Source: Setoptus koraiensis (Eukaryota; Animalia; Arthropoda). Taken from it: 64,000 bases of DNA. Shown here piece after piece: positions 1 to 64,000 of this stretch. The stretch lies in contig CM106585.1 of the NCBI GenBank assembly GCA_048013815.1, positions 4,712,001 to 4,776,000 of the forward strand. The letters are read 5' to 3'. Under the pieces are notes generated by a model. That model did not search any database. It was not told the DNA's origin and saw only the letters and a list, made by a program, of their open reading frames with translations. Made by a program: the position numbers and the translations under genes. How positions within the stretch are numbered: the first letter of the stretch is position 1; every line of letters starts with the position of its first letter.

Positions 1-280
1 GTGCCGGAAGGGCTCGCCAGCGAGCCACACAAATGTTCGGCTCGAGTGGGGCCAGTGCCCATTATGATGTTGCCTGCATTGTTGTTGCATAATATTCCTG
101 GAATTGTACACCATCTGGCCGGAGCTAGTTTATCCTTGGCAAGATCTCAGCTTCAATTAATTATATTGTGTGTTTGTGTGTGTTCACTTATGTATTTAAC
201 CTCTCATGTTATGGTTTCCGAGAGGGGCATTTAGCCGTTTCAGTAATTTGCCAGCGGTACAGTTGTACGGTATTGTAATA

Positions 281-350
281 TACTCGCATATATTCGCATA
301 TACTCGCATATAGTCGCGTATGCTCGCGTATATACGCGTATACACGCGCA
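281..350. repeat. Degenerate 10-bp minisatellite (7 units, TACTCGCATA grading to TACACGCGCA)
   Basis: Units at 10-bp period: tactcgcata, tattcgcata, tactcgcata, tagtcgcgta, tgctcgcgta, tatacgcgta, tacacgcgca. Confidence 0.85.
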
Positions 351-3300
351 CATATGAGTACGCGCGCTCATTAGTGCTACAGCACCATGATACCAGCAAT
401 ATATTACACCTTTGCCCAATGTCGAGTCGGCTCTTGGGGCCCCAATGCGCCCCAATTGTGCCTGGCCATGCAACAATGGATGAAGCACAATTTCGCGCAA
501 TTTTGTATGCGCGCCAAGCATGCAGATACTGCCCATATGGTATTGCTAATAGGAAGCAAATCTTCGCCGTTGTTCCGTTGTTATCGCCAAAATAAGGGCA
601 ATAAATTATCTAGTAGTAGTAGTTTGTTCATTGAAATTTAATTAAAATAGTCGAGCCAACAGTCATGATGATATTTGATTATTTGTCATACTAGCGACAC
701 ACAATATACGACACTACGGTTGTGACAGCTCATCACTCTAAGCCGAGGCCAGCTGCGCCGACACAAAAACAAACCAGTAACCGGCAACAGCGGCCCCGAC
801 TTTAGTTGTGCGATATGAATGAAATATTGTTCGTATCGCGCTGCTGCCACTGCCAGCCTCAACCGATGTGCCCGTCTCAAAAAATCTCTCGGCCCCACTG
901 ACAATAATGCCATTTTCTAGTCGCTTTTTGGCGCGCACGCGCGCAGGCGCTTTTGTTTGGTTCGCCATGAAGCGAAATGAAATGGAGAAAAAATAGCAAA
1001 AGGGTTAAGTGACAAGTAGTCAGCCGAACAAAATTTTTGGTCATTGTGTATCATCAGTGCGACGCAACTTGGAAAACGAGCCCCCTTTGAGCCAGGCCCG
1101 CGGATAAAACGAGCAGCAGGATAAAATGCCCAAAGAAAGAGCTCGAGAATATCACAATCATTTATTCTTGTCACGCCTACGCGCGAACCCCATCCAAGCT
1201 TGCCATCGAGCGGAAGTTCATTAAAGAATCAAATTGCGTAGGTGTGCGCGAGCGCGCTATTACCGATGGGTGACCAATGCGGGCCCCAGCCAGCAGATAC
1301 CAGCTAAACGGCTGGCGCAATTCTTTGCTATTTTGCGAACGATTCCGCCAGTTAGAGCGAGAGAAACAAGTTGAATGGAAAAAAGAAAGAGCGTTCGCTT
1401 TTGTTGGGACCTGGCGCATTTTTTTCATGCGCTCGCAACGCTTGAACTGTGGACATTCCTTCCTTGGACTATAGCGTTCAGGTGGCGACACTGCGACAAG
1501 TTCTTAGTAATGAAAAAAGCCAGCACGGCAAGTAGCTATTTATGGCGATTGAAAAAAAGCCAAGCGAAACTGAGCGAAACTAAGCGAAACGAAACAAGCC
1601 AACTAACGAACGAACATTACGGAATGCGAGCGTGCCGATATATTTCACAGTTAATATCGCATTTTGCTTGATCACTGATTCGTAAAACGTCTAGACAAGC
1701 CATAACTAGCCCGATGTTTGTGATGTGTGAAGTGTTTGAATGGGCCCCGGGCCGGCGCTTCATTGAATAGATAACATTCATACGAATTGCATCTCAAGGC
1801 CGACGATTTATCACTGATAACCTATCGTTTTTGATGCGAAAACGATGATAACCTGATAAGCGACAACCGGCAAATCGTCATTGTCTGGCCTGTATTAATG
1901 CTGTTAGCCGACGATAATTCACAATTCACAGTTGATAAGTATATTATTGTAGCTAACCAGCCAACTACTATCGTTCGGCAAATCTAACGAACCTTTCCCA
2001 GTGGAATCATCAGCGGATTTGTGCCTAATTTGATTCGAAAAAATCCCACCGAAAGGTGGAATGGATTCTTTCGAAGAGTCGTCTAGACACTGTTCCAGGG
2101 GACCAGACCCAAATGCAGACAACCAACACAGAGAAAAAACGGGCTGAAATTCGGGCACAAATTAAACGTCACTATCAATGATTATCAGTTAAATCACGAT
2201 TCCGATCGAAATCACACCGGAAAAGACGGACTGATCTCTTATCAGGCCATAAACCAACCAAGCTTCCTTTTCGGGCGAGCAACGACCAATTGAAGGACCC
2301 CGACATCACCTGATCGCATCTCGATGGGCCTGAATGGTCGTTTTTGTTGTCGCTTATTTGCTCTAAGTTTACAGCCGTATTTATCTAGTGGTTTCGATCG
2401 AAACGATTGAATAATTCAATTTGATGAATGTTTTGTTACAGTGTATAATATTTGTCGGTGCCCTGGGTGCCCCTGTGTACCTGTCCGCTATCAGTTTGAG
2501 CGCAATCACCCGATCGCTTGTGTGGAGGCGACCAGGCGACAACGCATGCGATATGTAAGATAATGAAATGGGCCTCATATTATGGGGATTGTTTATTTGT
2601 ACGGACTTGTACGAATAAAGACGGTAAGAATGTAAATTGTGCAACAATGGGCAACAATAAGTAAATAGTTGCCAATTCATATATTGGCCACTGCGCTAGG
2701 GCGTGCAATAGGGCAAAATTGTCTATTTAGTGCGACAACAAAGTAAATATATAGACATCCACGGAATTGATTTGATTTTGCTGCGTCTACCGAGGCCATA
2801 CCGAAGTTGTTTGTTAGCTCATTTATTGTTAATCCTGTTATACTGTTGCTGTCGAGCTTATCATTGGGCTGACTTTTGATGAGGCGTCTGAGGCAACTCT
2901 TGAGTTTGGGCCTCACCTCGGCACCACACGTGTAGCGTTTGGGTGCGCTCGCACAGGGGGCACGGGCAAATTTCAACCGACGGTGCATCCTGAAACAATA
3001 TTTGTTCATTTGACACAGGGGGCCAGTCAAGAAGGCAATTACTGGCCTAACCAGCTTGCTCTATTTGTGCGCTAACTTTGGACCGACACGACTCTCATTG
3101 TCACAATGGCAGTTAAGTTCAATTTATTCGCTTTGATCAGCATTTATTTGGGCACCGGGCAACACGAGGCAACTTTTGGGGCGCTCGCAAGCTTTGCGGC
3201 GGCGGCGGCGGCGGGCCCCCGAAAGCGCTGTGGATACATGCGGAACGTACGCACGAGCAACTAGCAACGAGCAACGAGCACGGGCTAGTGGCTACTTTGC

Positions 3301-3849
3301 GGACCAAAAACAAGCGCTCATCAGCGCTCTGTAGCGTTTTATTACCATTATGTGTTGGTGATGTTTTTGGTTAAAACTGGCCCAAATTTGCTCCATTAGA
3401 TAAACTTGCTAGCTTGCCAATGTGGGCTAGAAAATTGAATTATTCGCGCAAAGTAGCGACAATCTCCCAACCCGCTCAACTGTTACTGTCTATACGGTGT
3501 GCCAGTCGCTTTTGACAGCAGGGACCCTTATGTGTGTGTGTGTGTGTGTGTTGTGCATGTTGTTGCCGGAGGGACATAGCGACTTGGCGGTGGCGGCGGC
3601 GCTATGTCCCTCGGTTGCTCGTGCAAAGGCACAGGTTGGCTCGCGCTCTAGTTATCAGCGAACGGGCCAGACTTATCTTGCGAACAACCACTCAGAGTTG
3701 TTCGAGTAGCTGGCTTGCGATGGTGGCACAAGAACAACAAACAATGGCGCGCTGGCTTGCGCCCCTCATCGCGGTTGTCGTTACCGTGTGCCGGCGGTTG
3801 TCGTTGTTGGGGCGCTGTTGCCGTGTTCGTTGTATATTTATTGATCTTA

Positions 3850-3914
3850 TCACACGCACACGCGCACGCACACGCACACACACACCCGCACACACACGCA
3901 CACACACGCACACA
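3850..3914. repeat. Interrupted (CA)n/(CACG)n microsatellite
   Basis: Directly visible; explains the HT/RV/CV-rich ORFs in several frames here. Confidence 0.85.
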
Positions 3915-4381
3915 AGTAGCCGAGCTCTCACAAAGTTGCTGGCTCTTCATTATCGGTGCGCCATTACGCAACGCAGCTCAATATAACGCGCGTTCTCTGT
4001 GCACAGGTGAGCTTGTGTGATATATGTGCTGCGTTCCGTTTGTGCGAATCCAATCGGAGTACGTTGGCCATAAATACACTAGCTCTGCCTCTCTCGCTAC
4101 TCGTATTTCCAGCGCTGACTAGCTTACCATCGGACGATAAGCTAGTCAGTGAAAATAACACACACGCGGCGGGAGATAAACACACGACGAAATGTGCACA
4201 AACTCATACTTTTCGCCAGGCCTTTTATGGAAATGAAGATGCGCGCCCGGTTACGCGCGTTACGCAATTCGCCTCCGTTGGGCGGCCCGAACGCTGGCGC
4301 TCGGCCGGCGAATTAGTCGGCCGAGCTACACAATGTCCAAATGTAGTGCTGCCAATTGCATTTATTCGCATATATTCCATT

Positions 4382-4443
4382 ACACACACACACACACACA
4401 CACACACTAGCGACACTAGCGACACTAGCGACACTAGCGACAC
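4382..4443. repeat. Compound repeat: (AC)13 followed by four perfect 9-mers TAGCGACAC
   Basis: AC run 4382-4407; TAGCGACAC at 4408, 4417, 4426, 4435. Confidence 0.9.
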
Positions 4444-4675
4444 AGGTAGCCCGAAAGTGGGTGCATTCAGCGGGCCCCGTTTGAGTGTGTTGTCCGGACT
4501 GGCGAGCTAGCGACCATATGAGCTGCTTGTGTCACCGCCGTGGTCGCTGTTGTCGTGCGCGTCGCTGCCAGCGTTGACAAACAACAGCGCTCGGCAACAT
4601 CCACGGCGCACACACATTATCCGATCTTGCCAAATGGTTGCACTTGCCGAAATAACGTTACACCGTCGCCAGTTG

Positions 4676-4735
4676 CTGCTGTTGTTTTTGTTTTCGTTGT
4701 TGTTGTTGCTGCTGCTGTTGTTGTTGTTGCTGTTG
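4676..4735. repeat. (GTT/GCT)n trinucleotide microsatellite
   Basis: Directly visible; source of the poly-L/poly-N/poly-V spurious ORFs. Confidence 0.85.
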
Positions 4736-7700
4736 TATGCAAAACTCATACTGACACAAGCATCCAAATGAATATTACTAACAACAACGCTCGGCGGCTC
4801 CGTGTGTCGACCACATGACGCCATTGACAGCGACAAAAAACAAATCCCGACCAACACAATACACGCCTACAGTATCCATAGTGCGTGATATATTGAGTGG
4901 GGCCCGCTCGAGCCAGCCATCATTGTCAGTCCGAGAGATTTCCTTGTTCAACCGGCATTTTGAGCCAAATATTTTCAAGAACAAAATAACCGAAAAAATT
5001 TATTTGTTTATTCACTCGAATATTTTCAATATTTTCTAACACAACTTTAAAGTTGACAAGCCCACACACGCCAAATGGCACACAGCTTGCCACACAGTTC
5101 CTAAGTGTCAAAGCCTCGCAATCACGAACCGAATCGTGTATTTTTATCAACAGATCCCATTCAATCTATCCGAGCCATATTGTCGATATTCCTCGCAAAT
5201 GGTGGCCTCGCAAAGTTCCAACTACTCGAGGGCGTTTTTCGGTCACCGAAACACCCAAAATTCGCCCCAAGATATGGTCACGATGTTTTCATTTCAGTGC
5301 CCAGATAATTTTTTTTTTCTTTCAATCACAACCAAACCTAAATTGTGTAATGTTGAGGGCGCAAACAAGAAAAAATGTCTCTATTGGCAGCTGGTGGCAA
5401 AACAAGTCCGCCAGTTGTTTCGAGCACATTCCGTTGTTGCTTGTCCCGCAGCTATCTTTAGTGCGACATGGACGCTATAACACTGATTCCAATTGAGGGA
5501 TCCGTCACTGTTCTGTGTGAGGCCTCCAAGGCAACGAGTTTCCTAGCGCTTCTACTGGCTCTAAAATTTGTCTCCATCTTTGCCCTTATATCCACGGGCA
5601 AAATCCTCGATTTTTTCAGAATGCGCACCAAATCAATAGATCAAAGAAAGCATTGTTGACGACATCAAACGGTCAAAAAATCCGGTCAGCTTAATCTTTG
5701 GACAATTAAATTTACAAAACAAAAGCCTCACGTCATGGTTTTTCCCTTAGTTGCGGGCTGGACAATGAAAAATAACAGAGCACGCTAGAGGCTGCGATTT
5801 TTCGCCGCAGCTCATCAATCACTCGTGTTCTTGCAAAAATTGATGCCATCTACTACACATCTCAGGCCCAGCGTCTGATGTGACTGCGCTCACGAACGGT
5901 CCGTGAGCCTACCAGATGTCGTCAGGCAAAGTATTTAAAAAGAATTTCTTTTCCGACCACGAGCATGGGATTTCTCACCCAAAAACGAGCTTTACGCATG
6001 GCTCGACTTCCGAACAGTAGATGAAAAAAGAAAGCAAAATCAGCTCTTTTTTCGAGAGTCCACTAAAATGATTCATAGCGAGGGGCCATTCCTTGCGGAA
6101 ATCTTTTCATTTTTGGCTCTGTTGCACTTTTTTCGGTGAGAAATTTTGTTTTTTATCCGATTAGCGAGATATATCACAGAAATCATTTCTTTCTTTTTCT
6201 GGCGACAATAATAAAAGGTTAAGAGCGAATGAAAATTTCCCGGCTGGATCCAGCGTCTCTGTGTTCGGGGCTAACATCGGCAGCGATAAACACAACGACA
6301 ATAATTATTGGATGAACTGACTAGATCTTAGAGACTAAACGAAAAACAAATTTGAGGCAAAAAGGAAAGAGTTTATGAGAGAAAACAGAGAGAGAAAAAT
6401 ACTCGATCATCATTGAAAATGGATGCGTGTGTTTACGATGCTGACAATGGTCCATGATCACGACAACAGTTTCATGTGTATCCATGCCAAGATAGTATCC
6501 GAGCGACGACGACCAAGATGAGAGGCTTACCTGCCCTCGACACTAACACTTTTGGTGGGTTCATGTGTGCGCAAATATCGCCATGTCGGCTGGAACCAAC
6601 TCGATTATTATTATCCCTTAATGCGAGCACATATTTCTAATATCGTGCACTTTGTTAGATGGCGGCTCCGTGGCGAGTTGTTATTGGGGCGATGATAGAA
6701 CGGATGAGAGAGTGATTGCGAGTGAGAATAGAGTGCGTGCAACCTAAATATCACGTTGAGCCGAAGGGGGCTCTAAGCGGGTCAAATCTGGCCAAACTAA
6801 CAAACTGGATGATGAAATCATTGAAAATAAGCTCATCTGGCCAACTTAATCGTTGGCCCGCTTGCTCTCTCGCTAGCTTTCCAAGATCTAGATGGAATTT
6901 CGCTCGTGTGTGTGTGTGTATTCATTGAGTAAATACGCGCAACAACAAAAATTTCTACAATTGATTGAGCTTCAATCATCACCGAGGCTCCCTCGTCGAG
7001 CTCTCTTATCTGCACGCTCACATGTATTAATGGTATTACGCGCGCCATGAATTCATAGTTCATCCAATAGAGTGACGACAAATGCCGCGATGCTCCCAAA
7101 TACACACACACACACACACACTCACATAATATATAATAATATTAACATAATTACACATACTATATAGTATGTACTATTTAGTGCAACACGCATATAGCTC
7201 ACTAGATGCTACATGCTAGACAAGGTGAATCGAGGTTGATTTGCATAAACTGTCTAATGGCTCGAGCATGTAGCTCGCCAGCCGTGAACTTGCTCGAGCA
7301 ACGGGCCCATTTGCTCCCTTTGGCCAGAGTTACCTCGATGTTATTCATTCATCTTATCTTGGTGGCTGTCTCGCTCGCTGTTGGCGTTGTCTAGTCAGGG
7401 CGAGCGATACTTGTTCACTATTGGCACATGATTGGCATCTCACAACCAATCTAAACCATTTGACCCCTTTGCCAAGGCTCTCGGATGTATATGGCGTAGT
7501 GCATAGTCTCGTATTCATCTGTGCGTTCCATTGATTTTCGTCGTACGGCACTGGGGCCCGTATAAGCGACCACCTGTCACTTGAAATCGTGCATAAAGTA
7601 TCGAGTCGCGCCTCACTTGCGAATTGCGCAAATCGCAAACTGTAAATGCCGAGCGCTCGTGAGTTATGCCACGCGCCACCATTCTGGCAACCTTAGCCCG

Positions 7701-9797
7701 ATTTGTACCTCTGTAGCCCCGGGGCAGGCTTGCAAGTCTGACTGAGCGGCCGGGCCGGACGGCCCCCATTTGTGGGGCAAACCGGCAAACCGGCAAACGC
7801 GCCCAGAGCAAACAACAATGGCATAAACAATTAGCACATCGATCATGATGAATAATCAAGTCCTGAGTGCGAGAATTAATTAACTAATCAACTATACATA
7901 ATGGGCAGCCTGCTAATGTTGCTCGCAAACATGGCTGCTCGTCCATAAACTGCGCCGCCACATTATCGGGCTCTTGAGGCGCCCGACGTGACGATCGGAC
8001 ATCAATATAGTGCATGCAATTTGGTTTGTGACACCACTGGCGCCATTAATTACTAAATTATATAATCATCGCTGCTGACATTATTATGCTGACCGGCGGT
8101 CGTTTCGGTGGGGCCGCTCTCGCATGTGATCATCGTCGCGTCTGAGCGTTTTCAAAGTTTAATCAAGTACATCAAATGTATCGTCATCATTTGGCAATAT
8201 ACAATATGTAATACATCATCGTGTTCTCCACATAGCAGGCCGGGCAAATGGGGCCGAGCCAAGTGTGAGAGTGATCGATTGTCGAAATTGCCCTGTCACT
8301 TGGAGTGTTTGCTGTTTGGCCAACACGACAGATAACAAACAACAAATTGTTAGTAACTATGTTGTTTATCCTCTATCCGACCCAGTCCGTCAGCAACAAT
8401 TCTACTATTGCCCCCTGTCCCCTCGGGCTAGCCTTGCTGGCTCTTTATTCACCTCTGGGCACTCGTCATTCGCTATTTCTCATTCTCGTTATCGCTCCCA
8501 CAAACTTGCTGATGGCGAACAGATGCTCGTTAAAGGCAACTAGGCTGGTATTTGTCTGATTTTCGTGTCTGCGGGTTAGGATGTCTTTGCTGCAAAGGCT
8601 TGGCTTTTGTCAAGTCATGATGATCTAGTTTGTTGGTTGTTGGCGCAATGTTGTGCACTGTTTTACAACATTGTACAATATTGAGCCACAACGGCAACTG
8701 AGAAATATACAGATGGCACACTCACATGAGCATTAGGCATCATAAAATGGTGCCATATGAGATCTAAACTAGATAGTCGACACGAGCAGTGGCTTGCTGC
8801 CAGTATTCCAATTTCGCTCGGCTTAGCCAGCTTGCTAGATTGATAACCGCTGGCAAAAAGCGAGCATATAGCGCGTTGTGATGCTGGGCTATTTTCAACA
8901 ATTTCTATGTGGGGCACAAAAGTAATGATTCGAAATAGGAGCAGCAAAAAAGAGTTAGAGAGAGAGTATTGTCAGCTAGTGGCAGTGACCTCTTTCGGCT
9001 CTGGGCCGCTTTGTTGTTGTTATGTGTTCTGGAACGTTTAATGACACGTTTTCAACGTTATTCAATTGGGCAGCATTTTTAATAGACAGGCAGACAGTTG
9101 GGTTCAGTTTTGCACAACAGTTTACGTAGCATTACAATGGATCGTCGTCTCACAAAAAAAAAGAGACCCGAGAATGATGCTCGGTTCATTGCATGGGCGA
9201 AGCTGTATATTTACACGGGTAATCGATATGGCTCTAACATTTCCCTCTTATAGTCGAAATCGGCCTATCTGACATACGACCCAGATAGAGAAAACCGAAA
9301 AATGATGAGGAAAAAATAATGGGCGCCATCAACTTTTAATTTGCAGTGATGGTCAAGCAAGTCAAAGCGATCAGCGAACAATTCAGACGTGAATGGAAAA
9401 AATGAGGCTAATCCCATTAGGAAACAAGTGCGAAATCATGTTGTGTGTAGCAGTGATTTTCACTAACAATCACGAACACGTCGAATCTGGCAAGCTATTT
9501 CGAATAAAATGTTCTGTTTCAGAAAACATAAAATTTGTCCACTCGGATCAATCGGATAACTACAGTGCAGTTGGCATCGCAATTAGTGAATTTTATCGGA
9601 TGAGCTTACAGATCCGAGCCCACGGAAAAATTTACGATAGCAACGGTGGATAACGCATGTCTGACCAGATGTACATTTCCTAGCAGCTCGCTTTCAACTT
9701 GCCACATACGCACAAAAAAATTCCCAGAGGAATAAGTTGTTTTCCATCTTTCAGCTAAAGTCTCTTGGCGTGAGAGATTTTTTTCACTTTCCTCGAC

Positions 9798-10151
9798 TCA
9801 TGCTTGTTTTTGGCCTCTAGTGATGCCGTACAGTTGCTCCAATTTTTTCAACCTCTCCTCTGCAGCATCCAGCTTGACACCAAAATTCTCAATCTGTGTT
9901 TTTCTTTCGTTCAAGTTTCTAGTCATTGTATCAATCGCTCCTTTGAATACGCCATTCTTCTTCTCTAATGCATCTAAAGCCTGTTGACGCTTCGAAACCA
10001 AACCTATTTGATGTTCTAGTTCTTTCCTATCATTCGCGTCCTCTTGCCTCGCGTCTAGATCTGTATATGTACAAAAATACGAGGCCAAAATAGACAATAT
10101 AAACAGAGATGCTAATCCCATAGGCATGATGTTTACCTTGATCACGGTCAT
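9798..10151 (-). CDS. Small secreted or signal-anchored coiled-coil protein A (117 aa; start could be a downstream Met)
   Basis: Hydrophobic N-terminus (MGLASLFILSILASYFCT), then a charged heptad-like helix (KELEHQIGLVSKRQQALDALEKK...LDAAEERLKKLEQL); intronless; TATA-like ATATAAATAG at 10336-10345 upstream. Confidence 0.75.
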   Translation of the reverse strand: MTVIKVNIMPMGLASLFILSILASYFCTYTDLDARQEDANDRKELEHQIGLVSKRQQALDALEKKNGVFKGAIDTMTRNLNERKTQIENFGVKLDAAEERLKKLEQLYGITRGQKQA

Positions 10152-10387
10152 TCTAAATAAAGAACCTATACGTGTGGATTCTATTAATTTCTATTAATTC
10201 GCCAACTGGTAGCCTTCGCTTGTTTGAAGAGTGTGTATTGAGTTAATATTAACACGGTGTACCAAAATCACAGATTTCAAGTAGTCTCATGTATGCTTCT
10301 TGTTGTTTTGTTTTCAGTTTTTTATGCCAGAGAATCTATTTATATCTGTCCAATTCGTCAGGGAGTTGGTGTAATATCGAATGCATA

Positions 10388-10420
<33 letters not shown>

Positions 10421-11093
10421 CGAAATAATTCTTATTTTTCGACAGGTGAATAAAATTTGCTAGCTTCTGAATGCTGCAGAGAATCTTATTGATTGCGCTT
10501 TAGCCAGAGAAGCAAACCTAAGATATTCTTGCATAGTGAATAGCAAACACATCTCATGTGCATTATATTGCATTAGAGGATATCTGTTTGATTCTCAACG
10601 ACACATTGATGTGATAGGTTAGTAGTTAGATATTTTATTTATTGTCGAATCGTCGAGTCCAATCAATTCTTTATGCAAAGATCCGAAGTGTGTGAGGTTG
10701 AGTTGCGCCCGCCTAGATGGCAGCCCTGTCTACACACTTTCTCACTAATCTTATGGTCCAGAATAGTGCGTGATGGGGTCCCGTTCCCTCGGGATAGAAC
10801 AAAATAACCGTTCACCATAATAGAGAGGAAGTTTCATAATACGAATTGATCGAAACAACGAAACATCCAAGACGATCCGTTGACCACTGACAATTCGGTA
10901 TTGATGGTAACTTGTTGGTTAGCGATGACCCTCCCCAGATCCCTTATCGATGTTGCCTGGGCAGCGAGCCTCATCCAGTTCGCCGGTATCTTTCTAACTT
11001 TTAGTTGTAGATATTCGAGAAATGAATACCACGGTCATCAATAGATGGTCAGTGAAATGATATCAAAAACCATTGCATCATTTGGATGATTAT

Positions 11094-11402
11094 TCATTGT
11101 GACAGCTTCAGCATGCATAGTGCAGGATCGGGCACAACCATACATGTCTTCAGATCTTTTACGTCTTTGTTCATACGATTCAAGGCATCCTGGATATTGG
11201 CTAGCTTTTCATTGACCCTCTCCATGCTTCGCTCAAACTCTGATTCCAATGCATTTTTATTGAACCCATCGAATTCCCCTTCATTTTGAATCACAATTTC
11301 AACTTGATTTGGATCTGATTCCATGTTCGAAGTGGAACAAGATAAGACAAAGTAAAAAAGACTCACCATAATTAGTGAAAGAAATTTGCTCGAGTTATCC
11401 AT
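11094..11402 (-). CDS. Small secreted coiled-coil protein B (102 aa)
   Basis: Signal-like MDNSSKFLSLIMVSLFYFVLSCSTS; heptad helix MERVNEKLANIQDALNRMNKDVKDL; two C-terminal Cys; ATATAAATAG at 11546-11555. Confidence 0.75.
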   Translation of the reverse strand: MDNSSKFLSLIMVSLFYFVLSCSTSNMESDPNQVEIVIQNEGEFDGFNKNALESEFERSMERVNEKLANIQDALNRMNKDVKDLKTCMVVPDPALCMLKLSQ

Positions 11403-11856
11403 TATGAACAGGCGAATGGTACAATTTCAAATTACGGATCGATTGTTAGTTTGAAACAATAAGGGATTAATAGACCTGAATAAAGACAGTACAACTCAAA
11501 TCTATCATGTGCTTTGTCAATCGGTGAAGTCTGATAGACTCTAGTCTATTTATATCTCCAACTACGAGAAAGCGGCGTGAGTACATGACTTTAAGTAAAT
11601 CGATCCGAGCCGGTGTCCATTTTTGTGAGAAATCATTTTTTTTTGTTCTGAAAAAAAAGGTCCTCTCCGATTTTAATCACAAGAAAAGAGCGTCTTAGTT
11701 TTCATCTGATTTTATTCAAATCTACATTGTGTTAGAACGAGTAAAATCATTATAGCATTTATGGTTCTGATAATTTTTCACGATGGAGCCTCCATCGCTG
11801 ATGATGTACCTTGTTATCCAGCTTCCATCATGTCCCTTTATGTATCAGATCTGTAT

Positions 11857-12030
11857 TCATAAGTTCCAAGGATGTTGTACAACTTCCTCATAGGTTTCGC
11901 GACATATTTGATCAAACTCTGACTCACAGGGTTCCTCTTGAACAGTTTCAAACATTCTCCGAGCAAAAGTTAACACAAAGTAGGTTAGACCTGCGATGAG
12001 CAGAAAAATGGTCTTGTTTGAATTCTCCAT
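11857..12030 (-). CDS. Short or truncated paralogue of protein B (57 aa, below the ORF-track cutoff)
   Basis: Manual translation MENSNKTIFLLIAGLTYFVLTFARRMFETVQEEPCESEFDQICRETYEEVVQHPWNL*. Its N-terminus matches B (MDNSSK..YFVL) and ESEFDQ matches ESEFER. TATA-like ATATAAATGG at 12147-12156. May be a pseudogene. Confidence 0.6.
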   Translation of the reverse strand: MENSNKTIFLLIAGLTYFVLTFARRMFETVQEEPCESEFDQICRETYEEVVQHPWNL

Positions 12031-12773
12031 TACGAGTCAGTTAGTGGTATAATCAGGAGTTAACTATTCGATCAATGCTTGCCAGCTAAAATGACTACAA
12101 TTTCATCTGAATTTATCATCGAGAGTGATAAGCTATGACTAACAATCCATTTATATAGTGCAGGTGCAATAACTAAGGTATACTTAAACTCAAAATCGGC
12201 GAATTGACTTTATTTGTTTTTGATCAGGTGATCCGAATTTTTACGAGTTCTTTTGCTATTTTTGAACGGATATTTCTATGACGGAATGGCACTTTTTAAT
12301 TGGCAAAAAGTAACAAAAAATACAACTGGATTCAACGATCCTCGATTGTCGCTGCAAATTGAGCCGGATTGTAGCCGAATCGAATCCAGTTTAGATAACT
12401 GGTAAGATAGGTGAATTTCCATTGGTGTATGCGACCTGGAGAATCTGCCGAGAACAGATAGTCAGGCGCACTAATTTAGGATAAATTCCACCTGATGCAG
12501 TGAAAATTCGCGCATAAACTTGATTGAATGGTAATGATCTTATGTTTTGATCAGCTCCTTCTATGATGAAAGTTTTGTATCTCATCAGCCCCAACTGAGT
12601 TACTATACGATGAAGGTATTCAACCCAGGTGAACGTCAACGACTCCGACCCTTCAGTAATTCTCTACACTGGATCTAATTTCAGCATTATCTTTATTTGT
12701 CTTTGACGACTACAAAAATTTTACTGTTGGATATTTTTTTTTTGTTATGCGATCTCGCCCGAGAATTGTCTTT

Positions 12774-13160
12774 TCAATTCGAGGATTGTTTTGCATCCGG
12801 AATTTTTACCGTCTTTTTTTTCATGTCGATCTGATCTGTGATCTTTTGATTCAAATGAACTAATTTCTCATTGAAAGCGCCCAAGTTCGATTTGAAATCC
12901 TTGACCGATGCCTCTCTTCTGCTCCAATCGGCCTGTGATGCATCTAGTCCCTCTTTGAATTTTTTCAATTTTTCGTTAATTGTTGCACTGTCTTTGGGCA
13001 TGAAATTCCTCAACAAAGATAAGCTCTCTCCGGTGGCCGATCCATCATCTTTCGATTGTTGCTCCTCCACCGAACCGCATGCAACAAATATTGCCAACAA
13101 TGCAGTTGCCAATGTTAACACAGCCAGCAGCAACAACGGATATTTACTCGCAAAGCTCAT
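12774..13160 (-). CDS. Small secreted coiled-coil protein C (128 aa)
   Basis: Strong signal peptide (YPLLLLAVLTLATALLAIFVACG), then an amphipathic K/E/D-rich helix (INEKLKKFKEGL...FNEKLVHLNQKITDQI). Confidence 0.75.
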   Translation of the reverse strand: MSFASKYPLLLLAVLTLATALLAIFVACGSVEEQQSKDDGSATGESLSLLRNFMPKDSATINEKLKKFKEGLDASQADWSRREASVKDFKSNLGAFNEKLVHLNQKITDQIDMKKKTVKIPDAKQSSN

Positions 13161-13490
13161 TGTTACGCGATTGTAGTAGAAAATATGCTGAAGTATAGTG
13201 AGGACAGATTTTGCAATTCTGATAATTTTGTGCAGAATCGAAAAACTATATTTTTCAATGTAGCAACTAGAGTAACTAGAGCGTGCCGACTGAATATCGA
13301 ACCGAGCATTTTGTTCATTCTATTTTTACACATTTAATTTATTCTACCGATCAAGTGGAGCAAGAAATCCTAAAGTCCAAATAAAATGGCTCTTCAGAGG
13401 TTGATCGGAGAACAAGAACAGTGAAATGAATGTTGACGAAAAGGCTGGGAGAAAGGTCTAGCTAATCATTAGATTTTTTTATTTTTTTAT

Positions 13491-13790
13491 TCAGGCTTTC
13501 ACCAATGACGCAATTTCATTCTCCAAACCTCGAATAAGATCTTCCAAGTCAGATATCATTGCTTCTTGTTCTTTAATGTCCTCTGGCTCTATTTTTCCGT
13601 ATTTATCTTGTGATTCCGCTGGACTCTCCTTCATCTCTATCAGCTCCTCGTTGAACATTTCGAGAGTTCTTTTAGCCAAATCCAATTGTTGTTTTTTATC
13701 TTTCAAATCGGATTCAAGACCTGAATCGACGGCTGAGACGAAACAACATAACGTGCTTAACAAGGCCAAATAGACTAACAAATTTGACAT
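13491..13790 (-). CDS. Small secreted acidic coiled-coil protein D (99 aa)
   Basis: Signal MSNLLVYLALLSTLCCFVSA|VD; two heptad segments (LKDKKQQLDLAKRTLEMFNEEL and IKEQEAMISDLEDLIRGLENEIASL); ATATAAATAG at 13983-13992. Confidence 0.8.
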   Translation of the reverse strand: MSNLLVYLALLSTLCCFVSAVDSGLESDLKDKKQQLDLAKRTLEMFNEELIEMKESPAESQDKYGKIEPEDIKEQEAMISDLEDLIRGLENEIASLVKA

Positions 13791-16700
13791 AGTTAATTTC
13801 TTTTCGTGTGTTCTTTTCTATGTATTTATTAGTTACGATTTGAGATCCAGCTCTTTGGATGATTGATGACTATATGACGACAGTTCGAAGTTGTTTTAGA
13901 CATTCATAGTATGAACAGTTCAAAAGCTTCTCCACAAAATCAACAAATGCTTTCCGAAAATCGCACAGTCTAGTCTGAAGATCTATTTATATATTTTTTC
14001 ACAAAGATATACAAATAGTAATGAAGGCATGTTTTTTGGTGATTAAAATAGCAATTGTACTCGGAGTCAATCAAGAGTGGCAAAAAGTATGTAAAATATG
14101 TATATTTGTCGTCTATTTTTGCCCATTCTCGAACATCTACAGGTTGATTTGGGGCGAATCCACTGTGGGCACCACCAACTTTCAATTTTTTGTTTTATTA
14201 TTTCTCCCTGTTTTGCTACGATTATCTCGAGGACGATTGATCCAAATTTGGCGAGTTTTTGGCAACATATCCGAGGGACTGTTGATAAATCTGTGGCTTT
14301 CTCTTCTGGGGACATGCTGAAATTGAACATCAACAGGATAATTGAAGTTTCCCTTTTACAAAGAGGATTAATTTCAGACATTTTTCGTAGCGAGATCAGT
14401 GATGCTACCTGGCCATCAGTATTTCTAAATGTCTATCGCTCACGCTGTCCGCAGCAACTGTATTTGGACAACCCATTTTTCAATTTTTTTACTTTGCGAT
14501 ATATATTCCTTTGTTTGAGGCTATTCTGCGTGATTTCTTCTCGTGATTGCTTGCTCATGATCGGAACTACCAGTGAGGATTCGCTGCTCTGTGTCACTTC
14601 CAGGGAAATTCTATTCATCCTGATCTCTGATGATGGGCCTCGTAAGCACCTTCTGCAATGAAATCTTCGTCGTCCCCATCTACCGGGTTCAGCTCTATTA
14701 GTTTATGAAAAACTAAGTGGTTCATAATTCCAAGTTCGTATTAGTTGGTATTGATTACAGTATTCAGCTATGCTGAGAATGAATTCGAAAAAAAGAATCA
14801 GATTATTTTGATTCGGTGAGCCAGTAGATAATTTCAACTTGGAAAATTCCGAACAGAATGGCAAGATTATTTTGGAAATTCAGATTAACGCTCAAATCAG
14901 TCTAATATTCCCTTAGACAATGGCCCTAAGTCAGAGTCTCTGACGCATGGTGAGATTATTCAGAGATCGATAACTGAATTACAAAGTGTTGCGGATTATT
15001 ACATTAGATCGCGCGACGACCCGTCCAGTAATAATAGCAACCATAAACTTGAAGCAGAGTAACTAGATCTCCCATGGACACTGGAGCTGCTTGAATGGCT
15101 ATGTATTATTCAGATCAAATTATAAAAGTTCGACGCTCTAGATGGCTAGACAATTGACAGGGCCCCTAAAAAAGGCTCAAAGCTCCAACTGCTTGTCGTA
15201 CAGTCTAGCTGAACGAACATTAGCATAGAGATTATAATGTTGTGTATAGTAGTCAGTGGACTGGCCAGATTAATTAGATTGAATTGAAATATGTGCGGTT
15301 GACTGTGGTTAGAGTTGATTTTGTGCCAGATGAGAGAGATGAGATTGTGTTTACAATTTGTTTGTCAATTACGATAGCTCGAACCAACGACACGATCAAG
15401 CCCACAGCGAATAGTCTAGGTATAGCTTATCAACAAAGAGAAAGAGAGTGTGACCTTCGAATACTAATCGACATGGACCAAAACAAACAGATTAAATAGC
15501 CCTCTGCTCGCTTGAACCATAGTTGCCAGCACAATGAGATAGGCACCCCGTTGAGCCGTTTCCGTTGATTGTATCAAATCAATTGTGTGCTGGCCCCACT
15601 CATGACCGCCTACATCGTGAATGGGCCCAACAAATAAAAGGCTTAGGCCAGTAACCTTCTTCGTTGGACTGGACCATGGTCGTAAGTGTGGGCCCCGTTT
15701 ACGTAACAATGCCAAGATCAAATTACGATAAGCTCTCTACAACACTGCTAATATTACTATGCGTGAGAATTATTGAGGCAAAACTATTATTAGATAGTTT
15801 GCCCAGCCGCAGAGAGTATTTAGCAGATATTAGCATCATGTATTGGACGCGCTGCAAATTGCACCAAAGAGTTTTGGTATTTTTTCTTTGCCTCCAGAGC
15901 CGAATCAAACAAGTGCAGCGACCCAAAGCACAGAGACTGCCACTTCTCAGCTTGTTCAGTGAGGTTTGCACTTTAATTAATCTCATGTTTCTTTGGTCGA
16001 CAATCTGAGATTACCCTATTGTCTTGCCAGATTTTGGAGCACGCCAGCCCGCCATTTTTGCTTTCCATGCGTTAGTTGTGTGAGAATGAGTGGCGCCAGT
16101 CATTGGACCATTGTGGCTAATAGTCAAACCGAGACGAAACAGTATCTCTTGGAATTGTGACGACGAAATCTCAGACGTGCTCGCTCAATTGTTGGGGCTC
16201 GAGCAAATCGCTTGTTGGCTGACACAAAATTAACATTGTTGGCTCTCATCTAGAACAGATTTAGCAATGGTAATCCGATTAAAACTAAGACTGGCAAGCG
16301 TTGCCAGGCTGTTGCTGTAGTTAAATTTAATCCACTTACTTAGTCCACCAGACGAAACTTAAATGTACCCACCAGTCTGAACGAATGCGGCTGGCTTTCT
16401 GGTTGTGTGTTTGATTTGCGCGCCAGCGCTCTCTATTAGTCTATTCTTTCTTTCGCTTGTTAGTACTTTTGGGTACTTTTGGCCTCGGGCGCCGCATCTG
16501 ACGGCACCGGTGGGGCGCCGGCGACGACCCAGATGCAATTATGAGCGCTCGGGCATCAATGTCAGGGGACAGCCAACGAGGACAAAACTTTTTGCAGAGT
16601 TAACTTACACACTATTGCAAGCAATATAAATGCGATAGTTGCACTGACTAAGTGGATTTGTATCAGCTTATGAGAGTCGGGTCTTGATTGCGCCCATTGC

Positions 16701-19700
16701 TCGCCCATTGGGCGCCGCGTGAGACAGTGAGCCAATGGTATAAATTTGCGCGCCTCTGCAAAACTTTGCCAGACGCTGAAGGCAATAAAAATCTTTGGCT
16801 TGTATAAGAGAGCAAATCGATCGATATTAGCGACACAGCTATCGGGTTGTGCGCGAATACAAAGACTTTTGGCCAGTCTTTTGGCGCAATTTTGACGCCG
16901 CCGCTTGTAAGTGTGCCAGTTGTATGTTTGTTGTGCTCAATAATTTTGTAGCCGAATAAAATCATTTACCCCTTATGCAAATGATTTTATTTTATCCGCT
17001 TTCTCTCGCGCTAGCCACACTGGCTGCTTGCAACTGCAATAAGTTGTCTCTGGCAAATATATGTATATATATTCACGTTGCTGCGTCGGGCCCCTGTCGC
17101 ACGGTCTTTGTTTGTGCTCGCAATAGTTAACTGAGTTTGCTGTGGTATATGGGAGTCATCAGTTGAACTCGCTCTCCCTCGCCGTTAGACAGTGAGCTTA
17201 GCGCCGGGTATTAATAGGGCTACAAGGATAAAGTTGTGTGCCCACTGATGGCTGGCCCCATTGGCCCCATTGGCTTGCTAGCCGGCGCGCACATTATCAC
17301 AATTGCTGTGCCGTTGGATTACATAGATGCGATTGGGCCGCTGGCAGGATGTCGCGGCGGTTGTTGCATCTTTTGAAAGCCATTACTAATTCCATTTATT
17401 TTCAATCTCAACTAATGTATCATTAATCTTGAATACCACCACCCATCCTAATGCGGCCCCACTCTGGCAGCCTGCCCCGTTTCACTCCCACCCGCTCGCT
17501 CTGTATAATAACTTGCCCATTATAACTGCTCTGTCTTCTCCGTCTCGCCAGCTCTTATCGACGACCTCTCGTTGTGTGTGTGTGTGGCGTATATTTGAGA
17601 CTTGTCGCTAGCTGTGTTGTCGCTGCAAATGTTGATCCGAGAAGCGAGAATAATCGTCAATACCATTAGATCTTCTTATCGTTCATTCGCAAATTTAACA
17701 TGGACCAGATAACGCTTCCGGCTAGTGCAAATTGCACGCAACTAACCATGGTCTGAGCACCACAACGACGACAACCTCCCTGGCTGGACTCGTGCCCAAT
17801 GATATACAACAACTGTGATATACAAGCAAGAAAGTGATAATCACATACTGCAACGAAAATTGCGAATTGCGCCCAGAATTCACATTGGCGAGCTCGCGGC
17901 CAACAAACCTGGCTCGGGCCGAGCCACAGCCCAAGCCATGGGTTTGGCCTGTCACTTTTGCGGCGCACAATAGATAAGATCAATTGGGGGCTCGGTGCAA
18001 CCCGAGTGCAACGTTCAGAGATAAAGGCTCGCGACCACAGACGGGCCCCAGTGTTGGGCCCACAACGAGTCTAGCTGCTAGACTCTAGCTGCAACAAGCG
18101 GCGGCGAAACCAGAAAGTCCAGCATAGCTATCTATGAATAAATATTTTCGGACAATTTTTCGACAACTGATTTCTGAGCTTTTTTCCGCCACGTTTGCCC
18201 AATAGAAGCCTAATGGAAGCCGAATGGAAGCCGAAATCCGCCTGCCAGCCGATGCTCGCGAAACTCAGTCGTGCGCAAACGCCCCGAGAAAGTTCACACG
18301 TGAAGCTTTCGGCAAGCGATTTTGGGCAAATCTTAAATCTAATTCGAGCCGAAAACATTCTATAAAATGGTTGCTGCGCCGGATCTCTCTTGATTTGATT
18401 CAATATCTGGCCTGCTCCTTGGCGCGCCAGCAACGACTCGTTCTTCGCTTTCTGCGTCGCCCACTCGCTGGCTCGCCGTCCGGACGGAAATGAACCAGAT
18501 TGAATATTGTGTATATGGCAACAATGTTTGCGAATCCGGTAATTTTATTGATGTAGCCAGTGGCGATGCGTTTGGGCCAAGACACAGCGAACAGATTGGG
18601 GCCGGGCGCGCATAGCCGCTATTGGCGAGATATGTTGACAATTGGATTTGTTTCATTTGCATTGTATGACATTGTCGTGGCGAACGCGCCGGTGCGCCCA
18701 TGAATAGTGATAAAAGTAAAAGTAATCATGCGGCCATGATGGCTTGCGCACCTATATGATGACATATAACATAGGCAGCAAGATGGAATTGGAATGGTAA
18801 CGTAAGAGAATTATTATATAGTTATAGTTTGGCGCGATATTGGCGCCGATACAAACCAAACTGCACACAATCTAGTGACGCAACCAACTGCGCCGAGCTA
18901 ACCAAGTTTAGCTGGCCGCTGACTTGGCCGACTTGGCCAGCTTCGGGGGCAAATTGAAAAATAATAATGGCGGTGTTGGCGCATTGCCACCGCCGCCAAT
19001 AGACAAATATAATGGCTATTACATAATGCAATTTGGCTCACCTCGCCGCCACGGCCGTAATGTTTGCTGGCCGGCTGGCACGGTGGCGCTTATTGCCTGG
19101 CGAGTCCATCTTTTATCTATTTATTTTCGCGTTTTGCACACACTCGCCTCAACATGGCGCGGCATCGCTGGCTGGCTGGCTGACTGGCCGGCTGGCTGGC
19201 CGCCGCAATCTGGCCTCTGTGCTCGCCGCCGGGCCCCAAAGATATTTCGGCGCGCGCGGCCGGGTCCTGTTGCCCTGTTTGGCGTGCCGGCGACGTCGTG
19301 GTGTTTGCGGCCATTGATTGACTGATAACGATGTGATCATTCATCTACACACGTAGCAATTTTATTGCGGCGCCCGAGCGCGCCCGCTCATGAGATCATC
19401 ATCACACGAATGTGTGTGTGTGTATTATTATCGTCAAGAGGACCCGCTGGCAGCCACTTCGATCCACTTCCAATTGGCCGCCCGCGCGGCTGTGCGGTGC
19501 GGCACGGGCGGGCGGCATCTCGCCAGCGCGCCGTCACTTAAACCAGCGTTAGAATGAAATTTTTCGATACCGTTCCTATACGTCATCATCGAGGCGAAAT
19601 GGGCGCAAATGGCCCAATGGTAATTGGTGACCATCTATCTCTTGGGGCCGGCGCTGTTTGACGATTGTTGCCCGCCGCCATGTTTGTTGTCGTGCGTTTC

Positions 19701-20898
19701 GGGCGGGCGCCGTTCGTGATCGCACACAACGACCGCACCGCACCAAATTGAGCCGCGCCGAGCCGCACCGAGCCCCACCAAACGCCAATGCATTAATGGG
19801 CCCGTCGGCCGGCCAGCCAGGGGCGCCGCGATCGCGCACCAACGCCACCGAGAGGCGCGACAGGCGAGCGTGCAGAAAAGAAGCCACAATAATGATCAAT
19901 TCAATCTAGAGGAAATGAAGCGTTTAAATCGAGAAGGAATAAGAAAAACAACGACGCCCGAAGAGGAGAGTGCGCCCGCGAAATGCATTCAGCTGCAGCC
20001 ATCAGCGAGCTTGCCAATGGGCAGCTCGCCAGGCTGTCTGGCTGTGCCTGCAGCGTCAACGGCGCCCCTACAGTCGGGCCCCGAAATCCATTCATGGTGT
20101 TCATGGCGTGGCATGTTGGCAACTGGCGCGGCGGCATTGTTGTTGACCTTCGGCGTCCATATCTCTGGCAGCTCGCCTCGGCATCGGCTCGCCACTCAGT
20201 TCGAACTCGACTCCGTCTCGTTCTCTCACTCGGTTCTCTCACTCGGTGTGCCATCTTCGATAAAATGCGCCCCTTCGTTTGTTTCATGGCGCGCGCACAC
20301 TTTTTTATTTCTAGAAGAACAGAATTAGTTGCTCGTGCTTGCCGATTGGGCTCGCCTCTGGCTTGCCCGACACGCCATTGGCCATATCCTAGCCACTAGC
20401 CCAACGAAACCAATAGAGCACCAGCGAAACCGATGCGACCATTCCGATTGTTGCAACAGTGCGAGCCATTGACAAGCATTGGCCGGTGGACATTTTATAA
20501 ATACGAAGCCGCCAGCCGCAAAAGTCCAAAATCAGTTTGAATTGAACATCGGCGCACAAGCCGCAACCAGCAACATAATAACAATAATCCAGACTAATCT
20601 TTCATTGTTTCCTCTGTCTGTCTGCCTCTATTTCCAATCCGTGATCCTCGGCTGCTTCAATGGTTACTCGGATGTAAAACTGGCGCAAACAAACGTGCAA
20701 ACAAAACTGATGGCTTCATTCAATCACTACCATCATTTGTAATGCTACCACTAATGTTAACTAATTTTCGAACTCGCCAACGGCACCGTTGCGAACCGCG
20801 AAACGCACACAACTACCAACAAAACAACCATCGACAAAACGACAAAAACTACAACTGAAACAACAACATGATTATTGTAACGGCCAACAAATACCAAC

Positions 20899-23800
20899 AT
20901 GCATCGTCGGCGCCAGATCGTCATCGAGGGCCTAGAAGAGCCAGGGGGCGATTTAGGTTTAGCCATTAAAGGTGGAGCAGAGTATAACATACCCATTTAT
21001 GTCTCTCATATACTAGACGGCTCGTCGGCGTCTAGATCGGGTCTAAAAGTGGGCGACAGAATACTAAACATCAATGGACATGACACTTTTTACATGAGCC
21101 ATGATGAAGTCTGTGATTTGCTTAGAACCTCAAATAGATTATTATTATGGGTCAAATATTCCAGTTATGTGCCTTCAAATGCCAGCGCTCAGCTGAACAA
21201 CACCATCGACAACAACAACAACAACAGCAACAACATGACCAATAGTGATTTAAATGAGTCAACTTTTGAGTGCACCAATCAACAGCAAGCTACAATTAAA
21301 CAACAAAACGCCATTGGTCCATTGGACAACAGTACTAATTATCCAATCATAGGCCAGTCAGTGTCGAGCAGCCAGCAACAAACAACCAACAACAAACATG
21401 CGAGACCAGTAAGATTGTTCCGGTCCCAAGAGAATCTGCTAGAGAATTCAGATTATGCAAGAACTGTACTCAACGATACACGAAGACCTTTAATGGGTGG
21501 CCAATATTTAGGTGCTACTAGCTCTAACTATAATTTGTTACAGCCGAAACAAGATCCAATCAACGGATATCAAGACATTTTCGGCCGTTACAGAGAATAC
21601 CCACGAAAACATTCAAATAATTTCGGTAAGTAATTCTACCCTCGATATCTATTCCCTTTGGTCACTTTGCCGTGATTTTCGGGCCATATTTGGAAACTCT
21701 TGCGCTTTGTTGATGATGCACCACTCCGATTCGTGCGGACTTGTTTCGTTCTGATCAGAATAACTGTCACTTGATCGATTCGCTATTACGAATTGACTCC
21801 ACTCTGTCAATCATGCTCGTTTTTTTCAGCTGACCAAAAAACTGTGTGTCAGGCTGAAAAAATTATTTATAGCGCTTGGTTGGTTATAGGGAGAGAGAGA
21901 GAGCTGAAATATACGAAATAAATCCAATATGGAAATTTCGGTGAGCTTCTACTGGCTATGGTGCTACAATTGCCAGTGGAGGCCGGTTATTAGGACAATG
22001 CAAGTTGATTTCTCTTGAAATTTGTCACAGACATGTGATGCACTAAAGTTGGCCGCTTAAATTGATTATAATTCTTTGATTTTCTTTTTTTTTTTTCGCA
22101 GTCGGCGAATACCAGCATCGGAACAGAAGTGCTTCAGCATCTTGGTTGAACGATGACAGTAGACGATATCTTTCGACACACAGCAACGCCTATTTGCCTC
22201 GTGATGGTCTCACAAGATATTTGAATGAACTGAATGCGTCGAATGAAAATTTCACCGGCAACGGCACTGAAACGAGAAGTCGGCGTGGAAAATTTGAATT
22301 GGCAAGCGACAAATTGAACAGCAGGCCAAGTGGCTCCTGCTACAGACAAAACAGAGCTATAACAAGACAATCGGCCAGCAATATTTACAACCCCGGCAAT
22401 ATTACTGATACGAGTGATACGGACGATGCGGACGACAACAATAATAATTACAACTATCATCATGGACCCTCGGATGCGTATCATTCGAGGGCACTGCAAC
22501 GAACAAGATTGGTGAGTCCATGCAAGAACAAACAAGCAACCAGCCAGCTGAATAGATTGACACACCGGCGCCAATCTCGACAATTTTATTCAAACAATAA
22601 ACATCAACGAGCCTCAATGAGTGATCCAGAAAACAATAGCTCTCTGAATGATTGTTTGACACCCTATTGCAACGACCTAAACAACATGAATGGCTGGCTG
22701 AATAGTAATTGTGACCAGTTAACCATTGGTGGCGGTAATTATGTAATGGGTTCCTTAGGTAGACGCAGCGATGATAGTGGCGTTCGAACAAACATTTACA
22801 CGCACACATTATATAATAATGAAGCAATAGCAGATAATTTAAATAACAAGTTTTACAATGGCCGTCCTTATCACCACCACCACCAGCAGCACCATCAACA
22901 ATTGAGGGCGCGTTCATCTTCGCCGACGGGGCGCGGTTGTGGGGCGCGTAATCGATCATTGTCGTTCTTAATCAATGATGACAACGCAAAAATAATGACC
23001 ACAACAACTAGAAGAAACAGTATGATAAGCAGTAGCGCGAGAAAAGACTTCGAAGAAGATGAACTAGTTCGCGATCATCTTAAACGCAACGACGATCTAC
23101 AATTTGAGATGGATTTTGACGCTCAAATGGCCAGATTGTTTACAGAGAGCGAGAGAATAGATTTTGCCTATTATCTGAATGAGTATGAAACTAAATCGTA
23201 TGGCATTCAATCGTTTATTAGATCCATCTATAACATGTTTGCGAGTTCGCCAGCTAGATATGAAATACTTTTTCGTTACGTTAGAAAATTAATTCAAGCC
23301 AGAGATGTTAAACATTTTGATGAGCTGCTGTTGTTATTTCAACAACAATATCCCTTTGGCACCAACAATGGCGACAACAATAGTTGCACGTTGCCGCCGC
23401 GACAACAGCAACAACAGCAACAACAACAGCAGCAACAACAACAACAGCAACAACTAGAGCAAATCTTGGTGTCTGGCGTGTCCGGCGCTGGCCCTATAAA
23501 GACATTGTCCGATCTTTACGGCCAGAGTTCGGACAAGAGCCCATTGAACAGCGGCAACCACAACCACAAACATATCAACACCAACACCAACAACCACAAC
23601 AATGGGCCCTTTAGCAATAACAATAAGATGGAATGGACCACTGACGGAGGCTATCAAGAGAATTCTGGACAGCGCCATCATCATCATCAAGCGGCGACCA
23701 ATCAGCGTCAACGTCAACGCGGCGCCCACAACTATAGCTCTAGCCACAGTAATCTCCATTTGCACCGGCCCCCGCCGCCACCGCCACCTATACCACGACC

Positions 23801-25557
23801 GAGGTCGTCATTCGATGAGGGCGCCTACTTCCATCACTCTAACTCGGTTGCTCATTTGGCTGGAATCAAGCTAAATAATAGTAATAATAATCAACGGTGT
23901 CAACAGAGTGGCGCTACCAGCGTTTATCCCTACTGTTACAAACAAGCTGACCACTACATTAATGGGCAATTCTGTGGCAGCAGCAGCAGCGACAACGTCA
24001 ATAAACTGACCACTGCCAACGACATTAGATTCCAGCAGCAGCAACAACAACAACAACAGCAACACCATCTTGACGCTGGCGCTGGATATAATCAGTTGAG
24101 AGGGACAATGACAAATGAAGGATCTATCTATCAAATGGATCAAACAGCACCTCGCAAAAACCAGCAGCAGCAGCGCCACCACCAACACCACCACCAGGGG
24201 GCGAGTAGTAGGCTCAGTGACAATAGCAACAACAATACGGCCCCAAATAGATACACCATTTCTAAGCAGGTTGTCACCGATATTGATAGCTATCGTCCAA
24301 TGATTGCGGCCAGCAATAGCATCAATGTCATTGAATTGGACGACGACTATCATCAAGACTACAGCCCTCACTACCAACAGCAGCAACACCACCACCACCA
24401 CCAACAACAACAGCAACCGCACCAACAACAACAGCCACATGTGCCAACTAACTACAACATTTTGCCGGCTGGTGAAATCAACCAAACTAGATCAAGATCA
24501 TCCAACATAAGTTACATAGATGACGTAACTAATGCAACTTTTGCAAACAACAGCAATAGACAGCTAGAACAAATAGATTACGCCACTGTCGAGCCAACAT
24601 CAATGCAAAATCGACAGCATTACAACCAATATAACGACAACAATAGTCTTTCTTCGCAGCCACAATTGACCGACGGAGGCCCTGTTAATCCAATCCAGCA
24701 TCAACGACAACAACAGCACCAGCACAATCAACGGTATAATCAGCAGCTAGATACAAACACCAATAACAGCCTGAACCCCTACGGGGGCCCGTATAGCGGC
24801 CAGACTTCTAGAACTGCCAGGCATCACCATCAGGTATCTGGTGGCAATGCCGCAAATAATCTTGCCGATCGCAACATTCCGCAAAGCAATGCACAATTAG
24901 CCACGGAACTGTCCTCCGAATCCATCGTGGCACCTCAGGCGATATCGCGACTGCCAACATCAGTGGCCGAACAGGTAATAATTAAAAGTAGTGCACCAGT
25001 CAAAACAAAGACTGAAAACGTGCAAATTCGTTGCCACTGCAGTCTCTCACGAATTATTTTCGAGCGAAAATTTACCCCCAAAAGAATTGTAAACTAACCT
25101 TTTTTTTCATTTTCCGAATTTTCTATTCTCTGTATGCGTCAATTTTCTACTGTCTGCGTCAATATGGCAAAACCCATTCATAACAAACGCAACATACGCA
25201 TCGCAGATGAAGGAACAAGCTAGCAACTATGTCAGTAGAAAGAATAGGCCAACCGGAAGCAGAATCAGACGAACATTGAAGGTTAAAATCAAAAAAAGCA
25301 AACCAATTCTGGGCATAGCCATTGAGGGCGGCTACAATGTTAGCGGTCAACTATTGCCCCGAATAGTTTGCGTACACGAGGATGGGGCCGCCTACGAATG
25401 CGGGATGTTGCGAGCTAGCGATCTGATTTTAGAGGTAAACGGCGAATCGACCGTCAATATGACACACGATGATATTGCCAAGACCATAGCCAACGCATAT
25501 TACCAGGACACTAGAAATTATATCGAGTTCCTAGTAGGCGAAAATGTGGTCGAATAG
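20899..25557 (+). CDS. WHRN: Whirlin/PDZD7/dyschronic-family PDZ scaffold (about 1316 aa as modelled; 5' end uncertain)
   Basis: Exons 20899-21625, 22102-24974, 25207-25557, all GT-AG with compatible phases (1, 0). Contains a PDZ resembling whirlin PDZ2 (GLAIKGGAEY...GLKVGDRILNING), an HHD2-like helical domain (LFTESERIDFAYYLNEY...VRKLIQARDVKHFDELL), a poly-Pro stretch, and a C-terminal PDZ3 (LGIAIEGG...LPRIV...ILEVNG...YIEFLV). Confidence 0.8.
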
Positions 25558-25981
25558 TCGCAGAAAAAATGCCTGGCATGTGACTAAAGTATTATATATT
25601 TTGGTTAATTGGTAAACCGTGCAATAAATGGCGCGTTGAGTCAAGTACAATATCAAGTAAAAATTTGTTTAACAATATTTTGCCTCCATGTAACTATACA
25701 TTATAAAGGCAAAAACACGAATCTACACTAACAAGCTCTTGTAAGTGTTCACAAATGGCATCATACAATTTTACAACGAAAACGAGCTTTTATCATCGAC
25801 CAAACCATACCAAAAATGGACATCACAACGACAACACTACTTAAGAGATGTTTAACTTTTAGAGTTCACAGTTCGAGCCTTAAATAAATTATATGATATG
25901 TTGTTTTCATAAGCCAACATATTGTAATTGTTGATTAATTGTGAGCCTTGCCGATCCGACAGTTATCATCAGCCACGTTCA

Positions 25982-26544
25982 GTTCACTCTCCCGAAGAGA
26001 GCCTATTGATCTTGAGGAGTTTGTTTGCTGGCTCACTTTCTGGTTACAAGACAGCATTTCCAATAGATGTACAAATTGAGTGTCATTGAATACTATTTTG
26101 ATTTGGTGGCATTTACACAGTTTTATTCAATACCGGAAATGTGAAGTTATTTGGGGCCAAATTAGCAGATGATTTTAGTTCTAGTTTTCGGACAAAACTT
26201 GGTAGTTGATTAATCGAAACTACGATTGTTATGATCAATAAATTTATACGAATCACACTCATGAAGTTCATTTTAAGCAATTTCGACGGGCCAATTGAAC
26301 AGATCTCATCAACGAGCCGCCTCAGCAGTAAAATCTCATTTCTTTTAATGAGTTCATTCGAACCATCAAGCACGTGGTTGCCTGCCATTCTGAGACTGGC
26401 GAAACCTATAGGTCGATGATTGTTGTGTCGATCATAATTTTTGTCACCAGAGCAGTTTGACCGGTTGGTCATGATGTCAAAAGCCGAAGTTGTTTGTTTA
26501 TGGGAACGTTCTCTCTTTGACTCTTCTCTAATCGCTCGATGATG
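25982..26544 (-). repeat. 563-bp direct duplicate of 31061-31623 (3' end and 3' flank of the GR-like gene); orphan copy
   Basis: Constant offset of 5079 at both ends, so no net indel. I count three substitutions in the non-coding part. The last 119 aa are translated identically in both copies. Confidence 0.95.
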
Positions 26545-26849
26545 AATAGAATATCGGTTATCTTGAGCATGGAATAAGAGAATACTCTTAGGTATTTATC
26601 CTCTACTCTGTCTGGCTCGTGCAAGTAGAGATTTGTCAAAACTGTTTGAGCAAGCGAGTGTCCCTCTAGCCATGTCACCAGACAAGCGTATGTATCATCG
26701 ATAATACCTATAAGCTCATTATCCTCTAAATTATTAATTTTCACTAAGCCACATCTAACTGATTGCTCCAGATTCAAAATCTTTCTCTCTATCTTATTAG
26801 ATATCATACCAGTGTCCATTTTCGAGTCCATCAATTCTATAGCCGCCAT
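26545..26849 (-). pseudogene. NAA35: NAA35/MAK10 (NatC auxiliary subunit) internal gene fragment, about 100 codons
   Basis: MAAIELMDSKMDTGM...LVTWLEGHSLAQTVLTNLYLH matches the conserved Mak10 N-terminal motifs (AMSAIEMMDPKMDAGM; WLEGHSLAQTV). Fused out of frame to the GR duplicate. Confidence 0.85.
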
Positions 26850-27420
26850 GGCCGAGAATGGTCGAGAAATTCGATCTGATTGATGAGGAAGGCGCAACAA
26901 TTTAATGAAAAGCTTAATCTACGGATTGTTACAAATAATAATAATGTATTTTCAAGATTAAAAAAACTTTCGTTCGCCATGTTGTTGTTGTTGCGCCTTG
27001 TGCTAAACAGTGAATGTACAACCAGTGATCGACGAAAACCCGCGCTTATAGTTTCATGATCTGCCACTAGATAGCACCACTTGTCCATAAACTTTACTAA
27101 AGGGCGCGTTTTCGTCGATCACTGGTTGTACATTCACTGTTTAGCACTAGGCGCAACAACAACACAACATGGCCAACGAATGTTTTTTTAATCTTGAAAA
27201 TACATTATTATTATCAGTAACAATCCGTAAATTTAGCAGTTTCGTAAATTGTTGCGCCTTCCTCATCAATCTGATCAGATCTCTAGATCTGATTCGGGAG
27301 AACTGGATCTTCTCCTCGATCCAATTTTTGGCCAATAATGATTTTTGGTGTCTTTTAGGTATTTCTAGTGCCGTGGAGTCTGTAATTAGAAGAAGGATAC
27401 AAACTAGGCTCGAAAACCGG
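26846..27420. repeat. Foldback (hairpin) unit A: about 173-bp inverted arms around a about 57-nt loop; probable long-TIR MITE
   Basis: Left arm about 26873-27045 is the reverse complement of the right arm about 27104-27276. Confidence 0.85.
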
Positions 27421-27705
27421 CCATGGCCGAGAATGGTCGAGAAATTCGATCTGATTGATGAGGGCGACGCAACAACTTATTAAACTGATAGATCTACGGA
27501 TTATTACAAAAACTAATAATGTACGTTCATTAAATAAACATTCGCTCGCCATGTTGTTGTTGTTGTTGCGCCTTGTGCTAAACAGTGAATGTACAACCAG
27601 TGATCGACGAAAACCCGCGCATATAGTTTCATGATCTGCCACTAGATAGCACCACTTGTCCATAAACTTTACTAAAGGGCGGGTTTTCGTCGATCACTGG
27701 TTGTA

Positions 27706-29033
27706 CAGTGTGCGCTTTTCGGGTGTTCTCCGAAAAGACGACACACTCCGATTTCCTTCAAACTTCACATATGGGCTCCGAAGGGGCCCCAAAGAACAAA
27801 TAAAGTGGTCCGGAAGTGCGGAAATTTCTACTTCCGGAGTTATAGAAAAATGCATTTTTCGGGCCTCAGAGGGGCCTCAGACCTAAAATTTCTGTATGAT
27901 TGTCTAGATCCACATGCTATCTATGTGATAGCGTTTAGATAAATCTTCTACATCAACTCGTTCGCGAGATATTCTACAATAAGTGCAAGTCATGCTTCCG
28001 GTTTTGAAACTGATGTTATTCGGCTGTACTACCAACTAGTTACGGTCTCTAAAGCAAGTTCACACCCTATATAGAAGAAACACGGGCCCCGCCCATTCGA
28101 CTCCCAGTCCTCGGGAAGAATCTTTTTTAGTTTGGTGGCCGTCAGTCGTCCCGCCGGAGGCCGCAGGCCGTAGGCGTGGACGACTGGAGGCCGAACCCCT
28201 TCTCCGGCCCAGGCCCAAGATGCATGGCAGAAGGAAGGGCTATTGTACTGCCTTAAACCCTGGCCCTGAACCATTATTAGTAGGAGTCCTGCCCGAGGAT
28301 AGGACTTCAGGCCCAGCCTGGGGTGTTACATGCGGAGTATATCCCACAGTTTTGGGGTATATCCTTAAATTGATTATGCGCGGTTTCAATTCGTGCCGTG
28401 CGCATTGGTCACGCCTCTTCAGTTTGATCACTTTTATTTTCTTGCTTTAGCTTCTAGGTACAATCTACCACCGATGCGAAGACCTTAGTACCCTACCCGA
28501 TGTCCGTGCGGGTGAGTACGGCCGACTGTACTGTCAATATGCCCTCAAATACCCTAAAATACCCAGTATGCGGTATCTCGGGTATCTCGGGTACGGGAAA
28601 TTTCCGCACTTCCGGAATACCCATTCCGGTATCAAGGCACCATACCCTACCCATAAATACCCGAAATACTCAAATTGGGGTGTGTCGTCTTTTCGGAGAA
28701 GCCCCCGCTTTTCCCAATGACCCTGGCCGAAGTTAATTTTTATTCCGCCAGAGGCGCGCAGAGCGTGTTTGGATGCACACACAAGCCTAGAGTGTTACGT
28801 TAAATATTCATTTATTCTGATTTAACAGAGCATTCATTTTAGCAGGTGAGGTTACGTGTTTTTCATCGCGAGGTGGCGCGTCAGCAGTTCATATTACTGT
28901 GCGCGATCCTGCAGATAAGCACTATGCAAGTTTAACTGCTACTCGCTTACACTGCATATTAAAAATCCAAGAGCGCCGCCCTGGCGGAATAAAAATCAAC
29001 TTCGGCTAGGGTCATTGGGAAAAGCGCACACTG
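27706..29033. mobile_element. Tc1/mariner-type MITE (335 bp when reconstituted) carrying a 985-bp insertion in its left TIR
   Basis: TA target duplication (27704-05, 29034-35) and CAGTG termini. Joining 27706-27720 to 28714 restores a 53-bp TIR with 2 mismatches to the right end. No transposase. Confidence 0.9.
27721..28705. mobile_element. Non-autonomous DNA transposon E1 with GG-terminal TIRs and 8-bp TSD (Merlin/MULE/hAT-like; superfamily unresolved)
   Basis: TSD CGCTTTTC at 27713-27720 and 28706-28713. Left TIR GGGTGTTCTCCGAAAAGACGACACAC versus right (reverse complement) GGGGCTTCTCCGAAAAGACGACACAC. Confidence 0.9.
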
Positions 29034-29348
29034 TACATTCACTGTTTAGCACAAGGCGCAACAACAACAACAACATGGCGAGCGAATGTTTATTTAATGA
29101 ACGTACATTATCAGTTTTTGTAATAATCCGTAGATCTATCAGTTTAATAAGTTGTTGCGCCGCCCTCATCAATCAGATCGGATCTCTCGGTCTGACTTGG
29201 GACAACCCGATCTCCTCCTCGATTCAATTTTTGGCCAATAATGATTTTTGGTGTTTTACGGGTATTTTTGGTACCGTGGAGTGTTTAATTAGAAATCGGA
29301 TACGAACTAGGCTCGAAAGCCTGGCTAAGGACCATATAGTATGACCTA

Positions 29349-29563
29349 TTAGGTTGTAAAATAAGTAACTAGATTGAGCAACTTGCGTTCAAGTCCATTC
29401 AAGTCCATTTTGATAAAAAATTGAACCAGAAAAGAACAAATAAAGAAAACAAAGCGAAATTAACACAGCAAAGCAAAGGAAGCGATTGCATCGTTGGGGC
29501 GAAATTTCGAAGAATTCGCGCAATCGCAAGTTGCCCAATCTAATTACTTATTTTACAACCTAA
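29349..29563. mobile_element. Mariner-type MITE (215 bp) inserted in codon 3 of the RagC pseudogene
   Basis: TA TSD (29347-48, 29564-65); 39-bp TIR TTAGGTTGTAAAATAAGTAA... with 2 mismatches. TTAGGT termini are typical of mariner elements. Confidence 0.9.
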
Positions 29564-29859
29564 TACTTTGTTCACAACTCCTTCTCGGAAGGCTTCGCAT
29601 ATGAACACGAGGGCGATGACGACGACGAACCATTCAATGAAACTAGAACTGACGACCAGGACCGTAATAATATCACCTCGTCCGATGGTAAGCCACGCAT
29701 TTTGATAATGGGACTCAGAAGAAGTCGTTAATCATCCATCCAGAAAGCTGTCTTCCACAAAATGTCACCTAATGAGACGCTATTTTCAGAAAGCACAAAC
29801 AAAATAGTGAAAGACGACATATCGGATTCCTCCTTTGTTTCGTTTGTCATCTGGGATTT

Positions 29860-30791
29860 GGGTGTTCTTGCGAAGTGGGCGTAGACCAGATCGCGACCAA
29901 ACTCACGGTGTGAGTACCTTAGAGGTCCCTGATGAGAAATATTTTGGACCGGAAGTGTAGAAACTTCCGGTTCCGGTTTTAGCTTCATCTTTGAGATACA
30001 GCCTTGAAACTCGGTATGTTGGTATATCAGACTACTACAACCTCGATGACATCATTTTCAAATCTCTACAACTTCCGGTTCTCGAGATATTCAGGAAATT
30101 TGCATGTATGGGCGAATCTAGGCCGGTCTGGGTCTGTTCAAAGTAAAAATCTTAAACCCAGAGCACAGGGTGACACGCATTCATGAACAAAACCCGGCCC
30201 GATCACGGGCCCCGCCCACTCGACTCCCAGTCCTCGGGAAGAATCTTTTTTAGTTAGGTGGCCGTCAGTCGTCCCGCCGGAGGCCGCAGGCCGTAGGCGT
30301 GGACGACTGGAGGCCGAACCCCTCCTCCGGCCCGGGCCCAAGCTGCATGGCAGACGGAAGGGCTGTTGTATATTATACACAAGTGAGCATGGGTACCCCT
30401 TGTACCTCGTGCTACCCGCAACGGTCATGCCGCACTCATGCGGTTGTGATTATTACCCTCGCGTAGCCTATTACATACTCGGGTACCTGAAATACCCGGG
30501 TAAACCCTCGTATCGCACCTCGGGTTCATTTTCACACTTCCGGTATAGTATTTCTGAGCTCAGAATACTCGACTGTACCTTGCTGTAACAAAAATACCTT
30601 AAAAAAAGCAGTGGGAACCGCTAGCGGTCGTCGGGTATCTCAAAACGCCCACTGTGCGGTACCTCGGGTAACTCGGAAACCGTAAGTTTCTACATATTAT
30701 AAATACCCATTCTGGTATCAGGGTACTATACCCTACCCAAAAATACCCAAAATACCCAGATCGGATCTACGCCCACTTCGCAAGTATAACC
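29860..30791. mobile_element. Non-autonomous DNA transposon E2 (932 bp), related to E1, inserted in the RagC WDF motif
   Basis: 8-bp TSD TGGGATTT (29852-59, 30792-99); imperfect TIR around CTTGCGAAGTGGGCGTAGA; shares a 167-bp GC-rich core with E1 (30204-30370 vs 28081-28247). Confidence 0.9.
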
Positions 30792-31191
30792 TGGGATTTT
30801 CCTGGTCAAATAGATTTCTGTGATCCAACCTTTGATTCAAAGCACATTTTCGGCAAATGCGATGCATTGGTGTTCGTTATAGATGCACAAGACGATTGCG
30901 AAGCCATGAACAAACTACATATGACTGTGGTTCATGATCATAAAATTAACCCAGATATAACCTTCGAGGTATTTATTCATAAAGTAGACGCACTATCAGA
31001 CGATAGCAAGATTGAAGCTCAGAGAAATATTAATCACCGTGCAAGCGACAATTTAAGTTCGTTCACTCTTCCGAAGAGAGCCTATTGATCTTGAGGAGTT
31101 TGTTTGCTGGCTCACTTTCTGGTTACAAGACAGCATTTCCAATAGATGTACAAACTGAGTGTCATTCAATACTATTTTGATTTGGTGGCAT

Positions 31192-32805
31192 TTACACAGT
31201 TTTATTCAATACCGGAAATGTGAAGTTATTTGGGGCCAAATTAGCAGATGATTTTAGTTCTAGTTTTCGGACAAAACTTGGTAGTTGATTAATCGAAACT
31301 ACGATTGTTATGATCAATAAATTTATACGAATCACACTCATGAAGTTCATTTTAAGCAATTTCGACGGGCCAATTGAACAGATCTCATCAACGAGCCGCC
31401 TCAGCAGTAAAATCTCATTTCTTTTAATGAGTTCATTCGAACCATCAAGCACGTGGTTGCCTGCCATTCTGAGACTGGCGAAACCTATAGGTCGATGATT
31501 GTTGTGTCGATCATAATTTTTGTCACCAGAGCAGTTTGACCGGTTGGTCATGATGTCAAAAGCCGAAGTTGTTTGTTTATGGGAACGTTCTCTCTTTGAC
31601 TCTTCTCTAATCGCTCGATGATGTGTATTCTTCATGTCAGTATCTACATGTGAATATTGCCTAACTGTTTCTTTTTCACTGCATCCAGAATTAACCATTG
31701 GACGCTTACTGTTTTGCACGAAGCTAGTTACTTTTTCATCTAGTCTCTCGGGCCATCCATCTCGCATATCCAAGTAATGATTGTTTTCCATTAGATTCAG
31801 TAACAAACGAGATTTCAAGTAAATTCTATTGTATCCATCGATTGTCATCAACATGCGAGCTGTTAAAGCTGAATGGTTTACCAGCAGGCTCATGATAGCA
31901 ATTTTTTTGCCCCTTTCTATTGATTCTAGGACGGAAAAAACTCGTCTCAATATTATTGATGCGGCATGAATGTTACCCACGATGTATGCTAGGCTGATTT
32001 GCTGTCTAACTAGTAGTAATGCATCGCGAATCTGTGTAAGTGTATCGAGAATAACTGATGGTGCTAAATCATTTCTTTTGGCTATCAATAGATCTATTCT
32101 ATCTGACATGGACAATGTTATTCGATATGTTATATAATATATGCCAACATGAGTACAGACCAATAAATGTTGATCTGCTGAATACAACAAAAACATGAGA
32201 AAAGGTTTCTTTTCTACAATACAATTCAAATAAAATCTCGAGGACATCAAACTGCACCATATATAAACAAAATAACCATAATCTCGAATTAATTTCAGCA
32301 GAGTACTAAAAAATCTCATCCTGCCTATATTTGGGGTGCCTGTTTTCTGTTCCTTGAGGGATGATAAATCGCAATCCCTCTTGTTTAGTATTAGATCAAA
32401 ATAATGATAATTCAAAATGCCTGGCACAAATGTTACAATATGTAGCAAAAAGACGAAAATGTTTGGCAGGAAAACCACAAAAAAATGGCGAGTTTTATCA
32501 AGTCCGTGTAGATTCTTGAATGAGCTCAACCAATACCTGTTCGGGACCCTCATATCGTTTGCGTAGGTCAGGCAATAAAGGGTATATCCACTAGTTAATA
32601 AGCGTTGAACAATGTTGATTGGTAGCGAAGTGGTCAATTCAAGCGAGCCTGCCAATCTGAGCATGAGCTCAATCCAATAGATACGCTTCTTTAATGTTCC
32701 ACACTTCTCTTTTTTCGCGTTACCTCTATAATCATCGGAGCTAGAGACTTTTTCATTCTGTGAATATTCATAATTTCGAGTTTGCTCATCCGCAAGATCA
32801 ACCAT
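31192..32805 (-). CDS. Gustatory-receptor-like (7TM ion-channel fold) chemoreceptor candidate, 537 aa
   Basis: About seven hydrophobic segments; C-terminal ...LLIITIVVSINQL resembles the GR TM7 T(Y)hhhhhQF motif; a large hydrophilic loop precedes TM7. A 75-nt GT-AG intron (32813-32887) could add an in-frame upstream exon (MLSMLCQTERKHK). Confidence 0.55.
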   Translation of the reverse strand: MVDLADEQTRNYEYSQNEKVSSSDDYRGNAKKEKCGTLKKRIYWIELMLRLAGSLELTTSLPINIVQRLLTSGYTLYCLTYANDMRVPNRYWLSSFKNLHGLDKTRHFFVVFLPNIFVFLLHIVTFVPGILNYHYFDLILNKRDCDLSSLKEQKTGTPNIGRMRFFSTLLKLIRDYGYFVYIWCSLMSSRFYLNCIVEKKPFLMFLLYSADQHLLVCTHVGIYYITYRITLSMSDRIDLLIAKRNDLAPSVILDTLTQIRDALLLVRQQISLAYIVGNIHAASIILRRVFSVLESIERGKKIAIMSLLVNHSALTARMLMTIDGYNRIYLKSRLLLNLMENNHYLDMRDGWPERLDEKVTSFVQNSKRPMVNSGCSEKETVRQYSHVDTDMKNTHHRAIREESKRERSHKQTTSAFDIMTNRSNCSGDKNYDRHNNHRPIGFASLRMAGNHVLDGSNELIKRNEILLLRRLVDEICSIGPSKLLKMNFMSVIRINLLIITIVVSINQLPSFVRKLELKSSANLAPNNFTFPVLNKTV

Positions 32806-33626
32806 CTTATGTCTGTTATTTTATCTCAAATGGAGTCCGATCGTAATTTGAAAATTATTATACCGCAACAGGATGATCCGAACTTACTTGCGTTCTGTTT
32901 GACACAGCATTGATAGCATGATGTAATTCAACTCCAGCTGCGCGACTAGCAAGCTTTCTCAGCTATAAATCACTATTGAGGTACTAGAAGGTAAAATATG
33001 AGAGCAGTAAGAGTTTAAATTGATTTCCGTGTTCGCTAGACAATCGGTTTCGCACGATAATTTGTAACGTTTAATAAAGAACTCTGATTCTTAGCAGATA
33101 CCAAGGGCAAAAAATTCTTTTCGGCAGTGTAAGCGAGCTCTTGGAACTCTTTGTCGGACTATAGCAACAATAATGGGAATATTGGTAACTATGCGATCTG
33201 TTATTCTGCTGTCGTGACGTTTTCATGCTCCATTTCGGTTTCAGCTCCGACTCGAAGCAATTCGCACGAGCTAGCGACTATCAGGAACTAGACTTGAGAA
33301 GGCGCGCTGCAATACTTACTGATTAGTGAACCTACTTGCCTGTAAAATTCCCCTCCGTCCGAAATTTCTTAGAACCCTCGAAATGGCTCTAATTGCGAAC
33401 CTTTACACTGTACTTAACCAGTGCTCGTGTATTAGCATGTATATTAATATCATGTCCATCGATGATTCAATACAAAGTTTGAACGATCTGTTACCCTGAA
33501 TATCAAGCTGAGTTCGAGTAAACAAGTGAGCCTTTCTTTTTGCAACCACAGTCATAGTTGGAGACTAGACTGATTACAACGAGCTGGACTGAGAATTAAT
33601 CAATTAGACTAATCATTCAATTGTGA

Positions 33627-34550
33627 TTAGCATTTATTGTAGAGCACCAACTTGGTGATTAAATAAGACTTTAAGTGGGCCCGATCTGGCGATGATAGTT
33701 TGCCGTACAATTTTCCGACATAGCCGGATTTTCGAATAGATGCAGTAACAATCGTTAGTGTTACTAAATCAAGTCGAATAAAATGCTTGATATTCTTACT
33801 ATACCTACCTGACGGCCGAATCGAACAAATCTCATCAATAAGCCGCCTCAACAGTGAGGCGCCTCGGTCGTTCTCGCCAAGTCTTTGATTTTTTTGGCCG
33901 TCGTGATGTTCGGTAGATAATAGTTGCCGTTATTTTCATTTTGATGCTTTTTGGTGCCGAAATGGTCCAAGCGAAAAGACAAATGGTTGTTGATCAGTTT
34001 GTTCCCTAGAACTCCAGGAGATAGAGCATAGCGCTCACCACAGTCAAGAGAAATCGGGGATATCCAGCAACAAAAAATTGACAGTTCGTGATAGACAACT
34101 CGAACTCCAAAGACCATAAGCGAACCAATTGCAGTTGCGTGATTACTATCTGACAACTATACGAAGCGGAATGTAAAAAACTGGGAAACATTTCAAAGGA
34201 TTTTGTAGTCACCTCACCAAAATTCCATAATTAACTAACGGATCAACTGATCATGGAAGGAATGCAATAGATTAAATCTGACACAATAAACCATATCTCG
34301 CACGTTCGAAGCTTCAATTTATCCTTTCATTTGTGTCGATTTTTCTTTCATTTCATTGTTTGCTGTTGGATGCATATGATCTATGAATTTGACTAGAAAA
34401 CATTATGAAATGTTCGAGTTTTGATTCCTCACAAGTGGTGGTGTTCAGATATTTGTTCAATGTAGAAAATATCCGCGATTTTAAATCGCCTAACTCTATC
34501 CACCTTGCGTTTCGATGAGACTCCTTTAACTATCTCATAATTTCCGTAAA
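33627..34550 (-). pseudogene. Frameshifted paralogue of the GR-like gene
   Basis: RRLIDEICSIRPS...IRLDLVTLTIV matches RRLVDEICSIGPS...IRINLLIITIV; RIFSTLNK resembles RFFSTLLK in another frame; many stops and frame changes. The 5' limit is approximate. Confidence 0.6.
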
Positions 34551-35096
34551 CTTTCTGTTCTTTCAGAAGATGGTAACAGAAATCCACGGCTTCAATTCTT
34601 CTCTGCTGGCCTAACAATGTAATCATGACGTAGCCTGTCTAATTGAGTTGTAACCCTAAAAGTTGTTTCAAGGTAGTTCGTTGTGGTTGATTGATGGTAC
34701 TCTCCACCACAACGAAGTTTAGAAATTCTTGTCATTTGCATGAAAACGCTGAAAAACGCTTATTAGGATTTGAATTTACGCAAATGAAAAATAAGCGCTC
34801 TCTTGCCCACTTGTGAGATACATGCACGTACTTAATTCATTGGGAGCACCAATGTTCATTTAACAGCAGCAGCATCACCATTGTTCTCTGTCATCAGTGT
34901 GCATTCATTTTTAAGTCGTGATGATTATTTATTCATAATGTCAACAAAACAAATATCATTATTATCATCATTCATGGTAAATTATTAATTATTCCCTTGT
35001 TATCTAATCGTTTAATACAACCCACCGGACAACACTGTACAACATCGATATTGTTTTTACTGATACCATTTTCGCTTATTTTTTCTGGGGAAAAAC

Positions 35097-36407
35097 ATGG
35101 ACAAGGCACCACAACAACAAAAACCAGATATTACTTGTTTACAATTCTTTGAGCAGCTCGAACAACAAAACAATTTACACATAGATACAACTAATAATGG
35201 ACCTAATGTTGCCAATCAATCAACGCAACAACAACAACAAAATACTAGATCTACAACAAATAATAATCAAATTAATGATGACGGCCGCAGCACGTGCCTT
35301 AGGAGATGCGATCACAATTCAAAATTAAGCACCGCGTTATCACATATGCTTCAGAAGGAATTTATGGTGGATGTTACAGTTTCCTGTGATGATGGACAAC
35401 TAAATGCTCACAAACTAGTGCTAGCGGCTTCGTCATCATATTTTCGTACCTTGTTTCTCAAAAAGCCAAACACACATCATTATCCTATTATTGTCTTGAG
35501 GGACATAGCCTTCATGGACCTCAAGACTGTCATAGACTTCATGTACTACGGGGAGGTTACAATCACATCCGAACGATATGATTTAATTATGAAATGCGCA
35601 ACTTTTCTATTGGTCGAAGGTATCTCAAATTCATTTAACAATGTTGTCGCTACCTCACAACAAGACGACACATCGCAATGCAAGATGACTACATCATCTT
35701 CAACATTGATGCAGGATATGTCAGTTGGACAGGACAGCACACTACTTAGCCTGGACACTACTATGTATAGGGCCCAGTTGAGCGAACAACAAAATCCTCC
35801 AATTAAATCTGATGGAAATGATGCAGCTTGTCATAATGATACTGTTTGTGGTGGCCAATCAAAAGATCAAAGGATTTTGCACTATAATTTCAATCCATTC
35901 AATGAACATTTTAGAAAACTGAGAGAGCACATAGTCACAATAACTGAAGAAAATAAGCGACTAAGTGCAAGGCTCGCGTTACTAGAAGCAGGAAATGACG
36001 CCAATCTAACTAGAAAAATTGATGATGCTATTGAACATTCACAGGAATTGGAAACTCTCAGAAAGCAGGTCATGGAGGCTGAAACACGGGAGGCGAAAAT
36101 AATGGCCTCATTCAAAAAAACAAGCAAGGATTTTCGAACTATGTGCTACTTATTGACAGGTTTCAGAATAGATGCGCTGAAAGAAAGAAAATATAGATTG
36201 TCTAGCATGTACGCGGAATCGCCTGATGATGTACTTTATTTTGAGACCAGTCCAGATGGAAGTGTACAATTGCTCCAAAACGGATATAGTGAGAGGTTAT
36301 CTGAATATGTTGAGACGTATTTACAGCGAGCTGATAGTTTTCCAGCCTTCTTGGCGTCAATAACGTTGGATCTATTCAAGGCTTCGACAATGATCAACAT
36401 AAAATAA
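35097..36407 (+). CDS. MAD1: BTB(POZ)::MAD1 C-terminal chimera, 436 aa, single ORF
   Basis: aa about 73-176 is a tramtrack/broad-type BTB (DVTVSCDDGQLNAHKLVLAASSSYF...VIDFMYYGEV). From aa 259 the protein matches MAD1: MAD2-binding motif RILHYNFNP (human KVLHMSLNP), coiled coil, and CTD (FRTMCYLLTGFRID...YRLSSMYAE...DSFPAFLASITLDLF). Confidence 0.85.
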   Translation: MDKAPQQQKPDITCLQFFEQLEQQNNLHIDTTNNGPNVANQSTQQQQQNTRSTTNNNQINDDGRSTCLRRCDHNSKLSTALSHMLQKEFMVDVTVSCDDGQLNAHKLVLAASSSYFRTLFLKKPNTHHYPIIVLRDIAFMDLKTVIDFMYYGEVTITSERYDLIMKCATFLLVEGISNSFNNVVATSQQDDTSQCKMTTSSSTLMQDMSVGQDSTLLSLDTTMYRAQLSEQQNPPIKSDGNDAACHNDTVCGGQSKDQRILHYNFNPFNEHFRKLREHIVTITEENKRLSARLALLEAGNDANLTRKIDDAIEHSQELETLRKQVMEAETREAKIMASFKKTSKDFRTMCYLLTGFRIDALKERKYRLSSMYAESPDDVLYFETSPDGSVQLLQNGYSERLSEYVETYLQRADSFPAFLASITLDLFKASTMINIK

Positions 36408-36458
36408 AAACATCAAATTATCAGTAGCCATGTACATATATGGAAAAGAAATAGTTGA

Positions 36459-38501
36459 TCAGTTAATAATACTGAACTGAGTATCATTGGGTTGCATGGA
36501 TTTGTTATATTCTTCAAGGATCGCTTGCAAGTTTTTTGCCTCTTTGATGACAAAGTTGACATTGGCTATGACCCAAGTGCTTAGCTCATTAATATAAGGG
36601 TCAATCATTGGTTTAGGCATATTAAGTAGCTCTTTGAATAACGAGGGCCACACACTTGTTGGACATCCCTTAAATGTACGATCTACAATCCAGAAATTGT
36701 TTTGTGTGTCCTTTGCGGGCTCTATTTGCTCCCCGAAAAACATTCTGTGTATACAATCCAATGCTCCGAACCAATCTATCTCATTCGACCATGGTTTAGA
36801 GTCATGCATCTGGCAAATCATCATGTCACTGAGTTTACTTTCAAATCGACTACCTTCAGGTAATAGTCTCATATCCATGGCACGATCAAAGCCAACTAGC
36901 TTTATTATGGAAGTTCTCTCGTTGATTTTTGTTATGTCATCCTTTGATGGGTTATTGGCTATGAAGAGATTATTTATATTCAAACTCATGTGAATTATAT
37001 CACACGAGTGTATTTGCTTAATTACCTGGAGTAACTCAAGTGTGACGAGAGCAGCTATAGATTTGGGGAACTGCTTGTGTAAACTGTCGCAAGCGTCGAG
37101 AAATCTTGACAGAGGTGCCAAGCCGGGGTACTCATCTATTAGTACACTACCATCTTTATAAAACACAGCAGGGTTCGCATTCATGACGGACAACTCTATA
37201 TCCGGCTGACACCGTTGTTTGACTAATCTACGATGCAACTCTTTACAAATGTAGAATAGCCAGTCGTTGGCTGGTTGGTCGATCTTGATGCAGCATACTT
37301 TCAACGGTACGATATTCATTGTAGATTCATTTGATTCATCATCTTGCAGTAAGGTTGCTCCATACAATCGATTGGCAGAAGATATATCCCGATCTATCAG
37401 ATACTCATCATTACCAGCTCTAATGAGGGTATGATTTAACTTGATTTTCGGTAAGTTTCTGGAGTATCTAAATACCCCTTGTCTGGCGATAGGCTCATTT
37501 AAACAGGCAAGTAAGCGATTATAGGATGTTGGATCTGCGGGATCAATTGGTCTTTCTGGTAGCAATGGCGCTGGTGTGATTTGGTTAGTTTTTTGAGCTG
37601 TGCCAGGAGTTGCGCTCAAGCCAGAAGAAGACGACGAAGATTTACTGTTGCAATCTCTACTTGTTTCTACAATGGGGCTCAACTTGAGAGTGGGCGAACC
37701 TCCAAGAGAAGGACGAGACAAGCGCCGGCTAGCTATAGAGTTACGTTTTTCGTTTCCATTATCTTGTCTTTTTGCCTTTGGTGTGGATGAGTCAGCGTTG
37801 TCTCTCAAATATTGTGACTGGTCAATCGGATAAGTCAATTTATCATTGTAGGTTGTCGTTTGGTTGGAAATTGTTGCACACCAGAGATCCTGGACGGCTG
37901 TGTGCGATGTTTCGTTGAACTCTAGACATTGTGTTGTTTGAAAACATTGTGGCAGAATAGATAGTCGGTTACTTTGTGTACCAGAACCATTTGGAATGGT
38001 GTTGGAGTTTTGTTGGATTATTTGCTGTGACGATTGTTGCGGTGGCAATGATTGTTGTTGGCTTAGTTGTTGCTGCAGAATTTGTTGTTGTTGCATCAAC
38101 AATTGCATCTGCTGAGTCAAGAAATCAATTTTTTGCTTTTGATCTTCATTCTCTTTTTTCATCTGCTCGTATCCCTTCTTCAATTGTTCGTTCTCTCTGA
38201 ATACTTCATCTTTGCGTCTCTTCTCTAGAATTAGCGTTTTTGACTCAGCGAGTCTCTTGAATCTCAATTCTTCAAATGACAACTCAATACCATAGCACCC
38301 GCCTGGATATAGAGTGCGCGTATCAACGAAGAATCTATGTGACGGATTCAGGTTTTCGTGTATGAAACGCGGCGCCGGGTCCTCTGGCTCAATGTTTCTA
38401 TTCTCTTTTTTATCCTCTGGTGGTGCTGGTCTGCTTGTTGCTGTTTTGGCCGGTTTTATCAGTCCATCATCAACATAAATCTGGAACTTTGCTGGTGCCA
38501 T
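36459..38501 (-). CDS. BubR1: BUB1/BUBR1 (MadBub)-family checkpoint protein, TPR-less, with predicted pseudokinase; 680 aa, intronless
   Basis: ABBA-like FQIYVD (aa 6-11), KEN (aa 32-34), GLEBS (LYPGG...LSFEELR), B56-docking LSPIVE, and a BUB-type kinase fold (IKIDQPANDWLFYI; GSVL; KPWSNEIDWFG) with HGD changed to HMS and DLG changed to GFD. Confidence 0.88.
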   Translation of the reverse strand: MAPAKFQIYVDDGLIKPAKTATSRPAPPEDKKENRNIEPEDPAPRFIHENLNPSHRFFVDTRTLYPGGCYGIELSFEELRFKRLAESKTLILEKRRKDEVFRENEQLKKGYEQMKKENEDQKQKIDFLTQQMQLLMQQQQILQQQLSQQQSLPPQQSSQQIIQQNSNTIPNGSGTQSNRLSILPQCFQTTQCLEFNETSHTAVQDLWCATISNQTTTYNDKLTYPIDQSQYLRDNADSSTPKAKRQDNGNEKRNSIASRRLSRPSLGGSPTLKLSPIVETSRDCNSKSSSSSSGLSATPGTAQKTNQITPAPLLPERPIDPADPTSYNRLLACLNEPIARQGVFRYSRNLPKIKLNHTLIRAGNDEYLIDRDISSANRLYGATLLQDDESNESTMNIVPLKVCCIKIDQPANDWLFYICKELHRRLVKQRCQPDIELSVMNANPAVFYKDGSVLIDEYPGLAPLSRFLDACDSLHKQFPKSIAALVTLELLQVIKQIHSCDIIHMSLNINNLFIANNPSKDDITKINERTSIIKLVGFDRAMDMRLLPEGSRFESKLSDMMICQMHDSKPWSNEIDWFGALDCIHRMFFGEQIEPAKDTQNNFWIVDRTFKGCPTSVWPSLFKELLNMPKPMIDPYINELSTWVIANVNFVIKEAKNLQAILEEYNKSMQPNDTQFSIIN

Positions 38502-38859
38502 AGTTGTAGTTTAGGATATCCTTTACAATAAATTAATCAGTAGTTAATGAAAATAACTGTCATCTATTATTATTAAATAGCAGACTAATAGCAATTGAAG
38601 TAATATCATAATACAAGCGATAATGTAACAAAGACGTGCATTCAACACGTACATGCATCGCAGAGGCGCTCAAAGTGTTGATTCACGAGTTCTATTTGCA
38701 ACGGTTATGTGCGCTTTTCGAGCGCACCAATAGTTTTGAATCAGTGTGTATCATGGCGACAACCAGTGTGTGCATTCGTTATGTAAAACAAAGTTGCACT
38801 CTCCTGCGCATGCCTGATTGCAATGGGGAGAAATCAGTTATGAGTTGGTTGGTCAGTTA

Positions 38860-39815
38860 CAGGGTGTCTAGAGCAAGCGATACAGCCTTCCGCAGTGCAT
38901 TCTCTGCATAAAAACAATGCATGCTGCGTAAAATTTTTACAAAGTGCACCCATGTTTCACGGAAGGTACACGAGAGGCGCTGCTCACATTTTGCGAATGA
39001 GGAGAATTCAGTTCAGCGTTGCCCTCGCGGACCTTTCGCAAACTAGGCTGGACGCCACATGCATTCTCTTTTGTTCGCTTTCGTTTGTTTTTACTCCCTT
39101 GAAGAATCTGCCGCCAGGGAGCCATTTTTGATTGCACGTTGGTGCGAATTGCATACGCTGATAGCGTCTCAAACGACTGCATAGTTGGCGATACTACCTC
39201 ACAGCAAGACAGAGCAGAAGCCAACGAAAGCGAATTCGCCGAGATAACCATACTGCGCTTTTTGTTCCCCTTACACTGTGAAGTAACAGTGATGTTCGCT
39301 TGTGTGCGCTGCTTCCACTTTACTTGCGACACCCTATAACAAGGTGGAAGAGAGAGAGAGAAATATAAATAAACCAATATGATCTTCATAGGGCGAACAT
39401 ATGTGCTGGATTGGCGCAAAACTTGTGTAGGGTGTGAGGTGCAAGTAGTCAAGATACAAAGGCATCTGTGCAGCACAGCAGCACAGACAGTCCCAATGTG
39501 TAGTATTGTTTGCCCGATGCAATGTGGCGCCAAACGTGCTCAGAATCTCGCTAATGCACGAACTGTGCGATGCAAGCAAGCGCAGTGAGGGTGAGATTTT
39601 TCTGATGTACCTACATTGGTTTGCAAAAGAACCGCGAGGGCGGCGCTGCACTGCATTTTCCGTTGAGCAAACGTTGAGCAGCGCCTCTGATGGATCTCTC
39701 ATAAAACATCGGTGTGCTTCGGATAAATCGTGCAGTGTATTTGTGCAGAAAATGCACTGTGGAAGGCAGCGTAGCATGATCTGCAGAAATTTGACTACTG
39801 GCATGTCACACCCTA
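38860..39815. mobile_element. Old non-autonomous TIR element (about 956 bp) with long diverged subterminal inverted repeats
   Basis: TA-CAGGGTGT at the left and ACACCCTA-TA at the right. About 38880-39050 is a diverged reverse complement of about 39620-39775 (for example gccttccgcagtgcattctctgca vs gccttccacagtgcattttctgca). Confidence 0.6.
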
Positions 39816-40028
39816 TACAGTGAATTGCGACATTTCTGTGCAACAAGCGCAGTATGAAATACCCAAGAGCCAAGACACAAAATGGCAAGATCACGATGAC
39901 GAATGAGAAAAAAACAAAAATAGGAATAACTCAATTCCTTTGTGTCATGTTATCATTATTATTTTATTATCATTACCCATCATTACACTATTACCGGTCC
40001 AGGCAACACCATCACAATCGACAGCAAC

Positions 40029-41860
40029 ATGGCCACTGGATACCCCGATGAGCTGAATCCGTTCGGCGACGAATGCGACGATCAACTCCCTAAGCACCAC
40101 CTGAAGACGACTCCCCGAACCCGAAAATCACCCTCAAATGCCAACCATCCTATGACTAAGAAGCCAACTTATCCAGAACAATTGAATCCATTCGATGTTG
40201 ACGATGCAGCCGAAGCCACCAATGACGACGACGACTACGATAATAGTTTCAATCCTTTTGCAGCAGAATCAGATGCAGTCGTTGATAACATGCCCAAGAT
40301 AGATTATGATGAGACGCTGAATCCTTTTGATGAGGACAATGAGGAGCCAGACCGCAGCCTACGGTTGGACAGCAGTCTCGATCATAATAGAAAGGCGGAA
40401 CAATGCACACGGGAACTATCATCGCCAACATGCCGGTCTCACGATGGCTCTACAACAAATTTGAGCGTTGACACTAGGCCTAAACCGTTTCCAAGAACAA
40501 AAAGCCTATTGAAAAAAGAAGGAAAACTTATCGAGGACAGAAAATCAAATGCATCCCAAGATCAAAGCGTGCCAGAAGAACCACAAGATGGCGGAGCAAG
40601 TTCATCTGGCAAGATTGACGAACCAGCGACGGCCACCGAGACAACGGTAAATCCTAGTTCTAATGTTGATAAAGGTCTCGTGGTTGAAAATAATCAAGAT
40701 CCTCATGATAGTAACCAAAATGTGAAGCAAAACTTAGCCAATGGTAGTGTAAAAAGGTTTGAAGGACGTCACGATGACAGAAACGCCGCTCTTTGGAGAA
40801 AAATAGGTCTTAAAAAGAGAGCGGCTCCTCCCTTGCCGGTGAACTTCAAACGCCAAGTGTTCGGCTCACTTGTCGAAATTGAGGCAGAACTCAATGAAAT
40901 TGGCGATAAGTTAGTGGACATTGAAGAGCGGTTTCTAGTTTGCGAGACAAAGATGCTCGAGGAGCGCTCAGAGACGAACGGTAATTATGCATCCAAATGT
41001 AGCAACATCTTACCATCTTACATAATTTCGCGAAAAGCTTGATTTACATTCAACATGTTTCATTTTTTGCCTCTGCATAATTAGATTCCCCCAAAGCCAA
41101 ACCAGCTGATGCGAACACTCCTATTAGACTTCACTTCATTGAGTTAGTGAAGGAAAAATGCGACCTGGCAAGAAGGCAAAAAGATCTTATGTATAAAAAA
41201 AGGGAACATATTTTAGATCAATCGCATTCTGATATCGAGTACGAGCTTCGCATGATTGGGAACAAGCAAGGTATGTTACAGAATCTGAGTCTTACAATAA
41301 GTTATCGATGATAAACTTAATTACTAATCCATTGTTTTTTTTGTCCGAATCAACAGCTTCAAGCAGGACAGACCAAGACGATCAGCGGGAACAAGAACTT
41401 CTCAAGAGGCTAGTTGAGATAATAGAGGAAAAGAATGATATCGTTGAAAATTTGATCAAAGATAATTCGATCAGGTAAGTGCAGCTTGTTACGACACGGT
41501 GCATATCAAACTAGTAGTGAACCAATAATAATAAATTTCTACTTGACGACTTTTCTTCTGCACAGTGATGAAGACGAGCTCAATAAAGCCTTGAAACGAC
41601 TGGATATTAGGTCACCGTCGGGCGAAAGTTTCTCGGGTCAGTCAGCAAAAGACTGTGATAGAAAAACTGCTGCATTTAATAATAACCAAGCGTCTCATGA
41701 TGCGAGCATATCAAAACAGGATAAGTCCAAGAACAAGCACCGTCCATCCACAACAAAAGCATTGAAAACCTTAAAAAAATATGGCAAAGTGGTTGTAAAG
41801 ATGAGTAAGAAAGATAATGATAATGCGCCGAAATCTAGAGTGACTAAAACTCCCTTGTAA
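40029..41860 (+). CDS. MICAL-like/EHBP1-family Rab effector (four NPF motifs plus bMERB domain), about 516 aa
   Basis: Exons 40029-40980, 41085-41270, 41357-41474, 41566-41860 with GT-AG sites and consistent phases (1, 1, 2). NPF x4; KKRAAPPLP; bMERB-like ELVKEKCDLARRQ...IEYELR...REQELLKRLVEIIEEKNDIVENL. Confidence 0.75.
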
Positions 41861-42792
41861 ATTATACATATACATAAATTTTTGTTTGTAACGTAGATTT
41901 GAAAGGCCGCGATCGTTATGATAGCAGTTCCGCTAATCTAGAAATGGCAACAACAACAAAAAATCGACAACAACAGCAGCAGCAGCCATGAAAGGATTGC
42001 CTAGAGGGGCGCTTGTCAATGTTACTGGTGTTACGCTGTTACAATATGGAACGAGCAGTTGCGCGTGCGATTACTGAGAATTACGTCATTTTCATTGAAT
42101 GGCATGTCGCAGGTGCACGCGGAGCTTTTTCATTCATTCGGTTATAGTGGTAGTGTGTGTGTGTGTGTGTGCGCGTGTGTGTGCGTGTGTGTGTTTGTTT
42201 GTGCAGACTGGACCTCATAGTAGGAAGGTGGCGAGATCCGTTATTCAATAGTTGTTATATAGACTGGAATGAAGATACTGCTGACCTTCACAGTACTTAG
42301 TAGGGACCAAACCATCTAGAGCTGCTCCTTTGTGCCCATTAATCTAGATCGATAAGGATGGGGTGCATAAGATGTTGCTGAGTGTACCATAGAAATTCAT
42401 GTACATATTGTTATCGGTAGTAGAATGGAGTAGCGAGAATGAGATAACAACTATTCTCAATCATATCATCCTATGTGTATAAAGTTGGCAAGGTATGTGA
42501 TGACCGCCATTAGTTGACCATCGTCGCACAAATAATAATAATAATAATTCCATTGTCAGCATCGGCATTAAAAATAGTCAAACGCAAAAAAATAGCACTG
42601 TTTTATATCAAGATAATATTATCGAGGTTCATACAAACGATGATCCTTAATCTGGCAACATTCGACATAATGCAGCACTGATAGGACATTTGACGAAAAG
42701 TTTCAATATAATATATAATATATTGCACTGCGTTATTGCTGATATTGTTGCCGTTGTTTCATTATAGCTTATTATTGTTAAAAGGCCATCTA

Positions 42793-45132
42793 ATGGCCGC
42801 AACCATATCGCATCCGTTACGTTTGTCAGTATCATCATCAATGGTGACAAAATCAACAGTATTAGCAACAGCAATCACAAGATATATTGCAACTAATTTA
42901 TTACACTCGATTCTGTCAATTGGCGCTATCATTCTACTGGCCAATAGTGTGAGCAACATCCATCGCGACACTGTCAGCTATTCCGGTTTGCATCTACATC
43001 AGCCATCACTAATACCATCATTGGGCTTGCTTATCCCATCAGTGTCGGCTGAAAGCGTCAACCTAGAATATGTTGAGCCACTAGAGGAATCAAACGTATT
43101 TACATCATCATTTTTGGTCCGATTGAACGGAGATGGACACAATCAGGAGACCGTGCACGAGATCGCAAAACGAAACGGATTTGTTAATTTAGGTCCCGTG
43201 GCTAGCTCTAACAATGAGCACCATTTCTATCATAAGGACTTAAAGCCTCGCAATAGGCGTAGTATATACCATACAAAGAAATTAAAGAAAGATCCCCAGA
43301 TACAAACTGTAATTCAACAGCCTGGCTTCAAGCGAGAAAAACGAGGCTTCAAGGCTCTGCCGATAGAGGCGGCACAATTGATCGACACTGATAAGATTGA
43401 CCGACACAACAACAACAAAAACAACAATGCGTCAATGATTAAACTATTAGCTAGCCAAGATCCAACTGATCCATATTTTAAATATCAATGGCCACTGAAA
43501 AATGTTGGCCAAAATGGCGGCAAGCCCCGATTGGATCTCAATGTAAAATCGGCTTGGGCACAGGGCTACACAGGAAAGAATGTTACCACGGCCATTATGG
43601 ACGACGGAGTTGATTATAAACACTTAGATCTGAGAGAGAATTACAACGCAAAAGCCTCTTATGATTTTAGTAGCAATGATCAATATCCGTATCCGCGTTA
43701 CACGGACGATTGGTTCAATAGTCACGGTACCAGATGCGCGGGTGAAGTGGCCTCAAAGCGCGACAATGGCATTTGTGGCGTTGGCGTGGCCTACGATTCT
43801 AAAGTGGCCGGCATACGAATGTTAGATCAACCTTATATGACAGACATTATTGAGGCCAATTCAATGAGCCACGAGCCCAACCTAATCGACATTTATTCGG
43901 CTTCGTGGGGACCCACCGACAACGGAAAAACTGTTGACGGGCCCAGAAATGCTACAATGCGCGCTATAGTCAGAGGAGTTAACGAGGGTCGCAACGGCAA
44001 GGGCAATATCTATGTTTGGGCCTCTGGCGACGGTGGCCAAGACGACGATTGCAATTGTGACGGCTACGCAGCTAGTATGTGGACAATTTCAATTAATTCT
44101 GCCATTAACACTGGCCAGAACGCTCATTATGACGAATCTTGTTCTAGCACACTGGCGTCAACATTCTCCAATGGAGCGAAAGATCCCCACACTGGCGTTG
44201 CTACCACCGATCTCTATGATCGTTGCACCCAAACGCATTCGGGCACATCGGCAGCGGCGCCCGAGGCGGCGGGCGTCTACGCTCTGGCTCTAGAGGCCAA
44301 TCCGGATCTTACCTGGCGTGATATACAACATCTGACCGTGCTGACATCGAAAAGAAACTCTCTCTATGATGGCAAGGGTCGCTTTCACTGGAACATGAAT
44401 GGCGTTGGCCTAGAATACAACCACTTGTTCGGTTACGGAGTGTTGGACGCCGGAGCTATGGTTTCATTGGCGAAAAATTGGAAAACAGTTCCAGCTAGGT
44501 ACCACTGCGACGCGGGCACTCTCAACAAAACCTATGAGATCCCATCAAACAGAACAGCTGTCATGCACATCGATACAACAGCCTGTCAGGGCACCAAAAC
44601 GGAAGTTAACTACATCGAGCATGTTCAGGCTATCATAACATTGAATTCGACGCGACGTGGCGATGTCACATTGTTTTTGACTTCGCCCATGGGCACTAAA
44701 TCGATGATATTGAGTAGAAGACCGAACGACGACGATCATCGTAACGGATTCGTTCGTTGGCCATTCATGACCACGCAAACTTGGGGCGAAAATCCGCGTG
44801 GTAGATGGATCTTAGAGGCTCGATTTAGCTCAGGTGAGCGAGATAACAACAAGAACAAGAAGGATGACGGCAGCAAAAAGTTGAGCAGTGCTGCAACAGC
44901 AGCAAGCAAAACTTTATCATCGTCAGAGAATGAATACAATAACAAATCGTCGGAATTGTCGCCACAACAGCAGCCGACAAAGCAAAAACAGCAACACGGT
45001 ATGATTAAAGAATGGAGATTGATAATACACGGAACAAGTGAACCACCCTACAAGGGTTTGACTATATCTGATAAGAACTCTAAGTTGGCCATTGTTAAGA
45101 AGGCACATGAGGATTCATTGATAAAAAAATAG
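42793..45132 (+). CDS. PCSK2: Prohormone (neuroendocrine) convertase 2, amontillado orthologue; intronless, about 779 aa, start codon uncertain
   Basis: Propeptide ending KREKR; catalytic DDG, NSHGTRCAGEV and HSGTSAAAP; the PC2-diagnostic Asp in WASGDGG; P domain with RRGD. Confidence 0.95.
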   Translation: MAATISHPLRLSVSSSMVTKSTVLATAITRYIATNLLHSILSIGAIILLANSVSNIHRDTVSYSGLHLHQPSLIPSLGLLIPSVSAESVNLEYVEPLEESNVFTSSFLVRLNGDGHNQETVHEIAKRNGFVNLGPVASSNNEHHFYHKDLKPRNRRSIYHTKKLKKDPQIQTVIQQPGFKREKRGFKALPIEAAQLIDTDKIDRHNNNKNNNASMIKLLASQDPTDPYFKYQWPLKNVGQNGGKPRLDLNVKSAWAQGYTGKNVTTAIMDDGVDYKHLDLRENYNAKASYDFSSNDQYPYPRYTDDWFNSHGTRCAGEVASKRDNGICGVGVAYDSKVAGIRMLDQPYMTDIIEANSMSHEPNLIDIYSASWGPTDNGKTVDGPRNATMRAIVRGVNEGRNGKGNIYVWASGDGGQDDDCNCDGYAASMWTISINSAINTGQNAHYDESCSSTLASTFSNGAKDPHTGVATTDLYDRCTQTHSGTSAAAPEAAGVYALALEANPDLTWRDIQHLTVLTSKRNSLYDGKGRFHWNMNGVGLEYNHLFGYGVLDAGAMVSLAKNWKTVPARYHCDAGTLNKTYEIPSNRTAVMHIDTTACQGTKTEVNYIEHVQAIITLNSTRRGDVTLFLTSPMGTKSMILSRRPNDDDHRNGFVRWPFMTTQTWGENPRGRWILEARFSSGERDNNKNKKDDGSKKLSSAATAASKTLSSSENEYNNKSSELSPQQQPTKQKQQHGMIKEWRLIIHGTSEPPYKGLTISDKNSKLAIVKKAHEDSLIKK

Positions 45133-45255
45133 ATCGACAACGACGGGACTGTTTAAGCGTTGTTTCATCAAAAATTACGATGATATAATATGACAGATAA
45201 ACAAACGAACATATTAATGCGAAACAAACAGGTCAACCAAATATGATACACATAC

Positions 45256-45322
45256 AAACACTTACACACATCAAAGACACACACACACTCACACACCACA
45301 CACATACACACACACACACACA
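45256..45322. repeat. Interrupted (CA)n microsatellite in the PC2 3' region
   Basis: Directly visible. Confidence 0.8.
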
Positions 45323-46609
45323 CTGGTTATACTGATATCTGATACGATAGAATGATAATTAAGATAGACTATAGATGATATTGATTATTAGTGTGAAAAC
45401 TGTCATAAGATACACTTCTTGGAATGCACTATCTATGGCACACATATACAGAACAAAACGGAACAAAAAAGAATGCAACAGCCATTGTTATGATTCATCG
45501 TCTATCCACAATTATACCCAATATCAGCATCTTGCAACATAACAACAACAACCAAAGTGAATTACAACAACAGAAAGCTCTCTCTTCCTCCTTCTCTCTA
45601 CGAATCAACACTATGCTCCTCGATCATTAGATAAACTTGACTCGAATGTCGTAAAACAGACCTCTGCTGCAGTGTAACTAAATCAGTTCTCACTATCCTG
45701 TTTCAATTTTACTATAGACTTTTCATCAAAATTACTAATTTCTAGTTTAACGATCTACCCAAAACATCTTTGGCAAGCGAGGAAACTTCCTCTCTGATAC
45801 ATTTAGAATTGACTTTGAATCAGCAGGGCGTGTACAGCTCAAGCTCGTCAGAATGATTATACTGGTTATTCTTAATTTTAATTCTAGAGATATTCTCCGA
45901 AACGCTGATGATAATTCTTGTTGTACTAAATCAATGTTCGGCCGAAATCGTATAGTTTGAAATATTGCTGTGGTAAATTGTACACTGTACAATTTACATT
46001 TCGATGATGTCGAACAACATTGGCCCCTATCGCCTCGATATGTAGACATTTGTTTGGTTCATTTCGTTCATCAAACTCGCTCTTTCCACTTTATCTGCTT
46101 CAAAAGATGAATTACTAACGGAAGCTTTAAGATAGCTTTAAGAGCTACTGGAAATTTCAAAAGTTCTGAAATTAGCCTTTTTAAGTTGAAGGGCACTTCA
46201 ATATTGATGAAGTATTTATCTTCCTTTTGGTTCACTTGTAGTTTAAAATATGCTTCCCCAAGGGGCGACACGTCTAGGATAAATGTGAAAATATCGCCAA
46301 GGCGAATTTCGACTCGTAGATGAGGTGGGAATCGCCCCTGAGTGTCGCGTTTCCGTTGTATTTCCATTATGACTATAATAACAATTAGTGATGCTGACTC
46401 GAGGATTGATAATAATGAGATGTGGAATTATTGAAGCTTGCCATATACTGCTATATCGACAAGTAAGTAACTGCAATTATCACCACAAAGCATTTGAAAC
46501 GTTGGCGTATCTGCCCAAAAAAGACTCACACTAATGGTAATAGGCAGTAATAAATGGAACATGTTTGGAGTGTTGGGAATAGGCCAGCCGATAATAGCTT
46601 ACAAGTCTA

Positions 46610-46663
46610 CGTTATCAGAGCGTTATCAGAGCGTTATCAGAGGTACGCGCTTAGTTATCAGAG
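46610..46663. repeat. 11-bp tandem repeat CGTTATCAGAG x3 plus a partial fourth copy; each unit contains TGATAA on the minus strand
   Basis: Units at 46610, 46621, 46632; partial at 46654. Confidence 0.85.
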
Positions 46664-47872
46664 TCACTAGACTAGAATATAGTATAATCACCAGCGATGA
46701 CACCGATGGGCTGCACGAACAAAGACCAACTTTCCAAACAACACTTATCAGTAACTTATCAAGTTGAGCAAATAAACACTTCAACATCGGCATCTGAGAG
46801 TATGCAGGGTGACCGAGTAAAGTAATGAGAATCGTCAATTGAAAATCTTGCATTAAGAACAACAATTACTCGTTTGTCTTCATTGATCGATCTAATGTTA
46901 CAAGTTTCATATGGGTGCCATAAGTCACACTCGTAGCGAGAACACCTCGCTCGGCAGCACTACACTAACATACTGATCAGGGGATTATTTTTGTTTCGAT
47001 CCGGATCCAGAATTGGATAACCATGGGTCCAAACATCCATCGCATCGCCAGTTTGTAAGACAAACGATGTCTAGCAATGGCGGATTTTGTTCGTGATTAA
47101 TTAATCTCTGATTATTATAACGAAAATTACTTCAACCTTCAAAGGCATGGAACAATAACTAAATTCTCCTAAATCTCCGAAAAATATAAAGAAAAAAAGA
47201 GACCTAGCTGATAGAGAAAAAAGTGTGACCGATTCCGTGACATCTCCCCTCAAAAGTGTAACGATATCCGTTCGCAACCTCTCTACTATCTGATAGAGCA
47301 CGACGAACAACACGAAAAGCTGCTCAAAAGGCACATTTCTGAACCTGGCTCCAAAACTTCCGGCTAGTCATCGAGCCATCTGAGGCGAAGGAAAATATAA
47401 GATCTAGTCTGAATCAAGCTGATCAACCAATTCTCATTGTGTATGTATTAGTGTGGAAAATCAATAATATGTCTCCTTGTAAACGGTTGAACGAATATTT
47501 ATTTTCTTGCTATTGCATACATCGTCTCTATACAATCACATGTATTATTGCGAGAACATTCTGGAAATGATGACATTTATCAGCAGGATGCACTCGTGAT
47601 TACACGAATATTTCTGACTGCTTGATTGGGATGAATCTAGTGCTTTCGACATTTAGACATGTCTAAAAATAGTTTGACCGACAAAATTATGCCGTCGTGG
47701 TGATCATCACAATCGATCGTGCTCAAATAAATCTGTGTATTTGCGACAACATTCGGCAAATTGTCTCTTCAGCTAGTTGTAGCAAGTCGCGCTGCATTCT
47801 GTACCTAGTGAATACAAGCGCAAGATATTTTCTTGGCAGGTACTAGGCATACATTTTAGAAATCTATCAATC

Positions 47873-49090
47873 ATGATTGGTCTCAATAAGATCATTCAGT
47901 CGCTGGTATTGGCTATCCAAGTGATGGAGGTAATTGGAGCCACAGAAAAATGCCTCGAAGAATGTATCATGATGATCACAAGAACCGATTCGTTGAAAGA
48001 GTTTGTAAGTGTGTCGGTGCCGATATTTCTCAATTTTCGTCAGGTAATAGGCGAAAGAGACATGGCAGCTTGCTTGAACAGTCGCAATGATCCAACAATA
48101 GATGTCAACAATCTAAAATATGCCATAGAGCTCGCCGGGACGGCTGACGTTTGTAATTTTGATTATACAACAAAACAGTTGTGCTATTATCATGATGCCA
48201 AAATGGCTGATTATCCAGAGCATCGTCTTAGGAGAATTTTCAAGCATTTTGTCAAGAAAGTTATTAAGAAATGTCTGCAAGTTTTGCCAGATAAAATTCT
48301 CGAAGCAGAACAAGCTAAAGATTTCACGCATAGCCTAGCTAGTGTCAAAGATCTAATTGCTAAAACAAAATCTATTGGTTGGAACGATGATCAAAAGAAG
48401 TCATTGTATGAGCTTGCCAATTATAATATAGAAACGCTGTTGTTGTCCGACGAGATTATGAGCGTTGAATATAGAAAGATACCCACAATTACTAGAGCCT
48501 ATTCTGGCAACGCTTTGACATCGTTGATTAGACTTCGAATAGCTTGTGTAAATTTGTACAAGTATCACCGCGATCCCATTCATAGTATTTATTATTTGGC
48601 ACAACGCGGTTACATAGAACCACTATCCGATTACAATGTCACAGATGATTCCAGAAAAACTCTTAATCATCTTTACCCTTGGCTAGCTGCAGCACAAATG
48701 TGCGAAGTGATGATGCTCATTCAGGTTGCCGTTTTGTTTGATCAAGTTAACGGAACTCAAGAGAAAGCGATTCGTTTTAAAATGTCCACAAAGTTCACGA
48801 GAGATGATGCAGATGAAATCAACTGCAAGCTAGTCAAGTGGCCCAAACTGGACCAGCCCCATAAATACGTCAACCAAACTAAAGTGGTCGAATTGTCTGA
48901 TAGTATAACGGCTGATTTGATTGCACACAAGAGTTTCAAGTTGAAAAGGTGGCTCGAAGTTGTTGGAGTGTCTCAAAAGAAACACTACGCCAAAGAGAAG
49001 AAAAGGATGATTAAATCAATCAGGAATGGCCTTTACAATGAGGAATTCCTACAAAGATTTGTCAACTATGTATACGAGTCCGATCCATAG
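47873..49090 (+). CDS. Putative secreted Cys-containing helical orphan protein, 405 aa, intronless
   Basis: Long ATG-initiated ORF with a signal-like N-terminus (IIQSLVLAIQVMEVIGA|TE) and spaced cysteines; no family recognised. Confidence 0.75.
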   Translation: MIGLNKIIQSLVLAIQVMEVIGATEKCLEECIMMITRTDSLKEFVSVSVPIFLNFRQVIGERDMAACLNSRNDPTIDVNNLKYAIELAGTADVCNFDYTTKQLCYYHDAKMADYPEHRLRRIFKHFVKKVIKKCLQVLPDKILEAEQAKDFTHSLASVKDLIAKTKSIGWNDDQKKSLYELANYNIETLLLSDEIMSVEYRKIPTITRAYSGNALTSLIRLRIACVNLYKYHRDPIHSIYYLAQRGYIEPLSDYNVTDDSRKTLNHLYPWLAAAQMCEVMMLIQVAVLFDQVNGTQEKAIRFKMSTKFTRDDADEINCKLVKWPKLDQPHKYVNQTKVVELSDSITADLIAHKSFKLKRWLEVVGVSQKKHYAKEKKRMIKSIRNGLYNEEFLQRFVNYVYESDP

Positions 49091-49395
49091 GCTATCAAGA
49101 CCTAACGAGAATAGTATCGATGAGAAGGAGTTGCAGCAGTACAGTAAGAAGAGAGATCCTCCAGATTGAGCCCTGACAATTGACTCACCAATTGAATGTT
49201 TGTGTTTTTTCTCATCTACAGCCATCTGCTTTAAAATATTATTTCGAAAGAGCGCCGGTAGTTCTTATGCTCAGAAATGGAAAAGAGTTCCAAGGGCGTT
49301 GCACGGAGGCGAGGTAGGAGGCAAATTGATGGAAAAATTTACGAAAATCTGCCAGTCAAATAATATTAGATTTATTGAGGATGGAGTTATTTGGT

Positions 49396-52213
49396 TCAAA
49401 CAATCGACATTTGTTCGGGTCTCGCTGTGGTCGTTTGTGATAATTTGGGTGGCGCAGCAGTCATGTCCGATTGTTTCCTGGCTTTAAACGGTAACGCCAA
49501 CCGGATCAATCCATCAATAGGATACTCGAAACAAATGTAGGTGACCAGGGCTACTATGAGGCTGTAAATGTAAATGATACAGGTAGTTTCGAACAGTTCA
49601 GGCGGAGGCGATTGAAGTTGTTCGAGTGAAAAGAGCCGAAGAAGCAGTATGAGGACGTGACACAGAAGAATTGAATAGCTCAGTTTAGACAATATATGCC
49701 AGAGTGGTAGTGATAGGAATCTAGCCATTAATGAGTGCTGCTTGTCGGTGATTAGTCTGAGAAGTACAATCGCTTGTAAGAGTGACCAGACCAATCGTTG
49801 CCAAGTGTAAATGAAGAAGAAACGATCTCTTGTGAACACAGTTATTCCATAATTAGCTAGTATTGGATTCCAGTAGTGAAAGGAGGACGTTATTAGTATA
49901 ATAATCGCTGAATTAACAATTGAACCGATATATAAATTGTCGCTCACGAACCATTCGGGCCAGTAGCTTTTCTTCTTGTTTTGTTGGTGCTCGCTAGGCT
50001 GTCTACTGCGGGTGTCGTATAGATACAACTGGTGGCCAAATATGACACTTATGAAAAATGCAAACACTCGCGAAAGAATCGAAGTGTAAGTCAATGAGAG
50101 ATGTTTTATCAGCCTGAATAGGAAAACTATACTCATTGATGACACCTCCTCGTCCGTGATAAAGTCACCGTAAATCGTGCATGCATAATAGCCTATCTGT
50201 AGACTCGACAAGCAGAGAAGTACACACAACAGGTAGGCAAGTCGGTGTTTCCTGATAAAAAATGAAAAGAGTTAGTTGAAATACACATACAGAGATAAGA
50301 CATTAAGAGCTAGCAATCCATTCATCTACTCACCTCACGGTCAGTAGTATGAGGGGCCCTAGAAAAATGGTCGATTGGATATCAACCGAGATCGACCAAG
50401 CTTCAGGTATTGCTGTTTGGAGAAATGCTACCATATTGGAAGTAGTGAGCAAAACCCGAGACCAAGGTTCAACTTTACTGTATGTTAAATGATAGCCTCT
50501 ATGAGAAGTGGCGTAGTCCCAAAGTGGTCCGTGGGAGATGTACTTCATTAGGTATCTGATAAATAACTGACACAGCAAATATAATGGCATCAACCTTAAA
50601 TATCTAGACAAGGTGAACATTGCACAAAATTGGGCCGATCCGAGGAACGACAACGGTTTAATTGTGCCGGATGTTGTTTTCTCTTGCCCTCTTGTCGCTG
50701 CTTTCAATTTCTTCAATGCAAGATACACCATGAGCATTCCCGAAATAACGAACATTGTGTCAATTAACAGATTGGAAGATATGATAAACAAAAATTTGCT
50801 GCTGTCCACTAATTCGCTCGAGGCAAATTCGAATTTATCACGAGCACTCAATATAATATAGAGATAAGAGTGGCCCAATACCACGAAAACAAGCACCATC
50901 GCTTTGATACCTGCCAAAGGATCTAAATTCACGTGATCGCTCCTCCTTTTTGCAAAACCATCCCCATCAGTTTTTTGTTCGTCGCAACGAGAAGCAGAAA
51001 TTATTTTTGGTCTCAATGGTTTCACCAGAAACAGATCGTTTAGCGCTCTCCTCAAACTCAGAGCTTGGACAACGTTGGTGAATTTTGTCCTATTCAGTAT
51101 CCCGTTTGAACGGTTCTTCTTTTTCTTCAAGTTCGAGTGATGCTCGTCTAGGTAGGTGCAAATCAAGAGCAATAGAAACCACATTGCGGCTATGGCAACG
51201 AGAGTTTTCGCTCTCCAATCCATCTGACGCAACGGACTTCTCTCGTCGGGCAAACAATAGGTGTTGTCTAGATACAATTGTTTATTGAAGAACCTGTCTG
51301 GCACATTGACGAGCATAAGTTGTTGAACGAACGCCTTCAATTGCTCGTCTTCATTCAACGACCTAGTGTCGCACGATTCTGGCAAACATAGGCCAAAATG
51401 TATAAATGGCTCGTAATCTGGATTGGCTTTCGGTGCCAATTTCCACTCAGACCAAGCATTTAATTTCGCATTGCCGACACAGTATCTCATTCGGATTTGC
51501 TCACGGTCACCTTGTTTTTCTTCGAGGCGCATTAGGCGAGTGTTCAAACAACTGCTATAGCGCCCAAGGAATGCATTTGTGCCCGTGGAAATCTCTTCAT
51601 TGGATGGACTACCGAAAGTATTGAGATAATTGTTGAACTCGAAAGTGAGTTTGTAACTGTCTCGCGTTTGCTGGTCATTGGAAATATTTTTTGCAAGATC
51701 TTGGTTACTTTGATTACTCTTGCTTTCATTTATATGCTGCGCAATCAATTTGAGGTGTTGATAACATTTTCTTCTGTCGGCTACAGGCAAAGCGCTCGTA
51801 TCTAGCCGATCGTCATCGACGTTTTTACCTTCGCCTGAATTATACTCGAATGTTAGAAGAAAATTCATGGGTATCATGTAGTTGACGTAATAGATTGTGT
51901 CATAGTATTGTCTCTCAATCGATGAGTATTCCACTGATGATTCTTTGGATCCATCAAAGAATACTGAATTGAATTGGTTCAAAAGCATGTCTACTCGATG
52001 AGCTTCTGGATTGTGTTGGTCACCTGTTGCAACATTACTCTGACTGTCGTTTATAATGCGAAACTTTTCTCCTTCAAGTTTTACTGGATCTAATACGGCT
52101 GGCTTGATATCGATGTTTGAGAGTTGCCATAAAATTACATTTTGCACTTGATAGCTCAATATAATTGATGCCATGAAAGCCTGCGAGACAATAGAAGAAA
52201 CGGGTCGCGCCAT
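49396..52213 (-). CDS. NRF-6/OACYL-type O-acyltransferase (luminal NRF domain plus acyltransferase_3 multi-TM domain), 911 aa
   Basis: Exons 52213-50334 and 50251-49396 with an 82-nt GT-AG phase-2 intron. FLGRYSSCL, YC, GLCLPESC, LAGIKAMVLVFVVLGHSY, IDTMFVISGML, RYLRLMP, WSISVDIQ and LSKLSYSILLCH are typical of this family. Confidence 0.9.
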
Positions 52214-52938
52214 GGCGATTATTCAAAAAATGAATGCTAAATATTCGTGTAAGTGAACAGCAATCGACTGACAGTTTTTCTTCATTAGGATGACCGAATT
52301 TCGGCCGCCCAAGATGGGTGGATTCATGGATCGGGTGTGGCAGCCTGGTCGGCCATCCAGCCCGCAACACTGTTCACGACCAGCTATAATTGAAAAAAAA
52401 TGATCAAAATCGAAAAGCGCGAGCGACAAGTAAAACGAGTCGTCCAACGACTCTACAGGGATCTAATGAGAGGTAACGCAACGGATTTAAGAGAACTATC
52501 AAATATTTCGCAACCAACCAATGAAGAGAAGTTGCAACTGGTCGCGTTATCAGTAATAGTCAGTCTGCCGCTGATAATGTTTTTTCCCTTAGTATAAAAT
52601 TCGATGAAGTTTTGAGCAAACATTCGTCTCAGAACTCTTAATGACTGTGATTGAGTAAACCTTCTTCATTCGTCATTGATTGTGTAATATTATTCACAGT
52701 AACCAATCGTACGTGACATGCAAATAGTATGAGAACGATAAGCGAATATGTTTGTGTCGGCATGAGATGTTGTTTATCGTGCTTGTTTTCCGTCTCCAGA
52801 GCTTGATGGTTGTTGCTTTTGCTTTTTCTGCTTTGCCATTTTTTTTTTGATTCGTTGTCGATGCCATTCCGTCGACCGAGTATCGATCACACATTGCAAC
52901 AAGTGCATAGACACGGTATTTACAACAGTTGTGCAAGA

Positions 52939-53925
52939 ATGCAAACTCTTTGGATCATAAATGGGGCCGGATGGTTGATAATCGCTTATTTTTCCCTGTC
53001 CATCATATATCGATTATTGCGTGACTTATGGATATTCAAATTGGGATCCGCACTGGGATATTCCGTCAAATTTGAGCCTCGTGCAAATTCTTGGGCGATC
53101 ATTACCGGTTGCACTGACGGCATCGGTTTGGCTTATGCTAATAAGTTTCACAAGCTTGGCTACAATTTGCTATTGATTAGTCGCAATCAATCAAAATTAG
53201 AAATCGTCAGAGATCAGATGAACGCAAACAATAACAACCAGCAAATTGAGTTACATGCAGCAGACTTCTGTCATCTTAATATCTATGATAACATCGGAGC
53301 TGAAATTAGGAGGATAGTCACACAATACAACGGTCGTATAGATGTTTTAATCAACAATGTGGGCATGTTCTATGATGAACCCGATATCTTTCTCTCACCC
53401 AAAGTGACAAGACACAACGAAATAATGATCAACGTAAACAGTGTTTCATGCTACAAAATGACCTCACTAATATTACCCTATATGCTTGAACAGGGTCACG
53501 GTACAATATTGAACATTTCATCTTTTACTGCGATGTGCCCGAGTCCACTGATATCCATTTATGCTGCCTCAAAATCCTTCGTCGATATGTTTAGTCGCTC
53601 TATAGCTTTAGAGTATTATAGCAAGAATATTATCATACAGTCTGTTGTAGCGGGCTTCGTTGCCACCAAGATGGTTAACTTGAGAAAAACAAATTTATTT
53701 GCACCATCAGCTGAGGAATTTGTGGAATCACATTTGAGAACTGTCGGCCTCGTGACCAGGACGACAGGTTATTGGTCGCACGAGATCATGGCCTACTTTG
53801 TTGAACGTATCATACCGATGGTATTTGGAAATAACATAACACCCACAATTATATACAATCTTGGCAACAGGTACTTCAGACTCCAGAAGCTGAACATAAG
53901 ATCATTTTTTGGGTGGGATTTCTAA
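52939..53925 (+). CDS. SDR, 17beta-HSD12/very-long-chain 3-oxoacyl-CoA reductase (KAR)-like, 328 aa, intronless (copy 1)
   Basis: N-terminal TM segment, WAIITGCTDGIG, LLLISR, LINNVG, NISS and catalytic YAASK. ATG 52939 is supported by the homologous start of the second copy. Confidence 0.92.
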   Translation: MQTLWIINGAGWLIIAYFSLSIIYRLLRDLWIFKLGSALGYSVKFEPRANSWAIITGCTDGIGLAYANKFHKLGYNLLLISRNQSKLEIVRDQMNANNNNQQIELHAADFCHLNIYDNIGAEIRRIVTQYNGRIDVLINNVGMFYDEPDIFLSPKVTRHNEIMINVNSVSCYKMTSLILPYMLEQGHGTILNISSFTAMCPSPLISIYAASKSFVDMFSRSIALEYYSKNIIIQSVVAGFVATKMVNLRKTNLFAPSAEEFVESHLRTVGLVTRTTGYWSHEIMAYFVERIIPMVFGNNITPTIIYNLGNRYFRLQKLNIRSFFGWDF

Positions 53926-54606
53926 GGCCCCGACAATTTTACAGGAATTTCTAGTGCTGAGCTAATGACGCTAAGGAGAACATACTTCGACACGCCATAT
54001 TGTGAGAGAAAAGTTTGAGCTGGGTCGATTGTTCGTCAATTGAGTTGGACCAATCTGAAGATAGTGCTGGAGGGACGAATCGAATCATATTAGACGAATT
54101 ATATTAGGCAATGGTCAAATATTAAATAAATTTATGAAAACAACAACCTGTTCGGGTCGAATAGTTATTTGGTTCAAACCAGCGGCATTTGTTAGAGCTG
54201 TCAGAAACACTATTGTAAAGCTCATCCGAATGAAAAACCAATCGACGGTCGAGAGTCGATAGTTGATCGTTGACCCGTGTGTTTCACACGTTGTGATACA
54301 ATCGTCTTAGAGATAACATATCTAACTCTTGGCTTGGTAGAGCCGTCACTCCTGTGCAAACCAAATACTCCATAACACATGTCTCAAGTGACATTATTAT
54401 TATCAAGTAAAAGGTAAAGATAATTTTCTTAATGATTCAACCGCTGCTCCCATCAAAGCAATAATACACGGCGAAGATAATTGGTAGCAGAGGGAGAGTT
54501 ACGATAAACTAATCGAGAAAAAAATTGTCAACTTGCCAATGCTGTGTTGCATCGGACACTGTCAGTTTTTTTTCTCATTGTTCTATTCTTGTAACTCTCC
54601 CTCCAA

Positions 54607-54968
54607 CAGGGTAACCTAGGGAGTATGAACTCTCAGATTTTTTTATAATTGGTTTATTCATGTAGATCTCGACGAGTTGAGTCTAAATCGGGTAACCGTT
54701 TACCCGTTTTATTCTTTATTCACTGTCAAGACTGGCACTCACAAGTCAGCGATCTGCTTTTATAGCCTCCGCAACGCATTTGGCCGGTCGGCGTGTGCCA
54801 AAAAACGCTTCTGGGAATGCGCAAGGCTCAGAAAAGACCAGAATATTCCAGAAACGAAAAATAAAACGGGTAAATAGTTATCCGGTTCGGGCGCAACTCG
54901 CCGAGATCTACAAGAATAGACCAATTATAAAAAAAAAACGGAGAGTTCATACTCCCTAGATTACCTTG
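54607..54968. mobile_element. MITE-like element (about 362 bp) with about 105-bp imperfect TIRs
   Basis: Left CAGGGTAACCTAGGGAGTATGAACTCTC...TTTACCCGTTTTATT mirrors right AATAAAACGGGTAAA...GAGAGTTCATACTCCCTAGATTACCTTG. No TSD identified. Confidence 0.8.
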
Positions 54969-55432
54969 TCAATTATGAAGTAAATAAATTACTTGGTATC
55001 CCCTCACAATCCAGACAATAACCTACGATCTACGCGCCTCAGTCGGTGAACTGTGTGCTGTTCATTTGCTACTCCCAAGTTCTCCCTCACTCTCCCAAAT
55101 CGCCAGAAAACTGAGGAAAAAGAAAAATTTCAGCTGACGAGAAAAAAAAGTGTGAGCGATTTCGTGACCAACATTGTGGCTAATATCGTGACATTTCTCC
55201 TTATTAAAAGTTTGAAGATGCACGTACATAACCCCCCTGCGATTTAACAATACATTATTAGTGAGTAGACATATAAAGATAATTTTACAATTGATTCAAC
55301 TACTGCTCTCATCAAAACAATCATATACGTCGAGGCCAATCGAGGACACACACACAACCAACAGATAGACGGACACATCTAACCACTAAACAATAAGCTA
55401 GTTTAATTTAGCAATAACAACAATTATTCAAA

Positions 55433-56460
55433 ATGATCATCTTCAGAGATATTATCAGCGATGACGAAATGCTCACTGACGAATACGAAATGAACATAGT
55501 GGACGACTGTCTCTATGAGGTCACTTGTCGATATGTCACAAGAAAAGAGGACCGAATTAAATTGTGCGGTGACGATGGAAGCGATGATGGAGACGACGAT
55601 TCTGAAATCGAAAGCGGACTAGACTTGGTGCTTGATCAACGTCTAATTGAGATCGAAATGGACCAGATCGGCTTCATGCAACATATGAGATACTACCTAA
55701 AAAAGTAAGTATTTCTCTGCAATTTCAACACTTATGTCCATTCTTTTTACGACTACTTCACAATAATGATAACTGTTCTTCATATTCTTCACCATTTACA
55801 TTACATATCTGATCAATTATCCGACATCATGCCATCATCAGTCTGAGTCGTAAATTGGAAGAATCTCACAAATCAGATGCAGAGTTTAAAGAGTCCGCTG
55901 GTAAAATCATGCATGCTGTCAAGCTGATTCAACCCAAACTAAAGGATTGTAAATTCTTCACTGGCCAAAGCGCCAAAGAGGATGCCATGATAGCATTGTT
56001 GGAGTGCAGAAAAAACGCAAACGGTCAAGAAACGCCAATGATGCTTTTCTTCAAGCATGGACTTGACCACCATGAGGTTGAGACCACATCAAGCTTCAAT
56101 CGCTTTATTAAATCGTACATTGCAACGTTAGTATCACCCCACGATTCCATCACTTGTTCACATCTTTTTCACGACTGTTCCGCAATGATGATAACCAATC
56201 TTCATATTTCATAATTAATTATCTGATATTGTGCCAACTTCAGAGTCAATAGTAATTCCAATCAGAGCGACTTCAATGTGGAGATGAGAGAGCTCAAAGA
56301 CAAAATGGCCAACGCTGTCAAGCTGATATTTCCCAAAGCACAGGATTGTAGATTTTTCACTGCCAAAAGCCCGGATGCCAGGGTGGTATTATTGAAATGC
56401 AGAGACGATGCCAACGGTGAGCCAGTCTTGTTTTGCATCAAGCACGGATCTGACATTTAA
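55433..56460 (+). CDS. TCTP: TCTP paralogue 1 with duplicated C-terminal half (3 exons, 257 aa)
   Basis: Exons 55433-55704, 55842-56126, 56244-56460; both introns GT-AG phase 2 and the frame is preserved. TCTP motifs MIIFRDIISDDEM, GLDLV, FFTG, ALLE and FFKHGL; the C-terminal module occurs twice. Confidence 0.8.
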
Positions 56461-56506
56461 AGAGTTAAAAACTAAGCACTGGTTAGCGCTCAATGGTCTA
56501 GACCAC

Positions 56507-56599
56507 TTTCTGCCATTTCTGCCAGAGTATAAACCGTTTCTGCCATTTCTGCCGTTTCTGCCATTTCTGCCGTTTCTGCCATTTCTGCCGTTTCTGCCA
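56507..56599. repeat. 9-bp tandem repeat TTTCTGCCR with alternating A/G
   Basis: Seven contiguous units at about 56537-56599, two more upstream, and inverted copies (GGCAGAAA) just downstream. Confidence 0.9.
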
Positions 56600-57051
56600 G
56601 TATTAGTAGAAAGTGGCAGAAAGTCCGTGTGGTATAAATCATTTCTACCGGCACACTAACGACAACACGATGAAGGGGAAAAGTCTATGAACTTTCTTGC
56701 TGCAAAAGAGGGAAGAGAAGAAAATTTCAACTGATAAGACCGGCTAGCTCCGCTCGCCCGACCCAGAAACAAGGAGTCTCGGTGAAAATCACAAGAATGC
56801 TCAGGTACTAGGACCAGAATCATGTTTCAACTCCTATGGCCTCAAGCCCGTGATTTTAGAAGAGCATGATTGGTGTTCTTTCAACGTTGGCATCTTCGCT
56901 CAACTACAGTGATAATGAAGTAAGTGCTATCGCACATTTCTAGCACTTATTGCCATTCATTTTACGAATGTCCTACAATGATGGTAACACAAGCATCGAA
57001 ATTCGTCCTGCCTCATAACTATTAGTGCGAAATGCGCAATGTGAGCCAGGG

Positions 57052-57980
57052 CGAGTCCTGCTAGTTTCTTCTAGTAAACATTCGCCTCGTAACTCATACT
57101 TCAATTACTTTGATTAAGTCAACTTCTTTCATTAGCGTTAAACCGAACGAGTTGTGTAATATTATTCGCAGTACGATGATATGATAATTTCAAGTGCGAT
57201 GAGTGAGCATGTTTGTGTCGGCATAAGATGTTGCTTATCGTACTTATTTTCAGTTTTCAGAGCTTGATAGTTGCCGCTTTAGCTATTTCAACTTCGTCAA
57301 ATTTTTTTATTGACTCGTCGAAGCTTTCCGTCGTCAGAGCATCGATCGCGTGTTGCAACAGTACATTGAATAAACACTCTGCATTAGCAACAATCATACA
57401 ATAATCCGCACTAGGATATTCCTTTAAATTCTTATTAATGAGCGATCATTTCTATATCGCATTGCTTTCACTTATGCCAGTGAGGTTCACGAGGTAAGTT
57501 ACGAACCGCTCTTGCTCTTATTACGTGGTGAGTGATTATTCCAGTATTTCGAGAGGGCGTAGTCATTTGAGGGTGTGAAGATGTGAAAGTAGATGATCAG
57601 TACCTGAGGAGGAGTTTCATTGATTTAATCGAGAAAAAAGTTGTCGAATTGCAATCTCTATGCTGCATGAGATACTGAATGTACATAAAGTATTCATGAT
57701 GACACGGTTGACACTTTTTGCCCCTCTCCTATATGGCAGTTCCTAGTGAAATTGATTATCTGGAAAATTCATTACAATATTTTATTAGTAAATGGACATA
57801 TGAAGATATTTTCAATATTGATTCAACTATTTCTACCATCAAAGCAATCGTATACGGCGAAGCCAATTGAGGACACACACGTAGCCAACAGATAGACGGG
57901 AGCGCTTAACTATAACAAACTATAACAATAGTCGACACCAATTCAATAATAACAACTATTTTTCAAAATGATCGTCTACA
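57052..57980. repeat. About 930-bp direct repeat of 60557-61519 (upstream blocks of TCTP2 and TCTP4, including a KAR remnant)
   Basis: Near-identical from cgagtcctgctagtttc to ttttcaaaATGATCGTCTACA with small indels; contains atccgcactaggatattcc, which matches the KAR coding sequence. Confidence 0.9.
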
Positions 57981-58559
57981 AAGATATTATCACCGATGAC
58001 CAGATGTTCAGTGACACATACGAAATTAACCTGGTGGACGACTGTCTCTATGAGGTCACAACAAATCGGTCTGCCGATGGCAACTGTCCGGAAGACGGAG
58101 TCGACTTGGTGCAAGGTTTCCGTCTAATGGAGACCGGGTTTGACACAAAAAGCTTCCTCAAACATCTTAAAGACTACAAAATGAAGTAACTATCACCCCA
58201 CATTTCTAGCTTTGATCGTCATTCATCTTACGAACCTTTCACAACGATAGTAACCAATCTTCATATTTCATATATGTCACATATTGATCCATTATACATT
58301 AATTATCCTACATCGTGTCATCTTCAGTCTTCGTGTCCTATTGACAGAAGCCGGTGCAGAGATTCATGATTTTGAACCCCAGGTCCTGCGTGCTATCGAG
58401 CTGATTCGACCCAAATTAGAACATTGTAGATTCTTCACTGGCGAAAGCGGCATTGAGTATGGCATGGTAGCATTGTTGGAGTGCAGAAAAGACGCAAACG
58501 GTCAAGAAAAGCCAATCATGCTTTTCTTCAAGCACGGACTAAAGGCCGTAGAAATTTAA
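57968..58559 (+). CDS. TCTP: TCTP paralogue 2 (2 exons, 149 aa; flexible loop largely deleted)
   Basis: Exons 57968-58185 and 58328-58559, phase-2 GT-AG intron; MIVYKDIITDDQMFSD...GVDLV...FFTGE...MVALLE...FFKHGL. Confidence 0.88.
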
Positions 58560-59418
58560 TTCTTAGTGGCCGTGGAAATATTGCACAGTTTTCGAGGATC
58601 ATTCTCGGCAGAACGTTCCTTCTTTTTTTCGTTATTCTTTGTAAATTAATCAGCATATAGATCATCTCCATCCTACTCCTCGAAAATACAATCGCTCAAT
58701 TCGTCATTTTTCGCAGGTTTGCAACCAAACCTGGGCACTCAGTGGTCCGTGGCACGGGCCCAAACGACACCTCATTCGTGTCTTTGGTCCCGGTCTCTGT
58801 GATATCTCTCTGTTTGGTTGTGACTAATGGTCACTGACCATCAAAACTCATTCTGCAACATAGCAACTATTGATACGAACTGAGTGTTATGAGCCAGAAC
58901 AAAATTCCATAGTTTCTTCCAACGAGCACTCGTCCTATAACTTTGATTGAATCAACTTCTTTTGCTAACCGTAAACCAAATGAGCTGATATGTTTGTGTC
59001 GACTATGTTTTTATTATTACGTGGTTCGTGATTATTCCAGTATTTCGATTGGGCGGAGTCATTTGAGGGTGTGAAGGGATGAAAGATTTGCGTGCGCTCG
59101 AGAAGAAGATAATTAGTACCCGGGGAGGAGTGACATTAATTTAATCGAGAAAAAAGTCATCAAATCGCAATTTCCGTGCGTAATCGGACACTGAATGCAC
59201 ATGTGTATAAAACGGTGGCTCACAATGGAGCCGCCAAGAACACTTTTCGCCGCTCTCCTAGATGGCAGTTTTTTTAACGATTCAACTTTTGCTACCATCA
59301 AAGCAATCATATACGGCGAAGCCAATTGAGGACACACACGTAGCCAACAGGTAGATGGACGCGCTTAACTATTAAACAATAATCGACCTCAATTCAGTAA
59401 TAGTAACAATTTCTCAGA

Positions 59419-60049
59419 ATGATCATCTTCAGAGATATTCTCAGCGATGATGAAATGTTCACTGACGAATACGAAATGAACATAGTGGACGACTGTCTCT
59501 ATGAGATCACTTGTCGATATGTCACAAGAAAAGAGGACCGAATTAAATTGTGCGGTGACGATGGAAGCGATGATGGAGACGACGATTCCGAAATCGAAAG
59601 CGGACTAGACTTGGTGCTTGATAAAAGTCTAATTGAAACCGAATTCGACGTGGACAGCTTTGAGAACTATATCAGAGACTACTTAAAATCGTAGGTATCA
59701 CTCCGCTTTTCCAATTCAATTTTACGAATGTTTCACAATGATGGTAACCATTTCTCATATTTCATATATACTCATATAATTAATTATCTAACATCGAGTC
59801 ATATTCAGTCTCAGTCTTAAATGGAAAGAATTAGGCAAGTCAGATGCAGAAATGAGAGAGGCCAATAAAAAGGTAACCCAAGCTTTCAAGCTGATCCTTC
59901 CCAAAGTAAAGAATTGTAAATTCTTCACCGGTCAAAGCGGCAGATTGAATAACATGGTAGCATTATTGGAGCTCAGAAAAGATGCCAGCGGCCAAGAAAC
60001 GCCAATCATGCTCTTCATCAAGCACGGACTTGAGTCCAATGAAATTTAA
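59419..60049 (+). CDS. TCTP: TCTP paralogue 3 (2 exons, 170 aa; acidic loop)
   Basis: Exons 59419-59690 and 59809-60049, phase-2 GT-AG intron; exon 1 is nearly identical to paralogue 1 over most of its length. Confidence 0.88.

Positions 60050-64000: not shown

What the first reader, a model, noticed from the sequence alone, without database searches (positions are those of the whole stretch)
35097..36407. BTB::MAD1 chimera: MAD1's N-terminal coiled coil appears replaced by a tramtrack-type BTB domain
Seen: one stop-free 436-aa ORF joins a Ttk/Broad-type BTB (aa about 73-176), via an S/T/Q linker, to a MAD1 segment that begins right at the MAD2-interaction motif (RILHYNFNP) and runs through the CTD. 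No MAD1 N-terminal coiled coil is encoded upstream, where the DNA is AT-rich and stop-laden. Established: MAD1 is a roughly 700-aa coiled-coil dimer whose MIM templates closed-MAD2 formation, and BTB domains dimerise or oligomerise. Inference: BTB may supply oligomerisation or chromatin targeting to a minimal MAD2-templating module, which would be a checkpoint architecture I do not know from other animals.
Basis: partly seen in the sequence, partly recalled or inferred. Interest (0 to 1): 0.88.

Follow-up and report, generated by a model that had tools for sequence, protein, structure and literature searches.

The report
BTB domain fused to minimal MAD1
In an eriophyoid (gall or rust) mite genome, one uninterrupted gene joins a BTB oligomerisation domain to an already shortened MAD1 checkpoint protein; this domain combination was not found in any other public protein, but it has not yet been shown to be made as one protein.

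Summary
ORF 35097-36407 (+), 436 aa, has:
- a BTB domain (Pfam 2e-21; AF2 pLDDT 84-96);
- a disordered 76-aa linker;
- a MAD1 part (Pfam 1e-43) that starts at the MAD2-interaction motif RILHYNFNP (aa 259-267) and runs through the RWD-like C-terminal domain.

The linker has no stop in frame (P about 0.01-0.02). Independent short-read contigs span the junction. None of the best 150 hits among 1.84 billion representative proteins combines BTB and MAD.

The interpretation needs correcting. The genome is an eriophyoid mite. In at least 15 related sequences MAD1 is already only 240-256 aa (one short helix, MIM, CTD). Where context was available, it lies directly downstream of a BUB1-like gene. So the long coiled coil was lost before the fusion, and the BTB replaced only the last roughly 40-residue helix before the MIM.

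Here MAD1 is inverted relative to both flanking marker genes, has lost the clade's conserved C-terminal tail, and is joined to the 5' half of a Tramtrack-like BTB-zinc-finger gene.

Still open:
- transcription as one mRNA is not shown;
- internal Met codons could give a BTB-less product;
- a second MAD1 copy elsewhere could not be searched for.

This is a new variant of a known kind, of moderate to high interest. The scan noted this same stretch once before (s1-347641).

The parts
35097..36407 (+). Chimeric ORF, 436 aa plus stop: Q/N-rich leader, BTB, linker, MAD1 MIM, hinge, C-terminal domain
   Evidence: in-frame stop 12 codons upstream
35097..35288 (+). Q/N-rich N-terminal leader (aa 1-64). 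BTB-zinc-finger relatives have a similar leader, so the native 5' end of the BTB gene appears to have been captured.
   Evidence: alignment A4; low pLDDT
35289..35642 (+). BTB domain (aa 65-182). It includes the N-terminal beta-strand TCLRR, a degenerate Tramtrack motif.
   Evidence: Pfam 2e-21; AF2 pLDDT 84-96; Foldseek BTB hits, with hexameric CG6765 8rc6 at rank 5; tree
35643..35870 (+). S/T/Q-rich linker (aa 183-258), predicted disordered. Its first part is still similar to the region after the BTB in BTB-zinc-finger kin. It holds the internal Met codons 197, 205, 208 and 223.
   Evidence: no significant similarity to the N-terminal helix of short MAD1s
35871..35897 (+). MAD2-interaction motif RILHYNFNP (aa 259-267)
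   Evidence: aligned to human KVLHMSLNP of 1go4 through the family profile; H262, N266 and P267 are invariant in alignment A1
35898..36038 (+). Helix after the MIM (aa 267-298), then the conserved hinge LLEAGN (aa 295-300) and the start of the stem helix
   Evidence: hinge as described for human MAD1 585-597 (PMC9605988)
36039..36404 (+). MAD1 C-terminal domain (aa 315-436): stem coiled coil plus RWD-like head. KIM stands in place of the RLK motif (aa 334-336). T431 aligns with human T716. The clade's conserved C-terminal tail is missing.
   Evidence: 4dzo/7b1f at 3e-27 by sequence and as top fold hits; alignment A1
36403..36408 (+). AATAAA hexamer overlapping the stop codon (36405-36407)
   Evidence: read directly from the sequence
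36459..38501 (-). BUB1-like gene (680 aa, weak kinase-domain match), tail-to-tail with the chimera and 51 bp away. In relatives it lies upstream of MAD1 on the same strand.
25207..25557 (+). C-terminal PDZ exon of a whirlin-like gene, used as the second synteny marker. In relatives it lies just downstream of MAD1, convergent with it.

Best explanation
**What it is.** A real fusion gene specific to this eriophyoid mite lineage.

**How it arose.** Eriophyoid mites inherited a naturally minimal MAD1 of about 245 aa: a short helix, the MIM, a hinge and the RWD-like C-terminal domain. It sits directly downstream of a BUB1-like gene. In this lineage the MAD1 segment was inverted in place, between the BUB1-like gene and a whirlin-like gene. 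It lost its N-terminal helix and its conserved C-terminal tail. It became joined in frame to the 5' half (leader, BTB and part of the S-rich spacer) of a Tramtrack-like BTB-2xC2H2 gene, whose zinc fingers are absent.

**How it likely works.** The product would still bind MAD2 through the MIM and dimerise through the C-terminal stem and head. It would act as the closed-MAD2 template. The BTB would pair (or further multimerise) the N-terminal side of the MIM in place of the lost coiled-coil helix.

**Shown:** domain content, open frame, uniqueness, the ancestral short MAD1, and the rearrangement.

**Inferred:** a single mRNA and protein, MAD2 binding, and the role of the BTB.
For: - **Domains and motifs:**
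- **Open frame:** the linker is stop-free in frame, P about 0.012-0.017.
- **Assembly:** contigs from other runs span BTB C-terminus, linker, MAD1 and the BUB1-like gene. A contig from a slightly different strain or species (5 differences in 321 bases) spans the tail-to-tail junction (X1).
- **Ancestral short MAD1:** 15 relatives of 240-288 aa share a Met at the same place; the longer ones carry only an upstream in-frame extension. Their helix matches MAD profile positions 443-483, while the chimera starts at 483. The oribatid Oppiella nova still has a 773-aa MAD1.
- **Synteny:** the order BUB1-like, then MAD1, then a convergent PDZ exon is seen in L001 and L004, and BUB1-like followed by MAD1 on the same strand in L008 and L009. 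In the window both flanking genes keep their relative order and orientation and only MAD1 is flipped.
- **Constraint on the MAD1 part:** its end branch of 0.63 is close to the median of 0.57. All family-invariant residues are kept, including H262, N266, P267 and T431.
- **Constraint on the BTB part:** its Pfam score of 76.7 bits is close to the 80-84 bits of intact relatives.
- **Gene structure:** 75-84% of eriophyoid genes lack introns (PMC7738191; doi 10.64898/2026.08.24.746826). No splice joints were seen.
- **Possible transcription:** run X5 covers only genic parts, including both halves (35207-35551, 35753-35992, 36160-36506), which looks like RNA.
Against: - No read or contig from a run known to be RNA spans BTB to MIM. 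X5 has a gap at 35552-35752, and the library type of X2-X7 is not on record.
- In-frame Met codons at aa 197, 205, 208 and 223 would give 214-240-aa products, the size of the relatives' MAD1.
- The BTB is 3-10 times more diverged from its kin than they are from each other. This could mean relaxed constraint.
- MAD1 duplicates are common in relatives (L008, L009, P0001, P0152). A second, ordinary copy may therefore exist elsewhere in this genome, and I could not search the genome.
- The RLK motif reads KIM, and the Tramtrack motif is degenerate (TCLRRC against FxLRWN).
Confidence: 0.6

Rival explanations
1. Two products from one open frame. The working checkpoint protein is a BTB-less short MAD1 that starts at an internal Met (aa 197-223) from an internal promoter, as in relatives. 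The long BTB-containing form is minor or has an unrelated role.
For: Internal Mets lie 36-62 residues before the MIM, against 38-59 in relatives. AF2 with the MAD1 alignment draws a low-confidence helix at aa 200-232. X5 depth is higher on 35753-35992 (14.9) than on the BTB part (6.8).
Against: The segment shows no significant similarity to the relatives' N-terminal helix: HMM score -0.2, and 155 of the 816 shuffles that scored did as well. No promoter motif is shared with the relatives' upstream regions. The frame is kept open across the whole linker. The X5 depths are low and patchy.
Confidence: 0.17
2. An evolutionary by-product. The chimera is a young or decaying rearrangement product without checkpoint function, and an ordinary short MAD1 elsewhere in the genome does the work.
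For: MAD1 is often duplicated and rearranged in this clade. The region between 25.6 and 35 kb carries insertions and duplications (scan note s1-347662). The BTB branch is long. The conserved C-terminal tail is lost.
Against: The gene sits at the ancestral MAD1 position, next to the BUB1-like gene. The MAD1 part is no more diverged than its orthologues. There is no stop or frameshift in 436 codons, and both domains score like intact ones. No remnant of the lost pieces is left, which argues against a very recent event.
Confidence: 0.15
3. Assembly artefact: two unrelated loci were joined in silico.
For: Short-read contigs break several times inside the BTB part (35079-35118, 35306-35334, 35494-35519).
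Against: One X4 contig runs from inside the BTB (35519, aa 141) through the linker and MAD1 into the BUB1-like gene. X2 has a contig over 35519-35935. Depth is continuous. The breaks are inside the BTB, not at the junction, and fit heterozygous sites: X2 carries an alternative upstream haplotype at 35079.
Confidence: 0.03

Closest known systems
Canonical MAD1 (human MAD1L1, 718 aa; Pfam PF05557)
   Same: It has the MAD2-interaction motif, the helix after it, the flexible hinge, the stem coiled coil and the RWD-like head. The threonine aligned with T716 is kept.
   Different: It lacks about 480 residues of N-terminal coiled coil and also helix alpha1 just before the MIM. RLK reads KIM. A BTB domain sits at the N-terminus.
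Short MAD1 of other eriophyoid mites (P0002-P0016; loci L001, L004, L008, L009)
   Same: The MIM-to-CTD module is the same at 52-58% identity. It neighbours the same BUB1-like gene. KIL/KIM stands in place of RLK.
   Different: The relatives start with a roughly 25-residue amphipathic helix and end in a conserved tail (M-S-M-x-M-S-T-T-I-Q-P-N-P). The chimera has neither, carries a BTB instead, and lies on the opposite strand relative to its neighbours.
Engineered MAD1(485-718) fragment used for in-vitro checkpoint-complex assembly
   Same: The extent is almost the same as the natural short MAD1: coiled coil around the MIM, hinge and CTD (PMC9605988; profile alignment).
   Different: That fragment is a laboratory truncation that keeps helix alpha1. 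Here alpha1 is replaced by a linker and a BTB domain.
Tramtrack-group BTB-C2H2 transcription factors (arthropod-specific; relatives P0017-P0025; Drosophila CG6765 structure 8rc6)
   Same: It has the BTB fold with the N-terminal strand. It is sister to a clade of BTB plus 2xC2H2 proteins at 53-56% identity. Wider kin carry FCLKWN or FCLRRN (PMC11426971).
   Different: No zinc fingers remain. The motif has degenerated to TCLRRC. Hexamer formation was not tested.

Membership tests
MAD1 (PF05557) | MAD2-interaction motif [KR]-[IV]-[LV]-H-x-x-x-N-P | tested here: met
   RILHYNFNP at aa 259-267. The family profile aligns this motif to KVLHMSLNP of 1go4. H262, N266 and P267 are invariant.
MAD1 (PF05557) | C-terminal stem coiled coil plus RWD-like head | tested here: met
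   4dzo/7b1f match at 3e-27 by sequence and are the top Foldseek hits, followed by Spc24/Spc25 RWD domains.
MAD1 (PF05557) | Long N-terminal coiled coil (about 480 aa) including helix alpha1 before the MIM | tested here: not met
   The Pfam match starts at profile position 483. tBLASTn of N-terminal parts is negative. The HMM of the relatives' helix is not significant.
MAD1 (PF05557) | RLK motif that binds phosphorylated BUB1 CD1 and CDC20 | tested here: not met
   The aligned residues are K334-I335-M336. Relatives have K-I-L.
MAD1 (PF05557) | Threonine equivalent to human T716 (MPS1 site) | tested here: met
   T431 aligns with T716 and is invariant in alignment A1. Phosphorylation itself was not tested.
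MAD1 (PF05557) | Forms a 2:2 complex with MAD2 | not testable with these tools
   No multimer prediction or biochemistry is available. MAD2 of this genome was not located.
BTB/POZ (PF00651) | BTB fold | tested here: met
   Pfam 76.7 bits; AF2 pLDDT 84-96; Foldseek probability 1.0 to many BTB structures.
Tramtrack-group BTB | N-terminal FxLRWN motif | tested here: inconclusive
   The chimera has TCLRRC: L and R are kept, while F, W and N are changed. More distant kin have FCLKWN or FCLRRN, and the closest kin have V-I-K-R-P-Q (motif from PMC11426971).
Tramtrack-group BTB | Hexamer through the A2-B3 interface | not testable with these tools
   Only monomer models were possible. 8rc6 ranks 5th among the fold hits, which does not discriminate.
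BTB-C2H2 transcription factor | C-terminal C2H2 zinc fingers | tested here: not met
   Relatives have two fingers. The ORF has none, and there is no remnant anywhere in the window.

The most novel reading that the evidence does not exclude
Eriophyoid mites run their spindle checkpoint on a natural minimal MAD1 that has lost every known N-terminal targeting region. In this lineage a Tramtrack-type BTB turns that minimal module into a multivalent MAD1:MAD2 template (possibly hexameric), or tethers it to chromatin by mixing with other BTB factors. This would be a way of placing or clustering the MAD2 template that is not known in any other animal.
Probability: 0.2. Interest if true: 0.8.

Novelty: new variant of a known kind. 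Interest (0 to 1): 0.62.

Why it matters
MAD1's long N-terminal coiled coil is thought to place the MAD1:MAD2 template at kinetochores and nuclear pores. The part from residue 485 onward is what is used to study catalysis in vitro. Eriophyoid mites seem to have made that same cut in nature, and one lineage then added an unrelated oligomerisation domain.

If the fusion protein is made and works, it is a natural experiment. It would show what the region before the MIM must provide (pairing of two MIMs, or nothing more), and how a checkpoint template can be localised without its usual N-terminus.

It also documents how a fusion gene arose through a local inversion in one of the most compact animal genomes.

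Tried and rejected
1. **Remnant of the relatives' N-terminal helix in the linker.** MAFFT suggested a match, but an HMM of that helix scores -0.2 on the linker, and 155 of the 816 shuffles that scored did as well. Rejected.
2. **N-terminal MAD1 encoded separately nearby.** The 983-aa ORF at 22146-25097 gave one weak tBLASTn hit (E 0.03). Pairwise BLASTP shows only a 51-residue coil-like match, and the Atlas features point to a whirlin-like multi-PDZ gene. Rejected.
3. **One alignment of the chimera with both families for structure prediction.** MAFFT aligned the BTB rows onto the MAD1 rows because of a chance resemblance (D-V-T..D-D....N-A-H in both). I ran two predictions instead, each with one family.
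4. **Shared promoter words or E2F-like sites.** I compared the relatives' MAD1 upstream regions with the chimera's upstream or linker DNA. Nothing was found.
5. **Rfam scan of the window.** No match.
6. **A second MAD1, MAD2 or the parent BTB gene in the same genome.** There is no whole-genome search tool. The scan's notes hold nothing under MAD1 or MAD2 or by sequence, and a blank there means nothing.
7. **Fold search to decide between Tramtrack-type and ordinary BTB.** It does not discriminate.
8. **Species names for the short MAD1 clusters.** None carry names. The clade assignment rests on the window's convertase gene: 75% identity to Fragariocoptes setiger and 69% to Aceria tosichella.

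Full report
**Observation.**
- The window holds an ATG-started ORF at 35097-36407 (+) of 436 aa. An in-frame stop lies 12 codons upstream, in AT-rich DNA.
- Pfam finds BTB at aa 82-182 (2e-21) and MAD at aa 256-430, which corresponds to profile positions 483-660 of 661 (1.3e-43).
- The last 118 residues match the human MAD1 C-terminal domain structures 4dzo and 7b1f at 3e-27.
- A profile of the family aligns aa 259-267 (RILHYNFNP) to the MAD2-interaction motif of human MAD1 in 1go4.
- Two AlphaFold runs, each with the alignment of one family, give a confident BTB fold (aa 65-182, pLDDT 84-96), a disordered linker (aa 186-265), and a MAD1 part with helix, hinge, stem helix and beta-sheet head (pLDDT 60-84). 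Foldseek returns BTB domains for one model. For the other it returns 4dzo/7b1f, followed by Spc24/Spc25 RWD domains.
- The 74-codon linker has no stop in frame, against 3 and 7 in the other frames (P about 0.012-0.017).

**Is the join real?**
- Logan contigs of other runs reproduce it. One X4 contig runs from 35519 (inside the BTB) through the linker and MAD1 into the neighbouring gene, up to 39000. X2 has a contig over 35519-35935. Depth is continuous and no joints were reported.
- Contig breaks lie inside the BTB part, not at the junction. X2 also carries an alternative upstream haplotype joining at 35079. This fits heterozygosity.
- These runs may include the sample behind the assembly, so they confirm the sequence rather than provide independent biology.
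- X1 differs at 5 of 321 bases and spans the tail-to-tail junction with the neighbour (36245-36565).

**Organism and gene structure.**
- A neuroendocrine-convertase ORF in the window is most similar, among named proteins, to Fragariocoptes setiger (75%) and Aceria tosichella (69%). Both are eriophyoid mites.
- In this group 75-84% of genes lack introns, and gene order is poorly conserved (PMC7738191; doi 10.64898/2026.08.24.746826).
- A single-exon reading of the ORF is therefore the default.

**What relatives have.**
- A protein search gave 15 MAD-only proteins of 240-288 aa at 47-58% identity. All share a Met at the same place, then a roughly 25-residue amphipathic helix, a short spacer, the MIM ([YF]-R-[VI]-x-H-x-x-x-N-P), the CTD, and a conserved tail absent from canonical MAD1.
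- In L001 and L004 an in-frame stop lies 0-10 codons before that Met. The gene starts 210-265 bp after the stop of a BUB1-like gene on the same strand. There is no room for upstream exons.
- The same order holds in L008 and L009.
- In several relatives the Pfam MAD match extends over the helix to profile positions 443-452. The family profile aligns the helix to alpha1 of human MAD1 485-584.
- An oribatid mite (Oppiella nova) still has a 773-aa MAD1.
- So the long coiled coil was lost in the eriophyoid lineage before this fusion. The natural short MAD1 is close in extent to the MAD1(485-718) fragment used in vitro (PMC9605988).

**What changed here.**
- The chimera's MAD match starts at profile position 483. 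An HMM of the relatives' helix finds nothing significant in the linker. The conserved tail is missing.
- Two flanking markers keep the same relative order and orientation as in L001 and L004: the BUB1-like gene (36459-38501, -) and the last PDZ exon of a whirlin-like gene (25207-25557, +). MAD1 alone is flipped, so its stop codon now lies 51 bp from the stop of the BUB1-like gene.
- About 9.5 kb lies between the PDZ exon and the chimera, including a region another note describes as a duplication-insertion structure.
- The BTB half is 53-56% identical to BTB plus 2xC2H2 proteins of about 300 aa in relatives. Similarity continues past the BTB into their S-rich spacer. No zinc-finger remnant exists in the window.
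- The neighbours of those genes in L005 and L006 are not in the window.
- The simplest history is a local inversion of MAD1 plus capture of the 5' half of a BTB-zinc-finger gene. The order of these events is inferred.

**Constraint.**
- In a tree of MIM-CTD modules the chimera is sister to all 29 short MAD1s (SH-aLRT 96 and 93). Its end branch of 0.63 is near the median of 0.57. It keeps every family-invariant residue, including the MIM residues and T431, which aligns with human T716.
- The RLK motif reads KIM here and KIL in relatives, so that change is clade-wide.
- In the BTB tree the chimera is sister (96) to the 10 BTB-zinc-finger relatives. It is much more diverged from them than they are from each other. 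It could be an old paralogue, or a copy that sped up after losing its fingers.
- Its Pfam score (76.7 bits) is close to theirs (80-84 bits).

**Uniqueness.**
- phmmer of the whole protein against 1.84 billion representatives gave 11,540 hits. None of the best 150 matches both halves.
- The two-stretch hits are double MAD1 modules (P0001, P0152) or multi-BTB proteins.
- Full-text searches found no paper that describes a BTB-MAD1 fusion, and the two eriophyoid genome papers do not mention checkpoint genes.

**Expression.**
- This is the weak point. The library type of the holding runs is not on record.
- X5 covers only genic parts of the 5.5-kb stretch, including both halves of the chimera, at depths of 2.5-15. 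This looks like RNA, but it leaves 35552-35752 uncovered.
- X6, from the same study, holds half of the sampled words of 35540-35880.
- No run shows a single molecule from BTB to MIM.
- In-frame Mets at aa 197, 205, 208 and 223 could start a BTB-less product of the ancestral size.

**Mechanism (inferred).**
- The retained MIM, hinge, stem, head and T716-equivalent are the parts that, in human MAD1, hold closed MAD2 and present CDC20 (PMC9605988).
- The C-terminal stem and head can still dimerise the protein.
- The BTB, a dimerising and in Tramtrack-type domains multimerising module (PMC11426971), would pair the chains on the N-terminal side of the MIM where alpha1 used to be.
- It might add clustering or new partners.

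**Verdict.**
- This is a new variant of a known kind. I put 0.6 on a real fusion protein.
- The clade-wide minimal MAD1 next to a BUB1-like gene is at least as noteworthy as the fusion itself.

Noticed in passing
L001:5558-8539, L004:5719-8747, L008:2814-7410, L009:1889-6630: Related eriophyoid contigs carry a 240-256-aa 'minimal' MAD1 (short helix, MIM, CTD) directly downstream of a BUB1-like gene on the same strand. This adjacency is conserved even though eriophyoid gene order is reported to be poorly conserved.
   Followed up: partly
L008:5890-7410; L009:1889-2620 and 5866-6630; L013:1594-2961 (P0001); P0152: MAD1 is repeatedly duplicated in this clade. L008 has a tandem pair. L009 has copies on both sides of the BUB1-like gene. 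P0001 and P0152 are single ORFs with a full MIM-CTD module followed by a second CTD without a MIM.
   Followed up: partly
alignment A1, C-terminal columns (relatives P0002-P0016): Short MAD1s of relatives end in a conserved tail (M-S-M-x-M-S-T-T-I-Q-P-N-P-x-[YF]). It is absent from canonical MAD1 and from the chimera, and its function is unknown.
   Followed up: no
window 20899-25557 (+): Three ORFs (a PDZ at 20899-21633, a 983-aa low-complexity ORF at 22146-25097, and a PDZ at 25207-25557) look like pieces of one whirlin-like multi-PDZ gene. The last PDZ exon is conserved at 71-78% DNA identity with relatives.
   Followed up: partly
window 35367-35444 versus relatives' MAD1 hinge region: A chance resemblance exists between the BTB strand region (V-D-V-T..C-D-D-G..N-A-H-K-L-V-L) and the MAD1 hinge/stem (A-D-V-T-R-R-I-D-D-A-V-N-N-A-H). 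It makes MAFFT align the two families onto each other and is a trap for automatic alignments.
   Followed up: yes
window about 35050-35079: Run X2 holds an alternative sequence upstream of 35079, similar to the window's but with small differences. It is probably a second haplotype of the promoter or 5' region of the chimera.
   Followed up: no
PMC11426971 (literature), compare L008 from a plant metagenome: The Tramtrack-BTB paper reports a few plant proteins with the TTK motif and ascribes them to lateral transfer. Eriophyoid mite contigs occur in plant sequencing data, so contamination by such mites is an alternative worth checking.
   Followed up: no
window 31192-32805 (-): A 537-aa ORF has no Pfam match and no counterpart in the related loci. 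It lies in the 9.5-kb stretch between the whirlin-like gene and the chimera.
   Followed up: no

What the first reader, a model, noticed from the sequence alone, without database searches (positions are those of the whole stretch)
35097..38501. Two remodelled checkpoint genes sit tail-to-tail 51 bp apart, each missing the motif that binds the other
Seen: stop codons end at 36407 (+) and 36459 (-), so the 3'UTRs probably overlap. The MAD1 RLK motif position reads KIM (EAKIMASF vs human NQRLKEVF), and the BUB protein shows no CD1 motif (GSPTL is not followed by TKxA). Established: the phospho-CD1 of BUB1 binds the MAD1 RLK motif to recruit MAD1 to kinetochores. Inference: reciprocal loss suggests MAD1 is recruited by another route, possibly the BTB domain. 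Linkage could allow co-regulation or antisense overlap. Holocentric chromosomes, known in several mites, are a plausible but unproven context.
Basis: partly seen in the sequence, partly recalled or inferred. Interest (0 to 1): 0.8.

Follow-up and report, generated by a model that had tools for sequence, protein, structure and literature searches.

The report
Streamlined MAD1 and BUB checkpoint neighbours
Two intact, selected spindle-checkpoint genes of an eriophyoid-type mite, a BTB-domain::mini-MAD1 fusion and a TPR-less BUB1/BUBR1 pseudokinase, converge 51 bp apart, but the claimed reciprocal loss of their binding motifs does not hold because half of the BUB motif survives elsewhere in the protein and the MAD1 variant is the norm for the whole mite group.

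Summary
The sequence facts hold. A 436-aa ORF (35097-36407, +) and a 680-aa ORF (36459-38501, -) converge with 51 bp between their stops. The MAD1 RLK position reads K-I-M.

The interpretation does not hold.
- GSPTL is not a CD1 remnant. It flanks an invariant KARD-type LxxIxE (PP2A-B56) motif, as in mammalian BUBR1.
- The real CD1 equivalent lies at aa 197-210 (ETSHTAVQDLWCAT). Its hydrophobic C-terminal half can be traced through oribatid mites, a horseshoe crab and a crustacean to canonical CD1. Only the SPT phospho-switch half is gone, and oribatid mites already lack it.
- K-I-[LM] is the state in all sampled eriophyoid mini-MAD1s. Flies have KMK and a snail has RLM.

What is real:
- MAD1 is reduced to about 245 aa (MAD2-binding motif plus C-terminal domain) across the group.
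- In this lineage its N-terminus comes from a copied BTB gene 5' part.
- BUB has lost KEN1, TPR and its catalytic residues.
- The two genes are neighbours in most relatives, in differing orientations.

Both genes are under purifying selection. No RNA data exist to test 3' overlap. The rest of the genome could not be searched for other paralogues.

The parts
35097..36407 (+). BTB::mini-MAD1 fusion ORF, 436 aa, single exon
   Evidence: ORF. Pfam BTB 2e-21 and MAD 1e-43. PDB MAD1 CTD 3e-27. The ORF stays open across the same junction in L005. dN/dS is 0.11 for MIM-CTD and 0.40 for the linker.
35079..35736 (+). Segment copied from a BTB gene: 18 nt of leader, N-terminus and BTB domain. The fusion junction lies after nt 35736 (aa 213).
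   Evidence: In four runs, contigs about 90% identical at equal depth cover this span and run on into unlike sequence after 35736. The paralogue is not in the window. BTB + 2xC2H2 proteins of relatives are about 55% identical.
35340..35642 (+). BTB/POZ domain (aa 82-182)
   Evidence: Pfam PF00651 2e-21. Best solved relatives are ZBTB17, NAC1, BCL6, BACH1 and KBTBD4.
35871..35897 (+). MAD2-interaction motif RILHYNFNP (aa 259-267)
   Evidence: Aligns with snail KIVHMTMNP, fly KIVHLTKNP and mite RVIHLKNNP. H, N and P are nearly invariant. Coordinates checked.
36039..36392 (+). MAD1 C-terminal coiled-coil stem plus RWD-like head (aa 315-432), including the S-T equivalent of human T716
   Evidence: Alignment to 4DZO/7B1F, 3e-27, with a single small gap region. 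The Thr is nearly invariant in alignment A2.
36096..36104 (+). K-I-M at the RLK position (aa 334-336)
   Evidence: Other eriophyoids have K-I-L (also KML, TIL, KLL).
36403..36408 (+). AATAAA overlapping the MAD1 stop codon
   Evidence: Its use is not tested.
36408..36458 (.). 51-bp spacer between the two stop codons
   Evidence: The spacer is 58 bp in L005.
36459..38501 (-). TPR-less, KEN1-less BUB1/BUBR1 (MADBUB) pseudokinase, 680 aa, single exon
   Evidence: ORF with an in-frame stop 4 codons upstream of the ATG. More than 30 full-length relatives cover 98% of it. dN/dS is 0.074.
38469..38486 (-). N-terminal ABBA motif FQIYVD (aa 6-11)
   Evidence: Invariant F..I, with nearly invariant Y and D, in the family. 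Aligns with the ABBA that follows the TPR in oribatid MADBUBs.
38250..38336 (-). GLEBS-like Bub3-binding motif ending in ELSFEELRF (aa 56-84)
   Evidence: Conserved E..SFEE in the family. The same motif occurs in oribatid, mollusc and mammalian proteins.
37872..37913 (-). CD1-derived motif ETSHTAVQDLWCAT (aa 197-210). The C-terminal hydrophobic half is kept, the SPT switch is lost, and 8 residues are deleted relative to other eriophyoids.
   Evidence: Family alignment. Bridge sequences from Oratosquilla and Tachypleus. An HMM built from canonical CD1s places its best hit here.
37623..37700 (-). KARD-type block GSPTLKLSPIVETSRDCNSKSSSSSS with LSPIVE = LxxIxE (aa 268-293)
   Evidence: Invariant in 16 of 16 family members. 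Matches mammalian BUBR1 KKLSPIIEDSREATHSS. dN/dS of the middle region is 0.03.
36570..37541 (-). BUB1-type kinase fold without catalytic residues (aa 321-644). The catalytic loop is HMSLNINN (36969-36992) and the DFG position reads GFD (36873-36896).
   Evidence: PDB 4QPM alignment: human HGDIKPDN and DLG. HxN/S and GFD occur in all eriophyoid members, whereas outgroups keep H[AG]D.KPDN. dN/dS is 0.055.

Best explanation
This locus holds the eriophyoid-mite versions of the checkpoint genes MAD1 and BUB1/BUBR1 (MADBUB type). Both have been streamlined but remain under selection.

Shown:
- Across the group MAD1 is a mini-protein of about 245 aa: a short N-terminal helix, the MAD2-binding motif, a coiled coil and the RWD head.
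- In the lineage of this window and one sampled relative, the 5' end of a BTB gene (leader, N-terminus and BTB domain) was copied in front of the MAD2-binding motif, and the gene lies inverted relative to BUB.
- BUB lost about 265 N-terminal residues (KEN1 plus TPR) and its catalytic residues.
- BUB kept an N-terminal ABBA motif, GLEBS, the hydrophobic half of CD1, an invariant KARD/LxxIxE block and a strongly constrained pseudokinase.
- The two genes are neighbours in most sampled relatives, in head-to-tail, head-to-head or tail-to-tail order.

Inferred:
- BUB is still brought to kinetochores through Bub3.
- BUB still docks the MAD1 head and stem with its CD1-derived helix against K334/I335, R347 and R367. 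This binding would lack the Cdk1/Mps1 SPT switch, or use another phospho-site.
- BUB recruits PP2A-B56 by its KARD.
- The BTB domain mainly replaces the lost N-terminal helix as a dimerising module for the MAD1:MAD2 template.
- The convergent 51-bp arrangement is a by-product of a local inversion in a very compact genome.
For: - Domains and motifs.
- Mini-MAD1s are complete ORFs of 221-290 aa lying 200-300 bp from BUB, which leaves no room for upstream exons.
- The fusion and its junction are shared with L005. Purifying selection: dS about 0.6, dN/dS 0.07-0.11.
- A BTB paralogue is about 90% identical up to nt 35736.
- Oribatid MADBUBs carry KEN1 plus TPR upstream of the same ABBA.
- CD1 chain: the human peptide from PMC8391104; crustacean SPTVNTKQAMCMIKDLWNGSL and horseshoe crab TPTANMQQAISEAWDLWNGTL.
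- A canonical-CD1 HMM hits the oribatid DLWNGTL motif at 1.5e-5 to 8.5e-4. Its best placement falls on V.DLW in 9 of 18 eriophyoid proteins.
- An eriophyoid motif HMM hits the oribatid site at 0.02-0.06.
- The R630 and R650 equivalents and a basic residue at the R617 position are kept.
- K619A has only a mild effect, and mutating MFQ (equivalent to L-W-x here) to RRK abolishes binding.
- Linkage in 8 of 12 informative loci.
Against: - No interaction, expression or localisation data exist.
- The eriophyoid CD1 assignment rests on transitive, individually weak matches (iE 0.13-6) plus position in the architecture.
- The pT461 equivalent is missing. The unphosphorylated human peptide does not bind MAD1 at all, so binding may really be lost or may work differently.
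- R to K at position 617 has never been tested.
- The window lineage has an extra 8-residue deletion in the motif, together with L to M in MAD1 and the BTB fusion. This could mark a real change of interface.
- Linkage has been broken in at least 3-4 sampled species, so it is not obligatory.
- A separate KEN1-TPR (Mad3-like) gene, or a second MAD1, elsewhere in the genome could not be excluded.
Confidence: 0.6

Rival explanations
1. The MAD1-BUB contact has been lost on both sides, and MAD1 reaches chromosomes by another route. One candidate route is its BTB domain, for example by pairing with the roughly 90%-identical parental BTB protein or with another BTB partner.
For: - The SPT phospho-switch is absent, and unphosphorylated human CD1 does not bind MAD1.
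- In this lineage alone, three changes coincide: an 8-residue deletion in the CD1-derived motif, K-I-L to K-I-M, and acquisition of BTB.
- A close BTB paralogue exists that could heterodimerise.
Against: - K-I-[LM] and the shortened CD1 occur in all the mini-MAD1/BUB pairs that have no BTB, so the supposed loss predates BTB.
- The V.DLW..T motif and the MAD1 head are strongly conserved. dN/dS of the BUB middle region is 0.03 and of the MAD1 CTD 0.11.
- GSPTL was misassigned.
Confidence: 0.15
2. The kinetochore-based checkpoint is largely dismantled in these tiny, reportedly holocentric mites. The two proteins would survive for other jobs: BUB as a Bub3-bound PP2A-B56 scaffold for chromosome attachment, and mini-MAD1 as a MAD2 partner away from kinetochores. 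The gene adjacency would be neutral leftover microsynteny shuffled by small inversions.
For: - Loss of KEN1, TPR, kinase activity and the MAD1 N-terminal targeting region.
- No conserved KEN box. KEN at aa 32 is absent even from the 89%-identical relative.
- KARD plus pseudokinase are the most constrained parts.
- Linkage is broken in several species and orientation is variable.
- Nematodes show comparable rewiring (bioRxiv 10.1101/088161).
Against: - The MAD2-binding motif, the T716 equivalent, the ABBA motif and the CD1 hydrophobic half are all kept. These are features of checkpoint catalysis, not of attachment control.
- By a rough count, chance adjacency of two given genes among about 6,000 would be near 3 in 10,000. 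Yet adjacency is seen across BUB divergences down to 36% identity while the flanking genes differ.
Confidence: 0.2
3. These are accessory paralogues. Canonical BUB1/Mad3 (with TPR, KEN1 and SPT-CD1) and canonical MAD1 (with RLK) exist elsewhere in the genome and carry the checkpoint.
For: - MADBUB genes have duplicated and subfunctionalised many times.
- The word-based searches had length limits that would miss a short Mad3-like protein.
Against: - No eriophyoid-like TPR protein or long MAD1 appeared in any search.
- The only named eriophyoid BUB1 (Aceria tosichella, UniRef) belongs to this TPR-less family.
- The scan's notes for this genome mention no other MAD1 or BUB1. These notes are weak evidence.
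Confidence: 0.1

Closest known systems
MAD1 (MAD1L1/Mad1p), Pfam PF05557; human C-terminal fragment 485-718
   Same: - MAD2-interaction motif.
- Following coiled coil.
- RWD-like head, about 40% identical to human residues 598-718.
- R630 and R650 equivalents.
- C-terminal Thr corresponding to T716.
   Different: - Lacks the roughly 480-residue N-terminal coiled coil.
- RLK reads K-I-M.
- The N-terminus is a BTB domain, an architecture that no search here found outside this lineage.
Vertebrate BUBR1 (BUB1B)
   Same: - GLEBS.
- ABBA.
- KARD with an LSPI.E PP2A-B56 site followed by a Ser-rich tract.
- C-terminal pseudokinase under constraint.
   Different: - No KEN1, TPR or conserved KEN2.
- Keeps a CD1-derived helix, which vertebrate BUBR1 lacks.
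- The pseudokinase arose independently: the outgroups P0090 and P0091, oribatids, Tachypleus and Oratosquilla keep H[AG]D.KPDN.
Unduplicated arthropod MADBUB (e.g. Oratosquilla oratoria XP_076055680, oribatid-mite proteins such as the Oppiella nova relative)
   Same: Same order of ABBA, GLEBS, coiled coil, CD1, KARD and kinase fold. The DLW(NG)T core of CD1 and the SPI.E[TC]SRE.(x)SK/SS KARD block are shared.
   Different: Those proteins have KEN1 plus TPR and an active kinase. The crustacean and the horseshoe crab also keep the [ST]PT switch of CD1.
C. elegans BUB-1/MAD-1 (holocentric nematode)
   Same: CD1 is lost or degenerate and RLK is not conserved, in a holocentric animal with a rewired checkpoint.
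   Different: Nematode MAD-1 keeps its long coiled coil. From my own knowledge, not tested here, it binds the BUB-1 kinase domain through that coiled coil. BUB-1 keeps TPR and an active kinase, and the two genes are not neighbours.
BTB-zinc-finger proteins (ZBTB type)
   Same: The BTB domain is about 55% identical to a conserved eriophyoid family of BTB + 2xC2H2 proteins. Solved relatives are dimeric ZBTB17, BCL6 and BACH1.
   Different: The zinc fingers are replaced by the MAD1 functional core.

Membership tests
MAD1 (PF05557) | MAD2-interaction motif | tested here: met
   RILHYNFNP aligns with [KR][IV][IVL]H....NP of fly, snail and mite MAD1s.
MAD1 (PF05557) | C-terminal coiled-coil stem plus RWD-like head | tested here: met
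   phmmer against 4DZO and 7B1F gives 3e-27 over aa 315-432. Pfam gives 1e-43.
MAD1 (PF05557) | Long N-terminal coiled coil (about 480 aa in human) | tested here: not met
   Only Pfam model positions 483-660 are matched. The N-terminus is BTB. Relatives are 221-290 aa in total.
MAD1 (PF05557) | RLK motif | tested here: not met
   K-I-M here. Other eriophyoids have K-I-L, flies KMK and a snail RLM. The literature says RLK is also absent in C. elegans and X. laevis.
BUB1/BUBR1 (MADBUB) | N-terminal TPR (Mad3_BUB1_I, PF08311) and KEN1 | tested here: not met
   No Pfam hit. The protein starts at the ABBA motif that follows the TPR in oribatid homologues, and there is an in-frame stop 4 codons upstream of the ATG.
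BUB1/BUBR1 (MADBUB) | GLEBS (Bub3-binding) motif | tested here: met
   The E.SFEE[IL] core is conserved and aligns with oribatid, mollusc and mammalian GLEBS. Binding was not tested.
BUB1/BUBR1 (MADBUB) | CD1 (SPT phospho-switch plus amphipathic helix) | tested here: inconclusive
   The helix C-terminal half is present (AVQDLWCAT) and the SPT..TK half is absent. The link to canonical CD1 is significant for oribatids and only positional or weak for eriophyoids.
BUB1/BUBR1 (MADBUB) | KARD / LxxIxE PP2A-B56 site | tested here: met
   LSPIVE lies within a block that is invariant in 16 of 16 relatives and matches mammalian BUBR1 KARD. Binding was not tested.
BUB1/BUBR1 (MADBUB) | BUB1-type kinase domain | tested here: met
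   PDB BUB1 kinase domains at 5e-24 over aa 321-630.
Active BUB1 kinase | Catalytic HxD..N loop and DFG/DLG aspartate | tested here: not met
   HMSLNINN and GFD replace HGDIKPDN and DLG. The same holds in all eriophyoid members.
BTB/POZ | BTB fold signature | tested here: met
   PF00651 at 2e-21 over aa 82-182. ZBTB17 and NAC1 at 2e-16. The oligomeric state was not tested.

The most novel reading that the evidence does not exclude
Eriophyoid mites may run the spindle checkpoint with a minimal two-gene module kept as genomic neighbours: a mini-MAD1 of about 245 aa and a BUB pseudokinase without KEN1 or TPR. The MAD1-BUB contact would be reduced to a helix that does not depend on phosphorylation. 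In this lineage, the BTB domain taken from a zinc-finger gene would tether the MAD1:MAD2 template to chromatin through the parental BTB-ZF protein. That would be a way to signal along holocentric chromosomes without the canonical receptors.
Probability: 0.12. Interest if true: 0.8.

Novelty: new variant of a known kind. Interest (0 to 1): 0.58.

Why it matters
MAD1 and BUB1/BUBR1 are among the most conserved parts of the spindle checkpoint, and their domain rules (KEN1-TPR for APC/C inhibition, SPT-CD1 with RLK for MAD1 recruitment) come from yeast and vertebrates. Three points follow from this locus.

1. It is a natural minimal version. MAD1 is cut down almost exactly to the fragment that biochemists use as the catalytic core. 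BUB keeps only the ABBA, GLEBS, half-CD1, KARD and pseudokinase elements. That shows which elements survive extreme genome streamlining in an animal said to be holocentric.
2. The BTB::MAD1 fusion is a natural experiment in swapping the dimerising N-terminal part of MAD1.
3. Repeated adjacency of two interacting checkpoint genes is unusual for animals and could be tested for co-regulation.

For the scan itself, the case shows that a short-motif 'loss' read from one sequence can be a misplacement. The motif was found once bridging taxa were aligned.

Tried and rejected
- RNA evidence for overlapping 3' ends: no run on record as RNA holds this DNA. Laying contigs showed only presence, the BTB paralogue and an intact junction.
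- Search for other MAD1, BUB1, MAD2 or checkpoint notes in this genome: nothing beyond this locus. This is weak evidence.
- KEN box at aa 32: rejected as a functional element. It is absent from the 89%-identical relative and from all other family members. The second KEN lies inside the coiled coil.
- GSPTL as CD1: rejected. It matches the 'SPT' positions of a canonical-CD1 HMM only with negative scores, and it sits in the KARD block.
- Pseudogene or assembly artefact: rejected by dN/dS, by the open ORFs in a second species and by independent contigs.
- Shared synteny beyond the pair: TIM, aconitase and ferritin, which flank BUB in relatives, are not in the window.
- BTB donor in the window: none found by blastn or tblastn.
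- Rooted order of orientation changes: the BUB tree backbone is unresolved, so only parsimony supports 'BTB and tail-to-tail are derived'.
- Direct eriophyoid-to-human CD1 HMM match: not significant. The link needs the arthropod bridge sequences.
- Structure prediction of a MAD1-BUB complex: not possible with the tools, which fold single chains only, so it was not attempted.


Full report
**1. Observation**

The window holds two uninterrupted ORFs that converge. One runs 35097-36407 (+, 436 aa) and the other 36459-38501 (-, 680 aa). The stops are TAA at 36405-36407 and TGA at 36461-36459, with 51 bp between them.

- The + ORF carries a BTB domain (aa 82-182, Pfam 2e-21) and the C-terminal part of MAD1 (Pfam MAD model positions 483-660 of 661, 1e-43). 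Its last 118 residues align almost without gaps to the solved human MAD1 C-terminal domain (4DZO/7B1F, 3e-27).
- The - ORF matches solved BUB1 kinase domains (5e-24). It reads HMSLNINN where human has HGDIKPDN, and GFD where human has DLG, so it is a pseudokinase.
- An in-frame stop lies four codons upstream of its ATG.

**2. Whose genes these are**

Relatives are almost all unnamed assemblies. The one named relative of the BUB protein is 'BUB1' of the eriophyoid mite Aceria tosichella.

The scan's index lists this genome as 775 windows on two pieces. That fits the 47-Mb, two-chromosome assembly published for the eriophyoid Setoptus koraiensis (PMC11920263). This species assignment is an inference. 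Eriophyoid genomes are extremely compact and intron-poor, and the mites are described as holocentric (PMC7738191). That explains the single-exon genes and the tiny spacer.

**3. MAD1 side**

Sixteen relatives of the MAD1 part are complete ORFs of 240-290 aa. Each has a short N-terminal helix, the MAD2-interaction motif, a coiled coil and the RWD head. In several loci they start only 200-300 bp from the neighbouring gene, which leaves no room for upstream exons. A mini-MAD1 is therefore the norm in this group.

At the RLK position they read K-I-L (once each KML and TIL, and KLL in a metagenome copy). The window and its close relative read K-I-M. Canonical full-length MAD1s of two tephritid flies read K-M-K, and a snail reads R-L-M.

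The structural paper on the human complex gives the following (PMC8391104):
- R617 binds phospho-T461.
- L618 packs against F470 and I471 of CD1.
- K619A lowers affinity only from 3 to 10 uM.
- R630 contributes to binding.
- RLK is missing in C. elegans and X. laevis.

In the mite protein the first position stays basic and the second stays aliphatic. The R630 and R650 equivalents (R347, R367), the MAD2-binding motif and the Thr corresponding to T716 are all kept.

**4. The BTB fusion**

A related species (L005, from run SRR33593474) has a BUB protein 89% identical to the window's. It shows the same convergent arrangement (58-bp spacer) and the same ORF running from the end of BTB through the junction '..GQDSTL..' into MAD1, with K-I-M.

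Between the two species dS is about 0.6. dN/dS is 0.11 for the MAD2-motif-to-C-terminus part, 0.40 for the linker and 0.074 for BUB. Both genes are therefore functional.

Laying contigs of four runs on the locus showed a second sequence at equal depth. It is about 90% identical to 35079-35736 and runs into unrelated sequence after 35736. It is not in the window. The fusion therefore arose by copying the leader, N-terminus and BTB domain of a BTB gene. Related mites have a conserved family of roughly 300-aa BTB + 2xC2H2 proteins about 55% identical to this part.

The BTB part replaces the short N-terminal helix of the mini-MAD1s. Its closest solved relatives are dimeric ZBTB-type domains. A role as a substitute dimeriser is an inference.

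**5. BUB side**

Thirty-odd relatives cover 98% of the protein. The alignment shows these features:
- An invariant N-terminal ABBA motif (FQIYVD).
- A GLEBS core (E.SFEE).
- A coiled coil.
- A conserved S.......[ST]V[VL].D[LM]W..T motif.
- An invariant block GSPTLKLSPI[VT]ETSR..NSKSSSSS.
- The pseudokinase.

KEN at aa 32 is not conserved even in the 89% relative. Oribatid-mite homologues, one of them close to an Oppiella nova protein, carry KEN1 plus TPR in front of the same ABBA and have an active catalytic loop. The eriophyoid protein therefore lost about 265 N-terminal residues as well as catalysis.

The invariant block matches the mammalian BUBR1 KARD (KKLSPIIEDSREATHSS). LSPIVE is an LxxIxE PP2A-B56 site.

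**6. Where CD1 went**

An exhaustive profile search returned 1,296 hits and gave a graded series of homologues. Canonical CD1 is plain in many of them:
- Vertebrates: SPTVHTKEALGF[IL]MDMF.
- An abalone: SPTVNTQEALKVVRGMF.
- The mantis shrimp Oratosquilla: SPTVNTKQAMCMIKDLWNGSL.
- The horseshoe crab Tachypleus: TPTANMQQAISEAWDLWNGTL.

Oribatid mites read ..SKG[AT]LS[LM][MV]R[DE]LWNGTL. Eriophyoids read ..NDAPSVV.DLW.NT, and the window reads ETSHTAVQDLWCAT.

An HMM built only from 17 canonical CD1s hits the oribatid motif at 1.5e-5 to 8.5e-4. It places its best (weak) match on the V.DLW motif in 9 of 18 eriophoid proteins, while GSPTL matches only with negative scores. An HMM of the eriophyoid motif finds the oribatid site at 0.02-0.06.

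The part that is kept corresponds to human F470-I471..M474-F475. These residues pack on L618 and the MAD1 head, and mutating MFQ to RRK abolishes binding. The part that is lost is the S459-P-T461 switch, which is already absent in oribatids. Relative to other eriophyoids, the window lineage has a further 8-residue deletion between the conserved Ser (S199) and the helix.

**7. Linkage**

Loci where BUB and MAD1 are linked:

| Locus | Arrangement |
|---|---|
| Window | Tail-to-tail, 51 bp |
| L005 | Tail-to-tail, 58 bp |
| L001, L002, L011 | Head-to-tail, about 200-265 bp, TIM upstream of BUB |
| L007 | Head-to-head, 292 bp |
| L006 | One MAD1 on each side of BUB |
| L014 | BUB, an ankyrin-repeat gene, then two tandem MAD1s |

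No partner was found within the available flanks in L008, L010, L012 and L013. L009 is undetermined.

Only BUB and MAD1 are shared between the window and the relatives' loci. A BUB tree shows the eriophyoid clade (100/100) and window+L005 (100/100) on long branches, with an unresolved backbone. The order of events is therefore inferred by parsimony only: every other lineage has a BTB-less mini-MAD1.

Adjacency is far more frequent than chance would give. It is not universal, and its orientation is labile, as expected from small inversions and local duplications in a compact genome.

**8. 3' ends**

AATAAA overlaps the MAD1 stop (36403-36408). The first canonical signal for BUB on the minus strand is at 36240, inside the MAD1 coding region. 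Overlap is possible, mainly of the BUB 3' UTR with MAD1. No RNA run is available to test it.

**9. Verdict**

The coordinates, the spacing and K-I-M are correct. The reading of 'reciprocal loss of the motifs that bind each other' is not supported, for three reasons:
- The MAD1 variant is group-wide and conservative at the key basic position.
- The BUB protein keeps the MAD1-contacting half of CD1.
- The supposed CD1 remnant is a KARD flank.

What is really there is a streamlined, selected and often linked MAD1/BUB pair, with a lineage-specific BTB::MAD1 fusion and inversion. Whether the two proteins still bind, and whether a KEN1-TPR gene exists elsewhere in the genome, remains open.

Noticed in passing
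L012:1594-2961 (protein P0001): A single 455-aa ORF holds two MAD1 units in tandem: a complete mini-MAD1 followed, after a Ser/Thr-rich linker, by a second coiled-coil-plus-head unit. Both read K-I-L.
   Followed up: partly
L006:942-1706 and L006:4964-5683 (same contig as L016); L014:4890-5582 and 5724-6410: Mini-MAD1 is locally duplicated next to BUB in two metagenome-derived eriophyoid contigs. One L006/L016 copy is much more diverged: K-I-S at the RLK position, and the conserved SFPAFL replaced by TYPLLL.
   Followed up: partly
Proteins P0090 and P0091 (unnamed assemblies): The nearest outgroup of the eriophyoid BUB clade is also TPR-less and has no DLW-type CD1. It keeps an active kinase loop, three ABBA motifs and an LxxIxE site (L[ED]TI.E). 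TPR loss may therefore predate pseudokinase formation. The source organisms are unknown.
   Followed up: partly
L015:1239-2402: A 387-aa MAD1 ORF from an unidentified organism has about 210 aa of N-terminal coiled coil and K-I-L at the RLK position. It may be an intermediate in length between canonical MAD1 and mini-MAD1, or it may be only a last exon.
   Followed up: no
window:38870-39782: Imperfect inverted repeat upstream of the BUB start: three arm pairs of 43-62 nt, 73-81% complementary, with about 575-810 nt between the arms. It is overlain by long ORFs without Pfam hits and looks like a foldback or transposon remnant.
   Followed up: partly
window:35079-35736 versus an unplaced paralogue: A paralogue of the BTB 5' part, about 90% identical, exists elsewhere in the same genome at equal depth. 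An earlier scan note places a BTB-ZF gene 233 kb beyond the window end that also donated its 5' end to a neighbour (CAF-1 p60). This BTB gene family may be a repeated donor of 5' ends.
   Followed up: no
window:42736-45132: An ordinary furin-type proprotein convertase (S8 pro-domain, Peptidase_S8, P-domain) encoded as a single 798-aa ORF.
   Followed up: partly

Follow-up and report, generated by a model that had tools for sequence, protein, structure and literature searches.

The locus analysed here lies in a window of 64,000 nucleotides from the mite Setoptus koraiensis and raises the question of how a protein with the motifs and the kinase fold of BUB1 and BUBR1 can begin without the KEN1-TPR region. 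An earlier note, made from the sequence alone, had described the ORF as a BUB1/BUBR1 pseudokinase that opens directly at an ABBA-KEN cassette, and had proposed either gene fission, with KEN1-TPR encoded elsewhere, or a checkpoint that no longer builds a canonical mitotic checkpoint complex (MCC). The motifs listed in that note (ABBA, KEN, GLEBS, coiled coil/poly-Q, LSPIVE and a degenerate kinase) are all present in the ORF (Table 1). Its identity has to be revised, since the ORF is neither BUB1 nor BUBR1 but the BUB-type half of an unduplicated arthropod MadBub. Very probably, this MadBub gene was split in the eriophyoid ancestor, and the Mad3-like half lies elsewhere in the genome.

Table 1. 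Features of the ORF and its upstream region, in window coordinates; residues (aa) refer to the encoded protein.
Feature	Residues	Coordinates	Strand	Remark
Upstream intergenic region, up to divergently transcribed gene		38502..39941	.	No TPR-coding exon (PF08311 scan)
In-frame TAA		38511..38513	-	Three codons between TAA and ATG
ORF, read as BUB-type (C-terminal) half of split MadBub gene		36459..38501	-	Intact, intronless, 680 aa
ABBA motif FQIYVD	6-11	38469..38486	-	Corresponds to ABBA2 of ancestral ABBA1-KEN2-ABBA2 cassette
KEN tripeptide	32-34	38400..38408	-	Lineage-specific
GLEBS / Bub3-binding motif	56-84	38250..38336	-	ELSFEEL (about aa 71-77); motif pattern, predicted binding
Coiled-coil and poly-Q linker	86-164	38010..38246	-	Read from sequence
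CM1-like core SHTAVQDLW	199-207	37881..37907	-	Position between GLEBS and ABBA3
Degenerate ABBA3, KLTYPIDQSQY		37809..37841	-	Aligned with KFxIYSD / FAIFSD of oribatid MadBub
S-S-T-P Polo-box docking motif	238-241 (STP 239-241)	37779..37790	-	Predicted from motif
KARD-like PP2A-B56 docking motif KLSPIVETSRDCNSKSSSSSS	273-293	37623..37685	-	Predicted; KLSPIVETS, then Ser-rich tract
Bub1-type kinase fold, predicted catalytically dead	~319-665	36507..37547	-	Profile match to BUB1 kinase
IIHMSLNINN versus IIHGDIKPDN		36969..36998	-	Catalytic Asp to Ser, catalytic-loop Lys to Asn
KLVGFDRAMD versus LIDLGQSID		36873..36902	-	Mg-binding Asp to Gly; GFD at BUB1's DLG

The ORF is real and under strong purifying selection. 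It contains no internal stop, is present as a single copy in the 48.8-Mb genome, and 34 full-length orthologues are intact down to 36 % identity. Compared with a congener, its dN/dS is 0.076 (~0.08), with 0.062 for the kinase fold and 0.053 for the Mad3-like partner gene. A genome-wide search for a second Bub1-like copy, including the catalytically intact BUB1 that the earlier note had suggested looking for, found none. The contigs of four sequencing runs, covering 5,951 letters, have no joint within the ORF. Two low-depth runs covered the genes and left 38433-40223 uncovered, which is only a hint, as contigs cannot show transcript ends. A search of the sequencing records for RNA runs found none. 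With Pfam, a weak Pkinase match was the only one obtained for the ORF.

The interpretation of short linear motifs depends on how often they arise by chance. Since the estimated chance expectation in a protein of this length is about 0.5 for the ABBA pattern and about 0.1 for KEN, a single match of either means little, and conservation was used as the criterion. The N-terminal ABBA is kept in 31 of 35 orthologues and aligned with KFAIHADD of oribatid MadBub, and position 6 of the family profile is aligned with residue 340 of human BUBR1 (6tlj_S), which is ABBA2 (PMC5179498). The KEN that had been joined with it into one cassette is not a family feature: KEN-32 occurs in one of the 35 orthologues, that of this genome, is absent from all 34 others, and is replaced by KEEKN in a relative with 89 % identity. 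A second KEN, at aa 116-118, lies within the coiled coil. The GLEBS pattern E-x-[ST]-x-E-E was found in all 35 orthologues, with E73, E77 and E78 invariant across 20 aligned sequences. Equally complete are STP (35/35; S239, T240 and P241 invariant in the alignment) and LSPIxE (35/35), the latter within the invariant block LSPIVETS at aa 274-281, which is also found in oribatid MadBub and mammalian BUBR1 (KKLSPIIEDS). STP lies 32 residues ahead of the KARD-like motif, and in metazoan MadBub the STP Polo-docking site precedes KARD in the same pattern (PMC7608062). The CM1-like core (family consensus APSVVQDLW) is positionally homologous to ALSMMRDMW in oribatids and SPTVNTQEALKVVRGMF in Haliotis; the S-P-T phospho-acceptor before the core is not visible, and SHTAVQDLW is possibly a remnant of the Mad1-binding motif. 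The degenerate ABBA3 has the family consensus KFTVPIDQS, with Pro at the aromatic position, and does not fit the ABBA pattern.

The family profile matches the human BUB1 kinase domain (4qpm, E 3.5e-47) better than BUBR1 (E 5e-33) and spans human BUBR1 residues 340-1018. Its matches to 4qpm, 4r8q and 6f7b (E about 4e-47) cover chain residues 11-314, including the N-terminal extension. The profile alignment confirmed that the Gly-rich loop, the catalytic Asp and the Mg-binding Asp are missing, with HMS at the position of BUB1's HGD, while the beta3 Lys is present in the ORF and replaced by Arg in most relatives. At the position of the catalytic Asp, 31 of the 34 readable orthologues have Asn or Ser, one has Lys, and Asp is found in P0017 and P0031 only. 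GF[DE] is present in all 33 orthologues with a readable motif (35 scanned). Judged by these residue losses, the kinase fold is predicted to be without catalytic activity, and no active Bub1 kinase appears to be left in the genome.

The missing N-terminal part was found on another chromosome. In the 48.8-Mb genome, the only Mad3/Bub1 TPR (PF08311, Mad3_BUB1_I) lies on contig 2 at 6646425-6646790. A second PF08311 match (E 0.49) was rejected, as it reads as a SYF1/XAB2-type HAT-repeat protein and not as MadBub. The contig 2 gene was modelled with two exons, of which exon 2 was searched on its own and exon 1 was translated; it comprises a KEN1 exon with the sequence DWDHCKENIQPLTQGR, a phase-2 intron, the TPR, ABBA1 (LDVFAD), REN, ABBA2 (FAIFED) and a stop. 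The cassette spacing is 30 and 35 residues, compared to 26 and 32 in mammalian BUBR1, and the tail KPTFAIFEDDCD is close to the oribatid KPKFAIHADDSD, at the ancestral spacing. GLEBS is present in none of the 37 short Mad3-like orthologues, whose stop codon is conserved. The Lys of KEN2 is not kept in these orthologues (G-x-E-N), and in most species ABBA2 is missing as well. Of the two possibilities raised before, gene fission with KEN1-TPR elsewhere was thus borne out. A checkpoint without a canonical MCC does not need to be assumed, since the Mad3-like gene has KEN1, TPR and ABBA1-REN-ABBA2, and MAD2, CDC20 and BUB3 are present.

The same gene pair occurs in some 35 relatives among the eriophyoids, one of them Aceria tosichella (P0014, P0047), and the two genes also lie on different contigs in another species. 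The earlier note would have taken such a routine occurrence in related mites as counting against its reading; the form is indeed routine in eriophyoids, but this establishes the architecture as genuine and ancient. Oribatid mites, which were sampled as the outgroup, have an unsplit gene with KEN1, TPR, ABBA1, KEN2, ABBA2, GLEBS, CM1, ABBA3, STP, KARD and an active-looking kinase (HADLKPDN and DFG). Its first intron agrees in position and phase with that of the Mad3-like gene on contig 2. The ORF matches the oribatid MadBub P0035 with 31 % identity (E 6e-33, 63 % of the query) over the part that extends from ABBA2 to the N-lobe of the kinase. The unsplit MadBub of Oppiella nova (P0085, L021) and a BUB1-like protein of abalone (P0087) are collinear with the ORF from ABBA2 to the end and share with it ABBA2, GLEBS, the CM1 and ABBA3 positions, STP, KLSPIxE[TS]S with the Ser tract and the Bub1-type kinase fold. 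Unlike the ORF, they carry KEN1, TPR, ABBA1 and KEN2 on the same polypeptide and keep H-x-D-[IL]-K-P-D-N and DFG. The split of the ancestral MadBub is thus read as an old event common to the eriophyoids, and its break point as lying between KEN2 and ABBA2.

How the ORF is classified depends on the definition applied. By descent, it belongs to the MadBub family, being collinear with the unsplit orthologue, but it lacks the TPR on which the definition of Tromer et al. 2016 is based. It has the GLEBS and the Bub1-type kinase domain of a BUB-type paralogue and, in its sequence, the KARD (LxxIxE with downstream Ser/Thr) preceded by STP that characterizes BUBR1. The catalytic Asp, Mg-binding Asp and Gly-rich loop of an active BUB1 are absent, as is the N-terminal KEN1 of BUBR1/Mad3 with its flanking helix-loop-helix residues. 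Of the complete ABBA1-KEN2-ABBA2 cassette, the equivalent of ABBA2 alone is present, and KEN-32 follows the ABBA instead of preceding it.

An origin by duplication with subsequent complementary truncation is favoured because both halves carry ABBA2 in this genome. Alternatively, a single chromosomal break in the KEN2-ABBA2 linker, or a 5'-truncated intronless retrocopy, could have produced the pair. This would agree with the lack of overlap in most species, where the Mad3-like protein ends at most 24 residues after the G-x-E-N box (35 of the 36 orthologues with the box) and the BUB-type protein starts at ABBA2. It would also agree with the intron pattern: the oribatid kinase region has introns and the ORF has none, and the ancestral 5' intron is still found in the Mad3-like gene. 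However, the missing introns say little about the origin because eriophyoids have lost introns throughout the genome, with 84 % of their genes lacking any and 5' introns more likely than others to survive (PMC7738191). Neither can the tree polarise the ABBA2 tail of the Mad3-like gene, which may be ancestral or regained, as the basal node of the eriophyoids is a polytomy. With ABBA2 on both halves and the ancestral spacing of the Mad3-like tail, a single break or a retrocopy is rather unlikely. A missed upstream or trans-spliced exon that supplies KEN1-TPR, which would turn the TPR-less form into an annotation artefact, is close to refuted and has hardly any probability left. The gene that encodes the only TPR ends in a conserved stop of its own and lies on the other chromosome, and the PF08311 scan found no TPR at this locus, as the earlier reading of a TPR-less ORF had it. 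The in-frame TAA before the ATG was confirmed, and two other species likewise have in-frame stops ahead of this start. In addition, 34 orthologues begin with M-A-P-x-K-F-Q-I-Y-V-D, and the Met-Ala-Pro start is kept across about 30 lineages. The minus-strand ORFs at 38937-39533 and 39334-39894 were checked for a hidden TPR and have no Pfam match. In the same region, 39627-39825 is a high-copy repeat.

Two further explanations concern the function of the ORF rather than its structure. Residues 6-34 could be a working bipartite ABBA-KEN cassette, and the protein itself a Cdc20/APC-C inhibitor or pseudosubstrate. A complex model of the CDC20 WD40 domain with residues 1-40 points in this direction: contacts are made by residues 6-11 and 28-38, with FQIYVD in the inter-blade groove and K32-E33-N34 on the top face, and the score is 0.76 compared to 0.50 for the best of three controls. 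Of 78 solved complexes, 51 attain the mark used for such scores, compared to 2 of 108 mismatched pairs. Between runs, at least 62 % of contacts are the same, and the partner has a pLDDT of at least 54. However, the model knows KEN-Cdc20 structures, and its score may reflect the memory of these and of solved ABBA-Cdc20 structures. Considering also that KEN-32 is confined to this genome, that residues 1-110 have the highest dN/dS (0.17) among the four segments compared, and that a gene with KEN1 and the full cassette already exists in the Mad3-like partner, such an inhibitor appears improbable. The lost catalytic residues, the decayed ABBA3 and the CM1 phospho-acceptors that are not visible could also be taken as signs of a decaying relic without a checkpoint role. 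This is contradicted by the selection data, both for the whole ORF and for the kinase fold, and by the intact ORF in 34 relatives with invariant GLEBS, STP and KARD, so that a relic is extremely improbable.

According to the preferred explanation of a split MadBub, the eriophyoid content would be distributed over two genes. The Mad3-like gene would contribute KEN1, TPR, ABBA1 and xEN2, as well as ABBA2 in this genome. The BUB-type gene would contribute ABBA2, GLEBS, the coiled coil, the CM1 remnant, the decayed ABBA3, STP, KARD and the non-catalytic kinase fold. Its product is likely a Bub3-dependent kinetochore scaffold, as suggested by its motifs. It would bind Bub3 by GLEBS and dock on phospho-MELT of KNL1 at unattached kinetochores, where the N-terminal ABBA, which lies in the CDC20 interface of the complex model, would hold Cdc20, STP would hold Polo kinase and LSPIxE would hold PP2A-B56, and the dead kinase fold would serve a structural purpose. 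The anaphase inhibitor would consist of Mad2, Cdc20 and the soluble Mad3-like protein. We infer this binding and localisation of the ORF protein, as well as its route of origin.

The partners named in the earlier note were found in part. BUB3, CDC20 and MAD2 are present in the genome, as are CDH1 and MAD1. BUB3 was located through its FKCHR pattern, and another strong WD40 match (L012) was rejected because it reads as a G-protein beta subunit. An ORF with RVSF and MELT-like motifs is a KNL1-like candidate. Scans of the genome with the Pfam KNL1 RWD and Shugoshin_C models, both weak for fast-evolving proteins, gave no match for the former and nothing significant for the latter. It is possible, although we suggest this only tentatively, that eriophyoids have a rewired and minimised checkpoint. 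In most species, one part of the cassette would reside on a Mad3-like protein that is soluble and independent of Bub3, and the other on a kinetochore scaffold. Bub1 kinase would be gone, MAD1 would be shortened and KNL1 would be represented by the miniature candidate. If this is true, ABBA2 works in trans or as a kinetochore Cdc20 receptor that replaces the decayed ABBA3, and there is no Bub1-dependent H2A phosphorylation or shugoshin pathway.

MadBub, which was duplicated independently many times and then subfunctionalised along parallel lines, is a textbook example of evolution repeating itself. A total of 16 such events have been described, with Diptera as the sole arthropods among them (Tromer et al. 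2016, PMC5204127). The split in the mites would be a further event and a variant of this known pattern, and a search of the accessible literature library for Bub1 in eriophyoid mites found no paper linking the two. It would be unusual in several respects: the BUB-type copy lost the TPR, the only domain said to be common to the whole family; the MAD-type copy has no GLEBS; and the kinase is dead in the BUB-type copy, which leaves an animal without Bub1 kinase and with a KARD-bearing scaffold. Also unusual is the position of the break within ABBA-KEN-ABBA, a cassette reported to be conserved in linkage and spacing across eukaryotes (PMC5179498). The cassette has been described as always residing on one polypeptide with KEN1. 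The split is a natural domain-separation experiment, in which it becomes testable which functions need one polypeptide.

Among the known systems, vertebrate BUBR1 resembles the ORF in its C-terminal pseudokinase, its STP followed by the KARD LSPIxE, its GLEBS and an ABBA2 at the homologous place. In contrast, it keeps KEN1, TPR, ABBA1 and KEN2, is an MCC subunit and has an active-kinase partner in BUB1, which the mite genome lacks. BUB1 of human and yeast shares the role of the kinetochore-side paralogue, GLEBS, a motif at the CM1 position, ABBA and the closest kinase fold, but differs in its TPR, its active kinase that phosphorylates H2A and the absence of a KARD. Fungal and plant Mad3 is similar to the mite Mad3-like protein in being short and kinase-less with KEN1, TPR and an ABBA-KEN-ABBA region, whereas the mite protein has no GLEBS, does not keep the Lys of KEN2 and mostly lacks ABBA2. 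A parallel to the split itself is the duplication and fission of BUBR1 in teleosts, event 7 in Tromer et al. 2016 (PMC5204127), which also gave N- and C-terminal products, the C-terminal one without TPR. There, however, the split affected a BUBR1 that was already specialised and had an intact BUB1 at its side, and only the zebrafish lineage still has the C-terminal product. In the mites, it affected the sole MadBub gene, and all eriophyoid lineages sampled have kept both products.

The 680-residue BUB-type ORF represents one half, the BUB-type one, of a MadBub gene, the ancestral type of Bub1, BubR1 and Mad3, which was split before the sampled eriophyoid lineages diverged. All motifs that the earlier note had read in this ORF, from FQIYVD and KEN to GLEBS, the coiled-coil and poly-Q region, LSPIVE and the kinase fold, were located, as was the in-frame stop just 5' of the ATG. 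Pfam returned Pkinase alone, below threshold, and the family profile of the BUB-type proteins matched the human BUB1 kinase domain with an E-value of 3.5e-47. In this alignment, HMS takes the place of HGD and GFD that of DLG, and there is no Gly-rich loop, which agrees with the proposed kinase fold lacking the Gly loop, the catalytic Asp and the Mg-binding Asp. Two other species also have in-frame stops ahead of this start codon, and contigs of four sequencing runs, compared with a stretch of 5,951 nt, revealed no joints inside the ORF. Compared with the congener, dN/dS was 0.076 for the whole gene, 0.062 for the kinase fold and 0.17 for residues 1-110.

Features of the BUB-type ORF, its neighbours in the window and the Mad3-like gene
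Feature	Position	Strand	Description
BUB-type ORF	window 36459-38501	-	single uninterrupted open frame, 680 aa
ABBA	aa 6-11 of ORF	-	FQIYVD
KEN	aa 32-34 of ORF	-	
GLEBS motif	aa 56-84 of ORF	-	
Coiled-coil and poly-Q	aa 86-164 of ORF	-	
STP	aa 239-241 of ORF	-	
KLSPIVETS and Ser tract	aa 273-293 of ORF	-	
Kinase fold	from about aa 319 of ORF	-	family profile against human BUB1 kinase domain
In-frame TAA	window 38511-38513	-	three codons between TAA and ATG
BTB-MAD1 fusion gene	window 35097-36407	+	BTB domain (E 2e-21) and MAD1 C-terminal region (E 1.3e-43) in one ORF
Divergent neighbour	window 39942-41042	+	acidic protein; NPF motifs LNPFGDE, LNPFDVDD, FNPFAAE, LNPFDED
Mad3-like exon 1	C2		canonical KEN1 (DWDHCKENIQPLTQGR)
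Mad3-like intron	C2		GT-AG, phase 2, between exons 1 and 2
Mad3-like exon 2	C2		TPR, LDVFAD (ABBA1), REN, FAIFED (ABBA2), stop

The proposal of a gene fission with KEN1-TPR encoded elsewhere was confirmed. A six-frame scan of the 48.76 Mb genome (two sequences, C1 and C2, of 24,221,962 and 24,533,333 bases) with the Mad3_BUB1_I model yielded a single significant TPR at C2:6646425-6646790, inside a KEN1-bearing gene with its own stop, and the BUB-type ORF sits on C1, where the window spans positions 4712001-4776000. A weak second match was read as a HAT-repeat splicing factor. The TPR of exon 2 matches PF08311 (E 1.8e-29), and the spacing of ABBA1, REN and ABBA2 is 30 and 35 residues, compared to 26 and 32 in mammalian BUBR1. 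This Mad3-like gene, which was analysed as separate exons, has neither GLEBS nor kinase, and its dN/dS against the congener is 0.053. As to a second, catalytically intact BUB1, the 48.76 Mb genome holds no second copy of the 680-residue ORF.

A word search found 34 full-length orthologues of the BUB-type ORF with 36-89% identity, one of which carries the name Aceria tosichella BUB1. Including the host ORF, GLEBS, STP and LSPIxE are each present in 35 of 35 proteins, the DFG motif is replaced by GF[DE] in all orthologues in which it is readable, and only two retain an Asp at the catalytic position. The ABBA-KEN cassette, with which the protein had been said to begin, is a non-conserved feature: its ABBA part held up, as 31 of the 35 proteins start with M-A-P-x-K-F-Q-I-Y-V-D or a close ABBA variant, but KEN-32 was seen in the host genome alone, and the 89%-identical relative has KEEKN there. 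The remaining four are gene models with an internal-Met start or without a recognisable ABBA.

Exon 2 of the Mad3-like gene identified 37 short orthologues, 226-453 aa in length, all of which lack GLEBS; one of them is Aceria tosichella 'BUB1 beta'. A G-x-E-N box lies at most 24 residues from the C-terminus in 35 of the 36 orthologues with this box, and the extra FAIFED tail occurs only in the host genome and its close relative. The gene pair is present in both Aceria (Eriophyidae) and Setoptus koraiensis (Phytoptidae), and its members are located on different large contigs in a metagenome-derived eriophyoid. Roughly one third of the Mad3-like proteins from eriophyoids (P0052, P0055, P0063, P0064, P0066, P0070, P0072, P0074, P0075, P0078 and P0079) have an N-terminal extension ahead of KEN1 that opens with an ABBA-like motif, such as MPKLQIYIDP, MPKIKIYQDP or MAIYVE, similar to the start of the BUB-type proteins. 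The extension may represent an ABBA, relocated or regained, that compensates for the lost ABBA2, or be a gene-model artefact.

Oribatid mites (P0035 and relatives, and P0085 from Oppiella nova) served as outgroup and have an unsplit MadBub with KEN1, TPR, ABBA1, QEN or EEN, ABBA2 (KFAIHADD) and GLEBS, followed by a CM1-like ALSMMRDMW, ABBA3, STP, KLSPIVETSRE and the kinase. Its first intron, in phase 2 within the codon ahead of a conserved Q-F, is in the identical place to that of the host Mad3-like gene. The oribatid kinase exons (contig L021) keep HADLKPDN and DFG, so an active-looking kinase is ancestral and was lost specifically in eriophyoids. The N-terminal ABBA of the BUB-type ORF aligns with the oribatid ABBA2 and pairs in a profile search with human BUBR1 residue 340, which corresponds to ABBA2 in Di Fiore et al. 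2016 (PMC5179498). The break point is between KEN2 and ABBA2.

A duplication followed by complementary truncation is favoured as the origin of the pair because both genes of the pair carry ABBA2 in the host genome and the tail of the Mad3-like one closely resembles the oribatid motif. Both features speak against an origin by one chromosomal break or by a 5'-truncated retrocopy, which we consider unlikely, although the polytomy at the base of the tree and the genome-wide intron loss in eriophyoids (PMC7738191) leave room for it. Among the 16 independent MadBub duplications described by Tromer et al. 2016 (PMC5204127), Diptera are the sole arthropods, and our literature search found no paper linking Bub1 and eriophyoid mites. 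The eriophyoid MadBub split is a real, clade-wide and unusual version of a known evolutionary pattern.

Judged from its motifs, the BUB-type protein most likely acts as a Bub3-dependent kinetochore scaffold that would gather Cdc20, Polo kinase and PP2A-B56, with the pseudokinase fold in a structural role. A structure model of the CDC20 WD40 domain with residues 1-40 supports predicted CDC20 binding: it scored 0.76, and the best of three controls 0.50, with a score mark that 51 of 78 solved complexes and 2 of 108 mismatched pairs attained. Contact agreement between runs was at least 62%, partner pLDDT at least 54, and the modelled contacts involve residues 6-11 and 28-38. The score may reflect solved ABBA and KEN complexes already known to the model. 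Di Fiore et al. 2016 (PMC5179498) report that the ABBA1-KEN2-ABBA2 cassette always accompanies KEN1, that ABBA272 is essential and that ABBA340 is no longer needed after the MCC has been stabilised. This fits the Mad3-like protein of most mites, in which ABBA1 and xEN2 are kept and ABBA2 is not.

The pathway members MAD2, CDC20 and BUB3, whose status the earlier note had left to be checked, were each found. The single HORMA gene reads as MAD2 (C2:7915000-7915545), and the genome-wide HORMA-domain scan did not pick up p31comet, REV7 or a meiotic HORMAD. CDC20 is accompanied by CDH1. A 333-aa Bub3/Rae1-family protein (L016) with a full-length match to yeast Bub3 was taken as BUB3; it was ruled out as the RAE1 orthologue, as another locus (L017) matches RAE1 at E 2.5e-143 compared to 9e-50 for L016. 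For KNL1, the outcome is mixed: a 346-aa ORF on the minus strand (C1:10661196-10662236; L022 797-1837) is a candidate miniature KNL1 with SSILR...RVSF at the N-terminus and three MELT-like M-[DE]-x-[TS] motifs (MDLT, MEIS, MEQT), but the Pfam Knl1_RWD_C model fails to detect it.

The BTB-fused MAD1, tail-to-tail with the BUB-type gene at a distance of 51 bp, is the genome's sole MAD-family match. In another eriophyoid (L004), two short MAD1 genes of 254 and 239 aa without BTB flank the BUB-type gene; the Bub-MAD1 linkage is therefore conserved and the BTB fusion is not. The divergent neighbour on the other side has no Pfam match and contains four NPF motifs, which are typical of EH-domain ligands. 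In the upstream intergenic region, a very high-copy short repeat occupies window positions 39627-39825, with a word depth of about 2,970 versus about 109 around it in sequencing run X1. Run X2 skips an 868-base stretch (38879-39748), and since its ends are not splice-like, a structural polymorphism is indicated.
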